From assembly GCA_016215455.1 (NCBI GenBank), contig JACRJP010000002.1, positions 151,622 through 215,621 of the forward strand: a stretch of DNA of 64,000 nt, given 5' to 3'. A model generated the notes under the pieces. That model was not told the DNA's origin, did no database searches, and was given only the letters and a program-made list of their open reading frames with translations. This DNA comes from Candidatus Tayloriibacteriota bacterium (GTDB lineage Bacteria; Patescibacteriota; Minisyncoccia; Phycocordibacterales; PALSA-1337). Below, piece after piece: positions 1-64,000 of the stretch (position 1 is its first letter; every line of letters starts with the position of its first letter). The translations under genes were made by a program, and so were the position numbers.

Positions 1-908
1 TGGATACTACAAAAATGTGAGCTTCTACCAGCAATCATTTTACGGAGAATTTTTCCTTTGCATCCTGGCTTACTACATAATGTACCTGTTTTTCGATATG
101 CACGATGAGTTTCTTGAAACTTACCCCGTTCTCCATGAATATTTCGATAGTCAGACATTGAATCGCCACCGAAGTCGATTCCTTGCATAAGAGTGGTTCG
201 AATTGCTGTGTAGAGTTTTTTTAGATAGGGAAGCGAGATGGTCTCGACGGGTTGTTCTGGGTGTATCCCTGCTCGCCACAATGATTCATCTGCATAGATA
301 TTACCGATGCCTGCGATAATACTTTGATCCATGAGCGTTGGTTTTATTTTCCCCTGAGGTTTTGTTCTGAGTTGTGATCGAAATACTTCGAAAGAGAATT
401 CTTTTTCAAGTGGTTCAGGACCAATATCCTTGAGATGATTTGTTGTTGTGTGATGGTGGTGGGGGATGAAGGTTACTTTGGCAAATTTTCTCATATCAGA
501 GAGCGCTACGTGTCGTTTATTGGAAAGAGTGAGGACAAAGTGGATAAAGCGATTGAAAGGATCTTTGAGAGGTCCTTCTTCGATTGGTGTCCAAGAATTC
601 TTTGAATTAAAGGCATATTTTCCATAGAGCATATGTCCAGTCATTTTCATATGAACGAGGATGCTACCTATTTCTGTACCATCACGTGTGAGGTGGATTA
701 GGATATTTTTAGCACGACGACTCACATGAGAGATCGTGCTTCCAACTACCTCTTTTTTGAACTTTTTGAAGTATGTAGGGTTTTTAATTGAGTCTTTTCC
801 TTCAAAAAATTTACTATTATAGTCAGTCCATACATCAGTGATGACTAAGTCTCGGATGTGAGTATCGAGACCGTGGGTGGTTGTTTGGACCTCGGGTAAT
901 TCTGGCAT
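1..908 (-). CDS. mutM: Formamidopyrimidine-DNA glycosylase (Fpg/MutM), 3' end cut by window edge
   Basis: Not in ORF track. Minus-strand ATG at 908 reads MPELPEVQT; contains HMKMTG, GIGNIYADES (H2TH) and the start of the C-terminal zinc finger (GRSSHFC). Confidence 0.95.
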   Translation of the reverse strand, partial: MPELPEVQTTTHGLDTHIRDLVITDVWTDYNSKFFEGKDSIKNPTYFKKFKKEVVGSTISHVSRRAKNILIHLTRDGTEIGSILVHMKMTGHMLYGKYAFNSKNSWTPIEEGPLKDPFNRFIHFVLTLSNKRHVALSDMRKFAKVTFIPHHHHTTTNHLKDIGPEPLEKEFSFEVFRSQLRTKPQGKIKPTLMDQSIIAGIGNIYADESLWRAGIHPEQPVETISLPYLKKLYTAIRTTLMQGIDFGGDSMSDYRNIHGERGKFQETHRAYRKTGTLCSKPGCKGKILRKMIAGRSSHFCSI

Positions 909-935
909 ATACTATATATACCACATTACATCTCA

Positions 936-2189
936 ATGAAACATAAAGTTCTTCTTACTGCACTTATTATTTTCCTAGGATCAGTATCTGGAGTCATCTC
1001 TGTTGATACGTTTGAAAAAACCATAGCAAACATTCAGACTGGTATGTATAACGCTGCGGGAGTATTTTTTGTCGATAGTATTACAGTATCTTCGTTACAT
1101 GCTAATTATAAAAATGCAGACAAGGTGAGTGTTGATGTGAATGGTCAAAAGGTATCAGACAAAATTAAAATTCTCATCGTTCCAGGACATGAACCAAACT
1201 ATGGAGGTACTGAATATCGTAATCTCAAAGAACGTGACATTGTTGTTGATATTGCCGACAACCTCGCAACTATTCTTCGGACAAATCCCCGCTATGAAGT
1301 GATTGTGGCTCGTGATAAGAATGGATGGAATCCTATACTTGATGAATACTTTAGTCGTGAATGGGAAAATATTCTGGAATGGAAGGAGAAATATAAAGCT
1401 GAAATGATACGACTTGTAGGGCAGGGTCTTGTGAAGATTCACACTGAAGGAGTAGAACATAATAGTGCCCCAAATGATGTTGCTCGACGACTCTACGGTA
1501 TTAATAAATGGACAGTTGAGAATAATGTAGATATCGCTCTGCACTTACATATTAATGACAATCCTCGTAGTAATACCCGAAACCCTGGAAAATATTCTGG
1601 TTTTACGATCTATGTTCCTGAACGTCAGTATTCAAATGCAAAAGCGACGGGAGCTGTTGCGGATACTGTTTCTCGTCGACTTTCAAAATATTTTGCTACA
1701 AGTAATCTACCTCAAGAATCAGATGGTATTGTTGAAGATCAGGAATTGGTAGCAATTGGTCGACATAATACTGTCGATGCAGTAAGTATGCTCATTGAAT
1801 ATGGGTATATATATGAACCTCAGTATGAAGAGAAAGATATTCGAGATCTTATTGTAAAAGAATATGCACTGAGTACATATCTTGGTATCCAAGATTTTTT
1901 TGGTGCCCCGAATGCAAAAATTGATGGAGCGGACTCATTCCTTCTCTCTCAGAAGTTGACTCATGGAGGACCAACGGATATTTTAGCGGTGCAGTTTATA
2001 CTTGCACATAAAGGGTACTATCCTCCTTCAGGTAAAACTAAAAATGAATGTGGAATGACGGGTATTCTTGGTCCATGCACATTAACAGCACTTCAAAAAT
2101 TTCAGCACGATCAAGGTATTTCGGATGAGACGGGAAGAGTAGGTGAAAAAACTCAGAAAGCTCTCTATACGGTTACTTCTATTCAGTAG
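936..2189 (+). CDS. N-acetylmuramoyl-L-alanine amidase (Amidase_3) with C-terminal peptidoglycan-binding domain
   Basis: Signal/anchor peptide; ILIVPGH..E, HLHIND and LIEYGYI zinc-amidase motifs; C-terminal TGILGPCTLTALQKFQ PG-binding motif. Confidence 0.85.
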   Translation: MKHKVLLTALIIFLGSVSGVISVDTFEKTIANIQTGMYNAAGVFFVDSITVSSLHANYKNADKVSVDVNGQKVSDKIKILIVPGHEPNYGGTEYRNLKERDIVVDIADNLATILRTNPRYEVIVARDKNGWNPILDEYFSREWENILEWKEKYKAEMIRLVGQGLVKIHTEGVEHNSAPNDVARRLYGINKWTVENNVDIALHLHINDNPRSNTRNPGKYSGFTIYVPERQYSNAKATGAVADTVSRRLSKYFATSNLPQESDGIVEDQELVAIGRHNTVDAVSMLIEYGYIYEPQYEEKDIRDLIVKEYALSTYLGIQDFFGAPNAKIDGADSFLLSQKLTHGGPTDILAVQFILAHKGYYPPSGKTKNECGMTGILGPCTLTALQKFQHDQGISDETGRVGEKTQKALYTVTSIQ

Positions 2190-3456
2190 TGTGACCCGTG
2201 ATTTGGGCGATGAGTTCCTCTCGTGCAACACGAGCATCATCCCAAGGTTCTTTGGTTCCTTTTGGTCCCATGATGTACGGATCAGTTCCTTTGCCAGTAA
2301 TGAGAATGACATCGCCAGTACGAGCCTGAGAAATTGCTTCACGAATAGCAGCTCGTCGATCCATGATGATTACTGGAGTCTGTGAGGTAATACCTTGAGC
2401 TACATCTTTTACAATCTGTTCAGGATCTTCGTCATAGGGATCTTCATTGGTGAGGATGATGCTTTCAGAATATGTATCAGCAATTCGTCCCATCTCTTTT
2501 CGTTTCCAGTTATCACGCCCACCACCTGTACCTCCGAGCACAGCAATGATGCGAGAATTTTCAAAGACCTGATAGAGTTTTTCGAGGGAGTCTGTTGTGT
2601 GGGCATAGTCAACAATGACGGTAAAATCTTGTCCGACATCTATCTTTTCGACACGGCCGCGAATGCCAGTAAACTTTGAGAGAGCTGATCGAATTTGTTC
2701 TTTGGTAATGCTGTGTGCGAGAGCAGCATTTGCAGCGGCCAATACATTGTAGATGTTAAATACACCTGAAAGATGTGATGACATCGCTTCGCCTTGGAAT
2801 GTCATATCAAAACCCTCTTTCTTTAAGGTGTAGGGAAGAGCATCTTCAATACCAAACAATCGTCGTTCATCACATTTGATCTCAAGGAATTTAGAAGATT
2901 CTTTGTCATCTCGATTAATGACGATAGTTTTGTGAGGCTTTTTTGATTTCTCAATTTCTTTCACAATTTCAAGTTTAGCTTTCAGGTATGCATCATACGA
3001 ACCATGAGAATCAATATGTTCAGGTGCGATGTTTGTAAAGACAACTGTATCAAGATCAATATACTTATTTCGATACTGTAAATATCCTTGAGAAGTGATC
3101 TCCATTACTATATGAGTACAACCCGCGTTTACCGCTCGTCGAAGAAGTCTCTGTACCACCATTCGTCCCGGCATCGACATCTTATACATATTATCGATGT
3201 ATTCCTTATCAATTTTAAAATGAATCGTACTTGAAAGAGCTGTTTTGTGACCAGCTTCTTCAAGAAATGCATTAATGAGTTCAACTGTTGAACTTTTGCC
3301 TTTGGTACCGGTAACTCCAATTACTGTAATGTGTCGAGAAGGGAATCGATATATAAGGGCACCAGCTAAAGCTAGTATTCGATGATATGTAGGTTGAGCC
3401 CATGTAAAGATGGGTGTTGGAATGATTGTTTGAATGGTACGGAGAAATTGTTCCAT
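2179..3456 (-). CDS. murE: UDP-N-acetylmuramoyl-tripeptide synthetase (MurE family)
   Basis: GVTGTKGKSST P-loop, FTNIAPEHIDSH, VDYAHT, GKG motifs. Confidence 0.9.
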   Translation of the reverse strand: MEQFLRTIQTIIPTPIFTWAQPTYHRILALAGALIYRFPSRHITVIGVTGTKGKSSTVELINAFLEEAGHKTALSSTIHFKIDKEYIDNMYKMSMPGRMVVQRLLRRAVNAGCTHIVMEITSQGYLQYRNKYIDLDTVVFTNIAPEHIDSHGSYDAYLKAKLEIVKEIEKSKKPHKTIVINRDDKESSKFLEIKCDERRLFGIEDALPYTLKKEGFDMTFQGEAMSSHLSGVFNIYNVLAAANAALAHSITKEQIRSALSKFTGIRGRVEKIDVGQDFTVIVDYAHTTDSLEKLYQVFENSRIIAVLGGTGGGRDNWKRKEMGRIADTYSESIILTNEDPYDEDPEQIVKDVAQGITSQTPVIIMDRRAAIREAISQARTGDVILITGKGTDPYIMGPKGTKEPWDDARVAREELIAQITGHTTE

Positions 3457-4031
3457 TAGTTGAGAATTTTAAGAGCGGCTTTGACGCGTGCTCCGGTATC
3501 GGTAACAGATCGATCGATTTTTTTGAGAGCATCGCGTATTTCTGCAGGGGAATAGCCAAGAGATTTGAGTGCCTCAATGGTGTCATTATCAGTTGAGCGT
3601 GCCTCTGCATTATTTTCGTGTCCAATATCATCCACCTTATCCTTCAGTTCAAGAACAATCTTTTCGGCGTTTTTCTTTCCAATTCCTGATACTTTGGTGA
3701 GGAGGGAGGTATCATTTTGATGAATTGCTGATTGAATCATGTCGATTGAGGCGACACTAAGGATTCCGAGAGCTGTCTTTGGTCCAATTCCTGATACGGT
3801 AATGAGAAGTTCAAAAAATGATAATTCATTTCGTGTGGTAAAGCCATATAGATCAAGGGCGGTATCTCGAACTACGAGATATGTCCAGAGGGTGATCTCA
3901 GTGTTTTTTGATTCACTTGTTTTGAGAAGGACGTCAGGAGTCCCGTATACTTTATATCCAACTCCGCCAACATTTAAGATAATGTATTTGAGGTCGTGGT
4001 ATATAACTGTTCCTGTAAGGCTTCCAATCAT
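3456..4031 (-). CDS. ruvA: Holliday junction branch migration protein RuvA
   Basis: MIGSLTG, GVGYKV, LYGF, VSGIGPKTAL HhH, ALKSLGYS. Confidence 0.97.
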   Translation of the reverse strand: MIGSLTGTVIYHDLKYIILNVGGVGYKVYGTPDVLLKTSESKNTEITLWTYLVVRDTALDLYGFTTRNELSFFELLITVSGIGPKTALGILSVASIDMIQSAIHQNDTSLLTKVSGIGKKNAEKIVLELKDKVDDIGHENNAEARSTDNDTIEALKSLGYSPAEIRDALKKIDRSVTDTGARVKAALKILN

Positions 4032-4139
4032 GCACCAATCATATACTAAAGAGGGAATTTTGTCGTTTCAGCCTATCTGTGTAGGCATCTCTTGTATTTT
4101 CTGAAACAGTATGGTACTCTCTTCCTACATACAAATCAT

Positions 4140-4415
4140 ATGCCAATCACGTCATCAGCCAAAAAAGCACTCCGTGCATCAAAGAAAAAGCGAGTATATA
4201 ACCTCCGCCGAAAGAGTACGATGGATGCAGTTGTTAAGGATTTCCAGAAGTTCGTATCTGACAAGAAGGTAAAGGAAGCTATCGCTCTTCTCCCAGCTCT
4301 CTATAAAGCAGCAGACAAGGCAGCAAAGACAAACTTCATCAAGAAGAATGCAGCAGCCCGCATCAAGTCTCGAGCAGTCGCTCTTGTACGAAAGCTAGAA
4401 GCAAAGACTAAGTAA
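4140..4415 (+). CDS. rpsT: 30S ribosomal protein S20
   Basis: MPITSSAKKALR...DKAAK..IKKNAAARIKSR; start moved to ATG 4140. Confidence 0.96.
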   Translation: MPITSSAKKALRASKKKRVYNLRRKSTMDAVVKDFQKFVSDKKVKEAIALLPALYKAADKAAKTNFIKKNAAARIKSRAVALVRKLEAKTK

Positions 4416-4418
4416 CTC

Positions 4419-4456
4419 AACAATAAAAAACCACCCTAGGGTGGTTTTTTATTGTT
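4419..4456. terminator. Bidirectional intrinsic terminator between rpsT and tRNA-Arg
   Basis: Perfect inverted repeat AACAATAAAAAACCACCC-TA-GGGTGGTTTTTTATTGTT. Confidence 0.9.
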
Positions 4457-4468
4457 TGGATTATTTAA

Positions 4469-4543
4469 TGGTGCCCCTGCGTGGAATCGAACCACGATTT
4501 TGAGTTCCGCAAACTCATGTCCTATCCGTTGAACGACAAGGGC
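4469..4543 (-). tRNA. tRNA-Arg(GCG), CCA encoded
   Basis: Cloverleaf; anticodon arm TGAGT-TTGCGGA-ACTCA; GGTTCGATTCC T-arm. Confidence 0.93.
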
Positions 4544-4587
4544 GTTTTGTCGCACTACATTATCACACTTTTAACATTTTACAAAAA

Positions 4588-5049
4588 CTAAAAACCAAGC
4601 CAATCAAAGACTTTATGAAGAACTGGCTCAGGGTGTTCTACTTCAGCAATATAGTTGAGTAATACCGAACGCACATCTTCGGGGTGTACATTCAAGAGGG
4701 GAATGACAAGGTAAGGCATAAGTGCCTTGTGAGATTTGATGACAAGCTTTGGAGTGTGATGAAGCACATCAACCCAGAATGATTCGAGTCCTAAAAAGGG
4801 ATAGAGTGTCTTATTAATAATAATCCCACGGTCATTAATCTCACATTCAAGCTTGTTTGGATCACGAGATACTTTGATAACTAAAGCAAAAGCAGAGACA
4901 ATAACAAGAATTCCAAATATTGCATTATCAAAAATAAAAGCGAGTACTGCGATAGTGAGGGTGATGATTCCTACAGCCCAATACCAATCCATGCCGCGGA
5001 CGTAGTCAACATGTTCGGGAGTTTCCCATTGAATCAAAGGTTCAAGCAT
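4588..5049 (-). CDS. Conserved hypothetical membrane protein (2 TM plus small soluble domain)
   Basis: WYW then two hydrophobic helices; TGn-TACAAT 6 nt before ATG. Confidence 0.75.
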   Translation of the reverse strand: MLEPLIQWETPEHVDYVRGMDWYWAVGIITLTIAVLAFIFDNAIFGILVIVSAFALVIKVSRDPNKLECEINDRGIIINKTLYPFLGLESFWVDVLHHTPKLVIKSHKALMPYLVIPLLNVHPEDVRSVLLNYIAEVEHPEPVLHKVFDWLGF

Positions 5050-5112
5050 AAGAATATTGTATCACAGGGCTGTCGAGTATCCTGTGAATTCGCCTCGTGT
5101 TAATATTTGCTC

Positions 5113-5664
5113 ATGAAAATAGCATTTGTCGGACAACCTGCTGTTGGAAAAGATGCTGTTGCTGAGTATATTGCTCGACATTATAAACTTACACATATTT
5201 CTAGTGGAGATTTGATACGAGCGTACGTTACGGAAAATAATCTTGGAGGCCTCGATCGTACAAATTTACAGGTTGTGGGGAATAAGCTCCGTGCTCAGTA
5301 CGGGGGAGACTATCTTGTTGTGTTAGCTCTAAGAAAAACCCCTGACAATCTTATTCTCACAGGTCTACGAACAATAGATGAGGTAGAGACATTCAAAAAA
5401 ACAGGAGGTACTGTCATTGCTATCACAGCTCCGATAGAATTTCGTTATCAACTCGCTAAGAAGCGTGGGCGTATTGGAGAAAACATTTCTTTCGAAGAAT
5501 TTAAAAATATTGAAGAACAAGAAGCTCAGAACCCTGATCGAAATTCACAGAATGTTAATCAAGTTATTGGAATGGCAACTATTGAAGTTGTAAATGAAGG
5601 AACTCTCGAAGAACTTTTTGAAAAGGTGAAAAGGGTAGTTGATGGTATGAGGGTGTCTCAGTAG
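5113..5664 (+). CDS. P-loop nucleotide kinase (dephospho-CoA kinase/UPF0200-like)
   Basis: GQPAVGKD Walker A, SSGDLIR, GLRTIDE, RGR lid, NEGTLEEL. Confidence 0.8.
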   Translation: MKIAFVGQPAVGKDAVAEYIARHYKLTHISSGDLIRAYVTENNLGGLDRTNLQVVGNKLRAQYGGDYLVVLALRKTPDNLILTGLRTIDEVETFKKTGGTVIAITAPIEFRYQLAKKRGRIGENISFEEFKNIEEQEAQNPDRNSQNVNQVIGMATIEVVNEGTLEELFEKVKRVVDGMRVSQ

Positions 5665-5677
5665 ATGCTTTATTTTG

Positions 5678-5764
5678 CGGATGGGGTGAGATTCGAACTC
5701 ACGGCCCCCTTGCGAGGGCGACAGTTTTCAAGACTGTTCCATTAGACCACTCTGGCACCCATCC
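5678..5764 (-). tRNA. tRNA-Ser(TGA)
   Basis: Anticodon arm ACAGT-CTTGAAA-ACTGT, long variable arm, GTTCGAATC. Confidence 0.95.
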
Positions 5765-5850
5765 GTGTATGGCCCGTATCATAGCAAAAACGAGCAAAAA
5801 AGCCAACATTTGTGCTATTTTTATTGCCTGCTATACTCGTGGTATTGAAT

Positions 5851-6243
5851 ATGAAATATCTCGGCATTGATTATGGTGAAAAAAGAGTAGGTGTAGCAAT
5901 TTCTGATGAGATGGCAGCTTTCGCTTTTCCATATGAAATTGTAAAAAATTCACCACACCTCATTTCTGATATTGCAGCTATTTGTACCAAAGAGGGGATT
6001 GGAGAAATTATTGTAGGTGAATCAAATGACTATAACGGTGTACCAAATGCAATTATGAAAAAGACAAATGAGTTTGTAGCTCAACTCGGTGCAGTAACTA
6101 AAATTCCTGTACGTCTTGAACTTGAATTTATGACGTCGGCTCATGCTGCTCGAGGACAAGGTGAACATAAGCTTCTTGATGCGTCTGCTGCTGCACTCAT
6201 TCTCCAAAGCTTTCTTGATCGTCGCAAGAATGGTGTTGTCTAA
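5851..6243 (+). CDS. yqgF: YqgF/RuvX pre-16S rRNA nuclease
   Basis: LGIDYGEKRVGVAISD, EFMTS, DASAAALILQSFLD. Confidence 0.92.
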   Translation: MKYLGIDYGEKRVGVAISDEMAAFAFPYEIVKNSPHLISDIAAICTKEGIGEIIVGESNDYNGVPNAIMKKTNEFVAQLGAVTKIPVRLELEFMTSAHAARGQGEHKLLDASAAALILQSFLDRRKNGVV

Positions 6244-6264
6244 GATTTACTATATACTATCTCT

Positions 6265-6654
6265 ATGATTACGTATGATGATTTTGCAAAAGTAGAAATA
6301 CGAGCAGGAAAGATTCTTTCGGCAGAAAAGATTCCTGATACGAATAAGCTTCTCAAGCTTCAAGTTGATTTTAATGAAAAGAACGCAGAAGGTGTTTCGG
6401 TTCCTCGCCAGATTATCTCGGGTATTGCAATGTATTTTCCTGATCCTGCGGTACTTGTGGGTAAGACGTGTATGTTCGTAACAAATCTTGAGCCGCGTAT
6501 GATTAAGGGGTATGAAAGTAATGGAATGTTGTTCGCACTTTCAACTCCAGGAGTGCCAATTGTTGCCGAAGATGGAACTACAACTCCGACAGTAGGTAAC
6601 TTCTCACTTCTTGAACCAAACGATTCTATACCACCAGGTACAAAAGCATGCTAA
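6265..6654 (+). CDS. Free-standing OB-fold tRNA-binding protein (Trbp111/CsaA/MetRS C-terminal-like)
   Basis: ITYDDFAKVEIRAG, RQIISGIA, NLEPR..GYESNGM. Confidence 0.9.
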   Translation: MITYDDFAKVEIRAGKILSAEKIPDTNKLLKLQVDFNEKNAEGVSVPRQIISGIAMYFPDPAVLVGKTCMFVTNLEPRMIKGYESNGMLFALSTPGVPIVAEDGTTTPTVGNFSLLEPNDSIPPGTKAC

Positions 6655-7244
6655 AGATTATTGATCCAACATTTATTATTCAAACAGCAGGGGCACTCGG
6701 TGTTATCTTGATTGTATTTGCTGAGTCAGGGCTTTTTTTTGGGTTTTTCTTACCTGGTGATTCTCTTCTTTTTACAGCTGCACTTTTTGCATCACAAGGA
6801 TATCTCAATATCTGGATTTTATATGTAGGATGTCTAGTTGCTGCAATCGTCGGTGATTCGGTCGGGTATAGTTTTGGAAAAAAGATTGGTCCTGCACTAT
6901 TTACTAAAGAAGACTCATTATTTTTTAATAAGAAGCATATAGCACGAGCACAACATTTTTATGAAGTTCATGGAAAGAAAACCATTATTATTGCTCGTTT
7001 TATACCAATTGTTCGTACGTTTGCTCCGATTGTAGCGGGGATAGGGAATATGAAATATCGGACATTTCTTTCATACAATGTTATTGGTGGCTTTATTTGG
7101 GTTACCGGTTTCTTGGGACTCGGATATGTTCTCGGTGCTACAGTTCCGGGTATTGATAAGTATCTTCATTACATAGTTCTTGGGATTATTGTTCTTTCTT
7201 TTATACCCCCGGTTATACACGTCCTCAAGGAACGCAAAATGTAG
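6648..7244 (+). CDS. dedA: DedA/VTT family membrane protein
   Basis: FAESGLFFGFFLPGDSLLF, ARFIPIVRTFAP. Confidence 0.93.
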   Translation: MLKIIDPTFIIQTAGALGVILIVFAESGLFFGFFLPGDSLLFTAALFASQGYLNIWILYVGCLVAAIVGDSVGYSFGKKIGPALFTKEDSLFFNKKHIARAQHFYEVHGKKTIIIARFIPIVRTFAPIVAGIGNMKYRTFLSYNVIGGFIWVTGFLGLGYVLGATVPGIDKYLHYIVLGIIVLSFIPPVIHVLKERKM

Positions 7245-7268
7245 TACAATAGAGCTACAAACAGCTCT

Positions 7269-8342
7269 ATGGCATCGCTTTTTTATAAACTTTTTCCAAC
7301 ACCGGCACTTCTACATGTTCCACATGTAGGTCTTGATATCTCTGATGACATGATTCGTGTTATTCAATTTGATACGGTTGGAGCTCATACAAAAATAAAG
7401 TTTGTTGGTGAACGACCTCTTCCTTCTGGTGTCATTGACGCAGGATATATTACTAATGAGCAGGCTTTAACAACCGAGATTTCAAGTTTGCTTAAAGATT
7501 ACAATTTTACGTACGCACAGGTGTCGCTTCCGGAAGAGAAGATGTATGTGTTTACTCTTGAAGTTTCTGGTACAACTGATGAAGAGATACGAAACTCAAT
7601 AGAATTTCATCTTGAAGAAAATGTACCGATTCCACCAAGTCAGGCCGTTTTTGAGTATGAATCAATTGAATGGAAGGATGAGGTGTGTACAAAAGTGAGT
7701 GTTGTTGTGTTCCCACAAAAAACAGTCGATACCTACCTCACGGCAGTTGAGAGAGCAGGAGTGAAGGTAATTGGATTTTTGAGTCAGCCACAGGCCATTG
7801 TACGATCGGTGGTTCCTTCACATAGTCCACATGCGGTTCTTGTTGTTCACATCTCTGAAACTAAGACAAGTGTGGTTGTTGCAGTTGATCATGTAATTCG
7901 TTTTAGTTCGACAATTGCAATCGGAGGAGCATCGATCACTGAAGCAATCAAGAAAAATTTCAGTGCTTCTGATGCAAAAGATTCTAATATTCAAATATTG
8001 CGTCAGCAGTCACTCATGGATGCAAAGAAAGGGAAGGAGGTGTTTGGTGCGGCAATGAATATCTTTTCTGCAATTAAGGATGAGGTGCAAAAGGTGTATT
8101 CATACTGGCAGACACATTCAAATGACAACGCAGGTATATCAGAAATCATTCTTTCAGGGCAGGACGTAACTCTTCCTGGTCTTGATATGTATATGTCGTC
8201 TGTGATTAAGGTTCCTACACGGATTGCTGATGTTTGGGTAAATTCAGGTGTAGGATTGCCTGTACATGAGCTTGAATTTATCAAAGCCCTTGATTACCCA
8301 GCTGCGATTGGATTAGCTTTTTCATCTGAAAAAATATCATGA
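7269..8342 (+). CDS. pilM: Type IV pilus assembly protein PilM (actin-like fold)
   Basis: VGLDISD, IGGASITEAI, IILSG, PAAIGLA. Confidence 0.85.
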   Translation: MASLFYKLFPTPALLHVPHVGLDISDDMIRVIQFDTVGAHTKIKFVGERPLPSGVIDAGYITNEQALTTEISSLLKDYNFTYAQVSLPEEKMYVFTLEVSGTTDEEIRNSIEFHLEENVPIPPSQAVFEYESIEWKDEVCTKVSVVVFPQKTVDTYLTAVERAGVKVIGFLSQPQAIVRSVVPSHSPHAVLVVHISETKTSVVVAVDHVIRFSSTIAIGGASITEAIKKNFSASDAKDSNIQILRQQSLMDAKKGKEVFGAAMNIFSAIKDEVQKVYSYWQTHSNDNAGISEIILSGQDVTLPGLDMYMSSVIKVPTRIADVWVNSGVGLPVHELEFIKALDYPAAIGLAFSSEKIS

Positions 8343-8890
8343 TGTATTCTTTTCTTCCTGAAATGTATAAGGCGACATTGCGAAAAGAGTATATCTCACG
8401 ACTCCTGACAATTTTGTTTTGTGCTATTGCCACGGCTGTTATTATCGGTGACATTGCTCTCGTACCTTCTGTTGTAGTATCGCGTAGCAAAAAAGTTGAG
8501 CTTGAAAATAGCCTTAGTCAAAATACACAAACGGCTTCGAGCTCGGTGTTTACACAGGTTAATACTGAAATAGATCGAGTGGATTCTTTGTTAAGCCACG
8601 TTACACTCTCACCAGTATCTCTTCCTGAGATTGTTATGGATATTGTATCTCGCAAGAACGCAGGCATTAGAATCAGGGAGTTTTTGGTATCATCTGATGC
8701 AGAAGGATACCATGTTTCAATAACCGCTATTGCTGATACACGTGATACATTAATAACTTTCAAGAAAGCTCTTGAACTCGATCCAAAGGTTACTAAGGTT
8801 GAGTTGCCTGTGTCAGATCTTGCTAAGAGTAAAAATATCTCTTTTGTGATTAAGGTCTCGGGTACAATAGAAAAAACTCCCCATGAATAA
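8339..8890 (+). CDS. pilN: PilN-like protein
   Basis: N-terminal SFLP motif, one TM, coiled coil, ferredoxin-like end; directly follows pilM. Confidence 0.7.
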   Translation: MMYSFLPEMYKATLRKEYISRLLTILFCAIATAVIIGDIALVPSVVVSRSKKVELENSLSQNTQTASSSVFTQVNTEIDRVDSLLSHVTLSPVSLPEIVMDIVSRKNAGIRIREFLVSSDAEGYHVSITAIADTRDTLITFKKALELDPKVTKVELPVSDLAKSKNISFVIKVSGTIEKTPHE

Positions 8891-9455
8891 AAATTCTCGC
8901 CACACAATTCTTTTGGTTACTTCAATTGTGATTACAATAATTCTCATTGCTGTTGGACTACTTTTATATCAAAGAATTTCTACATATCGATCAGATATCG
9001 GTCGTTTGTCAGGGGAGATTGAGATCGCGGCTCGTCAAGAAGAGGGAGCAAAGAAACTTCTTAAAGATTTTAAAGACACTGAAGATTCACGAGCTGCTCT
9101 AGTTTCATACTTTGTTTCAGATGATAAGATTGTGAATTTTATTCAAGTACTTGAAGCAACTGGTCCTAAGGTTGGCGCTCAAGCTGAGATCATGAGTCTT
9201 GATGCAGAGGATTCTACGGGCAAAGAAAAAGGTACGGTTACCTCAGCTCGTATTCGTCTCGAAGTACGAGGTTCGTGGTCAACGGTACTTCGTTATGTTA
9301 TGGCTGTTGAACGTTTGCCGTATGTTGTTGCAATAAATAATCTTAGTCTCCGAAATCTCGGAGGTATTCCAGCTGATGGTTCGCTCACACCTGTTAAAAA
9401 TCAGTCGTCTCAGTGGGTAGCAAATTTCGAACTTTCGATTCAGAAAATATTGTAA
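8883..9455 (+). CDS. pilO: PilO-like protein
   Basis: One TM, coiled coil, VRGSWSTVLRYVMAVERLPY; position in pilMNO. Confidence 0.7.
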   Translation: MNKNSRHTILLVTSIVITIILIAVGLLLYQRISTYRSDIGRLSGEIEIAARQEEGAKKLLKDFKDTEDSRAALVSYFVSDDKIVNFIQVLEATGPKVGAQAEIMSLDAEDSTGKEKGTVTSARIRLEVRGSWSTVLRYVMAVERLPYVVAINNLSLRNLGGIPADGSLTPVKNQSSQWVANFELSIQKIL

Positions 9456-9459
9456 ATAT

Positions 9460-9768
9460 ATGAAATCATTCACTTCTCTTAAAAACTTTTTTACAAAGCA
9501 TGGTCGGAATACTTGGCGAATTGGTCATAATCCTGATATAGATTGGGCTATTGTATTTATTCTTGGATGTATTATTTCTATCATATATACAGGGTGGGCA
9601 GTGACTCTCTACCAAAGTGTTGCTTCAGGAGATTTCTTTAGCAAAGAAGACGTAGCTCCTCAAGTAAAGAAAGTGCTTGATATTAAAAAACTCACTTCGG
9701 TTAACGACCATTTCCAAGCTGTTAAAGCGGAACCAATTCCTACAGTTACTGTTGGTGAACCGATATAG
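9460..9768 (+). CDS. Single-TM hypothetical protein at end of pilMNO operon
   Basis: 4 bp after pilO; one hydrophobic helix. Confidence 0.65.
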   Translation: MKSFTSLKNFFTKHGRNTWRIGHNPDIDWAIVFILGCIISIIYTGWAVTLYQSVASGDFFSKEDVAPQVKKVLDIKKLTSVNDHFQAVKAEPIPTVTVGEPI

Positions 9769-9818
9769 GTCACAACAAACGTTGTTTTTCGGTGTTATTT
9801 TGGTATAGTGGCCACATC

Positions 9819-9890
9819 GCCCTTGTAGTTCAATGGATAGAACAGCGGACTTCTAAGCCGTTAATGTTGGTTCGATTCCAACCAAGGGCA
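9819..9890 (+). tRNA. tRNA-Arg(TCT)
   Basis: Cloverleaf, loop CTTCTAA, GGTTCGATTCC. Confidence 0.92.
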
Positions 9891-9928
9891 CATGCTAGTG
9901 TTTGATGAAATAAAAATTAAGAAAAGCA

Positions 9929-10189
9929 TCACAGGAAGTGCCATTCGCCGTTAACACGTCGAGCAAGCACTTCGCGACCAGAATGAGGTAACTTTACCTT
10001 CGTAACCCCACCATTTTTCGGTGGTGGAACGTGTGGGGTGGTGGTGTAATGCCGCATACCACTCCCGTATCTCGATAGCGGAGCCTGATTGGTTACAGGT
10101 GTTTCGACCCATTTTGATCCTCGAGGATTTCTACCCGAACGACGATCTTCGAGTTTTTTGGCGTAGCCGCGCTTTTTCTTATTTGCCAT
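9929..10189 (-). CDS. Small basic orphan protein
   Basis: 86-aa ORF fills the intergenic space; upstream TTGATT-17-TAAATT promoter on minus strand. Confidence 0.55.
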   Translation of the reverse strand: MANKKKRGYAKKLEDRRSGRNPRGSKWVETPVTNQAPLSRYGSGMRHYTTTPHVPPPKNGGVTKVKLPHSGREVLARRVNGEWHFL

Positions 10190-10257
10190 ACCAATAATAT
10201 TTGGTGGAGTGTGGAAATTTCTAGAGCTAATTTAGCAGACACTGTTTATTTAATCAA

Positions 10258-11145
10258 CTACATGATGTCACCGAGAGTTTTCTTTGCCATTGTCATGACG
10301 CCTTCTTTTGACCAAGCTTTAGCAATGTAGCGATTCTTGTGACAGAATTCTGCATCAGCAACACCTGAAGCTTTTGCGAGTTCTACACGTGCTTTACCAC
10401 CCCATTCTGCAGGGAAGAGAACTCGATAGCTAAAATTCTTACCCATATCTGAGCGAACACACGCAACAACCCATTCACCAGTATTTTGATCGGGATATAT
10501 GACAAGTAACGGTTCTTTGAGTTTACCGAGGATTGATTTCCAAGGATATGAATGTTCGAGAACGATAATACGTTTATCTTCTGCATTTTTATACGCCTTA
10601 CGGACCTCCTCAATATCTTTGAAGAAATATTCTGCTTTCTCTATTTCTTTAGTGAGAACGACTTTGATAAAAGGAATGAGCTCATTGAAGATGTCATCAA
10701 CCGTTGCGGTGTCACGCCATGTTGGAGTGAGGGCATTGAGGACGTTATCAAATAAATAGGGATAGACACCTTCTCGAGTATTGGTGTAGATACTGACACC
10801 ATTGTCAGCAGCATCAATTGGCTGTACAAGTTTTTTATCAACCAAATCAACGACGCGATCGTCACTACAAAGCTTTGGACCAAATTCTTTCCATACAAGA
10901 CCGAAGCTTGCGTAGGGGATACCATTAGGTCGAACACCAGCTCCACCTTCTTGGTGATGATCAAAACGTCCTGTCTTTGGATCATTCTTTCCACTTACAT
11001 CGACACCGAAGTCGGCACTTTCTATTATTTTTGAGTCACGAGTACGAACAACTTTGAGATTGTCTTTGAAGACAAGGAGGAGAGTGGCAATCGCGAATAG
11101 TTCGTCTTGATGAAAGCTTCCGCTATGAGTTGCAACGGTTTTCAT
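10258..11145 (-). CDS. MYG1 family metal-dependent exonuclease
   Basis: THSGSFHQDE, RTRD, FDHHQ, YASFGLVW, IDAADNG, FCH. Confidence 0.93.
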   Translation of the reverse strand: MKTVATHSGSFHQDELFAIATLLLVFKDNLKVVRTRDSKIIESADFGVDVSGKNDPKTGRFDHHQEGGAGVRPNGIPYASFGLVWKEFGPKLCSDDRVVDLVDKKLVQPIDAADNGVSIYTNTREGVYPYLFDNVLNALTPTWRDTATVDDIFNELIPFIKVVLTKEIEKAEYFFKDIEEVRKAYKNAEDKRIIVLEHSYPWKSILGKLKEPLLVIYPDQNTGEWVVACVRSDMGKNFSYRVLFPAEWGGKARVELAKASGVADAEFCHKNRYIAKAWSKEGVMTMAKKTLGDIM

Positions 11146-11220
11146 GGATATGTATGTAGATAATAGTAGCACAATTTAATAAAAAGGCGTGTCCTGCAAA
11201 GTGTGCAAGTCGCCATGAGG

Positions 11221-11868
11221 TCAGCCCATTATTCGAGCCCTGACCCTAACTCGAGATTTGTATTCTGCTCGATGCATGAGCAGAACAAGTGTGAAGGACA
11301 TAACGGTCGATCGCACCGCATACAAAAGTGCTAGCTTGTCATTGCTGACCCACCCTGTGTAGACAGCAAACACGCTTGAGAGAAAGATACACCACCACGT
11401 AAACAGCGATTCTGTGTTACGTTGTGCACCCCAAAGTTTTTGAAGTGTAAGAGTGTATCCTACGATCATGAGTATTTGGGTAAGGATGTTCGGAATGATA
11501 CCAGTTCCTTTGAAACCCCAAACAATAATGATCCACGACAAGGCAATCATACCAGCAATGCCTAAACTTACTTTCTGGAACGGTGTGAACGGGATCCTTT
11601 TCCCTCGTCGGGTAAAGAGGAGTGTTCCGAGTATTGTCGTGGTGTTGATTATGCCAATTAAGTTCACCATATTACTCACGAGACTTTTATTGGGACTTGT
11701 GAGGTAGGTGAAGAATGACAGAGAGATTGTTCCTGCCATGACGATCCAGCTCGATAGGACTGGCTCGATCTTTTTCTTGGTGATGATCAGGTAGATATAC
11801 CAGATTGTGGCACTAATGCCGGTAATCGCGGTAATAACAGCTGACCATTCTCGTGGGGTAAGATGCAA
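11221..11868 (-). CDS. Multi-pass membrane protein, PQ-loop/SWEET-like repeat
   Basis: About 7 hydrophobic segments in two repeats (YIYLII..IEPVLSSW / TLQKLW..TESLFTW); TTG start. Confidence 0.6.
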   Translation of the reverse strand: MHLTPREWSAVITAITGISATIWYIYLIITKKKIEPVLSSWIVMAGTISLSFFTYLTSPNKSLVSNMVNLIGIINTTTILGTLLFTRRGKRIPFTPFQKVSLGIAGMIALSWIIIVWGFKGTGIIPNILTQILMIVGYTLTLQKLWGAQRNTESLFTWWCIFLSSVFAVYTGWVSNDKLALLYAVRSTVMSFTLVLLMHRAEYKSRVRVRARIMG

Positions 11869-12001
11869 GGCTACCTTTCGGTTGCGTTTTTCGTTTAAGA
11901 AAAACGAGTTTCGTTATAGCGGAGAAAGGCCTAAATCTAGTCTTCAAGCCACTTTCTGCTACAACGAAAACTCTTGTAAAGATACAGTTATTCTGAACAG
12001 A

Positions 12002-12030
12002 ATAATAACACTATTTATCGATAATGTCAA
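12002..12030 (-). promoter_or_regulatory. sigma70 promoter for 11221-11868 gene
   Basis: TTGACA-17 nt-TATTAT with TG extension on minus strand. Confidence 0.7.
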
Positions 12031-12054
12031 AATTAGAGATTGGAAACAAATTTG

Positions 12055-12127
12055 TGCGGGATGAGGGACTTGAACCCCCGACCTTCTCAGTGTAAATGAG
12101 CTGCTCTACCAACTGAGCTAATCCCGC
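12055..12127 (-). tRNA. tRNA-Val(TAC)
   Basis: Anticodon arm CTCA-TTTACAC-TGAG, GGTTCAAGTCC. Confidence 0.95.
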
Positions 12128-12217
12128 GCTTTGGTATAAATTTTCAAGCTAACACAATAGATACTAGCGTATTCTCCTTTATTTATCAACCCAAAAAAGG
12201 TAGTATGACTTCCATAT

Positions 12218-12976
12218 ATGGGTAAAGAACAGATTACTGTTATCTACGAGGATAAGGATTACGTCGTCATTAATAAGCCGCCGGGCGTAATTGTGCACCC
12301 TGATGGAAAGCGGGAAGGAGGGGAGTATGTTACTGACTGGTTCCTTGAACACTATCCAAAATCAAAGAATGTTGGTGAGCCGATAGAACAAACTGATGGA
12401 TCAACAATCCACCGTCCAGGAGTGGTGCATCGTATTGATAAAGATACATCAGGAGTACTTGTTCTAGCGAAGACGAATAAAGCCCATGCTTTCCTTAAGG
12501 AACAATTTCAAAATAGAACAGTAAGAAAAAAATACCTTACATTTGTTCATGGAGAATTAAATGAAGCTTTCGGTATCATCAAACGACCTATAGGTCGCAG
12601 CAAGAATGATTTTCGTAAATGGTCAGCTCAGAGGGGAATACGTGGTGAAACACGTGAGGCTGAGACCTGGTATAGTACGATTAAAGCAACAAAGATAGCC
12701 TCATTTCTTGAGGTAGAACCGAAGACTGGTCGTACTCATCAAATCCGTGTGCATTTTACGGCCATCAATCATCAAATCATTGCTGATAGCCTCTATGGGC
12801 CGAATCGTACGTCACTTCTTGGTTTTGAGAGAATGGCTCTTCATGCATCAATGATTTCTTTCTTTAATCCCACAGGAAAAGAGATTGTGGTTAAGGCACC
12901 ATTGCCAGCTGACTTTATTGCAGCTGCTAAAGAAATTGAGGTACCCGAGGCGAAGCTTAAAGATTTGCTAAAATAG
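12218..12976 (+). CDS. RluA/RluD family pseudouridine synthase
   Basis: INKPPG, HRIDKDTSG, TGRTHQIRVH, LHA. Confidence 0.95.
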   Translation: MGKEQITVIYEDKDYVVINKPPGVIVHPDGKREGGEYVTDWFLEHYPKSKNVGEPIEQTDGSTIHRPGVVHRIDKDTSGVLVLAKTNKAHAFLKEQFQNRTVRKKYLTFVHGELNEAFGIIKRPIGRSKNDFRKWSAQRGIRGETREAETWYSTIKATKIASFLEVEPKTGRTHQIRVHFTAINHQIIADSLYGPNRTSLLGFERMALHASMISFFNPTGKEIVVKAPLPADFIAAAKEIEVPEAKLKDLLK

Positions 12977-13003
12977 CAGGCGTGTGCTAGATTACTCCTA
13001 CAT

Positions 13004-13444
13004 ATGGCAACAACTACGACAACAAAGAAACCAGTAACTTCTGCAGTTATTACTGCTGTTAATACTGACGACCGAAAGAAACTCAATCTCAAAGCAGGGG
13101 ATACTATTCGTGTGTGGCAAAAGATTAAGGAAAAGGATAAATTCCGCCTTCAGGCATTCGAAGGACTTCTACTTTCTCGAAAGCATGGTAATGAAGCAGG
13201 AGCAACATTCACAGTTCGAAAGGTTATGGACGGTGTAGGTGTTGAGAAAATCTTCCCTCTCTACTCTCCGATGGTTGATAAGATTGAAATTCTCCGAAGT
13301 TCTAAGGTTCGTCGAGCAAAGCTTTACTTCGTTCGAGAAAAGGCTGCTAAGGAAATTCGACGACAGATGCGACGAATTATGGGTGAGAAGGAAGTTGCGG
13401 CAGAGGTTGTAGCTCCAGCAGTAGAAACTGAAGCAGCTAAGTAA
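13004..13444 (+). CDS. rplS: 50S ribosomal protein L19
   Basis: RLQAFEG, TFTVRK, GVEKIFP, KVRRAKLYF. Confidence 0.97.
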   Translation: MATTTTTKKPVTSAVITAVNTDDRKKLNLKAGDTIRVWQKIKEKDKFRLQAFEGLLLSRKHGNEAGATFTVRKVMDGVGVEKIFPLYSPMVDKIEILRSSKVRRAKLYFVREKAAKEIRRQMRRIMGEKEVAAEVVAPAVETEAAK

Positions 13445-13448
13445 ACTA

Positions 13449-13485
13449 ACAGAAAAACTACTCGACAGCCGAGTAGTTTTTCTGT
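13449..13485 (+). terminator. Intrinsic terminator after rplS
   Basis: ACAGAAAAACTACTCG-acagc-CGAGTAGTTTTTCTGT. Confidence 0.85.
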
Positions 13486-13512
13486 ATAGTGTGCAAGTGT
13501 TCGTTTGAATAC

Positions 13513-13597
13513 GCACAGGTGGCGAAACTGGCAGACGCACTACCTTGAGGTGGTAGCACCCGTTAAGGGTATGGAGGTTCAAGTCCTCTCCTGTGCA
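13513..13597 (+). tRNA. tRNA-Leu(GAG)
   Basis: Anticodon arm CTACC-TTGAGGT-GGTAG, long variable arm. Confidence 0.95.
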
Positions 13598-13672
13598 CAA
13601 AATTGTGATCTAGTATTCTTTTTTAAGATATCCACTTGTGAATAGCAAGATTTTTTTGTGTATAATGGATGT

Positions 13673-16654
13673 ATGAATAAATTTTTAGTTGCTATTTTAG
13701 CGTTAGTAATTTTGTTTCCATTTGATCGTGTGCACGCTGCTGCATACACCGCGACAGATGTATTGGGTCAGGTTTCTTCTGATGGTTCGGCTAATTACAC
13801 AGGGAGTTCGGCAAATAATGGCCTGAGTGCTCCAGCGATCAGTGCTACATCTTCAGTAACGGGTATTCTATACCACTCTGCGGTTGATGAAGTTAATAAT
13901 CGTCTTTTCATCGTTGATGGGGGAAATAAACGCGTTCTCGTCTTTCAGTTGGATAGTGATGGTTTACCAACCGATCGAACAGCGGACTATGTGATCGGAC
14001 AAGCAAACTTTACAGCAAGTACCTATGCAGTCACTCAGAGCGGTTTAAGTAGCCCAAATTCAATTGCGTATGACCCTAATAATTCTCGCCTCTTCGTGGG
14101 TGATAGTAATCGTGTGCTGGTCTATGATGTAGCTACATCAACCATGACAAATGGTATGAATGCTTCGTATGTGTTGGGACAAACAACATTTACTGGCTCA
14201 ACCGGAGCTGTTACTCAGGCAGGGTTATCTGGCATACAAGCTCTCGCTTATGACTCTGATTCAGATAGACTTTTTGTTGGAAATTCATGGCGTACCACAG
14301 TATTTGATGTATCGACATCAACTATGTCGAATGGAAAAAATGCATCAAATATCCTTGGACAATCAAGTTATACTTCAAGTACAGTGATTAGTCCTCCTTC
14401 GAATACATCGATGCTTCCGTATGATCTTAAATATGACACTGATAGCGATCGTCTGTTTGTATTAGATGGATTTGGTCGTCGAGCCCTTGTTTTCAATGCG
14501 GGTACCTCAACGATTTCTAATAATATGGCCGCTTCGTATGTTGTAGCTTGTCAAAACTTTGTAACTTCGTGCGGAGGTCCTATAGGTCAGATACGATCAA
14601 GTAATCCGAATTGGTTGGCGTATGATCCTACAAATAAACATCTGTATGTAGGAGATACATACAGAGTTACTGTTTTTGACGCTGCAACGTCTACTATATC
14701 AAGTGGAGTAAATGCTCTATATGTTCTTGGACAGCCGAATTATACAACTTCAGGTAAGAACATCTCTTCGGGTGGTATTGAGGTGAGAGGGCTTTCGATA
14801 CATGCTGGTGGAAGAAAATTATATGTGTCATCGTACGCTTCTCCACGAGTTGCTATTTTTGACATCACTACTTTGACTGACAATGAAGCCGCGGTAGATG
14901 TGTTGGGGACATATGATGAAAATGGAGATCCGACACACTTAAGATCATCATATACAACGAATAGTAAGGGATTGTATTATCCAGCATCTGTTCAGGTTGA
15001 TACCAATAATCATCGAATTTTTATAACAGAAGGTTCAAATAACCGTGTTGTAGTATTTAATCTTAATTCGAACAATCAGATAGTTGATCGTACCGCTGAT
15101 AATGTTCTTGGACAACCAGGATTTATATCAGATGAGTCAGGAACAGCTAGTTCTACGATGGAAGACCCATATGGTCTAGTAATTGATAGTAGTAATCGAT
15201 TGTATGTTGCAGATAGTGGTAACTATCGTATTAATGTGTATGACGCGTCTACTTTAACCGATGGGGAAGAAGCTTCAAATGTACTTTTGAAATCAAGTCT
15301 TACAACAAGTAGCTGTTCGGATATTGGACAGAACCAAACATGTTCATACTATAACAATCTTGATATCGATAATGATCACGATCAATTGTTTGTCTCTTTT
15401 GCAGATGAAGGTCGTGTCCTTGTATTTGATACGAGCAACTTGGTTAATGGTATGAATGCCTCGTATGTATTGGGGGCACCAGATTTTACTTCATACGGTG
15501 ATTGTTCAGATCGGAATTCTTTATGTGAGCCATACGATGTAGTATATGACTCTAACCACAATCGTCTGTTTGTTGTTGACGCATCTGATAATCGTGTGAT
15601 GGTCTATGATACGAGTAGTATATCTAATGGTATGAATGCCTCGTATGTACTTGGGCAGTCGACATTTACCTCGACTGGATATGGAATCACAGATTCAACA
15701 TTAAGTTATCCTGTTGGGGCAGCATATGATAGTGGTAATGATCTTTTGTTTGTATCTGACGGAAATAATCGAGTCCTTGTGTACGATGTTCAAAGTATCA
15801 CCAATGGAGAATCAGCTATTGGTGTGTTAGGACAAGCGACGTTCACCACATCAAGTTCTGGTGCAACAGCCGGAGCACTCAATGATCCTCATGGACTTGA
15901 TTTCGCTACAAGTACAAACTCTCTCTATGTCGTTGACCAAAGAAATCACCGTATGGTTGTATACTCGTTTCTCACCATCGCAACTTCTTCATTGGCGAAT
16001 GCAACACAGTATCAGGATTATTCAGCAAGTATACCGGCCGCAACAGGTAGTCAGGGGAATGTAACCTATGAAATTTATTCAGGTTCACTACCTGCAGGTA
16101 TGACTCTCTCAGGTACTTCTATTACAGGAGCTTCAACTCAATCTGGAGTGTTTAACTTCACTATTCGGGCAAAAGATACAGTGGGTGTAAGTACGTTTTA
16201 CTCACAACCGGTTCAATATACAATTACTGTTGCAGAACGCGGAAAAGCAGGTAGGGGTGGCGGTGCTTCCTTACCAGCTATAGTAACCGCAGTTGCATCT
16301 TCATCGAGTACGAGGGTGACGACACCAGTACCTGTACTGTATATGCCTTCTCAGATTGTAACGTTAGGAAGTCCTGAATTCCTAAAGATGTTTATTCCTT
16401 TAGTATCAGCTCAGTCAATGGGACTTGGTTCACGATCTAATTCTGTACAACTTTTGCAAAAATTCCTCAATAATCAAGGTTTTGTTATAGCAAAGAGTGG
16501 CCCAGGATCTCCAGGAAATGAGACTGATTATTTCGGAGTTCTTACTCAAAAAGCACTCGCCGCGTTCCAGAAGAAAAACAATATAAATCCAGCGTCAGGA
16601 TTCTTTGGTCCAATAACACGAGGTGTCATCTGGAAGATGATTAATCAAAAATAA
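13673..16654 (+). CDS. Secreted NHL-repeat beta-propeller protein with Ig-like (He_PIG) and peptidoglycan-binding domains
   Basis: Signal peptide; repeated RLFV.D..N.RVLV.D....NG.NASYVLGQ; GSLPAGMTLSG; C-terminal GNETDYFGVLTQKALAAFQ. Confidence 0.85.
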   Translation: MNKFLVAILALVILFPFDRVHAAAYTATDVLGQVSSDGSANYTGSSANNGLSAPAISATSSVTGILYHSAVDEVNNRLFIVDGGNKRVLVFQLDSDGLPTDRTADYVIGQANFTASTYAVTQSGLSSPNSIAYDPNNSRLFVGDSNRVLVYDVATSTMTNGMNASYVLGQTTFTGSTGAVTQAGLSGIQALAYDSDSDRLFVGNSWRTTVFDVSTSTMSNGKNASNILGQSSYTSSTVISPPSNTSMLPYDLKYDTDSDRLFVLDGFGRRALVFNAGTSTISNNMAASYVVACQNFVTSCGGPIGQIRSSNPNWLAYDPTNKHLYVGDTYRVTVFDAATSTISSGVNALYVLGQPNYTTSGKNISSGGIEVRGLSIHAGGRKLYVSSYASPRVAIFDITTLTDNEAAVDVLGTYDENGDPTHLRSSYTTNSKGLYYPASVQVDTNNHRIFITEGSNNRVVVFNLNSNNQIVDRTADNVLGQPGFISDESGTASSTMEDPYGLVIDSSNRLYVADSGNYRINVYDASTLTDGEEASNVLLKSSLTTSSCSDIGQNQTCSYYNNLDIDNDHDQLFVSFADEGRVLVFDTSNLVNGMNASYVLGAPDFTSYGDCSDRNSLCEPYDVVYDSNHNRLFVVDASDNRVMVYDTSSISNGMNASYVLGQSTFTSTGYGITDSTLSYPVGAAYDSGNDLLFVSDGNNRVLVYDVQSITNGESAIGVLGQATFTTSSSGATAGALNDPHGLDFATSTNSLYVVDQRNHRMVVYSFLTIATSSLANATQYQDYSASIPAATGSQGNVTYEIYSGSLPAGMTLSGTSITGASTQSGVFNFTIRAKDTVGVSTFYSQPVQYTITVAERGKAGRGGGASLPAIVTAVASSSSTRVTTPVPVLYMPSQIVTLGSPEFLKMFIPLVSAQSMGLGSRSNSVQLLQKFLNNQGFVIAKSGPGSPGNETDYFGVLTQKALAAFQKKNNINPASGFFGPITRGVIWKMINQK
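15445..15649 (+). repeat. Intragenic 25-bp direct repeat, copies 180 bp apart
   Basis: TAATGGTATGAATGCCTCGTATGTA at 15445-15469 and 15625-15649; near-copy at about 14150-14172. Confidence 0.9.
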
Positions 16655-16660
16655 GAGAGT

Positions 16661-17218
16661 ATGTTTTTCACTCGAAAAGGGGACAAGGGAACAACAACGA
16701 CGTATGGCTGCGATCAGAAAATGTCGAAGAGCTCTGCTGTAGCTGAGGCACTTGGGTCGCTTGATGAGATTAATTCGTATCTTGGTTTAGCGAAAGTTGA
16801 TTCAAAAAATAAAGGATATAAGATCCTAGCAATTACGAAGACATTTGAACAAATTGTGCACGAGATACAACAGAATTTGTTTATCGTTCAAGCTGAAGTT
16901 GCAGGTTTCTCAATGCATATTGATTCACAGAAGGTGACAGATACAGAAAAGATTATCGAAGTAATCGAATCTGAATTACCGCCAATAAAGACCTTCTTTA
17001 TTTCAGGTGGTTCTGAACTCGCAGCACTCTTTGATACAGCACGTACTATTGCACGCCGCGCTGAGCGTCGTGTTGTTGCTGTTTCTGAAGAAGGGAAGGT
17101 AAAACTCGGAGATCATTCCCTGGCTTACATGAATCGACTTTCGAGTCTTTTGTATGCATTGGCACGCTATTCAAATCATGTTGCGGGGGTGTCTGAGGAA
17201 GCGCCGGCGTATAAATAA
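16661..17218 (+). CDS. ATP:cob(I)alamin adenosyltransferase, PduO type
   Basis: FTRKGDKGTT, GSLDEINSYLG, ARTIARRAERR, YMNRLSS. Confidence 0.92.
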   Translation: MFFTRKGDKGTTTTYGCDQKMSKSSAVAEALGSLDEINSYLGLAKVDSKNKGYKILAITKTFEQIVHEIQQNLFIVQAEVAGFSMHIDSQKVTDTEKIIEVIESELPPIKTFFISGGSELAALFDTARTIARRAERRVVAVSEEGKVKLGDHSLAYMNRLSSLLYALARYSNHVAGVSEEAPAYK

Positions 17219-17266
17219 AGTATATTTTTTAGCGTTTCTTCATACCCAGTATGATATAGATAAGGG

Positions 17267-17758
17267 ATGCCGAAAATCCTCTGCAAGATTTGTTCAAAAA
17301 GTTTTTACGCCAAACCTTATTTTTTAAAGACAGGTAATGCGAAATATTGTTCAAATACATGTTTCCATGCGTCTCGAAGGAACGGTAGGTATATTACTTG
17401 TTCTATTTGTAAGAAAAAAGCATATAAAACCAAGAAGGCTTTAAGGTGTTCGAAGAGTGGTAGGTTCTTTTGTGGAAAATCCTGTCAAACCAAATGGAGA
17501 AATGGTTATTATATAAGAGAAAAACATCCAAATTGGGTCAATGGTGAGTCGTCGTATAGACTCCAACTTATAAAATCAAAATCACTCCGTAAGTGTGGAC
17601 TTTGTGCCACAAAAGATGTTAGAGTGTTATCCGTCCATCATATTGACCAAAATCGCAAGAACAATACTCTACAAAATCTTGCTTGGCTCTGTAATAATTG
17701 CCATTTCTTGGTCCATCATTATGAGGATGAAAAACAAGCATTTTTATCGCGTCGATAA
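17267..17758 (+). CDS. HNH endonuclease with N-terminal CxxC zinc-finger repeats
   Basis: CKIC..YCSNTC, CSIC..FCGKSC, HPNW, CGLC..VHHID..N..NLAWLCNNCH. Confidence 0.88.
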   Translation: MPKILCKICSKSFYAKPYFLKTGNAKYCSNTCFHASRRNGRYITCSICKKKAYKTKKALRCSKSGRFFCGKSCQTKWRNGYYIREKHPNWVNGESSYRLQLIKSKSLRKCGLCATKDVRVLSVHHIDQNRKNNTLQNLAWLCNNCHFLVHHYEDEKQAFLSRR

Positions 17759-17766
17759 AATAATAT

Positions 17767-17841
17767 GGTGGCTATGGTGTAATAGTAGCACAAGAGTTTG
17801 TGGAACTCTTAGATCCGGAGCATAACCGGATAGCCACCCCA
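17767..17841 (+). tRNA. tRNA-His(GTG) with G-1, C73, CCA and atypical D/T loops
   Basis: Acceptor GTGGCTA/TAGCCAC; anticodon arm AGAGT-TTGTGGA-ACTCT; T arm TCCGG-AGCATAA-CCGGA. Confidence 0.88.
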
Positions 17842-17870
17842 AAATATAAAGTGGGGTATAATGCTGGTAT

Positions 17871-18701
17871 ATGAAAATCATATTCTACGTCACAATTGTA
17901 CTGACCGTTCTCTTTGGTATTTCTGCACAAACTACTTACGCTACTGTCGGTGGACCAACTGTTGTATACGATCTTAAGTACGACACAAAGACCAACTCAA
18001 TCTATTACACAGAACAAAGTGATAGTGGGAAGGGATGTCCACCAGAATTGAAGGCGATTTCACTAGCAACGAATGCTACGAAGGTGATTTATGGTTGTGA
18101 TGATGAGACACCTGATTCACAATACGGTAGTCAAACATTTACTGAAAGAATTCGATCTTTTACAGAAAAGTTTACTCCTCTTCAGACGGTGTATCTTAAG
18201 AATAATAAGATCAATGTATCGGTAGATGTTGTGAATGTTGAGAAAATTGAAGATTCATGGGTCATACGGACACATTTTATAGCTCGTGTGTCTCAGGGAA
18301 CATTAAATAAAGCAAACATTCCTTTTGCTGGCTGTAGCGAGGGTCAACCACTTGTTGTTGATGGTTATCGCATTCCTGGTGTAGAAGATAAACTTGTACT
18401 TCTATTTTCTCGAAAGAGTGATTGTTCTGAAGGGGGATATATCGGTGAATCAGTGTATGTTGTCTCAGGTGTGAATTTGTTAAATGAAGAAGGTCCCTAT
18501 GCATATAAGATGCAATCACCCCTCATTCCACATGAAGGAAGTCTAGTAGTATATGCAAAAAAGTACCCCGTCGATAATTCTACATTTCCACAGCAATATT
18601 CGGCTCAAGATAAGTACCTACTCCCGCTATTAATAGTATCTGCAGTATTCATCTTTCTCCTAGGTATATGGATTGGAAGGATGGGTAAGAAGGGGATATA
18701 A
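17871..18701 (+). CDS. Secreted protein with C-terminal membrane anchor
   Basis: Signal peptide, four Cys, C-terminal TM plus basic tail. Confidence 0.75.
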
Positions 18702-18711
18702 TATAAAAATC

Positions 18712-19032
18712 ATGATTCATACAACCACACCATCAATTGAAGGTAAGAAGATAACGCAGTACTTAGGTATCGTTAATGCTGATGTCATTATCGGAGCAAA
18801 TATTTTTAGTGATATCTTTGCAAGTGTTCGAGATATTGTTGGAGGACGTTCTGCAACATATGAGAAGAAATTATCTGAAGGTAAGGCTATTGCTCTTCAA
18901 GAACTTGAGGACGAAGCGCAACGTCTTGGCGCAACAGCTGTCGTTGGCGTTGATTTTGATTATGAAACCGTAGGAGGGAAGGGTTCAATGCTCATGATCA
19001 GTGTTTCTGGTACTGCAGTAAGAGTGGAATAA
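18712..19032 (+). CDS. YbjQ/UPF0145 family protein
   Basis: [30 protein letters not shown]. Confidence 0.93.
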
Positions 19033-19355
19033 TGAAAAATAAAATTATTGTCAGTGTGGTTGGTATAGCAATCATTCTATGTGCTTGGGCACCATGGCTT
19101 ACTCAAGAAAGAGTTGAACAGCTTGTCATTACTCAATATAACACTCTATGGCAAGGTGTTTTGGATAATCCAGATGTTTCAGGGGTTACTGATTTCAAAA
19201 AAATACCTTTTGGTGCGAAGGGTAGTTTGGTATACACAGGAGGTCTTGCAGAGAGATCAAATGTTTCGTTCAACAAAGGTACAACTGTTTTTGTTTCTTT
19301 TCTAGGAACAGTTCACGGACTAAAATCTCCCGAAGATATTTTTAAGGGTAGATAA
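19032..19355 (+). CDS. Hypothetical exported/anchored protein
   Basis: Overlapping stop/start with ybjQ; N-terminal hydrophobic helix. Confidence 0.65.
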   Translation: MKNKIIVSVVGIAIILCAWAPWLTQERVEQLVITQYNTLWQGVLDNPDVSGVTDFKKIPFGAKGSLVYTGGLAERSNVSFNKGTTVFVSFLGTVHGLKSPEDIFKGR

Positions 19356-19357
19356 TT

Positions 19358-19897
19358 TTAACGTCCCAAGAATTGTAAGATATTCTCAATATGTGTGTCG
19401 ATATCGACGTGGAGTAGTTCACATCCACGAAGTATCGTTCCTCGGTCTATTTTTGCAGCAAAGCTTTTTTCACCAAATCTCTTTTTGATTGAACTCACTT
19501 TCATATCTTTGAATGGAATAGGGTTTATCTTTTGATATGCATAGAAGATACCACATAGTTCATCGCATGCCATGAGAGCAGCCGCTAATTTTGTTTGGGG
19601 AAGGGTTGTAAAACCATTGTAGTTATATGCATGTGCTTCAACCGCATGGATTAAATCTTCCGGGTACTGCCATTCTTTGAACCAACCTAAGGATTGAGCA
19701 GGATGGGTAGTGGGATGTTCTTCAAAATCAATATCGTGTAACAACCCTGTGATATACCAGAGGTTCTCATCTTCATTAAGTAATTTTGCGTATCCTGCCA
19801 TAGTTGCAGCCACCATGTTGGCATGGAGTCGTTGATATGGATCTTGGACATGCTGTTCCAAAAGCTTCTGTGCCGCGTCTCTATTGGGTATATTCAT
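19358..19897 (-). CDS. HDIG/HD-domain metal-dependent hydrolase
   Basis: H..GLLHDIDFE..H..AH..ACDELCG, SIKKRF..KSFAA. Confidence 0.88.
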   Translation of the reverse strand: MNIPNRDAAQKLLEQHVQDPYQRLHANMVAATMAGYAKLLNEDENLWYITGLLHDIDFEEHPTTHPAQSLGWFKEWQYPEDLIHAVEAHAYNYNGFTTLPQTKLAAALMACDELCGIFYAYQKINPIPFKDMKVSSIKKRFGEKSFAAKIDRGTILRGCELLHVDIDTHIENILQFLGR

Positions 19898-19939
19898 ATA
19901 CTGTAGTTATGTAATGATAACTAATAAAAAGGTTGAGGT

Positions 19940-20266
19940 TTAGTTTCGTATCCTTGTTGCTTTTAACGATACGAGCTGTAACCCCAGAGTTGATTGGTGT
20001 TGTTCAAAGTGTCGTCTGAGTTCTTGGGATGCTGTTACCATCTCAGACTCAGTTTCGAATTCCCGAGGAACCAACCTTAATCGACCACAACAGAAAGGAC
20101 CGTCAGTCCCTAGGAGGTATGAAAATTGTTGGCCGTTCTCGACAATATGTAGTCCGACGGCAAACTTCTCGCCAAGTGATCCAATACTCCTTCCACATAC
20201 AGAGCAGAGGAGGTCTATTTTGTGGCCGTCAGGCGCACAGGTGTAGATTGCTACTTTTCCTAACAT
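19940..20266 (-). CDS. Orphan Cys-rich protein
   Basis: 108-aa ORF with CSVC and FCCG. Confidence 0.55.
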   Translation of the reverse strand: MLGKVAIYTCAPDGHKIDLLCSVCGRSIGSLGEKFAVGLHIVENGQQFSYLLGTDGPFCCGRLRLVPREFETESEMVTASQELRRHFEQHQSTLGLQLVSLKATRIRN

Positions 20267-20396
20267 AATTTTCTTTGAACAATGGTGTGCTGTGGTGGTC
20301 TAAGAAGAAGTATAGAGAAGAGGGGATATATATGACAAATTTTACAACAAATAAAACATATTTGTATCTTTTTGTTATAAATGATAGATTATTGAT

Positions 20397-21032
20397 ATGA
20401 TCAAGATTCAAGATGTGGTGAAGGATATTATCTATAGTGATGAAGAGGCTCTCTACGCTCTTTCAAAAGGGTTTATGAACCTTTCTGCGTATGCAAAGAT
20501 GATTCAGAAGAAGGTTGAAGATGAGAGTATGAAGGAGGTTGAGGTACCGGGTATTGTTGTTGCTTTGTCGCGAATTAAGAAGGATCTCAAAAATATCCAT
20601 CCTCTCGTACAGGATATTAAGATCGATAATATCACTACCAAGTCACCACTTACTGAAATTAGTTTTGAGAAGACACCTTCGATTTTAGATAAACTATCGT
20701 CACTCTACAAGAAGGTGAAGACAACAAATGAAGATTTTTTAACGATGACATTAAGTACAACGGAAGTTAATGTTATTTGCTCTGATCGTATTCGTGAGAA
20801 AGTATTGAATCATTTTGGTGATAAACCACGATTGTTACAATCAAAATTAGCCTCAATTGGAATTTCGTTTAACCCAAAATACTATGAGATGCCGAATATT
20901 ACCTTTACATTGAGCCGAAAGATTGCTCAAAAGAGAATTGTACTAGCTGAGACTATTACGACACATACGGAAATTATCTTTACCTTTCACCAAAAAGATC
21001 TACCTGAGATGTTATCGTTGTTTGAGGTGTAA
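20397..21032 (+). CDS. ACT-domain protein with N-terminal helical (HTH-like) region, often mislabelled aspartate kinase
   Basis: GFMNLSAYAK..IVVALSR N-terminus, then two ACT-like beta/alpha repeats; no kinase motifs. Confidence 0.65.
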   Translation: MIKIQDVVKDIIYSDEEALYALSKGFMNLSAYAKMIQKKVEDESMKEVEVPGIVVALSRIKKDLKNIHPLVQDIKIDNITTKSPLTEISFEKTPSILDKLSSLYKKVKTTNEDFLTMTLSTTEVNVICSDRIREKVLNHFGDKPRLLQSKLASIGISFNPKYYEMPNITFTLSRKIAQKRIVLAETITTHTEIIFTFHQKDLPEMLSLFEV

Positions 21033-21034
21033 TA

Positions 21035-21412
21035 TTACCGGCCGATCTTACGTTCAATTTTAGTGAGAGAGTCTTGAATCTTATGGAGCACTTTTGTTTC
21101 GCTCTGAATATCTGCCTCAATTTCTTTCTGTGTTTTGTCGGCAAGCTTTTTCTCATTTTTGATACCTGAAATCAAAATTCTGTTTCCGATAAAACTTGAT
21201 ACGAATATACCTGTGAGTAGGAGAATGATTGAACCAATTAGGATTGAGACTGGTCCACTTACGTGAGCTGCATCTGCAACAAGCCATATACCTCGCCATA
21301 GAAAGACCGTACCAACACTTACGATTGCGGCATACACAATTGGGCGAGTACTGAGAAATCCACGTATTTTGTCCTCAAGACGATCAAAGAAGTTGATAAT
21401 ATCTTTAAACAT
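21035..21412 (-). CDS. Conserved small membrane protein with coiled-coil tail
   Basis: FFDRLEDKIR, LWRGIW, two TM. Confidence 0.7.
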   Translation of the reverse strand: MFKDIINFFDRLEDKIRGFLSTRPIVYAAIVSVGTVFLWRGIWLVADAAHVSGPVSILIGSIILLLTGIFVSSFIGNRILISGIKNEKKLADKTQKEIEADIQSETKVLHKIQDSLTKIERKIGR

Positions 21413-21504
21413 AGATGATTGTACTTTATTATACACCATTTATTCACTTCATCTTCTGTGGGAACTGCTATAATAACAATATTAATCACAATCAATTATT
21501 TTAT

Positions 21505-21867
21505 ATGAGTAATGAAAAAAAGTTGGAGTGGGTATTGAGAATCGGTGTTGCTGGAGAATTTCTTGGACACGGTATCTTTGCAATTCAAGGGAAGCAGGCT
21601 TGGATTGATTGGACACAACAGCTTCTTGGTGTAAGTCCATCATTCGCTTCAACATTTATTCTCATTGTCGGTATTCTTGATGTCCTACTTGCGATAGCTG
21701 TATTGGTACGACCAGTACGACCAATACTACTTTGGATGGCATTGTGGGGATTCTGGACTGCACTTCTACGTCCTCTTGTAGGAGAACCTATTTGGGATTT
21801 TATCGAACGTTGGGCAAACTGGGCAGCACCACTCGCATTATATTACGTGTACAAGATGCGTAAATAA
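21505..21867 (+). CDS. DoxX-like membrane protein
   Basis: WVLRIGVAGEFLGHG, WDFIERWANW. Confidence 0.7.
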   Translation: MSNEKKLEWVLRIGVAGEFLGHGIFAIQGKQAWIDWTQQLLGVSPSFASTFILIVGILDVLLAIAVLVRPVRPILLWMALWGFWTALLRPLVGEPIWDFIERWANWAAPLALYYVYKMRK

Positions 21868-21891
21868 AGATCGGTAGAGTATATCTGAAGT

Positions 21892-22275
21892 ATGAAAGAT
21901 GAAACCCCTCAAATAATTAAGGATGTTGGCTTTGACTTCAGTTGGAGTGAAGAAAAAGTCTGGAAACTTACTATTCCTGTTGAGGAGATGGATATACAAG
22001 AACTCGTGTGGCATTTTGATATCCCATTTCTTTGGGAAGATGGAGTATATAATCTCAAACCTCAAGATGTGATTGATTTTCCTGATGCTCATAAAAAAGA
22101 ATATGAACGGACAATGAAGGCTGATCTTATTCATCCGATTGATATTATGGAAAACAAAGGATGTTGGCTTATCTTAGATGGTTTACATCGTTTGATGAAA
22201 GCATCTATTCTCAAAATGAATACAGTGCAGGTGCGCAAAGTAGGTCGCGAACACATACCTGACATCCTTCAATAG
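21892..22275 (+). CDS. ParB/Srx-like N-terminal domain protein
   Basis: ADLIHPID..ILDGLHRLMKA. Confidence 0.7.
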   Translation: MKDETPQIIKDVGFDFSWSEEKVWKLTIPVEEMDIQELVWHFDIPFLWEDGVYNLKPQDVIDFPDAHKKEYERTMKADLIHPIDIMENKGCWLILDGLHRLMKASILKMNTVQVRKVGREHIPDILQ

Positions 22276-22292
22276 TCTGGTATCATGAGTCT

Positions 22293-22604
22293 ATGAAAAA
22301 CTCATTTCGTGACAGGGTATATACAATTGCTGCAAAGATTCCGAAGGGTAAGGTGGTGACATATGGTCAATTGGCAAAAATGGCAGGAAGTCCTCAAGCT
22401 GCCCGGGCTGTTGGCATGAGTATGAGATGCAATACTGATCGAAAGAAAGTACCGTGTCATCGTGTGGTCGCTTCAAACGGTGCGCTTACGGGGTATGCTT
22501 TCGGCAAAGGAGTTACAACTAAAAAAGAAATTCTCTTGAAAGAAGGAGTTGTATTCAAAAGTAATAAGGTGGATCTTATAAGATCTCAGTGGACAGGACG
22601 ATAA
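22293..22604 (+). CDS. Methylated-DNA-protein-cysteine methyltransferase (MGMT C-terminal domain)
   Basis: IPKGKVVTYGQLA, ARAVG, PCHRV active site. Confidence 0.92.
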   Translation: MKNSFRDRVYTIAAKIPKGKVVTYGQLAKMAGSPQAARAVGMSMRCNTDRKKVPCHRVVASNGALTGYAFGKGVTTKKEILLKEGVVFKSNKVDLIRSQWTGR

Positions 22605-22609
22605 TATCT

Positions 22610-23227
22610 ATGACTCGAAATCAAGTACTTTTTCTGGTGGTGGTAGTGGCGATTGCTGTTATGGGGTGGTTTGTATTAAGAGAGGTTTCTCCACTTGTCC
22701 CTGTACCAAAAAATTCTACCATTGTTGCGTATGGTGATAGTCTAGTACAAGGTGTTGGAGCAACAGAAGGGAATGATTTTGTTTCAGTTGTGAGTCGAAA
22801 GATCGGTATACCAATTATTAATGCGGGTAAAAGTGGAGATACTACTGATAGCGCACTCACTCGACTTGATCAAATTGTTGCAAATGACCCAGGTGTCGTT
22901 ATCCTCCTTTTAGGAGGAAATGATTACCTTCGAAGAATTTCTAAGGAAAAGACTTTTCAAAATTTACAGCAAATTGTCACAACACTTCAGAAAAATAATA
23001 CAGTTGTATTGCTGCTTGGTGTGAGAGGGGGATTACTCACTGATACGTATGACGGTGATTTTAAAGACTTTGCAAAGAAGAATAATTTGCCGTACGTTCC
23101 CAACGTTCTCAAAGATTTACTTGGTAATAAAAAATTTATGTTCGATCAGATTCATCCTAATGATGCAGGATATAAGATTATTGCCGAGAGAGTTGCGCTA
23201 CAATTAAAGACCATATTTAGAAAATAG
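22610..23227 (+). CDS. SGNH/GDSL arylesterase (TesA-like), membrane anchored
   Basis: GDSL, NAGKSGDT, GGND, DQIHPN. Confidence 0.92.
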   Translation: MTRNQVLFLVVVVAIAVMGWFVLREVSPLVPVPKNSTIVAYGDSLVQGVGATEGNDFVSVVSRKIGIPIINAGKSGDTTDSALTRLDQIVANDPGVVILLLGGNDYLRRISKEKTFQNLQQIVTTLQKNNTVVLLLGVRGGLLTDTYDGDFKDFAKKNNLPYVPNVLKDLLGNKKFMFDQIHPNDAGYKIIAERVALQLKTIFRK

Positions 23228-23232
23228 CTTCC

Positions 23233-23679
23233 ATGAAAATTCTCCTCATCTCAGTTGGTAAGAAACATGATCCTGCATTTCTAGATGCGATTACTGATTT
23301 TACTCATCGTATTAGTCATTACACTCCTGTTGAATGGAAATTTTTAAATCCCTCAGACAATATCAAAAGTGAGAGTGTTGATATTCTAGCTTCAGTTAAT
23401 GAGCGCGATTATGTTGTGCTTCTGGATGAAAGAGGGAAGCAGATGTCGTCACCGGATCTTGCGCAATTTCTTGAGAAGCGTCTCAATGAAAGTGTGCATC
23501 GCCTTGTTTTTATTATCGGCGGTGCTTTTGGAGTAGACGAAGAGGTTCGGAAGCGAGCCCATACAACCATTGCTTTGTCACAACTCGTATTTCCTCATCA
23601 GCTTGTTCGTCTCATTCTTGCTGAACAAATCTATCGAGCTTTTACAATTCTTCGTGGAGAAAAATATCATCACGAATAG
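23233..23679 (+). CDS. rlmH: 23S rRNA m3Psi1915 methyltransferase
   Basis: LDERGKQMSS, FIIGGAFG, FPHQLVRLILAEQIYRA..YHH. Confidence 0.96.
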   Translation: MKILLISVGKKHDPAFLDAITDFTHRISHYTPVEWKFLNPSDNIKSESVDILASVNERDYVVLLDERGKQMSSPDLAQFLEKRLNESVHRLVFIIGGAFGVDEEVRKRAHTTIALSQLVFPHQLVRLILAEQIYRAFTILRGEKYHHE

Positions 23680-23752
23680 ACATTGACATATATCTTCTAG
23701 TGTGACAATATGTTTTCAGTTCGATCTTCGAGAGAAGCTCTGCAATTTGAGT

Positions 23753-24346
23753 ATGAAAGATTGGTTACAAAAACTTTCTCAAGGACTTGGAGTTGTTGGG
23801 GCTCTGGCCATCGCATTTCCAATTCTTTTCAAGATTCATGAGGGTGAAACAATTTTCAACCCTTTGTCCTACTTCATGTGGTCATCTCTTTCCGTCTTGG
23901 CAGCAGTCGTGCTTTACCGAGCGGGTGAGGGTGGTTGGCAATTGTTGGCCGCATACTGGGCCTCTGATTTCTCAATTGCTTCCTACGCTTATTTTAAAGC
24001 CAGAAAGCTTGAGTTCGGGTGGTTTGAAGGGTTTGTCATCGGCCTTGTGGCAGTCTGCACGATTATCTGGCTTCGTTGCGAGACGAAGAGACGGTATTCT
24101 GGTCAGACAGACTACAGACCGTCGGTGATAGCAAACGCAACAGCCTTGATGTTGGCTGGTGTTCCTCAGGTGTGGGATGCTTGGAAAAAACCCAATGAGG
24201 TAAGCATGTTCATTGCCTGGAGCTACATTGGTATAAGTGTGGCTTCGTTTTTTGGGGAGTCGAAGTTTAACGGTCGACTAGTTCCGGGTGTGTCGATAGT
24301 TTACTGGATCGTGATCATTGTTCCAGTGTTGTATCTCCGGACGTGA
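23753..24346 (+). CDS. Multi-pass membrane protein, PQ-loop-like
   Basis: About 6-7 TM; NPLSYFMW and GVPQVWDAWKKPNE repeats. Confidence 0.6.
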   Translation: MKDWLQKLSQGLGVVGALAIAFPILFKIHEGETIFNPLSYFMWSSLSVLAAVVLYRAGEGGWQLLAAYWASDFSIASYAYFKARKLEFGWFEGFVIGLVAVCTIIWLRCETKRRYSGQTDYRPSVIANATALMLAGVPQVWDAWKKPNEVSMFIAWSYIGISVASFFGESKFNGRLVPGVSIVYWIVIIVPVLYLRT

Positions 24347-24347
24347 C

Positions 24348-24379
24348 GCGTCGATGTTACCGTCGAACGCTTTTTATTT
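24348..24379 (+). terminator. Intrinsic terminator
   Basis: GCGTCGATG-ttac-CGTCGA(a)CGC then T tract. Confidence 0.7.
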
Positions 24380-24407
24380 AAGAGACTTAGTTTGATATAC
24401 TTTCTGT

Positions 24408-24809
24408 ATGATAAAAGGATTTAAAGAATTTGTTTTGAGAGGGAATGTGATTGATTTGGCAGTAGGTGTTGTCATTGGTGCGGCATTTACCGCTGTTGTG
24501 AATGCTTTGGTGAAGGGTCTTATTACTCCATTCATCGGAGCGATTGTAAAAGTGCCAGATTTTTCAAAACTTTATTTTACTATTAACGATAGTCAATTCC
24601 TCTATGGGGAGTTTATTAATTCTTTAGTCTCGTTCCTTCTTATCGCCGCAGTTATTTATTTTTTTGTTGTTGTACCTGTCAATGCACTTCTCGCAAAGAC
24701 TAAAAAGACTGATCAAACAGTACCCACCACAAAGAAATGTCCTGAATGTTTGAGTGAGATTCCTCTTGCCGCAACACGTTGTGCTCACTGTACGAGTACG
24801 TTGATATAG
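24408..24809 (+). CDS. mscL: Large-conductance mechanosensitive channel with C-terminal zinc ribbon
   Basis: FKEFVLRGNVIDLAVGVVIGAAF; CPEC..RCAHC tail. Confidence 0.95.
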   Translation: MIKGFKEFVLRGNVIDLAVGVVIGAAFTAVVNALVKGLITPFIGAIVKVPDFSKLYFTINDSQFLYGEFINSLVSFLLIAAVIYFFVVVPVNALLAKTKKTDQTVPTTKKCPECLSEIPLAATRCAHCTSTLI

Positions 24810-24918
24810 GCTCGAGTTGAGCTGTATTTAGCCAGAGTGTATCATTAATCCATATTGTGTGGTACCATGGATGTTACCTGCAAAACGGGGTTAAAAATTA
24901 ATCTAATAAAAGATATTT

Positions 24919-25116
24919 ATGAAGGGTACTATTAAGACATTGAATGAACGAGGTTTTGGTTTCATCGCTCGAGAGGGTGAAGTAAAGGACCTCTTCTTCC
25001 ACTCAAAGAACTTGAATGGTGTTGAATTTGACGCTCTCAAGGTTGGAGATGTTGTTACATTTGAAGTTGTTCAGGGTGAAAAGGGCCCAGCAGCAGAGAA
25101 CGTAGCACGAGCTTAA
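24919..25116 (+). CDS. Cold-shock protein
   Basis: RGFGFI, DLFFH, KGPAAENV. Confidence 0.95.
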   Translation: MKGTIKTLNERGFGFIAREGEVKDLFFHSKNLNGVEFDALKVGDVVTFEVVQGEKGPAAENVARA

Positions 25117-25137
25117 ATTAAGCTTCGATATACTTCG

Positions 25138-25171
25138 AATAAAAAACCATCCTCACGGATGGTTTTTTATT
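25138..25171 (+). terminator. Intrinsic terminator after csp
   Basis: AATAAAAAACCATCC-tcac-GGATGGTTTTTTATT. Confidence 0.9.
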
Positions 25172-25194
25172 GTTGCTTATACTATAGTTAGCCC

Positions 25195-25641
25195 ATGATT
25201 TCTGTTACAAAACCTGACAATTTCTCTCCTCGATTTGAAGTATCAAGCTGCTTTTTGGAGTATAAAGATCGTTTTCTTCTGTTGCATCGCCAAGATCATA
25301 AGCCTCAAGGGAATACATGGGGAGTGCCTGCAGGTAAGGTGGAAAAGGGAGAGACATCTGCTCAAGCAATTATTAGAGAGATGCAAGAAGAAATCTCTTT
25401 GACTGTCACTGAACAGAATCTTATATATTTTAAAAGTTTGTATGTACGTTATAGTGAGTATGATTTTGTATATCATATCTTCAGTTCAGTGTGTCAGGTT
25501 GAACCAAAGATTGTAATTGATGTGAAAGACCATAAGGATTTTCAATGGGTAACACCGAAAGAATCTCTTACTATGAATCTTATTCAAGATGAAGATTTTT
25601 GTGTCGAACTATTTTATAACAATCGTCTGAGAAACAATTAA
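25195..25641 (+). CDS. Nudix hydrolase
   Basis: PAGKVEKGETSAQAIIREMQEE Nudix box. Confidence 0.92.
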   Translation: MISVTKPDNFSPRFEVSSCFLEYKDRFLLLHRQDHKPQGNTWGVPAGKVEKGETSAQAIIREMQEEISLTVTEQNLIYFKSLYVRYSEYDFVYHIFSSVCQVEPKIVIDVKDHKDFQWVTPKESLTMNLIQDEDFCVELFYNNRLRNN

Positions 25642-26417
25642 AGTAACGTACGAGGTTTCCAAGGTATGAATGCATTCGTTCGAAGTTTGTAGGCATCATA
25701 GTCTGTATTACCAATGTATTTTGCTTCAAGCATAGGGATACCAGATACTTTGAGTAGAAGGAAAGTGATGAGAAGGGGACTGATGATAGCAAAACTGCCA
25801 CCAACAACTGAGAGTCCTATGATCCAGAGTCCCCACCACATGACTGTTTCACCAAAATAATTTGGATGACGAGTGTACATCCAGAGACCTTCCGTCATGA
25901 GTTTGCCTTTATTTTCGGGATTTTTAATAAACTGATCGAGTTCATAGTCACCTCGAGCCTCGAAATAGAATCCGATAGACCATACGATTGCACCAAGAAT
26001 TACAAACCATATTGCGCCAGTGTAAACTGAACTATTAACAATCATTGCAACAGAAGCAATTGCCACAATGATACCCCCTTGAAGCATGTAGATTTGGAAG
26101 AAGCTTCGTAGACGAAACCATTTCCATGTCTCGCGCCATTTCTTATAACGAAAGTCTTCAGGTTTTCCGTGATTGCGACGATAAATACGGTATGACAATC
26201 GAAGTGCCCATATGGTGATAAGTAGAGTTACAACAATCTGGGGAAGTGACAAAGTCCCGTAGTAATAGAGTGTTGAGTAAGTAATGAGCAAAAAGCCGAT
26301 ACCGTATGCGGTATCAACAATACTGTTGTCCTTTTTTATAAGGGATACAATAAACATACACACCATATAAATGAAGATACTTCCGACACAGAAAGATAGA
26401 ACTTGAAGTGTAAGCAT
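25638..26417 (-). CDS. DUF1295 (steroid 5-alpha-reductase-like) membrane protein
   Basis: DNSIVD, EDFRY, GLWMYTRHPNYFGE, SGIPMLE. Confidence 0.92.
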   Translation of the reverse strand: MLTLQVLSFCVGSIFIYMVCMFIVSLIKKDNSIVDTAYGIGFLLITYSTLYYYGTLSLPQIVVTLLITIWALRLSYRIYRRNHGKPEDFRYKKWRETWKWFRLRSFFQIYMLQGGIIVAIASVAMIVNSSVYTGAIWFVILGAIVWSIGFYFEARGDYELDQFIKNPENKGKLMTEGLWMYTRHPNYFGETVMWWGLWIIGLSVVGGSFAIISPLLITFLLLKVSGIPMLEAKYIGNTDYDAYKLRTNAFIPWKPRTLL

Positions 26418-26427
26418 AGAAAATAAA

Positions 26428-27000
26428 TTAATGAATAATGCGCATACCCCAGGAATTAGCCTCAGGGAGGCGTTCTTGGCGAGCAAGTTTAAATTGGTAA
26501 ATAGAAAATAGTATTGTGATAAGTGTTGCGATGAGTTTATAGCTTACCCATGCTTCTGATGTAAGGTGGACTCGGACAACTTCATTACTTACCGCAAGGA
26601 TAGTAAATAGACATGCCCAACGCAATGAAAGTGTTCTCCAGCCCGCATCAGTCATAGCAAATAGAGATCCAAAGAGGGGCTTAAGGAGACCTTTTTTATG
26701 TTTGAGCCCCCAGAATAATATGATTGCAAAAATTCCATTGTAAATAGTGTCTTTGAAGATAATAAAGAATGGATCTTTGAAGATTATTGTAGCTATTCCA
26801 AATACTAGAACAGATATTCCAACAATAAGAGGGAACCAGGCGATTTTTCTTCGTTCAATAAAACCAGCAATGAGAGCAATGATAGTTAGGCCGACAAAAA
26901 TAGTCGTGGCGGTGATGAAATTGATGCGCTCAACAGTCAGAAAGAACACGAGGATTGGTCCAAATTCGATAGATAGACCAAGTAACATTTTTTTGAACAT
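26428..27000 (-). CDS. YciB/IspZ inner membrane protein
   Basis: EFGPILVFF, D.FFIIFK.TI, W..LSLRW, NEVVR, WV.YK. Confidence 0.88.
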   Translation of the reverse strand: MFKKMLLGLSIEFGPILVFFLTVERINFITATTIFVGLTIIALIAGFIERRKIAWFPLIVGISVLVFGIATIIFKDPFFIIFKDTIYNGIFAIILFWGLKHKKGLLKPLFGSLFAMTDAGWRTLSLRWACLFTILAVSNEVVRVHLTSEAWVSYKLIATLITILFSIYQFKLARQERLPEANSWGMRIIH

Positions 27001-27004
27001 GGAC

Positions 27005-27018
27005 TATAGTATACTATA
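27005..27018. promoter_or_regulatory. Palindromic bidirectional -10 element
   Basis: TATAGTATACTATA; TATACT on both strands, 6 and 7 nt before the two divergent ATGs. Confidence 0.7.
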
Positions 27019-27021
27019 AGT

Positions 27022-27438
27022 ATGCTAACAACATTAAAGATGATTGTGGGTTCAATAGTTTTCGCTGTGTTACTCGATTATGTTTGGATTGGTAAGGTCA
27101 TGGCACGGTTTTATAAGTCCCAGATTGGCGGTATTCTTCGTACGTCAGGGGATAGTATGAATCCCCATATTCCTACAGCTATTCTTGTATATGTTGCCCT
27201 GACATGTCTCGTGGTATTTTTTGTACTGCCTTTAATACCCGAAGGAGCTTCATATTTGAAAGTCTTTGGATACGGTGCTTTGTTCGGTTTTCTTATATAT
27301 TGTTTCTACGATCTTACTAATTTTTCTGTATTTTCTGTGTGGCCACTTGCGATTACTCTTGTTGATATTGCGTGGGGGACATTTCTTGTCGGTGCCACAA
27401 CTGTCGTAGCGGAATTTATACATAGAATATCTGCGTAA
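27022..27438 (+). CDS. DUF2177 membrane protein
   Basis: LDYVWIG..FY..IG, GALFG..YDLTN, VDIAWG. Confidence 0.9.
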   Translation: MLTTLKMIVGSIVFAVLLDYVWIGKVMARFYKSQIGGILRTSGDSMNPHIPTAILVYVALTCLVVFFVLPLIPEGASYLKVFGYGALFGFLIYCFYDLTNFSVFSVWPLAITLVDIAWGTFLVGATTVVAEFIHRISA

Positions 27439-27445
27439 CGTCTAT

Positions 27446-28009
27446 ATGAGATCGCGAGTATTTACGAAAGATTTACAACACGATGTCATTATTATAGTGA
27501 CGGGTATCATATTGGCCTTTCTTGTAGTACGGTGGCCAGTATTTGGAGCTACACTACAAATACTTCAACCCTTCTATCCATTTGCAGCGTTTCTTGCGGG
27601 AATCTTTTTTACTTCAGCTTTCACACTTGCACCCTCAGCTATTGTTTTAGCAAAAATAGCTGAAACTGCACCAGGATTACAGATTGCTTTGTGGGGAGGT
27701 CTTGGAGCAATGGTTGGTGATATGGTGATCTTTCTCTTTATCCGTGATCGTTTTGCTGTGCATCTATCAAAAGCCTTTAAACGTTCTCAGCTGGTAAGGG
27801 TTTTTATAAAGACATTTCATTTTGGTTTTATGAAGTGGTTGTCGCCCGTCTTGGGAGCTCTAATTATCGCTTCTCCATTACCGGATGAGTTTGGACTTGC
27901 TCTGATGGGTCTTTCTCGGGTCAAACTGATCGTCCTTATGCCGATTGCTTTCGTTATGAATGTCCTTGGGATTATAGGCCTTATATCGTTTGCTCATTTA
28001 TGGGGATAG
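27446..28009 (+). CDS. Hypothetical multi-pass membrane protein (VTT-like)
   Basis: AGIFFTSAFT, GGLGAMVGD, IIASPLPDEFG. Confidence 0.7.
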   Translation: MRSRVFTKDLQHDVIIIVTGIILAFLVVRWPVFGATLQILQPFYPFAAFLAGIFFTSAFTLAPSAIVLAKIAETAPGLQIALWGGLGAMVGDMVIFLFIRDRFAVHLSKAFKRSQLVRVFIKTFHFGFMKWLSPVLGALIIASPLPDEFGLALMGLSRVKLIVLMPIAFVMNVLGIIGLISFAHLWG

Positions 28010-28056
28010 GGGTAAAATATTAGTATTACTCATAAAGTTTAGAATTTCGTAATCAA

Positions 28057-28188
28057 ATGTGGTATTACATAATAGCTGCTGTAGTTGTTGTTGCTCTTGT
28101 TGTTTTCTTTGTCTCAAAAAAGAAGTCTAGTGGAGACAAGACAGACGGGAATATGCAGAATCCAGGACAGCCAACACAGTCAATGTAA
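28057..28188 (+). CDS. Small single-TM protein (43 aa), below ORF-track cutoff
   Basis: MWYYIIAAVVVVALVVFFVSKKKSSGDKTDGNMQNPGQPTQSM*, followed by a strong hairpin. Confidence 0.7.
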   Translation: MWYYIIAAVVVVALVVFFVSKKKSSGDKTDGNMQNPGQPTQSM

Positions 28189-28191
28189 GCA

Positions 28192-28219
28192 AACAACACC
28201 GGCACATGCCGGTGTTGTT
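28192..28219 (+). terminator. Terminator-like hairpin
   Basis: AACAACACCGGCA-ca-TGCCGGTGTTGTT. Confidence 0.75.
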
Positions 28220-28253
28220 CTATATGGGTCTTCTATGTAATAATGATGCCACT

Positions 28254-28934
28254 ATGACATCACAATCACGATATAAGGTATGGGGAGGAAGTCTTGTTGT
28301 TATTGCTCTCATTGTATGGGCAATGATCGCTTTTGTTCGTTCAGGAGTAGAGAACCAGGTTGTTTCTCAGGGAGAACTTGCTGTACCTGTAACTGAAGCT
28401 GATTGGATAGCTGGGAACGCATCATCAACAGTTACTCTCGTTGAGTACAGTGATTTTCAATGTCCTGCGTGTGCATCGTATCATCCTGTTGTAAAAAAAC
28501 TTCTTGAAGAAAAAGGTGAGAATTTCCGACTTGTGTATCGACATTTTCCACTTATATCTATTCACATGAATGCTGATTTAGCTGCAAAGGCGGCAGAAGC
28601 AGCGGGGAAGCAGGGAAAATTCTGGCAGATGTCTGATAAACTCTTTACAACTCAAGTAGAGTGGTCAACTGATCGTGCGGCTGTAACAAAATTTACCGCA
28701 TATGCAGCTGAACTCGGTCTTGATACAAAGCAGTTTGCGAGTGATCTTGAAGACAGAATCATTAGCAAGAAGATTAATGATGATTATAAGGGTGGACGTG
28801 ATGCAGGCGTTCTAGGAACCCCAACATTTTTCCTAAACGGTAAGCAGATTCAGAATCCACAAAGTTATGAAGCGTTTGCTGCTCTTATTGATGAGGCTAA
28901 CACACTATCAAATGCAACTTCGACCGCTCAATAA
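28254..28934 (+). CDS. DsbA family thiol-disulfide oxidoreductase
   Basis: EYSDFQCPAC, YRHFPL, GTPTFFLNG; N-terminal anchor. Confidence 0.93.
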   Translation: MTSQSRYKVWGGSLVVIALIVWAMIAFVRSGVENQVVSQGELAVPVTEADWIAGNASSTVTLVEYSDFQCPACASYHPVVKKLLEEKGENFRLVYRHFPLISIHMNADLAAKAAEAAGKQGKFWQMSDKLFTTQVEWSTDRAAVTKFTAYAAELGLDTKQFASDLEDRIISKKINDDYKGGRDAGVLGTPTFFLNGKQIQNPQSYEAFAALIDEANTLSNATSTAQ

Positions 28935-29391
28935 ACCGATACTCATTTCATTTATCGTTGTAAGTCTTCTTGGCTTTTTTGATGCCGTGTATCTTACTAT
29001 CGAGCATTATTTAGGACGAATACCTCCATGTACTGTAGTGTCTGGATGTGAATCTGTTTTGACGAGTTCATACGCAACAATATTGGGTATTCCTGTTGCT
29101 TTGATAGGAACTATTTTCTACTTTACTGTATTCACCCTTGCAATGCTGTATCTTGATACAAAAAAGGATATCCTCATCAAATTAGGTATACTCCTTAGTT
29201 TTTGTGGACTATGTGCATCAATCGGTTTCGTATACCTCCAACTCTTTGTGATCAAAGCTATTTGTCTGTATTGTATGGGCTCAGCAATAACCTCAACACT
29301 TCTATTTGTTTTTTCTGCGTATATTCTTAAAAAATATCGTATATCTGAATCGAGTACACAGACACCTATTTCTTCAGAGGGGTTGAACTAG
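28912..29391 (+). CDS. Vitamin K epoxide reductase (VKOR) family protein
   Basis: C..GCESVLTS, GIPVA, CLYC. Confidence 0.92.
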   Translation: MQLRPLNKPILISFIVVSLLGFFDAVYLTIEHYLGRIPPCTVVSGCESVLTSSYATILGIPVALIGTIFYFTVFTLAMLYLDTKKDILIKLGILLSFCGLCASIGFVYLQLFVIKAICLYCMGSAITSTLLFVFSAYILKKYRISESSTQTPISSEGLN

Positions 29392-30049
29392 CTGTTGCTG
29401 TTGATTTTGTGCGAGTAAGCTCAGGGAGAATTTTCTCGATGTCTTCAATGCTCTTAAATCCTGTGTATGCTTTTTCATTTGCAACAAGAGCAGGGAATTC
29501 ATGAGGTACTCCATATATTGAAATGAGAGTCTTGATGGCGCTTAGCTCAAGGTCATAATCAAATGAATAGATACGAAGACCTGGATTGTTTTTACGGAGT
29601 TCGGTAAGAACATATCCTTGTTTTGTACAATCATTACAAGTATCTGCTCTGTTAGAATAGAAATATAGAATAACAATAGGGTTGGTGTCACACTTTTGGT
29701 CGACTTTCTTCATGAGCAGGTAATCTTTGATTTGAAGAATAGAATAGTATTTTTTGAGTACCATTACACTTTCACTACTCATTTCTTTTTGTGATTCAGC
29801 ATAGTCAAGCTTTTCTCCAAGGAAATCAAGCTCTTCAGAAAGAGTGCTTCCTTTGAGGTTCTTACAACTTGCTTCCTGTAGAAGTTCGAATTGAGTTTCA
29901 AGAGAGAGAATATCAGTTGAGATCTTGTCTTCAGTATTTTTGATACTCGCAGCCTTCTTATTACTCAAGTGGGTACTTACTGAAAAAGCCGTCGCAAAGA
30001 TAGCGAAGGTGATAAGGAAGACAAAAATGTATTTACGATATGAAGTCAT
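29366..30049 (-). CDS. Membrane-anchored protein with C-terminal thioredoxin-like fold
   Basis: N-terminal TM; ILYFYS..CNDC..QGYVL, P.LV. Confidence 0.7.
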   Translation of the reverse strand: MTSYRKYIFVFLITFAIFATAFSVSTHLSNKKAASIKNTEDKISTDILSLETQFELLQEASCKNLKGSTLSEELDFLGEKLDYAESQKEMSSESVMVLKKYYSILQIKDYLLMKKVDQKCDTNPIVILYFYSNRADTCNDCTKQGYVLTELRKNNPGLRIYSFDYDLELSAIKTLISIYGVPHEFPALVANEKAYTGFKSIEDIEKILPELTRTKSTATASSTPLKK

Positions 30050-30054
30050 AGTTA

Positions 30055-31293
30055 TTAGCGCCACGGAGTCTTTCTTGATAGGGCTGTGTTATACAGAGCC
30101 TTTGAGAACCAGAAAGGAGCTATGACACCGTAGACAACGAGGAAATATAGCATGTCGCGTGAAGGTTTCATAGTTCCTTCTGCAAAGTACTTACCGATAC
30201 AGATAATGGCGATTGTAATGGTGATAATGAGCATACCGATAAATGATGACGTTGCTGTATCCAAAAAGAACCAGTCAAAAATGTGGCGAGGGAGAATATT
30301 GAAATCGAAACCAACCACGCTCATTTTTTCGATAGAGTTATAGATTCTTTCTCCGAAACGAATCAAGAATGAAATGATAAAATACAAACTTCCGAGAATT
30401 GAAAGAGTGGCAAAGGGAAGGGTAAAGGTTGCCATATGACCAATCTTTTTATTAAAAAATAGATGTCGGTAATCAATGGCGTTTTTCATAAAGCCCGCAA
30501 TCCAGCGCACTCGTTGTGTATGGAGTCGTTTGATTGTTGGAGGAGTTACTGTGTATACGTACGCTTTGTGACAATTTTCTATAGTATATCCATATGATTG
30601 AATACGAAGAGCAATTTCCATATCTTCAGTATTGTGAGCTTTCTTGAAGAGACCAATAGTACTAAAGATTTCTCGACGAAATACTGAAAAAGGTCCTGGA
30701 GTAACGTGAATAGCATTGAGTCGTCCAAAAATACGTTTTGTGAATATACCAATGTTGTACTCTGTTCTTTGTACGGTTTGAATAAGATTCTCTGGATTCT
30801 GTACACGAATTGCTGGTGTGACTGCGGCTACCTTAGGATCTGCGAATAGTGGAAGCATAATCTTAAGGGCATTCGGTGCAACCTCTGAGTCTGCATCGAG
30901 GCAGGCAACAAAATCTGCTGTCGTTGAAGTAATTCCAAGGTTTACAGCTGTGTGCTTACCTCCATTCTTTTGATGTATAAATTTGACCTCTGGATATGTA
31001 CGAACTAATTCCTGCGCTACCGCATAGGTGTTATCAGTACTTCCATCGTCAATAATGAGAATTTCAAGCTTTTCTTTTGGATAATCGAGAGCACGAAGGG
31101 AGAGAACAGTTTTTGTAAGTGTTTTCTCTTCATTAAAACAAGGTACAGTAATTGCAACTCGAGGGTAGGCGAGACCTTTTGGAAGTTCAGGGTATTTTTC
31201 CTCCTCTTTTTCAAAAAACGTTACCAGAAGAAAGATTTGAAAATAGAGACCTACAAAGAGAAAGAAATATGTGGGCACATCTGAATAGTTCAT
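30055..31293 (-). CDS. Processive GT2 glycosyltransferase (IcaA/PgaC-like)
   Basis: PCFNEE, DDGSTD, GGKH, LDADS, TED, QRVRW; C-terminal TMs. Confidence 0.9.
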   Translation of the reverse strand: MNYSDVPTYFFLFVGLYFQIFLLVTFFEKEEEKYPELPKGLAYPRVAITVPCFNEEKTLTKTVLSLRALDYPKEKLEILIIDDGSTDNTYAVAQELVRTYPEVKFIHQKNGGKHTAVNLGITSTTADFVACLDADSEVAPNALKIMLPLFADPKVAAVTPAIRVQNPENLIQTVQRTEYNIGIFTKRIFGRLNAIHVTPGPFSVFRREIFSTIGLFKKAHNTEDMEIALRIQSYGYTIENCHKAYVYTVTPPTIKRLHTQRVRWIAGFMKNAIDYRHLFFNKKIGHMATFTLPFATLSILGSLYFIISFLIRFGERIYNSIEKMSVVGFDFNILPRHIFDWFFLDTATSSFIGMLIITITIAIICIGKYFAEGTMKPSRDMLYFLVVYGVIAPFWFSKALYNTALSRKTPWR

Positions 31294-31352
31294 AGGGCGT
31301 ATAAAAGACTATATCGCATTGACTGGCCTTCCGCAACCATTATACTTAGCGT

Positions 31353-32936
31353 ATGAAGAAAATCGTTACACATTCAATTGGATTCCTAAAGGCGTATAAG
31401 TTGTACTCAATTATTGGAATCGTAGTTATTTTTATTAGCATCTGGGTCATAGGAGGAAGTGGTACTGGATCAACACTTGAAACTGCTGTTGTTGGACGTT
31501 CTGATATTAGCGAAGTCGTGAGTGTAACAGGTAAGGTGACTCCGGTAAAGAAAGTAAATCTTGGTTTTGAAAAGGGAGGTCTTGTTGCGGCGGTTAATGT
31601 TAAGGTTGGAGATCGTGTTGTAGTTGGACAGCGTCTCGGTTCTCTTGATATTGGAGAGACACTCGCGAATCTTCGTGGTGCAGAAGCAAATCTTCTTTCA
31701 GAGCAAGCAAAACTTGATGAATTAACAAAGGGTACACGTCCTGAAGAGCTTGCTGTGTCAAAGACTAAAGCTACGAATGCTCAAAATTCATATAATGACG
31801 CATTACAAAGTCTCGCTGTTGCACTTCGAGATGCCTATATCCGAGTGGATAATGCTGGTCGTAATAAGACAGACGTCTTCTTCCGCTATCCTGAGAGTAC
31901 TAACCCTACCATTATTATCCATACAGAAAATAGTACTATTGAAAGAGAGATTAATAGTCAACGACAGCGTTTCAATGAAATGCTTGCGGCATGGAAGCAA
32001 CAGTTGAGTACAATTAATACAGCAACATCTACTACTGATTTTGCTCCGTATATTAGTCGAGCTCAATCAAATATTCTTCAAGCAAAGATTTATTTCGACA
32101 GTCTTTCGAGTATTGTGAACACACTCAATGTATACAACTCCGGCCTTTCACAGTCTGCTATCGATACATATCGTGTATATGTCACAGAAGGACAATCAGA
32201 GATTGTTACTGGTGCGACAAATTTGAATACAGCAATTTCAACCATGACAACAACTCGGTCAACTCTTTTGGTGTCACAAAATGAACTCTCTCTTGCAGAA
32301 TCAGGCTCAACTCCAGAGGTGGTTAAGGCTCAACAAGGGAAAGTTGCACAAGCTGAGGCAAATGTTTTGAGTAATCAATCAATTCTTTCAAAATCTATTA
32401 TCACGTCTCCTATAGCTGGTGTCGTGAGTAAGGCTGACGTTGAGGTAGGTGAGATACTTACAGCTGGTGAAATTATTTTCAGTGTCATCACTGATGATGC
32501 ATATGAAATTGAGATCCAAGTACCTGAAGCCGATATTGCAAAGATACAAGTAGATAATACTGCGAAGATTACCCTTGATGCATATGGTAGTGATGCAGTA
32601 TTTGCGGGTAAGGTTATCAAAATTGATCCAGCAGAAACGATTGTTGAAGGAGTACCGACATACACTGTAACACTTCAATTTAACGAAAAGGATACTCGTA
32701 TTCGATCAGGTATGACTGCAAATATTGATATTGTCACTGCTGAGAAAAAAGAAGTACTTTCAGTACCAACTCGAGCAATCATCGACCGAGGAAGAGAAAA
32801 AATCGTTCGTGTTGCACAAGACGGTTCGTATATTGAAGTGAAAGTTAAGACTGGTCTCAAGGGATCAAATGGAATGACTGAAATTCTTGAAGATGGACTT
32901 CTTGAAGGGCAGTTGGTAGTTACATTTGTGAAATAG
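31353..32936 (+). CDS. Efflux membrane fusion (periplasmic adaptor) protein
   Basis: VKVGDRV, long coiled coil, SPIAGVV, VPEADI, RSGMTANIDI. Confidence 0.9.
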   Translation: MKKIVTHSIGFLKAYKLYSIIGIVVIFISIWVIGGSGTGSTLETAVVGRSDISEVVSVTGKVTPVKKVNLGFEKGGLVAAVNVKVGDRVVVGQRLGSLDIGETLANLRGAEANLLSEQAKLDELTKGTRPEELAVSKTKATNAQNSYNDALQSLAVALRDAYIRVDNAGRNKTDVFFRYPESTNPTIIIHTENSTIEREINSQRQRFNEMLAAWKQQLSTINTATSTTDFAPYISRAQSNILQAKIYFDSLSSIVNTLNVYNSGLSQSAIDTYRVYVTEGQSEIVTGATNLNTAISTMTTTRSTLLVSQNELSLAESGSTPEVVKAQQGKVAQAEANVLSNQSILSKSIITSPIAGVVSKADVEVGEILTAGEIIFSVITDDAYEIEIQVPEADIAKIQVDNTAKITLDAYGSDAVFAGKVIKIDPAETIVEGVPTYTVTLQFNEKDTRIRSGMTANIDIVTAEKKEVLSVPTRAIIDRGREKIVRVAQDGSYIEVKVKTGLKGSNGMTEILEDGLLEGQLVVTFVK

Positions 32937-32961
32937 CTAAAAATCCGTATACTTGACAGGT

Positions 32962-33864
32962 ATGAATAAATCTACTGATACTGTGTCGGTTTTGAGCACT
33001 GGTGCAAGTGCTGATTATGAACTTCTCGACTCGGGAGATGGTGAGAAACTTGAACGTTTTGGTAAGGTTGTCTTGTCTCGACCCGATCCTCAGGCATTGT
33101 GGCCAAAAATTCTCACAAAAGAAGAGTGGAGTAAAAGAAATGCTTTTTTTGCTCGAGAAAAAACTCGTGCTGGTTGGACTATTGTTGATGGAACCCTTGA
33201 TCGTTGGGCGATAGATTTTGGGGGACTTAAAATGTGGATTAAGCCAACAGCCTTTAAACATACTGGTCTTTTTCCTGAACAAGCAGTGAACTGGGATTGG
33301 ATCCGAGAGACAATCGGAGCAGCTAAGAAGGCTGATCCTGCACGTGAGATTGAAGTACTTAATATTTTTGGATATACCGGTGGAGCATCTCTAGCTGCAG
33401 CACAAGCAGGAGCGAAAGTTGTTCATGTTGATGGATCAAAAGCAGCTATTACATGGGCGCGTGATAATGCAGAAATTTCTGGACTTAAAGATGCACCGAT
33501 TCGTTGGATCTTGGAAGATGCTCGAGCATTTGTTGAGCGAGAGGTAAAACGAGGAAGAAAATATGATGCTATTATCATGGACCCACCCGCATTCGGTCAT
33601 GGTCCGAAGAAGGAGCTCTGGAAGATTGAAGAGCATTTTATGCAGCTTCTCTCATTGTGTGAAAAGCTTTTGGATCATAATCCACTTTTTATCCTCATCA
33701 ATGGTTACTCTGCTGGATATTCATCAATCGCATATGAAAATAACCTTCTTCCGTATGTACAAAAATTTGGTGGAGAGATAGAAAAGGGTGAACTTACTCT
33801 CAAGGAATCAAATTCAGGACGATTACTTCCATGTGGTATTTTTGCTCGTTGGAGAAAGATATAA
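32962..33864 (+). CDS. Class I SAM-dependent RNA methyltransferase (RlmI/RlmK-like)
   Basis: YELLDSG..KLERFG, HTGLFPEQ, LNIFGYTGG, DPPAFG. Confidence 0.88.
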   Translation: MNKSTDTVSVLSTGASADYELLDSGDGEKLERFGKVVLSRPDPQALWPKILTKEEWSKRNAFFAREKTRAGWTIVDGTLDRWAIDFGGLKMWIKPTAFKHTGLFPEQAVNWDWIRETIGAAKKADPAREIEVLNIFGYTGGASLAAAQAGAKVVHVDGSKAAITWARDNAEISGLKDAPIRWILEDARAFVEREVKRGRKYDAIIMDPPAFGHGPKKELWKIEEHFMQLLSLCEKLLDHNPLFILINGYSAGYSSIAYENNLLPYVQKFGGEIEKGELTLKESNSGRLLPCGIFARWRKI

Positions 33865-33874
33865 CAGTATCGCA

Positions 33875-34537
33875 ATGTCAGTTAAAATCCTTTACGAAGA
33901 TAATCATCTCATTGCTGCGTATAAACCTGCGGGAACTTTAGTGCAAGGTGATGTAAGTGGAGATGTCCCGCTTCTTGAAGAAGTGCGTCAGTATATTTTG
34001 GAGAAATATAACAAACAAGGGAATGTGTTCCTAGGTCTCATCCATCGGCTTGATCGAAATGTTGCTGGAATTGTTTTGTTTGGTAAAACAACCAAAGGAG
34101 CATCGCGTCTCTCAGAACAGTTTCGACAGCATACTGTCGAAAAGATATATCACGCTTGGGTTGAAGGAATAATTGAACAGTCGAAGGGTCCTCAAACTCT
34201 AGTTAATTATCTTTCTCGAAATGAAAAGAATAATACGGTACAAGTATTTGATACACCACAAGAAGGTGCTGATCGAGCTGAACTTGCATATGAAGTAATT
34301 GAAACCTCTAAAGAATTCAATAAGACTCTTGTTAAGATTACTTTAAAAACAGGTCGACATCATCAGATTCGAGCTCAGTTTTCACATTTGGGCTATCCAA
34401 TTCTTGGAGATACTAAATACGGAGCTGTTTCAAAATTTATCGATATGCATATTGCTCTCTACGCAACACAACTCTCATTTACTACAGCAACAGGAGGAGA
34501 ACGAAAAACGATTTCCATCGATATTCCAAAAGATTAA
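33875..34537 (+). CDS. RluA family pseudouridine synthase
   Basis: LYEDNH, HRLDRNVAG, TGRHHQIRAQ, GDTKYG. Confidence 0.93.
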   Translation: MSVKILYEDNHLIAAYKPAGTLVQGDVSGDVPLLEEVRQYILEKYNKQGNVFLGLIHRLDRNVAGIVLFGKTTKGASRLSEQFRQHTVEKIYHAWVEGIIEQSKGPQTLVNYLSRNEKNNTVQVFDTPQEGADRAELAYEVIETSKEFNKTLVKITLKTGRHHQIRAQFSHLGYPILGDTKYGAVSKFIDMHIALYATQLSFTTATGGERKTISIDIPKD

Positions 34538-34575
34538 TTGTTGGTGATATAATTCAAGCATCATAATACAGTGGT

Positions 34576-35928
34576 ATGAAATTCCAATCTACGAGAGGGG
34601 ACATAGCAGAAACATTTCTTGAGGCTTTCAATAAGGGTCTTGCGGGCGATGGAGGACTCTATATTCCCACAGAACTTCCAAATCTCACTGACCGGTTTGA
34701 TTCATTGGCAAAACTTTCGTACCCAGAGCTTGTCGCTGAATTCATGTCGTATTTTGATAATGAAATTTCAAAAGAAGATTGGAAGAAATTAGCAGCAAAA
34801 TCATACGAAGCATTTGCTTCAAAAGATGTTGTGTCACTTGTCGAACTAACAAAAGATCTTCATGTCCTTGAACTGTTTCATGGTCCGACACTAGCATTTA
34901 AAGATTTTGCTCTACAGATAGTGGGTAACTTGTATGAATATGAAGTACGAGTTCATGGAAAACGATACACTATTGTTGGTGCTACATCAGGTGATACTGG
35001 TTCTGCGGCGATACATTCAGTACTCAACAAAGAGAATATTGATATTTTTATTATGTACCCTAAGGGGAAAATTGCTCCTCTCCAAGAGTTGCAAATCACT
35101 ACCACTGTTGCTCATAATGTTTTTCCTATCTCTATTGAGGGTACATTTGATGATGCTCAAGCGATTGTTAAGAAACTGTTTGCTGATACTGAATTTAGTC
35201 AGCATATCAATCTTGCAGCTGTGAATTCTATTAACATTGCGCGAATTCTGGCACAGTCAGCCTACTATCTCTATGCCTTTTTAAAATTACGTTCGACAAC
35301 AAAATTGCCAATTAAGTTTGTTGTACCTACAGGTAATTTTGGGAATATTTTATCAGGCTGGCTTCTTACGAAGATGGGAATGGACGCTTCATTTGTTGCT
35401 GCAACAAATGAAAATGATGTGCTCCATAAGTTATTTACAACAGGAATGTATCAAAAGCAGTCGGCACAATCGACGCATGCTCCTTCAATGGATATTCAGC
35501 AAGCTTCAAATTTTGAACGTCTCATCTATTACATGTTCGAAGGGGACACAGAACGAGTAGTCCGTACAATGAAAGAATTTAATGAAAAGGGAAATGTAGC
35601 ATTTGATACGAATTTGTTTCCAAAGAATATTACGACTGCGACAACATCTAATGAGAATATTATAGAAGTTATTAAGAGCTTCTTTACTCAATATAACTAT
35701 ATTCTTGACCCACACACGGCATGTGCGGCTCCACATATAACACCTGGATATTGTAATGTTATTTTAGCCACTGCTTCACCAGCAAAGTTTCCTGATACTA
35801 TTGAAAATGCTATCAAGGTCCATCCAACAGATCCGCGTCTCGAGAGTGTTAAAGACTTACCGCAGCAGAAAGTTGAACTACCAGCGGATATTGAAAAAGT
35901 GAAGAAATATATTCTTGAAACAATATAG
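34576..35928 (+). CDS. thrC: Threonine synthase
   Basis: STRG, DGGLY, ELFHGPTLAFKD (PLP Lys), ATSGDTG, NSINIAR, PTGNFGN, DPHTA. Confidence 0.95.
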   Translation: MKFQSTRGDIAETFLEAFNKGLAGDGGLYIPTELPNLTDRFDSLAKLSYPELVAEFMSYFDNEISKEDWKKLAAKSYEAFASKDVVSLVELTKDLHVLELFHGPTLAFKDFALQIVGNLYEYEVRVHGKRYTIVGATSGDTGSAAIHSVLNKENIDIFIMYPKGKIAPLQELQITTTVAHNVFPISIEGTFDDAQAIVKKLFADTEFSQHINLAAVNSINIARILAQSAYYLYAFLKLRSTTKLPIKFVVPTGNFGNILSGWLLTKMGMDASFVAATNENDVLHKLFTTGMYQKQSAQSTHAPSMDIQQASNFERLIYYMFEGDTERVVRTMKEFNEKGNVAFDTNLFPKNITTATTSNENIIEVIKSFFTQYNYILDPHTACAAPHITPGYCNVILATASPAKFPDTIENAIKVHPTDPRLESVKDLPQQKVELPADIEKVKKYILETI

Positions 35929-35932
35929 TCAT

Positions 35933-36436
35933 ATGAAATGGATAGCTATTAGTGGAACTTGGCAGAAGGTTAATCAAGATGTTGAGAGTGATGTTCGACG
36001 TGAAGTGAAAAATATTATCGCAAAAGGAGACGGAATCGTTATTGGCGGAGCTCTTGGAGTTGATCTTTTTGCTTTGAATGAAGCTTTATTAAACAATGCT
36101 GGGCTTCGTATAAAGGTGTGTTTACCGGTGAGACTTCCGAGATATGCAGAACATTATCGAATGCGTGCCAAAGAAGGAGTTATAACTTTAGAACAAGCTG
36201 AGTATCTTATCGAGCAACTTGAAAAATTGTATAAATTAAATCCTATAGCCTTTATTGAAAACTCTACAAATACTGAAATAAATAAGGATACGTATTTTGA
36301 GCGTAATACAAAAATAGCTGAACTTTCAGACGAGTTGCTCGCATTCCAAGTAAATAAAAGTGAAGGAACTCAAGATACTATTGATAAAGCTCGAGGCAGG
36401 GGTAAACCTGTAAAAGTTTTTGAGTATACGATGTAG
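35933..36436 (+). CDS. SLOG superfamily (DprA/Smf-like) protein
   Basis: IAISG, IGGALGVD, YFERN, SEGTQDTI. Confidence 0.75.
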   Translation: MKWIAISGTWQKVNQDVESDVRREVKNIIAKGDGIVIGGALGVDLFALNEALLNNAGLRIKVCLPVRLPRYAEHYRMRAKEGVITLEQAEYLIEQLEKLYKLNPIAFIENSTNTEINKDTYFERNTKIAELSDELLAFQVNKSEGTQDTIDKARGRGKPVKVFEYTM

Positions 36437-36453
36437 TGTGGTAATGTATTTCC

Positions 36454-37317
36454 ATGTCTAGTATTCTCGATTGCCGTCCTCTACGGAAGAAAATTGAAGC
36501 AGAACTTATAGCGACAATTAGTCGTATTACTCACGAGTATAAAGAAAATCTTACAACTGTGATTATTCAAGTAGGGAATCGAGCTGATTCAACTGCTTTT
36601 ATTATCGCCAAGAAAAAATTAGCAGAAAAGCTTGGGGTTGCTATACGACATATTAAGTTTCCTGAGGTTGTGTCTGAAAAAGAACTTTTGGAAGCGGTTC
36701 AGGCTGTTGCGGCTGACTCTCACGTGCACGGTATTATTGTTCAGTTACCGCTCCCGTCTCATATTGATAAAGATCGTATTATTAATGCTATTCCTGCCCA
36801 TAAAGATATTGATGGCCTGACAGCAATTAATATTCAACGTACATGGGAGGCTCGTACCTCAGCTATCGTACCTGCTACAACTCGAGGTATTTTGACCTTA
36901 TGTCGAGAGTTCGGTATTGTTCTCGAGGGTAAGCATGTTGTTATTCTCGGCCGATCAACTCTTGTTGGGAAACCTACAGCTGTTATGTGTACTACTCAAA
37001 ATGCAACGGTTACCGTTTGTCATAGTAAAACTCCTAATCTTTCTGATATTACAAAAACAGCTGATGTTCTTATCGTGGCAATCGGTAAGCCACACTTTAT
37101 TACCAAAGATTATATTCGTGCAGGTCAAACTATAATTGATGTCGGTATTACATTTGTCGATGGTGTTATGAAAGGGGATGTTCATCCTGAGGTAATTGAT
37201 CATCTTGGTAACAATGGAAGTGTTACTCCGGTTCCATTCGGTGTAGGGCAAATGACAGTAGCCTCTCTTTTTCAAAATCTTGTCCAAGGTTTCTTACAAT
37301 CGAAAAATTTGCTATAG
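36454..37317 (+). CDS. folD: Methylene-THF dehydrogenase/cyclohydrolase
   Basis: HGIIVQLPLP, KDIDG, GRSTLVGKP, IDVGI, TPVPFGVG. Confidence 0.95.
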   Translation: MSSILDCRPLRKKIEAELIATISRITHEYKENLTTVIIQVGNRADSTAFIIAKKKLAEKLGVAIRHIKFPEVVSEKELLEAVQAVAADSHVHGIIVQLPLPSHIDKDRIINAIPAHKDIDGLTAINIQRTWEARTSAIVPATTRGILTLCREFGIVLEGKHVVILGRSTLVGKPTAVMCTTQNATVTVCHSKTPNLSDITKTADVLIVAIGKPHFITKDYIRAGQTIIDVGITFVDGVMKGDVHPEVIDHLGNNGSVTPVPFGVGQMTVASLFQNLVQGFLQSKNLL

Positions 37318-37363
37318 TAACGTCCTAGTAGATTATTAGTGATTATTAACTATATTTCTCAAT

Positions 37364-38158
37364 ATGAATTCAGAATTTGATGTAAAGGTGTGTGCATGGA
37401 AGACAGCTATTGCTGTAGGTGCTCTTCTCGCACTCTTTCTTCTTGTGCTTACTATTAAGGAAATTAAGTCTATTGCATATGTAGGACGTGATATTCCAAC
37501 GCAGAGTACTATCACCGTCTCAGGTCATGGTGAAGAAATTGCTATCCCTGACATTGCAACATTTTCATTCAGTGTTATCGAACAAGCAAAGACACTTGAA
37601 GCTGCTCGTGAATTAGCTACAACAAAGATCAACAAGGCTGTTGAAGTTCTCGATCAAAACAAGATTGCTAAGAATGACATGAAGACAACATCATACAATG
37701 TATATCCAAAGTATGATTATGAACCAACTGTTTGTACAACAACATTCTGTCGAGGACGAAAGCAGGTTCTTCTCGGATACGAAATCAATCAAACACTTGA
37801 AGTTAAGGTTCGTGATGTTACAAAGGTAGGGGAAGTATTTGTTGCTATCGGCGCTGTTGGAGTTTCAAATGTTGGAGGTTTGGAATTCTCAGTTGATAAA
37901 AGAGATGTTCTCGTTGACTCTGCACGTGTAGCTGCTATTGCTGACGCTAAGGTTCGTGCTGAAAAGCTTGCACAAACTCTTGGAGTTAAGCTTGTACGTA
38001 TTGTGAGTTATTCTGATGCTTCAGGTGGATATGCACCGATGTATTATGCAAAGTCAGCTATGATGGATTCTGCGAGTGGTGCAGCGGTACCTCCTCAGGT
38101 TCCAACAGGTGAACAAAAAATCTCATCTGATGTTAACGTTACATACGAAATACGATAA
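37364..38158 (+). CDS. SIMPL (DUF541) domain protein
   Basis: ITVSG.GE...PDIA, AIADAK.RAEKLA, VTYEI. Confidence 0.92.
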   Translation: MNSEFDVKVCAWKTAIAVGALLALFLLVLTIKEIKSIAYVGRDIPTQSTITVSGHGEEIAIPDIATFSFSVIEQAKTLEAARELATTKINKAVEVLDQNKIAKNDMKTTSYNVYPKYDYEPTVCTTTFCRGRKQVLLGYEINQTLEVKVRDVTKVGEVFVAIGAVGVSNVGGLEFSVDKRDVLVDSARVAAIADAKVRAEKLAQTLGVKLVRIVSYSDASGGYAPMYYAKSAMMDSASGAAVPPQVPTGEQKISSDVNVTYEIR

Positions 38159-38170
38159 CAAAAGGGTATA

Positions 38171-38199
38171 TTGACGAATTCTGCATAAAGCAGTATACT
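38171..38199 (+). promoter_or_regulatory. sigma70 promoter for secE-nusG-rplK
   Basis: TTGACG-17 nt-TATACT. Confidence 0.75.
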
Positions 38200-38278
38200 T
38201 GTATCAATGCTAAATAAGCCCCTCACGGGGCTTTTTAGTGACAATTTTATTAGTCGGTTACTCAATAAACTTCATACT

Positions 38279-38455
38279 ATGGGAATCACAGAATACATCA
38301 AAGAAACACGTGCTGAAATGAAACATGTTAGTTGGCCAACACGAAAGCAGGCAATCGTCTATTCAGTCATTGTCATCGTTATTTCAGTTGGTATTGCATT
38401 CTTCCTTGGTTTCTTTGACCTCATGTTTACGAAGCTTCTCCGTTTGTTTGCATAA
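38279..38455 (+). CDS. secE: Preprotein translocase SecE
   Basis: EMKHVSWPTR plus one TM; upstream of nusG. Confidence 0.95.
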   Translation: MGITEYIKETRAEMKHVSWPTRKQAIVYSVIVIVISVGIAFFLGFFDLMFTKLLRLFA

Positions 38456-38472
38456 AATTTTCACTATCTATT

Positions 38473-39027
38473 ATGAATCCATCAATTAAACAACAGGCCG
38501 GCGGACAACGAAATTGGTATGCCATCCACACATATGCTGGCTACGAAAATGCTGTTGCTCGTAACTTGAAGCAGCGTATTGAATCTCTCGGAATGGAAGA
38601 TCGTATTTTTAGTGTCATTGTTCCAACAGAAAAGAAAATTAAGATTAAGGGAACTAAGCGTGTTGAAGAAGAAGAAAAGATTTATCCCGGATACATTCTC
38701 GTGGATATGATTGTGACAGATGATTCATGGTTCGTTGTTCGAAATACTCCTCGTGTAACTGGATTTGTCGGATCAGGTGTGTACCCAGTACCTCTTGCTA
38801 AGACTGAAGTAGATGCTCTGTTTGCACGAATGAATAATACTGATGTGAAGCATAAGATGGACTTTGCTCCTGATGATATCGTTAAGATTGTTGACGGCCC
38901 ATTTAAGGATTTGGAAGGGAAGGTTAGTGAAATTGATGACAATCGAGGCAAGATTAAGGTTCTCGTTGCAATGTTTGGTCGAGAAACTCCAGTCGAGCTC
39001 GACTTCTTGCAAGTAAAGAAGATCTAA
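38473..39027 (+). CDS. nusG: Transcription factor NusG
   Basis: WYAIHTYAGYE, YPGY, VTGFVG, KOW, FGRETPVEL. Confidence 0.97.
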   Translation: MNPSIKQQAGGQRNWYAIHTYAGYENAVARNLKQRIESLGMEDRIFSVIVPTEKKIKIKGTKRVEEEEKIYPGYILVDMIVTDDSWFVVRNTPRVTGFVGSGVYPVPLAKTEVDALFARMNNTDVKHKMDFAPDDIVKIVDGPFKDLEGKVSEIDDNRGKIKVLVAMFGRETPVELDFLQVKKI

Positions 39028-39095
39028 GGTACTCTACATTACACCTCAGCTTCTAGAGGCGTGCGCGAATTCTAGAAATAAACTAATCATTATAT

Positions 39096-39518
39096 ATGGC
39101 AAAGAAAGTAACAAAGAAACTAAAACTCGTCATTCCAGCAGGAAAGGCGAATCCAGCACCTCCAGTAGGTCCAGCTCTTGGTCAGGCCGGTGTTAACATT
39201 GGTGAATTCGTAAAGCGATTCAACGATGCAACTAAAGATATGATGGGAGATATTGTTCCTGTCGAAATATCAGTGTACGATGACCGAACATTTGATTTTG
39301 TTTTGAAGACACCTCCAGCATCAAGTCTTATTCTCAAGGCTCTCAAGCAAGAGAAGGGATCTGGTAAACCAAACACAAAGAAGATTGGTACTATCACTAA
39401 GGCACAACTTAAGGAGATTGCAGAAAAGAAACTTCCTGACCTCAACGCAACAGATATCGAACAGGCAATGAAGATTATCGCAGGTTCAGCTCGATCAATG
39501 GGGGTGGACGTTAAGTAA
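39096..39518 (+). CDS. rplK: 50S ribosomal protein L11
   Basis: [29 protein letters not shown]. Confidence 0.98.
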
Positions 39519-39539
39519 GACAAAATAGATAACTATTTT

Positions 39540-39572
39540 AAACAAAAACCGACTGAATGTCGGTTTTTGTTT
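39540..39572. terminator. Bidirectional terminator between rplK and DHFR
   Basis: AAACAAAAACCGAC-tgaat-GTCGGTTTTTGTTT. Confidence 0.9.
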
Positions 39573-39582
39573 TGTTGAAAAA

Positions 39583-40107
39583 TTAAGGAAGATGCTTTAC
39601 TTCAGGTGCTCCTGTATAGCGCACATTATACTCCAACAAAAGTGTACCTGTCGGAGTGGTCTCTGATGATTTTAGTTCAAGGTGAATATTACATGCTTCG
39701 TTAAAGAGTGAAATTCCTTTTCCAAACAAAAGAGGTTCGATCGTGAGATATATTTTCTGTACCACTTGTGCCTTTAGAAACATTGAGTAGATTTGTGAAC
39801 CGCCACAAATAGCTGCTTCAGTCGCCCCTTGTGCTTCAAGTTTTGCAAGAAGGGTATGAGGATCGTCTTGTGTGACAAGGGCACCTTCTAGTGTTTGATG
39901 GGTTCGAGAGTAGACAATATTGGTTCGTTCTTTGAGTGCGCGGGGTAGTGTTTTGTATGTTTGAGAGCCCATAATAACAATACCGGCCTGTCGGGTGAGC
40001 TCAACAAAGCGCTTTTTATCCTCTTTACTTGTCCAGAAAGCTGGGTGATTGCTGTCTTTTGCAATAAAGCCGTCTGCACTTACAGCTGCGATGATAAAAG
40101 TTTTCAT
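39583..40107 (-). CDS. Dihydrofolate reductase family protein
   Basis: SADGFIA, WTSKED..F, IMGSQTY, CGGSQIY; next to thyA operon. Confidence 0.85.
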   Translation of the reverse strand: MKTFIIAAVSADGFIAKDSNHPAFWTSKEDKKRFVELTRQAGIVIMGSQTYKTLPRALKERTNIVYSRTHQTLEGALVTQDDPHTLLAKLEAQGATEAAICGGSQIYSMFLKAQVVQKIYLTIEPLLFGKGISLFNEACNIHLELKSSETTPTGTLLLEYNVRYTGAPEVKHLP

Positions 40108-40191
40108 AGTAAAGTATAAAATTTTATAGTTGTCATCTATGACGACCCCTTTATGAGGAGTATACTTCATATTGAACATTAAAGAAAACCC

Positions 40192-40872
40192 ATGTCACGT
40201 ACCTATGAAGTAGAAATCAAAAGTTTGTTGGGCTCGAAGGAAAATGCTGATTCTCTTAAAAAAGGATTCATGAAAATGTATCCTACCGCAAAATTGGTAG
40301 GAGAGGAAAAGCAACTCAATCATTATTTCAATGCTCCAAGTGAATTTGCCACACTCAAAACAAATCTTCTTAAAGTCCTCCCTGAGGATAAAAAAGAATC
40401 TCTTGAGTATATTCTTACACAAGGCAAAAAGCTTTCAATTCGAACTCGTGATGCGAATGGAAAAGTACTCGTAGTTATCAAAGCGTCAGTAGGTGATGAT
40501 AGTAGTTCAAATGGTGTGAAGAGAATTGAATTTGAAGCAGTAGTGACAATGACTCTCGGTGAGCTTGATGATCTACTATTGGCTTCAGGATGTTCATACC
40601 AGGCAAAGTGGTCTCGAGAACGAGAAGAATATGAAGCAGGGGATATGCATATGTGCCTTGATAAAAATGCAGGATATGGCTATCTTGCTGAGTTTGAGAA
40701 GGTAACAAATGATGAAGCATCCCTTGATCGAGTCCGAGATGAGTTACTTGCTGTTATGAAGAGTCTGGATGTTGTAGAATTAGCACAGGATAGACTCGAG
40801 CGAATGTTTGCTCACTATAATGCACATTGGGCGGAGTATTACGGAACAGATAAGACATTTAATATAGAATAA
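40192..40872 (+). CDS. CYTH (triphosphate tunnel metalloenzyme) domain protein
   Basis: YEVEIK (ExExK), QLNHYF, SIRTR, RIEFE, KWSRERE, GYLAEFE. Confidence 0.85.
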   Translation: MSRTYEVEIKSLLGSKENADSLKKGFMKMYPTAKLVGEEKQLNHYFNAPSEFATLKTNLLKVLPEDKKESLEYILTQGKKLSIRTRDANGKVLVVIKASVGDDSSSNGVKRIEFEAVVTMTLGELDDLLLASGCSYQAKWSREREEYEAGDMHMCLDKNAGYGYLAEFEKVTNDEASLDRVRDELLAVMKSLDVVELAQDRLERMFAHYNAHWAEYYGTDKTFNIE

Positions 40873-40883
40873 TTTCCCACGAC

Positions 40884-41474
40884 ATGTATCTCTCAGATAG
40901 TGATATTAAGAAGGCAGTAAAAAATGGTGATATAGTACTCAGTAATTTTGATGAGACTCGATTGCAACCTGCGAGTTATGACATTATTCTCGGTAATAAG
41001 TTTATTGTTTGGAATACCGAAAAGTCGACAGCGATTGATCCTGTAAATAAGATATTTCCTGAGACAAAGGAACTTATTATCCCTGATGATGGTTTTTTTG
41101 TACTCCATCCAGGTATCAGTATCCTTGGTACATCAGTAGATCATTTCGGTTCTGATAAGTATTTGATCCAATTGTCAGGAAAGAGTAGTCTCGCTCGAAT
41201 TGGTCTCATTGTTCACAATACTGCCGGACTTATCAATCCAGGACATTTCCTTAATATTACATTTGAGCTCTGTAACCTTAACCATATCCCTATCATCCTT
41301 CGCCCTAATATGCGAATTGGACAGATTACCTTCTCACAGCTCACCAATCCTCCAGTAAAGGATTACAAAACAACAGGGAGGTATCATGGGCGAGATTGGC
41401 AACACTTCGTTGACCCTAAGGAGGATGAAAAGAAGAAGGGTAAGAAAGTGATAGCAAAATCAAAGAAGAAATAA
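40884..41474 (+). CDS. dcd: dCTP deaminase
   Basis: [37 protein letters not shown]. Confidence 0.92.
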
Positions 41475-41488
41475 TTTACTCAACTACC

Positions 41489-42535
41489 ATGCCAAAAAAG
41501 ATCCAAAAGAAGGTACAGAAGAAGGTGATAAAAAAGGTACGATCAAAAAGTACAGGACGGCATCCTGAAGAACAATACCTTGATCTTCTAAAGGATATTT
41601 TGAAAAATGGTTTTGAGAAAAAAGAATTTAATACAGGTATAGCAATTAAGAGTGTCTTTGGTCGAATGATGCGATTCGATCTCTCAAAAGGTTTTCCTCT
41701 CCTTACGACAAAAAAGGTATTCATGAAAGGAATTATTCACGAACTCGTATGGTTTCTTCGAGGGGATACTAATATAAAATATCTTGTCGACAACGATGTT
41801 CATATTTGGGATGAATGGCCATATAAGGAATATAAGAAACTCATGGAAGCCGGTACGGTACCAGCTATGACTCAGCAGGAGTTCATCGCAAAGATAAAGG
41901 CGGATGAAAGTTTCTCAAAGAAATATGGTGAACTCGGTCCAGTGTATGGCCGACAGTGGAGACGATGGCCGGCATCTGATGGTCGAGAGATTGATCAGTT
42001 GGCATGGGCGATTGAAAAATCAAAGAAATATCCAGATCGTAAACATGTGGTGATTTCTGCATGGAATCCAGAATATGTATATGAAATGGCAAAACCAGGA
42101 ACATCAATGGCTATTCCTCCATGTCATACAATGTTTAATATCAACGTGACAAATGGAAAACTTTCTCTTTCTTTGTATCAAAGAAGTGCGGATACATTTT
42201 TGGGAGTGCCTTTCAATATCGCTTCATACTCATTGTTGGCGATGGTATTGGCACAGGTATGTGGATACAAAGTGGGGGATTTTGTACACATGTTGGGAGA
42301 CACACATCTTTACGGAAATCATTATGAACAAGCTAAAGAACAGTCAAAGCGAAAGCCACGACCATTTCCTACAGTAAAAATTAATCCAAATCTCAAGAAT
42401 ATTGATGATATTAAGTTCGAAGACTTCGAACTCGTAGGATACGACCCACATCCTCCGATTAAAGGTGAAATTACAGTTGTCGGTGGATTCAATGCGAAGG
42501 ATACAAAGAACTTTACATTTAAAGGTAAAAAATGA
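41489..42535 (+). CDS. thyA: Thymidylate synthase
   Basis: [41 protein letters not shown]. Confidence 0.97.
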
Positions 42536-42999
42536 GACATACCACCCTTGTTTTCTTGCTGCGCGATAAAGAAATTCTTCTAGCGATGAAGAAACAAGGT
42601 TTTGGTATGGGAAAGATGAATGGAGTAGGGGGTAAGGTAGAACCTGGGGAAGATATTGTTGTAGGCGCTGCACGTGAAGCACAAGAAGAAATAGGTGTAA
42701 CGATTGATGTGTATGATTTGGAAAGAGTTGCTGTTAATACATTTGAATTCCAAGAAAAACCTGAATGGAATCAAGAGTGTCATATTTTCTTTGCTCGAAA
42801 ATGGAAAGGGGAACCAGTTGAATCTGATGAGATGAAACCAGAGTGGATTTCACTTGCTGCTATACCATATGAACATATGTGGGCAGATGATAAGTTCTGG
42901 TTACCGCGAGCTCTTGCGGGTGAGAAATTAAAGGCACACTTTCTCTTTACAAAAGACGGAGTAATGACAGACACATATTCAGTAGAGACTCTCAAGTAA
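42532..42999 (+). CDS. Nudix hydrolase, MTH1/8-oxo-dGTPase-like
   Basis: [40 protein letters not shown]; overlaps thyA stop. Confidence 0.9.
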
Positions 43000-43059
43000 T
43001 TTTTATTACTGTACTTGGTGAGTATAATCTCTTGACGAAAAATGAGTTGGTGGTAGCAT

Positions 43060-43426
43060 TCTACAGTGCAGGCAAAGTTTGACCACACACCTGCGCTCCT
43101 CCCCGTTCCTCCGCGGGAAGACGAGGATGGCTCTTCATAAAGAAAAGACGGACGTCACGACACATGGGTTTCAAGTTGGTGTGATCGTGATTAATCACAT
43201 ATTCGAGGATACCTCGAGCGTGCCCTAGTATGTCATGGATCTATCATAGGGGTTATTTGGGCCTTGTTCGACGAGAACCCCGGACCATCTAGGTGTGATT
43301 GTAGTACGGCGTTACCTGGGCTAATCGTGCTTCATCTTCCGTGCTAGTTTTCTTTTACCACCTCGTCATTGAGGCATGGCACCGCTGTAGAGCTCCGTCT
43401 CTCTGCACCGGTGCCTGTTTTTATTT
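43060..43426 (+). ncRNA. Candidate structured non-coding RNA of unknown family
   Basis: TTGACG-16-TAGCAT promoter, several hairpins, one long-range helix, terminal hairpin plus T tract, no independent ORF above 60 aa. Confidence 0.4.
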
Positions 43427-43472
43427 ATCCCACATGTTTTCCCTCAAAGAGCCAATATGTTACACTACCGAC

Positions 43473-44654
43473 ATGAAAGACACCCAGATCAAAAAACTGA
43501 TTGATACTGAAAAAAAGCGTCAAAAGAGCGTTATTAACCTCATTGCTTCAGAAAATTATGTATCTCAAGATGTACTTGATGCTTTGGGTTCGGAATTGAC
43601 GAATAAGTATGCTGAAGGGTATTCAGGGGCTCGTTACTATGGAGGAAATGAAATAATCGATAAGGTTGAGGATCTCTGCTGTGAGCGAGCACTCAAGCTT
43701 TTTGATCTTAATGAGAATGAATGGCATATCAATACTCAACCCCTCTCAGGTTCTCCTGCGAATCTTGCGGTATACGTTGGTCTTGTTCCTCAGGGTGCAA
43801 AGATTATGGGAATGTCACTCGATCACGGAGGACATCTTACACACGGTTTTAAGGTTTCTGCTACTGGAAAATTTTGGACACAAGTTCCATATGGAGTACA
43901 AAAAGAAACTGAACTTCTTGATTATGAAGCCCTCAAAAATCTCGCAATAGCAGAAAAGCCTGCCATTATTGTCGCAGGATATACTGCGTATCCTCGAAAG
44001 GTTGATTGGAAAAAGTTTAGAGAAATTGCAGATGCAAGTGGCGCACTCCTCATGGTCGACATGTCGCACCTTGGGGGACTTGTTGCGGGTAAGGTATATC
44101 CATCACCATTTCCATATGCTGATATTGTGACTACAACAACGCATAAGACACTCCGAGGTCCAAGAGGTGCACTTATATTTGTTCGTAAGGATGAACGAGG
44201 TCTTGATAAGAAAATAGATAAAGCTGTTTTTCCAGGTCTTCAGGGTGGTCCACACATGAACCAAACAGCAGCAATTGCTGTAGCTCTTAAGGAAGCTTCA
44301 ACCCCAGCTTTCAAAAAGTATGCCGGTCAAATTTTAAAAAATGCTACTGCGTTAGCAGCTGAACTTTCGAAGCGTGGTTGGAGAATTGTTTCTGGTGGTA
44401 CGGATTCTCATTTGATCCTCGTTGATACATGGATGAATGGCGCGGGTATTTCTGGAAAAGAAGCGAGTGATCGTCTTGAAGCTGCTGGAATTATTGTGAA
44501 CAAAAATACTATCCCATTTGATTCTCGATCACCAGTGGATCCTTCAGGAATTCGCCTTGGAACTGCCGCAGAAACTACTCGCGGAAAGAAAGAAAAAGAT
44601 TTTAAGAAAATTGCAGAAAAGATTGATCAAGTTTTGAATGCTAAGAAGAAGTAA
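43473..44654 (+). CDS. glyA: Serine hydroxymethyltransferase
   Basis: LIASEN, NKYAEGY, GGHLTHG, TTTHKTLRGPRG; start moved to ATG 43473. Confidence 0.97.
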   Translation: MKDTQIKKLIDTEKKRQKSVINLIASENYVSQDVLDALGSELTNKYAEGYSGARYYGGNEIIDKVEDLCCERALKLFDLNENEWHINTQPLSGSPANLAVYVGLVPQGAKIMGMSLDHGGHLTHGFKVSATGKFWTQVPYGVQKETELLDYEALKNLAIAEKPAIIVAGYTAYPRKVDWKKFREIADASGALLMVDMSHLGGLVAGKVYPSPFPYADIVTTTTHKTLRGPRGALIFVRKDERGLDKKIDKAVFPGLQGGPHMNQTAAIAVALKEASTPAFKKYAGQILKNATALAAELSKRGWRIVSGGTDSHLILVDTWMNGAGISGKEASDRLEAAGIIVNKNTIPFDSRSPVDPSGIRLGTAAETTRGKKEKDFKKIAEKIDQVLNAKKK

Positions 44655-44670
44655 TATCTAGTTTTATCTA

Positions 44671-46344
44671 ATGATTAGTGATCTTACACCAACACAATTT
44701 AATGACCTCGCCGAGATTCTCTTTCCTGATGTTAAAGAAGGAGTTGATGCATACGAAGCAAAATTTCCTGAAAGAAATATCGATGGTGCTCCAGTAACTC
44801 GATTTTGTCCAAGTCCAACAGGTGTAATGCACATTGGTGGAGTTTTTGCTGCACTTATTTCAGATCGTATAGCGCACGCACATCCAAAAGGTGTATTTTA
44901 TTTGCGCATAGAAGATACTGATCAGGGACGAAAAATAGAAGAAGCATACGATGGAATCTATTCTGCAATGCGAAGTTTTGATGTACAGGTCAATGAAGGA
45001 ATTGATGGAAAGGGGAGCTATGGTCCGTACGTGCAATCAGAAAGACTTGATATCTATCGAGCCTTTACTAAAGAGTTGGTTCGATTAGGTCATGCATATC
45101 CATGTTTTTCTACTCCTGAAGAACTTGATGAAATTCGTAAGAAACAAGAGGCTCTTAAACTTCGACCAGGATATTATGGAACATGGGCAGTTGGTCGAAA
45201 GAATTCTTTTGCTGATATTACAAAAAATATTTCTGAAAAAAAGCCGTACGTTATTCGACTTCTTTCACGTGGTTCAGATAAGAATCAGAGAAAGTATAAT
45301 GATCTCATTAAGGGCGAAATTACGGTAACTGAAAATGATCAGGACAGTGTTCTCATTAAGTCTGACGGTTTTCCTACGTATCACTTAGCACATGTTGTTG
45401 ATGATCATTTAATGAAGACGACACTTGTGTTGCGAGGGGATGAATGGGTATCTTCACTTCCACTTCATCTTGAGCTCTTTGCGGCATTCGGTTGGAGTGT
45501 TCCTTCGTATGCGCATATTGCACCAATCTTAAAGCAAGATGGAGTTGGACGACGTAAACTTAGTAAGAGAAAAGATCCTGAAGCAGCAGTGAGTTACTAT
45601 GTTGATCAGGGGTACCCTACAGATGCTGTAATTGAGTATCTTCTTAATATCGCAAATTCTGACTTTGAACCATGGAGAGCTGCAAATCTCATATTGCCAA
45701 ATTCTAAGTTTCCTTTACGTCTTGAAAAGATGAGTAAGAGTGGAGCGTTGTTTGATCTCAAGAAACTTGATGATGTGAGTAAAAATATTGTTGGTCGAAT
45801 GAGTGCTGATGAAGTCTATCAACATGTTCGAGTATGGTCACAAACTCGTGATACAGAACTACATGATCTTTTTGGTAAAGATGAGGTATATACACGTGCG
45901 GTACTTAACATTGAAAGAGGTGGAACAACGACTCGTAAAGATATTGGAAAATGGAACGATGTTCGTGAAGCAGTTGGATATTTCTTTGATGATGTATATG
46001 CTGATCTAAAAAGTAAGCTTGATATAGCTACAACTCTTCCTGCGAGCGTAACAGTCGAACAGTGTAAAGCTTTATTATCTGAATACGCGGGAGTGTATGA
46101 TGCAAACCTTGATAAAGTTACTTGGTTTGAAAAATTAAAAGAATTTGCCGGAGCTCACGGGTTTGCGAAGGATACAAAAGAGTTTAAGGCTGATCCGAGT
46201 AAGTTTAAGGGGTCAGTAGGGGATATTGCAATGCTACTTCGACTTGCTCTGACAACAAAGACAAAAACGCCTGATCTTCATGAAACAATGAAGGTTATGG
46301 GTGTTGATCGAGTCAGTGCACGTCTCAAAGGGTTTATTGCGTAA
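44671..46344 (+). CDS. gltX: Glutamate-tRNA ligase
   Basis: RFCPSPTG.MHIGG, LRIEDTD, PTYHLAHVVDD, KLSKR. Confidence 0.95.
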   Translation: MISDLTPTQFNDLAEILFPDVKEGVDAYEAKFPERNIDGAPVTRFCPSPTGVMHIGGVFAALISDRIAHAHPKGVFYLRIEDTDQGRKIEEAYDGIYSAMRSFDVQVNEGIDGKGSYGPYVQSERLDIYRAFTKELVRLGHAYPCFSTPEELDEIRKKQEALKLRPGYYGTWAVGRKNSFADITKNISEKKPYVIRLLSRGSDKNQRKYNDLIKGEITVTENDQDSVLIKSDGFPTYHLAHVVDDHLMKTTLVLRGDEWVSSLPLHLELFAAFGWSVPSYAHIAPILKQDGVGRRKLSKRKDPEAAVSYYVDQGYPTDAVIEYLLNIANSDFEPWRAANLILPNSKFPLRLEKMSKSGALFDLKKLDDVSKNIVGRMSADEVYQHVRVWSQTRDTELHDLFGKDEVYTRAVLNIERGGTTTRKDIGKWNDVREAVGYFFDDVYADLKSKLDIATTLPASVTVEQCKALLSEYAGVYDANLDKVTWFEKLKEFAGAHGFAKDTKEFKADPSKFKGSVGDIAMLLRLALTTKTKTPDLHETMKVMGVDRVSARLKGFIA

Positions 46345-46358
46345 AAGTTACATTCACG

Positions 46359-48077
46359 ATGAAAAAGATTATCCAAGAACATATTGAAAAAGCCCTTACA
46401 AAACTCGGTGCAACCGATGTGAGTTTTGTGGTTGAACATCCCGCTGATCTCGCTCATGGTGATTTTGCTACAAATGTCGCTTTATCTGCTGCAAAAAAAC
46501 TTGGCAAAAAGCCGCGCGAAGTCGCTGATCTTATTGTTGCAGAACTTACTGTTTCATTACCTGTTGGTGTGTCTGAAAAGGTAATAGCAATTGAAATTGC
46601 TGGTCCTGGTTTTATTAATTTCCGTTGCAGTGTTTCAGTATTTGTTACTGACCTAACTCGAATTATTTCAGAAAACAAGATGTATGGAAGTGTTGTCGAA
46701 CGCAAAGGACAGAAAGTGATGGTTGAATTTACCGACCCGAATCCTTTCAAGATTTTCCATATTGGACACCTCATGTCGAATACTATTGGTGAAGCAATTG
46801 CACGCATAATGGAATCATCAGGTGCAGAAGTTGTTCGTGCATGTTACCAAGGAGATGTCGGACTTCATGTAGCTCGAACTATGTGGGGTATTTTGCAGAA
46901 TAAGGATAAGTTTCCAAAAGAATCGGTATCACTTGTTGATCGAATTAAGTTTCTTGGAGATATGTATGTAATCGGTGCAAATATCGAAACTCCTGAAGCA
47001 CTTGCAGAAATTGCTGTGCTTAATAAAAAGATTTTTGAGAAAAGTGATTCAGAAATTAACGAGTATTACACTAAAGGCCGAACCTGGAGTCTTGAGTATT
47101 TTGAGACAATATACAAAAAACTTGGTACAAAGTTTGTCCACTACTTCTTCGAAAGCGAAGTGGCTGATGAGGGGGTACGTATTGTACGAGAATTTTTAAA
47201 GAAAGATATATTTGAAGAAAGTGATGGGGCTATTGTTTTTAAAGGTGAAGAATTTGGTCTTCATACACGTGTTTTCATTAACTCTCAAGGGTTACCTACC
47301 TATGAAGCGAAGGAAATTGGTTTGAACAAGAGAAAGTTTGAAGTGGAACCAACTCTTACCGAATCGATTATCATCACAGCTAATGAACAATCTGACTATT
47401 TTAAGGTGTTACTAAAAGTTTTTTCTCTTGTGTATCCAGAGATTGCTGCGAAGACAAAACATTTCAGTCACGGTATGCTCCGTTTTGCTTCAGGCAAAAT
47501 GTCTTCACGAAAGGGAAATATCATTGCAGCTGAAACTCTTATTACTGATGTAGAGAATTTAGTCCTTGAGAAAATAAAAGATCGTGGATTTGATGCAGAG
47601 GTTACTCAGCAGATTGCGTATGATGTTGCTGCTGCTGCGATTAAGTATTCAATTCTTCGACAGTCTGTCGGAGGTGATATTATCTACGATGTTGCAACCT
47701 CAGTTTCATTCGAAGGGGATTCAGGTCCTTACTTACAATATTCATGTGTCCGAGCTCGATCTGTTGTCGGGAAAGCACAGGAAATTGGAATCAAACCTGT
47801 GATTGATCTACAAGTACGGGAGGTTTCACCTCTTGAAAAGATGATGGTTCGTTACCCAGAAATTCTCGAACGAGCTCGTACTGAGTATGCTCCACACTAC
47901 ATTGTGACGTATCTTACTGAACTCGCATCAGCTTTTAATGCATATTACGCGGAGAATAAGATTATTGATGCAACAGACACTACTTCAGCACATAAAGTTG
48001 CTGTCACTCAGGCTTTTGCTCAAATAATGGAAAATGGTCTCTTGGTTATTGGTATTCGAGTACCAGCGAAGATGTAG
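46359..48077 (+). CDS. argS: Arginine-tRNA ligase
   Basis: GDFATN, AGPGFIN, NP.K.FHIGH, KMSSRKG, GPYLQY. Confidence 0.96.
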   Translation: MKKIIQEHIEKALTKLGATDVSFVVEHPADLAHGDFATNVALSAAKKLGKKPREVADLIVAELTVSLPVGVSEKVIAIEIAGPGFINFRCSVSVFVTDLTRIISENKMYGSVVERKGQKVMVEFTDPNPFKIFHIGHLMSNTIGEAIARIMESSGAEVVRACYQGDVGLHVARTMWGILQNKDKFPKESVSLVDRIKFLGDMYVIGANIETPEALAEIAVLNKKIFEKSDSEINEYYTKGRTWSLEYFETIYKKLGTKFVHYFFESEVADEGVRIVREFLKKDIFEESDGAIVFKGEEFGLHTRVFINSQGLPTYEAKEIGLNKRKFEVEPTLTESIIITANEQSDYFKVLLKVFSLVYPEIAAKTKHFSHGMLRFASGKMSSRKGNIIAAETLITDVENLVLEKIKDRGFDAEVTQQIAYDVAAAAIKYSILRQSVGGDIIYDVATSVSFEGDSGPYLQYSCVRARSVVGKAQEIGIKPVIDLQVREVSPLEKMMVRYPEILERARTEYAPHYIVTYLTELASAFNAYYAENKIIDATDTTSAHKVAVTQAFAQIMENGLLVIGIRVPAKM

Positions 48078-48120
48078 TCATTACCCCCCTTGATTATTTT
48101 CTAGGGAAGCATATACTCTT

Positions 48121-48340
48121 GGATAGATTGCACTTAGGTCGCAAATCGTGTCTCCTACCACCTCAACGGGGGGTTTTGGGTGAGCCTCCCTTGCTGGTGG
48201 ATGAGTTTCAAGAAGTCTGGGAAAGACCATTCCCAAAAGTATGCGTGTTGGCAACATACGCTACACTTCACGAACTCACACGTTTTGTGGGCCGGGCCGG
48301 CTTCGCTCCATTCCTCCCCGAAGCCGGCCTATCTTTATTT
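48121..48340 (+). ncRNA. Candidate multi-branch structured RNA of unknown family
   Basis: TTGATT..TATACT promoter; closing stem 48137-48151/48278-48293; four internal helices incl. GCAA tetraloop; 11-bp terminal hairpin plus T-rich tail. Confidence 0.5.
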
Positions 48341-48531
48341 AATTTTTTCGAGTAAAACTGTTTCTTGTCCAAACTATCTCAGTTTGCTATACTCACAGGG
48401 TGAACAGAGCGATTTCCATTTCAGGTATTTCAATTATCAACCACTAATAAAAGTGGGGTCTCGCTCATATCTCCGTAACAAAAATTTAGATACGAGCCAG
48501 GCCCTGAAAAGGGCCTGCGCCATGTATATTT

Positions 48532-51500
48532 ATGTCTGATACACTACAACAACCCGCAGAAGGAGGTACTTCTCCTGAGAAAACAGAACACGCTCTACGT
48601 GAAGAGAGGGTACTTAACTTTTGGAATGTTCAAGGAATTTTCCAAAAATCTCTCAAAAAAGATTCTCCGAAAGGTGAGTTTGTATTTTACGATGGTCCTC
48701 CTTTTGCTACAGGTACTCCTCACTACGGACATATTCTTGCTGGAACAATTAAAGATGTCATTCCGCGTTATAAGACAATGCAAGGGTATCATGTTCCTCG
48801 TCGTTGGGGTTGGGATTGTCACGGTCTTCCTCTCGAAAATCTTATTGAAAAAGAACTTAATCTTGCATCAAAAAAAGATATTGAAATTCTTGGTGTAGGT
48901 AAATTTAATGAAGCTGCACGAAATGCAGTGCTTCGCTATGCTCATGTGTGGAAAGAGCAGGTGCCTCGATTGGGACGTTGGGTAGACATGGAAAATGACT
49001 ATCGAACAATGGATGCGTCATATACCGAGTCTGTTTGGTGGGTGTTTCAGAATCTGTATAACAAGGGACTTATTTATGAAAGTTTTAAGTCGATGCACCT
49101 CTGTCCTCGTTGTGGTACGACACTGTCAAATTTTGAAGTAAATCAAGGATATAAAGACATCACTGATATTTCAGTGTATGTAAAATTTGAAATTCTTGGT
49201 GAAAAAAATACATATCTCCTCGCGTGGACGACAACACCATGGACATTACCAGGTAACGTTGCTCTTGCTGTTGGAAGTGATATTGAATATGTCAAAATAA
49301 AAATAGGGGAGGCTGTATACATTCTTGCAAAAGATCGACTCTCTGTTGTAAAAGAAAACTATGAAATAGTGTCAGAGTTAAAAGGTAGTGAACTTGTTGG
49401 TAAAAAATACAAACCTGTATTTGAGTACTATTCCAATGATACAAAATTAGAAAATCGTCAGAATGGTTGGAAGGTATATGCTGCGCCATTTGTTACCACA
49501 ACAGACGGTACTGGAATTGTTCATATAGCTCCAGCGTACGGTGCTGATGACTATGATTTGTCTCAAAAAGAAAAGACCCCATTCATTCAACATGTTGGTG
49601 TTGATGGAAAATTTAAAAAAGAAGTTACAGATTTTGCAGGTCTTACTGCCAAGCCAAAAGGGGAGAAGGATGAGAAAGATCCTCACCAAAAAAGTGATAT
49701 TGAGGTCATCAAGTATCTTGCTGCAAAGAATGTGCTTTTTGCAAAAGAAAAAATAGTTCACTCGTACCCACATTGTTGGAGATGTGAAACTCCACTTTTG
49801 AATTACGCTACGTCTTCATGGTTCGTAAAGGTAACCGATTTCAAAGATAAACTTGTTAAGGCAAATAAAAAAGTAGGTTGGACACCATCACTTGTTGGAG
49901 AAAATCGTTTTGGAAAATGGCTTGAAGGTGCGCGTGATTGGGCAATTTCACGTTCTCGATATTGGGGAGCTCCAATTCCTGTGTGGAAGTCAGAAGATGG
50001 TAAAGAGGTATTTGTACCGTGTTCTGTTGCTGATATGCGAGCACGAGGCAAACGAACAACAAATTTCTTTCTTATGCGTCACGGTGAGACCGAGTATAAT
50101 CAGAAAGGCTTAATAAGTCCTGAGAAAGATATACCAGATCATCTTACTATCGATGGTCGAGAGCAGGTGAAGGTTTCAGCTGATAGACTTAAATCTCACC
50201 TCGGTTCATCAAATATTGACGTCATCGTTGCATCTCCTTTTGTGAGAACACGTGAGACGGTTACTATTGTTTCTGAAATACTTGGTGTACCACGATCTGC
50301 AATCATATTTGATGATCGACTAGGTGAAGTACATGCAGATGCTTTCAAAGGCCGTCCATGGAAAGAGTATCTTAATTTGTTTAAGGATCGTGATGAAGCA
50401 TATGTCAAAAATATTGATGGAGTTGAAAACCTTTCTCATGTTCGTGCTCGGGTTGGGGAAGTGTTATATGAACTCAATACTAAATTTGCAGGAAAGAATG
50501 TGCTCATTGTAAGTCATGGCACACCACTCAAAAATATTCTTGCAGTATCTCTTGGTAAAAATACCGATGCATCAATACCAATGTTTGATAATGCAGAAGT
50601 ACGGAAACTTGATTTTGTTCCACTTCCACATAATGAAAAATACGAACTTGATTTTCATCGACCGTTTATCGATGATGTCACTTTTTTGGATTCACGAGGT
50701 GGTGTCATGCGCCGTGTCCCCGATGTCTTTGATTGTTGGTTTGAATCAGGTTCAATGCCATATGGTGAAGCGCATTATATGGGCCGACCAGTAGCCACAT
50801 TTGATCCTAAGGGAGGATTGTTGAGAAGTAAAAAAGGTTTTCCTGCTGATTTTATCGCCGAAGGACTCGATCAGACACGAGGTTGGTTCTATTCAATGAT
50901 GGTGCTCGGTGTCGCTCTCTTTGGAAAAAGCCCTTACAAACACGTCATTGTTAATGGTCTTATTCTCGCTGAAGATGGACGCAAGATGTCAAAGAGTTTA
51001 AAAAACTTTCCAGATCCAATGGATGTGGTAGGTAAGTACGGTATGGATGCTGTGCGATATTACCTTCTTTCATCTCAAGCTGTTGCAGGGGAAGATCTTT
51101 GTTTTAGTGAAAAAGGAGTTGATGATGTTGTTAAGAAAGTAATTAATCGTCTCAATAATGTTGTTTCTTTCTATGAGATGTACGCAAAGAATACCAAGAA
51201 TATTCTTCCTCACGCTAATTCGAAAAATATTCTCGATATATGGATCATTTCTCGTCTTAATGAAACTATTATGAAAGTGACCACAGGACTCGAAAACTAC
51301 GAACTCAATACAGCAATCCGTCCAGTATATGATTTCATTGAAGATCTTTCGGTGTGGTATCTCAGACGTTCACGAGATCGTTTTAAGTCTGATGATGTTG
51401 AAGATAAACAAGCGGCGCTCATTACGACTCAGTATGTACTTATCGAACTCTCAAAAATTATGGCACCTTTCATGCCGTTTCTTGCAGAGGATATGTACAG

Positions 51501-52083
51501 TCGGGTAAAAACTGACAGTATGCCAGAGAGTGTTCACCTTACCGTATGGCCAGTCGCTACAAAAATACATACTGATGTAATTGTTCGTATGCAAGAAGTT
51601 CGTAAATTAGTAACCCTCGGTCTCGAAGCTCGTACAAAAGCAAAGATAAATGTCCGTCAGCCACTTGCACGACTCATGGTAACTCCGAGTGATATTACTA
51701 AAAAGATTCTTGCTGAAGATGAACTTGTTGCACTGATTCGTGATGAGGTAAACGTAAAAGATGTGGTCGTTGATTCAGGTGTCACTGAAGGTGTTACACT
51801 CGATCTCAGTATCTCTGATGAGCTTAAAGAAGAGGGAACTGTACGTGAACTCATTCGTGCAATTCAAGATCTTCGTAAAGAAATTGGTTTAAATGTCGGT
51901 GATACAGCTACGTTGTCATATGAAGCAACAGGGACTATTGCAGATGTCATCTCAAAGAACGCAGCAGCTCTCATGAAGGCAACACAACTTACAAAGATCT
52001 CTCCGGTGACGTTCCCTCAAGAAAATTCAGCAAAAACAATTACTGTTGCTGATGCTGCGGTGAAGATTCTAATTTCTCGATAG
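48532..52083 (+). CDS. ileS: Isoleucine-tRNA ligase (type 2) with inserted histidine phosphatase domain
   Basis: DGPPFATG.PHYGH, GWDCHGLP, WTTTPWTLP, EGLDQTRGWF, KMSKS; RHGET..HG insert. Confidence 0.96.
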   Translation: MSDTLQQPAEGGTSPEKTEHALREERVLNFWNVQGIFQKSLKKDSPKGEFVFYDGPPFATGTPHYGHILAGTIKDVIPRYKTMQGYHVPRRWGWDCHGLPLENLIEKELNLASKKDIEILGVGKFNEAARNAVLRYAHVWKEQVPRLGRWVDMENDYRTMDASYTESVWWVFQNLYNKGLIYESFKSMHLCPRCGTTLSNFEVNQGYKDITDISVYVKFEILGEKNTYLLAWTTTPWTLPGNVALAVGSDIEYVKIKIGEAVYILAKDRLSVVKENYEIVSELKGSELVGKKYKPVFEYYSNDTKLENRQNGWKVYAAPFVTTTDGTGIVHIAPAYGADDYDLSQKEKTPFIQHVGVDGKFKKEVTDFAGLTAKPKGEKDEKDPHQKSDIEVIKYLAAKNVLFAKEKIVHSYPHCWRCETPLLNYATSSWFVKVTDFKDKLVKANKKVGWTPSLVGENRFGKWLEGARDWAISRSRYWGAPIPVWKSEDGKEVFVPCSVADMRARGKRTTNFFLMRHGETEYNQKGLISPEKDIPDHLTIDGREQVKVSADRLKSHLGSSNIDVIVASPFVRTRETVTIVSEILGVPRSAIIFDDRLGEVHADAFKGRPWKEYLNLFKDRDEAYVKNIDGVENLSHVRARVGEVLYELNTKFAGKNVLIVSHGTPLKNILAVSLGKNTDASIPMFDNAEVRKLDFVPLPHNEKYELDFHRPFIDDVTFLDSRGGVMRRVPDVFDCWFESGSMPYGEAHYMGRPVATFDPKGGLLRSKKGFPADFIAEGLDQTRGWFYSMMVLGVALFGKSPYKHVIVNGLILAEDGRKMSKSLKNFPDPMDVVGKYGMDAVRYYLLSSQAVAGEDLCFSEKGVDDVVKKVINRLNNVVSFYEMYAKNTKNILPHANSKNILDIWIISRLNETIMKVTTGLENYELNTAIRPVYDFIEDLSVWYLRRSRDRFKSDDVEDKQAALITTQYVLIELSKIMAPFMPFLAEDMYSRVKTDSMPESVHLTVWPVATKIHTDVIVRMQEVRKLVTLGLEARTKAKINVRQPLARLMVTPSDITKKILAEDELVALIRDEVNVKDVVVDSGVTEGVTLDLSISDELKEEGTVRELIRAIQDLRKEIGLNVGDTATLSYEATGTIADVISKNAAALMKATQLTKISPVTFPQENSAKTITVADAAVKILISR

Positions 52084-52085
52084 GT

Positions 52086-52670
52086 ATGTATCATATTCAC
52101 CACACTCTTGGGGTGATTACACAAACAGTACCTCACGGAGAAGCAAATCGTCTCTACTCTATTCTCACTCAAGATTTGGGTCTTGTGCGGGTTCATGCTC
52201 AAGGGGTACGCCTCGGTAAGTCAAAACTCAAAAGTCATCTCGTTCCGTACGTTGTAAAAGAATTTTCTTTTGTACGGGGAAAAGAAATATGGCGTCTTAC
52301 GACGGTAAAAGAATCTTCTGAATATCCTCACCATATTACTGATGAAAAAGCACGAAAAGTGTATGCGAGAATCTTGGCAGCAATTACGCGTCTTGTTTCA
52401 GGCGAAGAACATCAACCGTCGATTTTCACGGTTGTGTCTGCGTGTTTGGTGTATTTGTCTCAGGAAACAACCTCGGAGGCTCTTGAGGCTGTAGAACTCA
52501 TTACGATGGTTCGTATCCTGTATGAACTTGGGTATATTGATAAGACTACGTACCTTACACCTATTCTTGAGACTACAACATTTACTCCAGATGAGATTAC
52601 TCAAGTACTCGCAGCTCGTACGACAATTACTCACGACATCAACACTGCTCTCAAAGCCAGTCAGTTGTAA
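52086..52670 (+). CDS. recO: DNA repair protein RecO (short form)
   Basis: GEANR...ILTQDLGLV...AQGVR..KSKL OB fold. Confidence 0.85.
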   Translation: MYHIHHTLGVITQTVPHGEANRLYSILTQDLGLVRVHAQGVRLGKSKLKSHLVPYVVKEFSFVRGKEIWRLTTVKESSEYPHHITDEKARKVYARILAAITRLVSGEEHQPSIFTVVSACLVYLSQETTSEALEAVELITMVRILYELGYIDKTTYLTPILETTTFTPDEITQVLAARTTITHDINTALKASQL

Positions 52671-52689
52671 TGTGGTATACTGTTCCAAT

Positions 52690-54630
52690 ATGGTAGATCA
52701 AGGTGACCAGAGTAAAATCGAAGCCCTTAAAAAAGGTTTGTATTCTCGAAACGCCCCCGACGTGCGTCATAAACATCATGCTGGTCTTGAAGAAGATCAC
52801 TATGATGTAAAGACGGATTGGGAACACCCACAAGAACCAGTGGAGGAAGTTCGTTTAAACGAAGAATACGAAGATCATCACATGTCATTTTTCACGAAGC
52901 TTCTTATTGCCTCGGGTATATTTTTTGTACTTGCACTTGGTGTTGGTGCGTATCTTTTCTTTCAAGGAAGTAATATGGTTTCGGCAAACAATGTCGATAT
53001 CATGATCGAAGGTCCTGTATCAGTTTCTGGTGGGGAACCGTTAGGATTCCAAGTTCAGGTGTATAATAAAAATAATATTAAACTCGAACTCGTCGACCTT
53101 ACTGTAGAATTTCCTGCAGGCACAGCTGACCCTGATGATTCAACAAAAGAACTACGACGATTCCGTGAGTTTATGGATGATATTAATCCAGGGGGAGTTT
53201 CTCAAAAAACTGTTCGAGCAATCCTCTATGGTGAAGAAAATAGTCGTAAGCAGGTAAAGGTAAGAGTGGAATATCGAGTAAAAGGTTCGAATGCTATAAA
53301 TTATAAAGAAAAAGACTATGAGGTAGCGATTACTTCAGCACCTATCAATATATCCATTTCATCATTCAAAGAAGTAAATTCAGGTCAGGAATTTGAAATG
53401 GCAGTACAGGTAACCTCAAACTCTCAAGAGGTGCTTAAGAATATTTTGCTCAAGGCAGTGTATCCTTTTGGATATACATTCATTTCATCTGATGTGAAGC
53501 CGATATACGACAATGCAACATGGAAAATCGGCGATCTTCCTCCAAAAGGAAAGCGTACAATTAAGATCAAAGGTAGAATCGATGGTCAGGATGATGAAGA
53601 GCGTGTTATACGATTCGCACTCGGTGTGCAGAGTATTAAGAGTGACAAGATCATCGGCACTGAATTTGTTACTACTGCTCAAAATATTCTTGTTAAGAAA
53701 CCATTCTTGAGTACTGAAGTTGCTTTTGATGGAGATACGACGATTCAAGAATATGTCAGTCAGTTTAATAATCAGGTTCAGGTGGAGATTTCTTGGTTCA
53801 ACAACCTTCCGACTTCAGTTATTGATGGAGAAATTCGTGTAAAACTCTCAGGTAGTGCATTTGATAAGGCTTCAGTTAGTCCTGATCAAGGTTTCTATCG
53901 TTCTGCAGAGAATGAAATTGTATGGAATAAGATTACATCAAAGAGTCTTGCTTCAATCGGTGCAGGGGAAAGTGGTCGTGTCTCATTCCGTATCACACCA
54001 CGTAATTTGAGCACTCAAGCTCGACAGGTTATCAATCCAGATATTGGAATTGATGTCAGTGTAAAAGCAAATCGTGTTTCAGATGGATCGAATGTACCAC
54101 AAGTTATCGCTTCAACTGTTAAAAAGAAAATCAAAGTTGGTTCATCAGCATCTCTCGCATCACAAGTGTTGTATTCAACTGGGCCTCTTACAAATACCGG
54201 TCCATTTCCTCCAAAAGCCGAAACACCTACAACATTTACGGTTCTCTGGACTATCTATAACACTTCAAGTAATATTTCGAATGCAGAAGTTCGTTCTTCG
54301 TTACCGGCATATGTGAAGTGGGTTGATAAGGTGGCTCCATCTAATGAGAATATCGTTTATAACCCTGTAGACGGTAGTATTATATGGAAAGCCGGTAGTA
54401 TTGCAGCTAATACGGGTACAGATGCGAATAAGCGTCAGGTGGCATTCCAGATTTCTTTGACGCCGAGTGTAAGTCAGGTAGGGCAGTCGCCAGTTCTCAT
54501 TAACGAAGCGGTATTCAGTGCGATAGATCAATTTACAAACACTCAAATTGAAACAAATCTATCCGGGCAGACAACAGAACTTCAGGATGATTCTCGCTAT
54601 GCAGGTAATGGAGGTGCGGTACAACGATAA
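52690..54630 (+). CDS. Single-pass membrane protein with tandem Ig-like beta domains
   Basis: One TM, then repeated beta-rich modules (WKIGDL, IVWN, IIWKAG). Confidence 0.75.
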   Translation: MVDQGDQSKIEALKKGLYSRNAPDVRHKHHAGLEEDHYDVKTDWEHPQEPVEEVRLNEEYEDHHMSFFTKLLIASGIFFVLALGVGAYLFFQGSNMVSANNVDIMIEGPVSVSGGEPLGFQVQVYNKNNIKLELVDLTVEFPAGTADPDDSTKELRRFREFMDDINPGGVSQKTVRAILYGEENSRKQVKVRVEYRVKGSNAINYKEKDYEVAITSAPINISISSFKEVNSGQEFEMAVQVTSNSQEVLKNILLKAVYPFGYTFISSDVKPIYDNATWKIGDLPPKGKRTIKIKGRIDGQDDEERVIRFALGVQSIKSDKIIGTEFVTTAQNILVKKPFLSTEVAFDGDTTIQEYVSQFNNQVQVEISWFNNLPTSVIDGEIRVKLSGSAFDKASVSPDQGFYRSAENEIVWNKITSKSLASIGAGESGRVSFRITPRNLSTQARQVINPDIGIDVSVKANRVSDGSNVPQVIASTVKKKIKVGSSASLASQVLYSTGPLTNTGPFPPKAETPTTFTVLWTIYNTSSNISNAEVRSSLPAYVKWVDKVAPSNENIVYNPVDGSIIWKAGSIAANTGTDANKRQVAFQISLTPSVSQVGQSPVLINEAVFSAIDQFTNTQIETNLSGQTTELQDDSRYAGNGGAVQR

Positions 54631-54647
54631 CGAACAAACTAACGATT

Positions 54648-56033
54648 ATGAAAAAAGAACGAAATGAATTGATGGAAGAAATAGTATCGCTCTCAAAGCG
54701 CCGTGGTTTTATCTACCAAGGTTCTGAAATTTATGGTGGTCTCGCTGGTACATGGGATTACGGTCCCTACGGTGTTGCTCTAAAAAACAACATTACATCT
54801 CTGTGGTGGAAGCGTTTTGTAGATGATCGAGATGATATGTATGGTGTCGATGCTGCTATTCTCATGCATCAGAACGTCTGGAAGGCGAGTGGACACGTTG
54901 GTGGTTTTGCTGATCCTCTTGTGACTGATGTGAAGACGAATAAGCGATATCGAGCAGACCATCTTCTTGAAGAAATGGGTGTTGATCCAAAAGGTATGAC
55001 ACTCGATAAAATGACTGAAGTCATTCGAGAGAAGAAGATCAAGAGTCCTGAAGGTAACGACGTTAGTGACGTACGTCAGTTTAATATGATGTTCAAGACA
55101 CATGTCGGTGCACTTGAAGATGATGCCTCTATTTCATATCTCCGTCCTGAAACAGCGCAGGGTCTCTTTGTGAACTTTAAAAATATTATTGATACCTTTC
55201 ATCCGAAACTTCCATTCGGTCTTGCTCAGATTGGTAAGGCATTTCGAAACGAGATTGCTCCTCGTGACTTCATCTTCCGTGTACGCGAACTTGAACAGAT
55301 GGAAATTGAATATTTTGTTCGTCCAACAGATTGGAAGGGAACATTTGAACATTTTCTTGCACAACAGAAAGAATTTTTGACAAAGGATCTTGGTCTAAAT
55401 ACATCAAAGATTCATGTCGTTGATATTCCTGAAGCTGATCGGGCACATTACTCAAAGCATAGTGTTGATCATGAATTTGATTTTCCATTTGGTCAGAAGG
55501 AATTGCTCGGTCTTGCATATCGAACAGATTTCGATCTCAAGCAACACACGGAACATAGTGGTACTGATCTTTCATACTATGATGAAGAAACAAAAGAGCG
55601 CTTTATTCCACATTGTATCGAGCCAACGTTTGGTGTTGGTCGTCTCATGCTCGCGGTGATCTCTGACGCATATACTGTTGATGAACTCGGTGGTGAAAAG
55701 CGCACCTATCTCAAATTTGCTCCAAGTGTTGCTCCGGTGAAAGTTGCAGTGTTTCCATTACTTAAGAATAAGCCACAGTTGATTGATAAGGCTCAGGAAG
55801 TATTTAAGATGCTCCGCAAAGAAATAAAAGGAGTTGTCTTTGATGATAATGGTAATATTGGTAAACGATATCGTCGACAAGATGAAATTGGTACACCATT
55901 TTGTGTAACTATCGACTTTGATACAGTAGAAAAACCAGAAGCTGAAGTAACTATCCGACATCGTGATACAGGAGAGCAGGAGAGAGTAAAGATTTCTGAT
56001 TTACTTACTTATATTAAGACGAAGATAGGTTAA
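54648..56033 (+). CDS. glyQS: Glycine-tRNA ligase (alpha2 type)
   Basis: SEIYGG, LRPETAQG, FRNEI, IEPTFG, IGKRYRRQDEIGTP. Confidence 0.96.
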   Translation: MKKERNELMEEIVSLSKRRGFIYQGSEIYGGLAGTWDYGPYGVALKNNITSLWWKRFVDDRDDMYGVDAAILMHQNVWKASGHVGGFADPLVTDVKTNKRYRADHLLEEMGVDPKGMTLDKMTEVIREKKIKSPEGNDVSDVRQFNMMFKTHVGALEDDASISYLRPETAQGLFVNFKNIIDTFHPKLPFGLAQIGKAFRNEIAPRDFIFRVRELEQMEIEYFVRPTDWKGTFEHFLAQQKEFLTKDLGLNTSKIHVVDIPEADRAHYSKHSVDHEFDFPFGQKELLGLAYRTDFDLKQHTEHSGTDLSYYDEETKERFIPHCIEPTFGVGRLMLAVISDAYTVDELGGEKRTYLKFAPSVAPVKVAVFPLLKNKPQLIDKAQEVFKMLRKEIKGVVFDDNGNIGKRYRRQDEIGTPFCVTIDFDTVEKPEAEVTIRHRDTGEQERVKISDLLTYIKTKIG

Positions 56034-57301
56034 TGAAAACAAATACAACAATACTCAAAAACGGTATACGACTCGTGACGATACCAATGGTTGATAATCC
56101 TGCCGTGACAGTACTTGTTATGGTGTCTGCTGGTTCAAAATATGAAGCAAAAGAGCTTGGTGGTATCTCACATTTTCTTGAACATATGGCGTTTAAGGGT
56201 ACGACACGACGTCCGTCACCACTTATTATCAGTACCGAACTTGATTCAATTGGTGCAGACTATAATGCATTCACTGGGCAGGAATATACGGGCTACTATG
56301 CAAAATCGAGCCCTGATCGATTAGAAATAATTGTTGATGTGCTTGCTGATATGTATATCAATCCTCTTTTTGATGAAAAGGAAATGGAGAAAGAGAAGGG
56401 GGTTATTGTTGAAGAACTACGAATGTATCGAGATCTTCCACAGCGGCATGTTCATAATGTGTTTATGCAATTGGTATACGGAGATCAACCTGCGGGTCGA
56501 GAGATCGGAGGAACAGAAGAAACTGTTAAAAGTTTTACGCGTGATCATTTTATAAAATATCGTGATCAGCACTATGTAGCAGAAGCAACTACGATCGTAG
56601 TGGCTGGTACATTTGATGAAACAAAAATTACTGAATTAATTTCAGATAAGTTTTCGATGATTCTGACGAATAAGAAAATGGATAAGGAAAAGGTGAATGA
56701 TACCCAAACAGAGCCAGCTCTCAGAATAGAGAAGCGACCGACCGATCAGACTCATCTTATTCTCGGTGTTCGGACGTATGGAGTGACTGATGCAAAAGTC
56801 CCAGTCCTTAAACTTATTTCCGGTGTTCTTGGTGCTGGGTTGAGTTCACGCCTCGTGCAAAAGCTTCGTGAAGAAATGGGTGTTTGTTATTACGTAAATG
56901 CTCACAATGATCTTTATACTGATCATGGATTGTTTACAATATCCGCTGGGGTTGATAAGCAACGATTACCCGAAGTTGTTCAAACTCTCATTGCTGAACT
57001 TAATCGACTCAAAAATGAACTCATATCTCCTGAAGAATTAAAAAAGACAAGGGATTATTTAAAAGGAACATTACAACTTGGACTTGAAACATCAGATTCA
57101 CGTGCTGAGTTTGCAGGGTATCAATATATTCTTAAGAATAAGTTTCAAACTCCAGATGAGATCACTCAAGCTCTTGAAGCAGTAACTCCTGAAATGATTC
57201 GTGATGTAGCACGTGATATTTTTGTTACCGAACATCTTAATCTCGCAGTTATTGGAAATGTCGAAGACGAGAAGAAAATCAAGGCCCTGCTTAATTTTTA
57301 A
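56033..57301 (+). CDS. M16 family zinc peptidase
   Basis: HFLEHMAFKGT, NAFT, EKGVIVEE. Confidence 0.94.
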   Translation: MKTNTTILKNGIRLVTIPMVDNPAVTVLVMVSAGSKYEAKELGGISHFLEHMAFKGTTRRPSPLIISTELDSIGADYNAFTGQEYTGYYAKSSPDRLEIIVDVLADMYINPLFDEKEMEKEKGVIVEELRMYRDLPQRHVHNVFMQLVYGDQPAGREIGGTEETVKSFTRDHFIKYRDQHYVAEATTIVVAGTFDETKITELISDKFSMILTNKKMDKEKVNDTQTEPALRIEKRPTDQTHLILGVRTYGVTDAKVPVLKLISGVLGAGLSSRLVQKLREEMGVCYYVNAHNDLYTDHGLFTISAGVDKQRLPEVVQTLIAELNRLKNELISPEELKKTRDYLKGTLQLGLETSDSRAEFAGYQYILKNKFQTPDEITQALEAVTPEMIRDVARDIFVTEHLNLAVIGNVEDEKKIKALLNF

Positions 57302-57328
57302 GACATTCGGTGCTATGATGGGGGAGTT

Positions 57329-58399
57329 ATGAACGAAGGTAAAAGCTATACTATTTCGATCACTTCTGGAAGCCTAATTCGAGGTTTTCTTGTAATTATC
57401 CTGTTTCTAGGCCTGTTTTATATCAAAGACATTGTCTTGGTAATGCTTGCAGCTGTTGTGGTGGCTTCTTCCATTGAACCTGCAACAAAATGGTTTGCAC
57501 GTCATAAAGTGCGTCGATTACCTGCGGTCATTCTCATTTACGGAATTCTCGTCCTTCTTCTTGCCGGATTCTTCCTATTCTTTGTTCCGTCACTTCTCAA
57601 CGAAACAATAACGTATCTCAACAATCTTCCTCAGAATATTAGTATTAACGATCTATGGAGTCCGATAAGTGACAGTGGATTGTTCGGTAATACATCAGCG
57701 GTTAATTCTTTGACCCAGCACACATTTTCGATTAGAGAGGTTGTGAGTGCACTTCGAGAGGTTATTTCTGGAACAAGTGAAGGTGCATTCAAAACAGCAA
57801 GTGTACTTTTCGGTGGAGCATTGAGTCTTGTTCTTATTGTCGTACTTTCTTTCTATCTCGCGGTGCAAGAGGATGGGGTGGGGAATTTTTTACGAATTAT
57901 TACTCCAGTTAAGAATCATGATTACATCATTGATTTGTGGAAGCGTTCTCAACTCAAGATTGGATATTGGATGCAAGGCCAGTTACTCTTGGCGGTGATT
58001 ATTGGTCTTCTTGTGTATCTTATTCTCATGATTATTGGTATTCAACATGCGTTGCTTCTTGCAACCATCGCTGCATTATTTGAGCTTATTCCGGTTTTTG
58101 GTCCAATTCTTTCAGCAATTCCTGCTATTGTTATTGCGATGGGAGACAAGGGTCTTACATCAGCGATTATTGTAACAGCTGGGTATCTTATTATTCATCA
58201 GTTTGAAAATCATTTGTTGTATCCACTTGTAGTGCGTAAGATTGTTGGAGTATCACCAATTCTTGTTATTCTTGCTTTGGTGGTTGGTTTCAAACTCGCT
58301 GGATTCCTGGGAGCCATTCTTGCAGTTCCAATGGCTGCGGTTCTCATGGAATATGTAAATGATATTGAAAAGAGTAAGGCGCAGAAAATTCTACAGTAA
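57329..58399 (+). CDS. AI-2E family transporter
   Basis: WMQGQ, ELIPVFGP, QFENHLLYP, GAILAVP. Confidence 0.92.
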   Translation: MNEGKSYTISITSGSLIRGFLVIILFLGLFYIKDIVLVMLAAVVVASSIEPATKWFARHKVRRLPAVILIYGILVLLLAGFFLFFVPSLLNETITYLNNLPQNISINDLWSPISDSGLFGNTSAVNSLTQHTFSIREVVSALREVISGTSEGAFKTASVLFGGALSLVLIVVLSFYLAVQEDGVGNFLRIITPVKNHDYIIDLWKRSQLKIGYWMQGQLLLAVIIGLLVYLILMIIGIQHALLLATIAALFELIPVFGPILSAIPAIVIAMGDKGLTSAIIVTAGYLIIHQFENHLLYPLVVRKIVGVSPILVILALVVGFKLAGFLGAILAVPMAAVLMEYVNDIEKSKAQKILQ

Positions 58400-58410
58400 A
58401 CCTAACCGAT

Positions 58411-59850
58411 ATGTCAGTAAAAAATTTCTACATTACAACAACGCTTCCATATGTGAACTCAGATCCTCACATTGGTTTTGCTATGGAAATTATTCGAGCA
58501 GATGCAATTGCACGATTTCATAAACTACAAGGTGATAACGTGTTCTTTAATACAGGAACCGATGAGCATGGTCTCAAAATTTACCAAAAAGCCTTTAATC
58601 TTGGTCAGAATACCCAGGATTTTGTTGATGGCTATGCAGAGGCTTTCAAGAATCTAAAAGGAATTCTCAATCTCAGCGAAGACCTTCATTTTGTTCGAAC
58701 AACTGACTCGAGACACGTTGAGGCTGCACAAGAATTCTGGAAGCGCTGCAATGATAATGGATATATTTACAAGAAGCTATATCAAGCAAAGTATTGCTCA
58801 GGTTGTGAACTAGAAAAGACTGATGTTGAAATAGAGAATGGACACTGTTTCATCCATCCGAATATTGACCTTATTCTTATTGATGAAGAAAATTACTTTT
58901 TCAAATTCTCTGAATTTCAGAAACCTCTCCTTGAATTTTATGCGAAGCATCCGGATTTTGTTGTTCCAGATTTTCGTTTCAATGAAATAAAAGCTTTTGT
59001 CGAGCGAGGTCTCCAAGATTTTAGTATCTCTCGATTGAAGAGTAAGATGCCGTGGGGAGTGCCTGTACCAGGAGATGATGGTCATGTGATGTATGTATGG
59101 TTCGATGCTCTCGTGAGCTATATTTCAACACTAGGATGGCCAAAGGATACTGCATCATTTGAACAGTGGTGGGTTTCTACTGGTGGTGTAGTCCAGTATT
59201 GTGGTAAGGATAATCTTCGTCAGCAATCAGCGATGTGGCAAGCAATGCTCATGGCTGCAGGGCTACCTAATTCTAAGCAGATTGTTATCAATGGTTTCAT
59301 TACAAGTGGGGGACAGAAGATGTCGAAGAGTCTTGGAAATGTTGTCAGTCCTATTGATATCGTTAATGAATTTGGTACAGATGCTTTGCGTTACTATGTA
59401 CTTCGCGAGTTTTCTCCATTTGAAGACAGTGATTTTACACTTGAAAAGTTTAAGGAGTCATACAATGCAGGTTTAGCAAACGGTCTTGGGAATCTCGTGA
59501 GTCGAGTTATGAAAATGGCAACGACATATGATGTTCGATTGCCTGATGTTGCTTTGGTGGTTGATGAAGAAAAATACACAAAGGCGTTTGAAAGTTTTGA
59601 GATAAATAAAGCATGTCAGTATATTTGGAGTCTCATTCAAGATGCTGATCGTCTCATTCAAGAAACTGAACCATTCAAACTCATCAAAACTGATCCAGAA
59701 AAGGCAAAGAAGATTGTGGGGGATTTATTGAGTCGGATAAACTTCATTGCCGTAGTACTTCGACCTATCCTTCCAGAAACATCAAAAATAGTTGAGGAAT
59801 GTGTTACATCACACACAATGCCTGAGAAGCCTCTTTTCTTGAGAAAGTGA
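58411..59850 (+). CDS. metG: Methionine-tRNA ligase (short form, no C-terminal tRNA-binding domain)
   Basis: YVNSDPHIG, GTDEHG, YVWFDAL, KMSKSLGN. Confidence 0.96.
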   Translation: MSVKNFYITTTLPYVNSDPHIGFAMEIIRADAIARFHKLQGDNVFFNTGTDEHGLKIYQKAFNLGQNTQDFVDGYAEAFKNLKGILNLSEDLHFVRTTDSRHVEAAQEFWKRCNDNGYIYKKLYQAKYCSGCELEKTDVEIENGHCFIHPNIDLILIDEENYFFKFSEFQKPLLEFYAKHPDFVVPDFRFNEIKAFVERGLQDFSISRLKSKMPWGVPVPGDDGHVMYVWFDALVSYISTLGWPKDTASFEQWWVSTGGVVQYCGKDNLRQQSAMWQAMLMAAGLPNSKQIVINGFITSGGQKMSKSLGNVVSPIDIVNEFGTDALRYYVLREFSPFEDSDFTLEKFKESYNAGLANGLGNLVSRVMKMATTYDVRLPDVALVVDEEKYTKAFESFEINKACQYIWSLIQDADRLIQETEPFKLIKTDPEKAKKIVGDLLSRINFIAVVLRPILPETSKIVEECVTSHTMPEKPLFLRK

Positions 59851-59905
59851 CGGAAACCCTCCTTTCTGCTAGACTTACCGCTAATATATTGGTTGCCATA
59901 CAAAC

Positions 59906-60913
59906 ATGCGACGTCCTCCTTTTATTAGCCGTTTATTGCAAAAAATTGCCCCTACAATAGGTGCTACTGTGCATTTGGAGCCTAAGTACGGGTATGTTGG
60001 CCAGATCATATATCCTAATGGTCATAATCGATATTTCCGTGCAACAACTCTTGATATCAACACAACCGGAGCCGCAAAGCTTGCTAAGGATAAAGGGTAC
60101 TGTGCATACTTCTTGAATAAAGAAGGATTTCCAACACCTCCAGGTGAAGCATTTTTTTCAAAAGAATGGGCTGAACACATTCGCTCTGATAGAACTATTG
60201 ATGCTGCGTGGGTGTATGCAGAGAAATTAGGTCTACCTGTTTTTGTAAAGCCAAATAGTAAAAGTCAGGGGAAGGGGGTAGAAAAAGTAGCGAGTAAAGA
60301 AGATTTTTATCGCGCACTTAATTCTATTTTTGAATACGATAAAGTTGCACTGGTACAACGACCTGTTGCGGGTAAGGACTATCGTATTGTGGTGCTCGAC
60401 AATGAAGTTATCTCTGCGTACGAGCGTATCCCTCTTGCTGTTGTCGGAGATGGTGTTTCGAACTTACGAGAATTGCTTGATAGGAAGCAGGCTGGATTTA
60501 TTGCAATTGGTCGCGATACTCTCCTTAAGAAAAATGATCCGCGTATTCAAGCACATCTTGTACGTAATGGACGTGAAGTTGATGCGGTTCCTTTGCATAA
60601 TGAGCGTGTCAGTCTTCTTGATAACGCCAATCTTTCAACAGGTGGAGAGTCAGTTGATGTGACCGAAATAATTCATCCGTTATTTGCAGATATAGCAATC
60701 TCTGTGACGAAAAAAATGGGACTTCGATTGTGTGGAGTTGATATTATTGTTGATGGAGATATAAGTCAGGCGCCACAATCACAACCAAATAATTATTGGG
60801 TGATTGAAATAAATTCTTCACCTGGACTTGATCACTATGCTGCTATTGGTAAGAAGCAGGAAGAAATAGTTGAGAAGTTGTATACTAAAGTTCTTATTGC
60901 GATGGGGAAATAA
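59906..60913 (+). CDS. Stand-alone ATP-grasp ligase (cyanophycin synthetase N-half/GshF C-half-like)
   Basis: DK, P.FVKP..SQGKGV, G.DYR, V.GDG, NLSTGG, GVDI, IEINSSPG. Confidence 0.85.
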   Translation: MRRPPFISRLLQKIAPTIGATVHLEPKYGYVGQIIYPNGHNRYFRATTLDINTTGAAKLAKDKGYCAYFLNKEGFPTPPGEAFFSKEWAEHIRSDRTIDAAWVYAEKLGLPVFVKPNSKSQGKGVEKVASKEDFYRALNSIFEYDKVALVQRPVAGKDYRIVVLDNEVISAYERIPLAVVGDGVSNLRELLDRKQAGFIAIGRDTLLKKNDPRIQAHLVRNGREVDAVPLHNERVSLLDNANLSTGGESVDVTEIIHPLFADIAISVTKKMGLRLCGVDIIVDGDISQAPQSQPNNYWVIEINSSPGLDHYAAIGKKQEEIVEKLYTKVLIAMGK

Positions 60914-60917
60914 ACAT

Positions 60918-61736
60918 ATGACACGTTACATCGATATACACGCACATCTTAATTTTGCAGCATATAATCCTGATCGTAAGGAGGTTATTGAACGTTTAGC
61001 ACAGCAAAATATTGTGTGTATCAATGTCGGTACTCAAAAAGACACATCTTTATCTGCGGTAAAGCTTGCTGAAGAATATTCTCATTTGTATGCAACGATT
61101 GGCTTACATCCAGTACATACAACTAAATCCCATCATGATCTTGCAGAGTTGGGAGAGGGAGGACAGGAGTTTACTTCGCGTGGTGAGGTATATGACGCAA
61201 CAAACTATGTTGAACTCGCTCAACACCCTAAGGTGGTGGCGATTGGTGAGTGTGGACTTGATTACTATCGTAATGATCCGGCATCAGCAGAGCTTCAGAA
61301 AAAAGTTTTCAAGGAGCATATTGAACTTGCAAATAGTGTAGGGAAGCCGCTCATGCTTCATATTCGTAATGCATATGCAGATGCATATGACATGCTCAAG
61401 CAGTACGCAAAAGTAAAAGGAAATGTACACTTTTTTGCTGGTACGTGGGAAGAAGCTCAGAAATTTTTATCTCTTGGATTTACTTTATCCTTTACAGGCG
61501 TTGTTACCTTCGCTGAGTCGTATCATGAGGTCATAAAGAATACTCCACTTGATATGATTATGTCGGAAACAGATAGTCCGTACGTCACTCCCGCACCATA
61601 TCGAGGTCAAAGGAATAGTCCAGAATATGTACCACTTGTTGTAAAGAAAATAGCTGAAATAAAGGGTTTGTCTGAAGAAGAAGTTGCGACTCAGATTCTC
61701 AAAAATGCTGAAAGAGTTTTTTCAGTCAAAATTTAA
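60918..61736 (+). CDS. TatD family nuclease
   Basis: IDIHAHL, GLHP, IGECGLDY, ETDSPY. Confidence 0.95.
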   Translation: MTRYIDIHAHLNFAAYNPDRKEVIERLAQQNIVCINVGTQKDTSLSAVKLAEEYSHLYATIGLHPVHTTKSHHDLAELGEGGQEFTSRGEVYDATNYVELAQHPKVVAIGECGLDYYRNDPASAELQKKVFKEHIELANSVGKPLMLHIRNAYADAYDMLKQYAKVKGNVHFFAGTWEEAQKFLSLGFTLSFTGVVTFAESYHEVIKNTPLDMIMSETDSPYVTPAPYRGQRNSPEYVPLVVKKIAEIKGLSEEEVATQILKNAERVFSVKI

Positions 61737-61877
61737 TAAAAATTGAAATATATTTCATATGTGCTGAGCTATAATCTCACCACAGTTCACTTGTGTCGCC
61801 TTACGCATGAGTGTGATTGCAATACGTCGTTTGGTGTGGTAATGTAGACCCCACGTGAGTTATTTATAAAGTTAATA

Positions 61878-61933
61878 ATGGTAGTCGAGTATTAGTCATA
61901 CTTGCTCCGCTTATATGGGCGGATTACTGCCAT
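61878..61933 (+). promoter_or_regulatory. Candidate rpsF leader (S6:S18 autoregulatory element)
   Basis: Three-way junction with CTTGCTCC just upstream of rpsF, resembling the Firmicute rpsF leader core. Confidence 0.5.
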
Positions 61934-61940
61934 CACACAT

Positions 61941-62411
61941 ATGGATACAGAAAAAACTATCGGAAACGATGGATCAAAGGTGTACGAAGTAGGTTACATT
62001 ATTGTCCCATCAGTTCCAGAAGAGAAGGTTCAAAGTCATGTAGATGCTCTTAAGGCTCTACTTGCAAAGAATAAGGCAGAGATTATTGCCGATGAAAATC
62101 CAACACTTCGACCACTTGCATATCGCATGCAGAAGAAGATTGGGGCAACTAATCATAAGTTTGATCAAGGATACTTTGGTTGGATTAAATTTGAACTCGA
62201 CAAAGGTTCTATTGAAAAGATTAAAGTAGCTCTTGATACAGACGAAGCAATTCTTCGACATCTTCTCATTACTACTGTGGCTGAGAATACATATCTTGGT
62301 AAGTCATCTCTTCTTATTAAAGAAGAAGGTGCAGCAGAAAAGACTCCTGATGCTGTTATTGCTGAAGGTGAAGTTTCTGTAGCGGAAGTTACTCCCGAGG
62401 TGGTCAAATAG
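61941..62411 (+). CDS. rpsF: 30S ribosomal protein S6
   Basis: YEVGY, LAYRM, GYFGW, ILRHLL; rpsF-ssb-rpsR order. Confidence 0.93.
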   Translation: MDTEKTIGNDGSKVYEVGYIIVPSVPEEKVQSHVDALKALLAKNKAEIIADENPTLRPLAYRMQKKIGATNHKFDQGYFGWIKFELDKGSIEKIKVALDTDEAILRHLLITTVAENTYLGKSSLLIKEEGAAEKTPDAVIAEGEVSVAEVTPEVVK

Positions 62412-62471
62412 GCGTACTGCGTATAGAATTGTAGTGTAAGGCACTCATTCATCAATTAAATAAAACGTTGT

Positions 62472-62936
62472 ATGTATCTCAATAAAGCATTCGTTATAGG
62501 AAATCTTACTCGTGATCCTGAGCTCAAGGCTCTTCCATCGGGTATTAAGGTATGTTCATTCAGTGTTGCAACTAACCGCGTGTGGAAGGATAAGAACGGT
62601 GTTCGACAGGAGAATACTGATTATCACAACATTGTGGTGTTTGCTAAACAAGCAGAGACAGCAGCGCAATACCTCAAGAAAGGAGCCTCAGTCTTTGTAG
62701 AAGGCCGAATGCAGACTCGTTCATGGGAACAAGAGGGTCAGAAAAAATATCGCACAGAAATCATCGCAGACCGCGTACAGTTTGGTCCTCGAACAAGCGG
62801 GGGAGAAGGTTTCACTCCAAAGAGTGATGGGGCAGCAGCGGCAGGTAAGGCTTCTACAAAGGAGCAGCCTACAGCTCCTATGGATACGATCGAATACCCA
62901 GAAGAAGAGATCAATCCAGACGACATCCCATTCTAA
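62472..62936 (+). CDS. ssb: Single-stranded DNA-binding protein
   Basis: NKAFVIGNLTRDPE, VEGR.QTRSW, DDIPF. Confidence 0.98.
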   Translation: MYLNKAFVIGNLTRDPELKALPSGIKVCSFSVATNRVWKDKNGVRQENTDYHNIVVFAKQAETAAQYLKKGASVFVEGRMQTRSWEQEGQKKYRTEIIADRVQFGPRTSGGEGFTPKSDGAAAAGKASTKEQPTAPMDTIEYPEEEINPDDIPF

Positions 62937-62967
62937 ATCTAAGCAATTATTAAGTTAATTATTCAAT

Positions 62968-63180
62968 ATGGCACAAGCAGCTAAACAGTGTTACTTTTCA
63001 AAAAACAATATTAAGCAAATTGACTATAAGGATACTGAAATTCTCAAGAAATTCATTAACCCTCACGGTCGTATGATTAGTCGAAAGAAGACTGGTGTAA
63101 GTGCTCGAAGTCAGCGACAGTTGGCAACAGCTATCAAGCGAGCTCGATATATCGGTTTACTTCCGTTCGTAACTCGTTAA
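62968..63180 (+). CDS. rpsR: 30S ribosomal protein S18
   Basis: IDYKD..L..F, TG...QR....AIKRAR..GLLPF. Confidence 0.97.
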   Translation: MAQAAKQCYFSKNNIKQIDYKDTEILKKFINPHGRMISRKKTGVSARSQRQLATAIKRARYIGLLPFVTR

Positions 63181-63194
63181 TCAAGAGAAGTTTA

Positions 63195-63273
63195 AACAAA
63201 AGAAAAACCGTTTCACTGTACTCAAAAGGCACATTTGCCTACGAGAATACTTTGAAACGGTTTTTCTTTTGTT
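63195..63273. terminator. Long bidirectional hairpin between rpsR and efp
   Basis: 21-bp perfect inverted repeat (63195-63215/63253-63273) with a further paired inner stem. Confidence 0.8.
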
Positions 63274-63279
63274 CAGATA

Positions 63280-63852
63280 TTATTTCCCAACTCGTTCACG
63301 ATACTCACCAGTTTCTGTATTGATGCGAATTACATCACCTTCATTAACGAACATTGGTACGTTGATGTTTGCGCCTGTCTCAAGAATGACGGTCTTTGAA
63401 CCCCCTGTGACAGTGTCACCCTTTACTGCTGGAGCCGCTTCAGTAACCTTGAGTTCAACTGTTATTGGGTGTTTGATACCAAGTACAAGCTCACCAAAGA
63501 GAAGGGTGGTGACAATAGAGTTTGCTTTCAAGAAACGTCCTTGGTCACCAACAATTTCTTCTTTGATACTGTAACGTTTGCTCGGATCAGTTGGACTGCA
63601 GAACCAGTATTCACCCTTATTTTTATAGAGGAATTTTGCTTCTACTTTGTCGATTTCAGCTTCTTCTACCTTTTCTGATTGGTGGAATGAATACTCGGTT
63701 ACTTTACCGGTAATGAGATTCTTGAGTTTAGTGGCATTTACCGGTTTTCGTTGCTGCTTACGGAATACGTGTGACGTAATGACTTCGTAAGGTTGTCCGT
63801 CGTGGACAATGTATTTTCGCTCTACCACCTCGTTATATTCAAGCATTGCCAT
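63280..63852 (-). CDS. efp: Elongation factor P
   Basis: KLKNLITG, PAVKGDT, LETG...VPMFV.EGD.I.INT.TGEY.ER. Confidence 0.95.
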   Translation of the reverse strand: MAMLEYNEVVERKYIVHDGQPYEVITSHVFRKQQRKPVNATKLKNLITGKVTEYSFHQSEKVEEAEIDKVEAKFLYKNKGEYWFCSPTDPSKRYSIKEEIVGDQGRFLKANSIVTTLLFGELVLGIKHPITVELKVTEAAPAVKGDTVTGGSKTVILETGANINVPMFVNEGDVIRINTETGEYRERVGK

Positions 63853-63947
63853 AATTCTTTGTCTTTTTACGTAATATACAGGCAATTCTATAGGAGGTTG
63901 GACGAAAAGTCCAATCACTGAGCCTTCTTTTGGAAATATAACAAAAT

Positions 63948-64000
63948 CTAAGCTACTGTTTCTTTGAGTTTCTTACGGATCTCTCCAAGAATTTTTTCAC
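63948..64000 (-). CDS. 3' end of a CDS entering from outside the window (possibly RecA C-terminus)
   Basis: Open frame ..EKILGEIRKKLKETVA*; too short to identify. Confidence 0.35.
   Translation of the reverse strand, partial: EKILGEIRKKLKETVA

Follow-up and report, generated by a model that had tools for sequence, protein, structure and literature searches.

A CYTH protein in a conserved thymidylate operon as a candidate dUTPase substitute in Patescibacteria

dUTPase is regarded as near-universal, keeping uracil out of DNA and supplying dUMP. A thymidylate gene cluster from a member of the Patescibacteria, bacteria with tiny genomes, raises the question of which enzyme would take dUTP to dUMP when no dUTPase is recognized in the genome. 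The question is a general one: the survey "Life without dUTPase" reported that many prokaryotes lack any known dUTPase, and raised the issue of what unrecognized enzymes take its place (PMC5122711).

The cluster lies in the window, the whole 64,000-nucleotide stretch of DNA that was analyzed, in which genes were called from open reading frames and Pfam/NCBIfam profile matches. A DHFR gene (39583-40179, minus strand; PF00186/DHFR_1, 7e-18; PF01872, 1.4e-17) is divergent from a plus-strand run made up of the gene for a CYTH protein (a triphosphate-tunnel metalloenzyme [TTM] of 226 amino acids; 40192-40872), dcd for a dCTP deaminase (40884-41474), thyA for a variant thymidylate synthase (41489-42535), and a Nudix hydrolase gene (42532-42999). 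The first two junctions measure 11 bp and 14 bp; at the third, the Nudix gene and the end of thyA share 4 bp. Downstream of the Nudix gene is glyA (serine hydroxymethyltransferase; 43341-44654, plus strand; PF00464, 1.9e-160), and folD (methylene-THF dehydrogenase/cyclohydrolase; 36454-37317, plus strand; PF02882 and PF00763) lies 2.3 kb upstream. This layout is the one described in the original prediction. The true DHFR start is likely Met25, at approximately 40107, which would make the divergent DHFR/CYTH spacer about 84 bp long. The spacer contains promoter-like hexamers that score no higher than shuffled sequences, and a promoter/terminator scan, likewise not above shuffles, found no terminator-like site on the plus strand between CYTH and Nudix. 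The SHMT domain of GlyA begins at residue 45, so the glyA start is likely near 43470.

The CYTH protein belongs to its family by profile score (PF01928, 45.3 bits against a cut-off of 23.2; 1.1e-11), and its AF2 model (pLDDT 91), a prediction only, has the eight-stranded tunnel fold. Foldseek searches with this model returned SaTTM, CyaB, PH1819, and ThTPase (E values of 1e-12 to 1e-8), with SaTTM (7nsf, 1e-12) and CyaB (2fjt) as the closest folds. The EXEXK motif corresponds to E6, E8, and K10; neither these nor the other tunnel residues (R84, R86, K97, R111, E113, K139, R142, R144, E167, and E169) vary among 41 sequences, and 50 alignment columns are invariant across the 41 homologs. Judged from its residues, the protein is catalytically intact, with the full TTM catalytic set. 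CyaB cleaves the alpha-beta bond, and homologs of the CYTH protein are named "adenylate cyclase class IV" in databases. The name, together with the CyaB structures among the best fold matches, could point to a class IV-like nucleotidyl cyclase or another signaling enzyme that regulates the operon. We consider such a role very improbable: the protein scores 30.1 bits against the equivalog for the class IV adenylyl cyclase CyaB (TIGR00318; cut-off, 57.95), SaTTM-like archaeal proteins with the same label turned out not to be cyclases (PMC8233210), and a regulator would leave the complementary distribution of CYTH and dut described below unexplained. SaTTM, an NTPase/PPPase and the closest characterized relative, has PPPi as its preferred substrate and converts ATP no further than ADP, cleaving off the terminal phosphate alone (PMC8233210), and this counts against a CYTH enzyme that yields dUMP.

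The CYTH-dcd-thyA arrangement is conserved far above chance. Among 57 independently fetched genome loci with CYTH, 46 have the three genes in this order and 53, from many Patescibacteria groups, have thyA adjoining CYTH; the other four comprise two at contig edges and two in bins labeled Anaerolineae. All seven CYTH-bearing genomes of the organism's own family have the same order. DHFR upstream of CYTH and glyA after thyA are found in most of the 57 loci, and folD is upstream in 20. The linkage to the thyA operon is maintained as CYTH identity falls from 76% to 46%. Conserved synteny, proposed in the original prediction as a check, is thus borne out. Against a dUTPase role stand the only homologs recovered from viral contigs, two distant sequences (33 to 37% identity) with RNA-repair or replication genes, rather than thyA, as neighbors. 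Our searches of the literature outside subscription journals turned up no account of a CYTH dUTPase or a CYTH-dcd-thyA operon.

The distribution of dUTPase complements that of CYTH, which agrees with the anticorrelation that the original prediction called for. A PF00692 profile search of the organism's genome matched only Dcd itself and no trimeric dUTPase, and searches there for dimeric and MazG-type dUTPases, dCMP deaminase, and Tdk gave no match. In the six CYTH-bearing relatives of the family, PF00692 again matched only Dcd, and the same search found a canonical dUTPase in none of 50 further CYTH genomes. In contrast, of the 30 family members that lack CYTH, 23 possess either a canonical dut or a dUTPase with the Dcd fold, and within a single genus (g103) dut is present in 5/5 CYTH-less genomes versus 0/2 with CYTH. 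In that genus and in other relatives (G010/L078 and L166), dut occupies the equivalent locus. Canonical dut and CYTH occur together in the operon of one metagenomic locus (L150), which speaks against replacement. The "type b Dcd" proteins of relatives were considered as proof that Dcd alone suffices and were rejected, since these proteins, with GIVDSGYEGQ as a dUTPase motif and no deaminase Glu, are Dcd-fold dUTPases.

A separate dUTPase would be unnecessary if Dcd were bifunctional, converting dCTP to dUMP as do the DCD-DUT enzymes of Mycobacterium tuberculosis and Methanocaldococcus jannaschii; no step would then be missing, and CYTH would be auxiliary or unrelated, for example in PPPi/PPi hydrolysis, as the PPPi preference of SaTTM might suggest. 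The best PDB match of this Dcd is indeed the bifunctional M. tuberculosis enzyme (4.5e-33 versus 4.5e-18 for Escherichia coli Dcd), a point against the dUTPase reading of CYTH, and three relatives (G004, G021, and G024) have a Dcd with both Asp and Glu kept beside thyA and have neither dut nor CYTH. The protein is a dCTP deaminase by score (TIGR02274, 135.5 bits against a cut-off of 92.8) and retains the deaminase Glu128. However, the catalytic motif-3 Asp of the dUTPase superfamily, expected in a bifunctional DCD-DUT, aligns with Asn118. According to a report on Dut (PMC5519681), this Asp is a ligand of the catalytic water, and in the M. tuberculosis enzyme its replacement by Asn (D83N) lowers efficiency to 0.0002 of its value with binding intact, so that Asn118 replaces a residue whose D-to-N change inactivates dUTPases; the same role in DCD-DUT itself is presumed by homology. 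Given Asn118, a bifunctional Dcd is unlikely, and the enzyme is predicted to be monofunctional and to make dUTP.

The genomic company of this Dcd type argues in the same direction. CYTH is in the locus for 53 of 54 distinct Asn-type Dcd sequences, and the sole exception, in G010, is coupled to a canonical dut that follows with a 4-bp overlap. Metagenomic relatives of Dcd have Asn in 80/80 cases, of which 75 are accompanied by CYTH, 2 have dut instead, and 3 are cut by a contig edge. Three CYTH loci (L054, L055, and L061) have an Asp-type Dcd, and these count against the dUTPase reading; the Dcd of L054, where the order is DCD-CYTH-THYA, matches the M. tuberculosis (5.5e-39) and E. coli (1e-38) enzymes in the PDB equally well, so that its affinity is uninformative. 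A bifunctional Dcd with an incidental CYTH nevertheless seems rather improbable to us, as an unrelated role would not explain a linkage kept over the whole range of CYTH identity.

We propose that the CYTH protein, a predicted dUTP (pyrimidine dNTP) phosphohydrolase, hydrolyzes the dUTP made by the Asn118 Dcd, most probably to dUMP, and so replaces the unfound Dut, and we give this reading about an even chance. Dcd would stop at dUTP, CYTH would act on dUTP and perhaps also on dCTP to release a monophosphate, and the variant ThyA would methylate this product, drawing on methylene-THF that GlyA, DHFR, and FolD would recycle. Signs of a monophosphate product are thymidylate kinase (Tmk) directly behind the variant ThyA in three loci (L032, L052, and L057) and a dCMP deaminase that follows CYTH in another (L030). 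A non-orthologous dUTPase or dNTP-pool enzyme had been suggested originally from this locus, with either CYTH or Nudix in the role. For CYTH, the idea has gained the linkage to thyA, the complementarity with dut, and the Asn118 Dcd, comparative evidence from which the function is inferred.

For Nudix, the same idea found no support. As a dUTP pyrophosphatase, the protein (PF00293, 55.8 bits, 6.2e-15) would have in its favor the overlap with thyA, a weak similarity to MutT and to NudG, a pyrimidine dNTP diphosphatase, and the frequent placement of its orthologs within thymidylate clusters (they adjoin dut, tmk, or thyA in three relatives). However, 10 relatives have both an ortholog and a canonical dut, searches of four of the seven CYTH genomes of the family yielded no ortholog, and tblastn gave no match in the other 56 CYTH loci. 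We therefore regard this assignment as extremely improbable and the gene as an accessory outside the conserved cassette.

The thymidylate synthase of the cassette is itself unusual. It scores 400.6 bits against TIGR03284 (cut-off, 108) and keeps Cys212 and Arg232-Ser233 (E. coli Arg166-Ser167), as expected of a synthase. E. coli ThyA binds the dUMP phosphate with four arginines, R21, R126', R127', and R166 (PMC6005164). In PDB alignments, the variant retains only the R166 equivalent: Phe47/Asn48 are at the R21 position and Lys185/His186 replace R126'/R127', and the three positions are non-Arg in 59/59 CYTH-linked ThyA sequences examined. The protein also has a tail rich in Lys at the N terminus and is extended at the C terminus. 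CYTH-linked ThyA proteins form one clade in a FastTree phylogeny (SH-like support, 100). The association of CYTH, variant ThyA, and Asn-type Dcd may therefore have a single origin, its members not being independent cases, and this too weighs against our reading.

The conversion of dUTP to dUMP had been taken to be the one missing step. The absence of any dUTPase match in the genome agrees with this, whereas the claim that it is the only gap does not hold, as thymidylate kinase (PF02223) was not found in the genome either, nor was DNMK (PF21448). Among the seven CYTH genomes of the family, six lack a Tmk match and the seventh (G002) reaches just 54 bits, versus strong matches in 20 of 30 CYTH-less family genomes; of the 50 further CYTH genomes, 31 have no match and 11 have a strong one. 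In two families, {CYTH, variant ThyA} is swapped with {dut, canonical ThyA, Tmk} (G010/L078 and L166/L167; genus g103). A P-loop kinase encoded in the window (5122-5655) was considered as a clean replacement for Tmk and set aside, its phyletic pattern only partly complementing that of Tmk.

If CYTH were simply a dUTPase, the altered phosphate pocket of ThyA and the failure to find a Tmk match in most CYTH genomes would go unexplained. Both would be accommodated if CYTH removed only the gamma-phosphate (dUTP to dUDP and Pi) and the variant ThyA methylated dUDP to dTDP, so that Dut and thymidylate kinase would both be dispensable. The cleavage specificity of SaTTM, the loss of three of four monophosphate-clamping arginines from all CYTH-linked ThyA, the Tmk pattern, and the two-family swap are consistent with this route. 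To our knowledge, however, no thymidylate synthase accepts a diphosphate. Moreover, the loci with Tmk behind the variant ThyA, five metagenomic loci with Tmk near it, and the 11 CYTH genomes with a strong Tmk are at odds with the route, as is the pairing of CYTH with a monophosphate enzyme, dCMP deaminase, in L030. An unrecognized dTMP kinase might be represented by a P-loop kinase family that is frequently encoded near thyA, and the pocket, being confined to one clade, may be a lineage trait. We consider the diphosphate route unlikely. Its consequence, that Patescibacteria with the cassette make thymidine nucleotides without dUMP or dTMP, CYTH and the variant ThyA together replacing Dut, ThyA, and Tmk, is similarly doubtful; if true, the cassette would encode a new thymidylate pathway.

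The cassette offers a widespread, concrete, and readily testable candidate for an enzyme that fills the dUTPase gap. Should CYTH act as a dUTPase, the CYTH/TTM superfamily would have a new job. Metabolic reconstructions of Patescibacteria would change, as organisms in which dut and tmk are not found could be scored as unable to make dTTP. CYTH is also accompanied by two naturally occurring variants that might be called "impossible", as residues usually regarded as essential are missing: the Dcd has no motif-3 Asp, and the ThyA keeps one of four phosphate-binding arginines.

In its pathway logic and its neighbors (dcd, thyA, DHFR, glyA, and folD), the system resembles the E. coli-type route Dcd-Dut-ThyA-FolA-Tmk, which uses the trimeric dUTPase (PF00692). 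It differs in that neither dut nor tmk was found, the slot being filled by a CYTH beta-barrel with a fold unrelated to Dut, and in the altered Dcd and ThyA residues. A functional analogy is offered by phage T4 gp56, a MazG-type dCTPase/dUTPase that feeds dCMP and dUMP to the deaminase and the synthase. In both cases a non-Dut enzyme would lower pyrimidine dNTPs to the monophosphate, and L030, with CYTH and dCMP deaminase, resembles this arrangement; gp56 is of the MazG type rather than CYTH, and we claim no homology. Among solved structures, M. tuberculosis Dcd:dut (2qxx and 2qlp) is the best match to the Dcd, with the deaminase Ser, Arg, and Glu aligned, and differs in having IDPG where the Dcd of the window has INPG. 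Natural substitution of a phosphate-binding arginine is shared with Vibrio parahaemolyticus ThyA, in which R127' is Gly and the Km for dUMP is raised, called the first natural case (PMC6005164); one arginine is lost there, versus three in CYTH-linked ThyA. Finally, the CYTH protein resembles SaTTM (Saci_0718; PDB 7ns8-7nsf) and CyaB (2fjt and 3n0z) in its TTM fold (Foldseek E values of 1e-12 to 1e-10), in its EXEXK motif, and in the charged residues, both acidic and basic, of the tunnel; the D-x-Y motif with which they bind water is matched in the alignment by N-x-Y. It differs from them in an identity of only 16 to 20%, a cyaB model score below the cut-off, an extra invariant C-terminal helix (residues 196-223), and its place in a thymidylate operon.

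We consider it about an even chance that the enzymes of this locus divide their work as follows: Dcd(N118), a dCTP deaminase with Asn at the dUTPase motif-3 Asp position, would make dUTP; CYTH, a protein of the triphosphate-tunnel metalloenzyme family, would lower dUTP to the nucleotide used by ThyA*, a variant thymidylate synthase, most probably dUMP; and DHFR, GlyA, and FolD would recycle folate. ORF calls and profile matches bear out the genes and families of the original prediction, namely DHFR (39583 to 40179, minus strand) and, all on the plus strand, CYTH (40192 to 40872), dcd (40884 to 41474), thyA (41489 to 42535), Nudix (42532 to 42999), glyA (43341 to 44654), and folD (36454 to 37317). 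The predicted junctions were measured at the same values, 11 bp for CYTH/dcd and 14 bp for dcd/thyA, with a 4-bp overlap of thyA and Nudix. The source genome comprises 664 kb in 4 contigs and is 95.8% complete. Because most genomes compared are metagenome bins, "not found" here does not mean "absent." A literature search, with subscription journals outside its coverage, turned up no earlier account of either a CYTH dUTPase or a CYTH-dcd-thyA operon.

The CYTH protein has 4,202 homologs at an E value of ≤0.001; the best 120 of these are 61 to 100% identical and about 226 aa long. By the source names of CYTH homologs, the window belongs among Patescibacteria/Paceibacterota. Among 57 loci sampled by a scan of species-representative genomes, the predicted order CYTH-dcd-thyA is present in 46. 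Three loci are dcd-CYTH-thyA, and one each is CYTH-thyA-dcd (dcd on the opposite strand), CYTH-thyA (L060), thyA-CYTH with TGA apparently recoded (L058), CYTH with a divergent ThyA-like gene encoded on the opposite strand (L030), and a locus ending inside dcd (L041). CYTH stands alone in three: L062, at a contig edge, and L059 and L067, from bins labelled Anaerolineae (3.6 to 4.7 Mb), where orthologs outside Patescibacteria are 46 to 50% identical and have no nearby thyA. In L030 (1413 to 5020), the genes after CYTH encode a cytidylyltransferase-like product and a 275-aa protein with a dCMP-deaminase domain, the ThyA-like gene opposite is very divergent, and the genome (G077) has no dcd, dut, or tmk match. 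L058 and L060, from bins labelled Absconditabacterales and Peribacteria, carry in-frame stops within CYTH and ThyA, several where the window protein has Gly; these positions would fit TGA read as Gly. Distant CYTH homologs (33 to 37% identity) occur on phage-like viral contigs (L141, 663 to 5677; L142, 4947 to 6576), with AAA, Fic, T4-type RNA ligase, and PNKP as neighbors on one and primase-helicase and DUF5131 on the other; no thyA lies beside them in either.

A canonical dut elsewhere in the genome, together with a lack of conserved CYTH-thyA linkage, would have told against the original prediction, and a search of the source genome for trimeric dUTPase (PF00692) matched only Dcd itself (E value, 5e-4). 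No match was obtained there for MazG or dCMP deaminase, nor for thymidine kinase over the cutoff (best E value, 0.006), nor for dimeric dUTPase, a profile whose control reached the cutoff in 0 of 14 reference genomes; positive controls for PF00692, MazG, dCMP deaminase, and thymidylate kinase (Tmk) matched 11 to 14 of the 14. The predicted anticorrelation of CYTH and dut is also seen. CYTH orthologs occur in 7 of the 37 own-family genomes (G000, the source genome, G002, G012, G014, G022, G027, and G029), with a dUTPase found in 0 of these 7, versus 23 of the 30 CYTH-less genomes (canonical dut in 16, a Dcd-fold dUTPase only in 7 more). The remaining seven have neither: G004, G021, and G024 carry another Asp-type Dcd, G001, G006, and G035 thyA only, and G011 no thyA match. 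Canonical dut was found in 0 of 50 further CYTH-bearing genomes, a set that leaves out 7 short loci and includes some genomes identical to own-family members. Within g103, a genus of another family, dut lies near Dcd(Asp)-ThyA in 5/5 CYTH-less genomes and 0/2 CYTH genomes. In genome G104, noted with the Anaerolineae-labelled bins L059 and L067, PF00692 gave zero matches. Ten relatives (G007, G008, G013, G015 to G017, G019, G031, G033, and G034; loci L068 to L077) pair a Dcd-fold dUTPase of about 210 aa (GIVDSGYEGQ, Pro replacing the deaminase Glu) with a divergent ThyA-family protein bearing P-CPYTF and NIVRSND in place of PPCH..F and LYQRS.D, which may be a different pyrimidine-modifying pair.

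The original prediction had named CYTH or the Nudix protein as the dUTPase. We reject the Nudix half, as orthologs (41 to 55% identity), detected in 18 of 60 relatives searched, co-occur with canonical dut in 10 of the 18 and were not found in four CYTH genomes (G012, G014, G022, and G027); the other 56 CYTH loci also gave no Nudix match. Orthologs directly adjoin dut/tmk/thyA in G032, G036, and G052, and that of G029 is listed in such company; the Nudix protein is a frequent companion of thymidylate (or folate) clusters.

The closest solved structure to the window Dcd is the bifunctional Mycobacterium tuberculosis Dcd:dut (4.5e-33, versus 4.5e-18 for Escherichia coli Dcd), which favors an alternative that we regard as doubtful, namely that Dcd is itself bifunctional and CYTH has an unrelated role. 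It is disfavored by Asn118: IDPG of the M. tuberculosis enzyme is INPG in the window Dcd, and in an alignment of 110 proteins of the dUTPase superfamily, 106 of them distinct, taken from the loci compared, Asn118 shares its column with the motif-3 Asp found in canonical Dut (GVIDSGYRGE) and in Dcd-fold dUTPases. The deaminase Glu128 is retained. This Asp is described as the holder of the catalytic water in Dut, and D83N in the M. tuberculosis enzyme as cutting efficiency to 0.0002 of its value while binding stays unchanged (PMC5519681); by homology, the dUTPase half-reaction of a bifunctional Dcd would need the same Asp. Coupling to dut in G010 (100% complete) also disfavors bifunctionality; its arrangement, NusG-L11-DHFR-Dcd(Asn)-dut-ThyA-Tmk with a 4-bp dcd/dut overlap, is the sole exception among 54 distinct Asn-type Dcd proteins from genome loci, 53 of which have CYTH in the locus. 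Asp+Glu Dcd has CYTH in 3/34 (L054, L055, and L061). A metagenome scan with the window Dcd yielded 80 loci, every one of them of the Asn type: CYTH is present in 75, three break off at a contig edge immediately upstream of dcd, and two, mutually identical (L166 and L167), share the G010 layout with dut. One metagenomic counterexample, L150 (577 to 4556), has CYTH and canonical dut together, as DHFR-CYTH-Dcd(Asn)-ThyA*-dut-GlyA. Tandem DCD domains occur in single frames of 366 to 402 aa in relatives G045, G046, G052, G053, G055, and G057.

ThyA* is altered where dUMP phosphate would bind. In PDB alignments, canonical D-RTGTGT is EFNTGIA and PDSRR is PDRKH in the window protein, with LYQRS and the catalytic Cys retained. 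Four arginines (E. coli R21, R126', R127', and R166) are described as contacting the phosphate, and one natural loss among them was reported there as the first case (PMC6005164). The first three positions are non-Arg in 59/59 CYTH-linked ThyA proteins from genome loci, in four sequence classes (RKH, AHN/CHN, RKS with insertion, and L030); L058 and L060 share these losses, as do 76 metagenomic ThyA proteins beside CYTH or Asn-type Dcd. The DRTGTG and RR pair is kept in 10/10 complete canonical CYTH-less ThyA proteins, including those of G010 and L166/L167. Because 56 CYTH-linked ThyA proteins form one FastTree clade (SH-like support, 100), the association may rest on one origin; both cassette types occur within at least four genera (g2, g3, g10, and g103), and we therefore infer repeated exchange of whole cassettes.

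This pocket and these cassette-for-cassette swaps would be accounted for by a diphosphate route (dUTP to dUDP by CYTH, ThyA* acting on dUDP), as would the usual lack of a Tmk match, but we think it unlikely, and it clashes with Tmk genes in some CYTH operons. PF02223 (Tmk) had no match at an E value of ≤0.01 in the source genome, which encodes ThyA, and none in 6 of the 7 own-family CYTH genomes (54 bits in G002; 0/7 at ≤1e-18), whereas 20/30 CYTH-less genomes match at ≤1e-18; the 50 further CYTH genomes divide into 31 without, 8 weak, and 11 strong. In g103, operon-linked Tmk adjoins dut in 3/3 CYTH-less and 0/2 CYTH genomes, and a weak paralog occurs in both. A general Tmk bypass is disfavored because Tmk lies immediately 3' of ThyA* in L032, L052, and L057 and near it in five metagenome loci. 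A P-loop kinase at 5122 to 5655 (plus strand; 178 aa; AAA_17, ADK-like N terminus) is homologous (E value, 1.5e-8) to one inside a CYTH-dcd-thyA-DHFR operon (L046, 7801 to 8361), and its relatives in G009 and G043 adjoin thyA. We regard it as a candidate non-orthologous dNMP/dTMP kinase; its distribution complements that of Tmk only in part.

Returning to CYTH as the enzyme that would most probably yield dUMP, 50 columns are invariant across 41 homologs, including EXEXK (E6, E8, and K10), N43-H44-Y45, R84, R86, K97, R111, E113, K139, R142, R144, E167, and E169, together with a family-specific C-terminal helix (196 to 223). A confident AF2 model (pLDDT, 91; pTM, 0.82) has as top fold matches SaTTM (E value, 1e-12), CyaB, 2aca, and PH1819. 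SaTTM is described as cleaving the terminal phosphate of ATP, with PPPi preferred, and CyaB as cleaving the alpha-beta bond (PMC8233210), so fold kinship does not decide the product. The same source describes a D-x-Y water-binding motif common to SaTTM and CyaB, with which, in the HMMER alignment, N43-x-Y45 of the window protein aligns.
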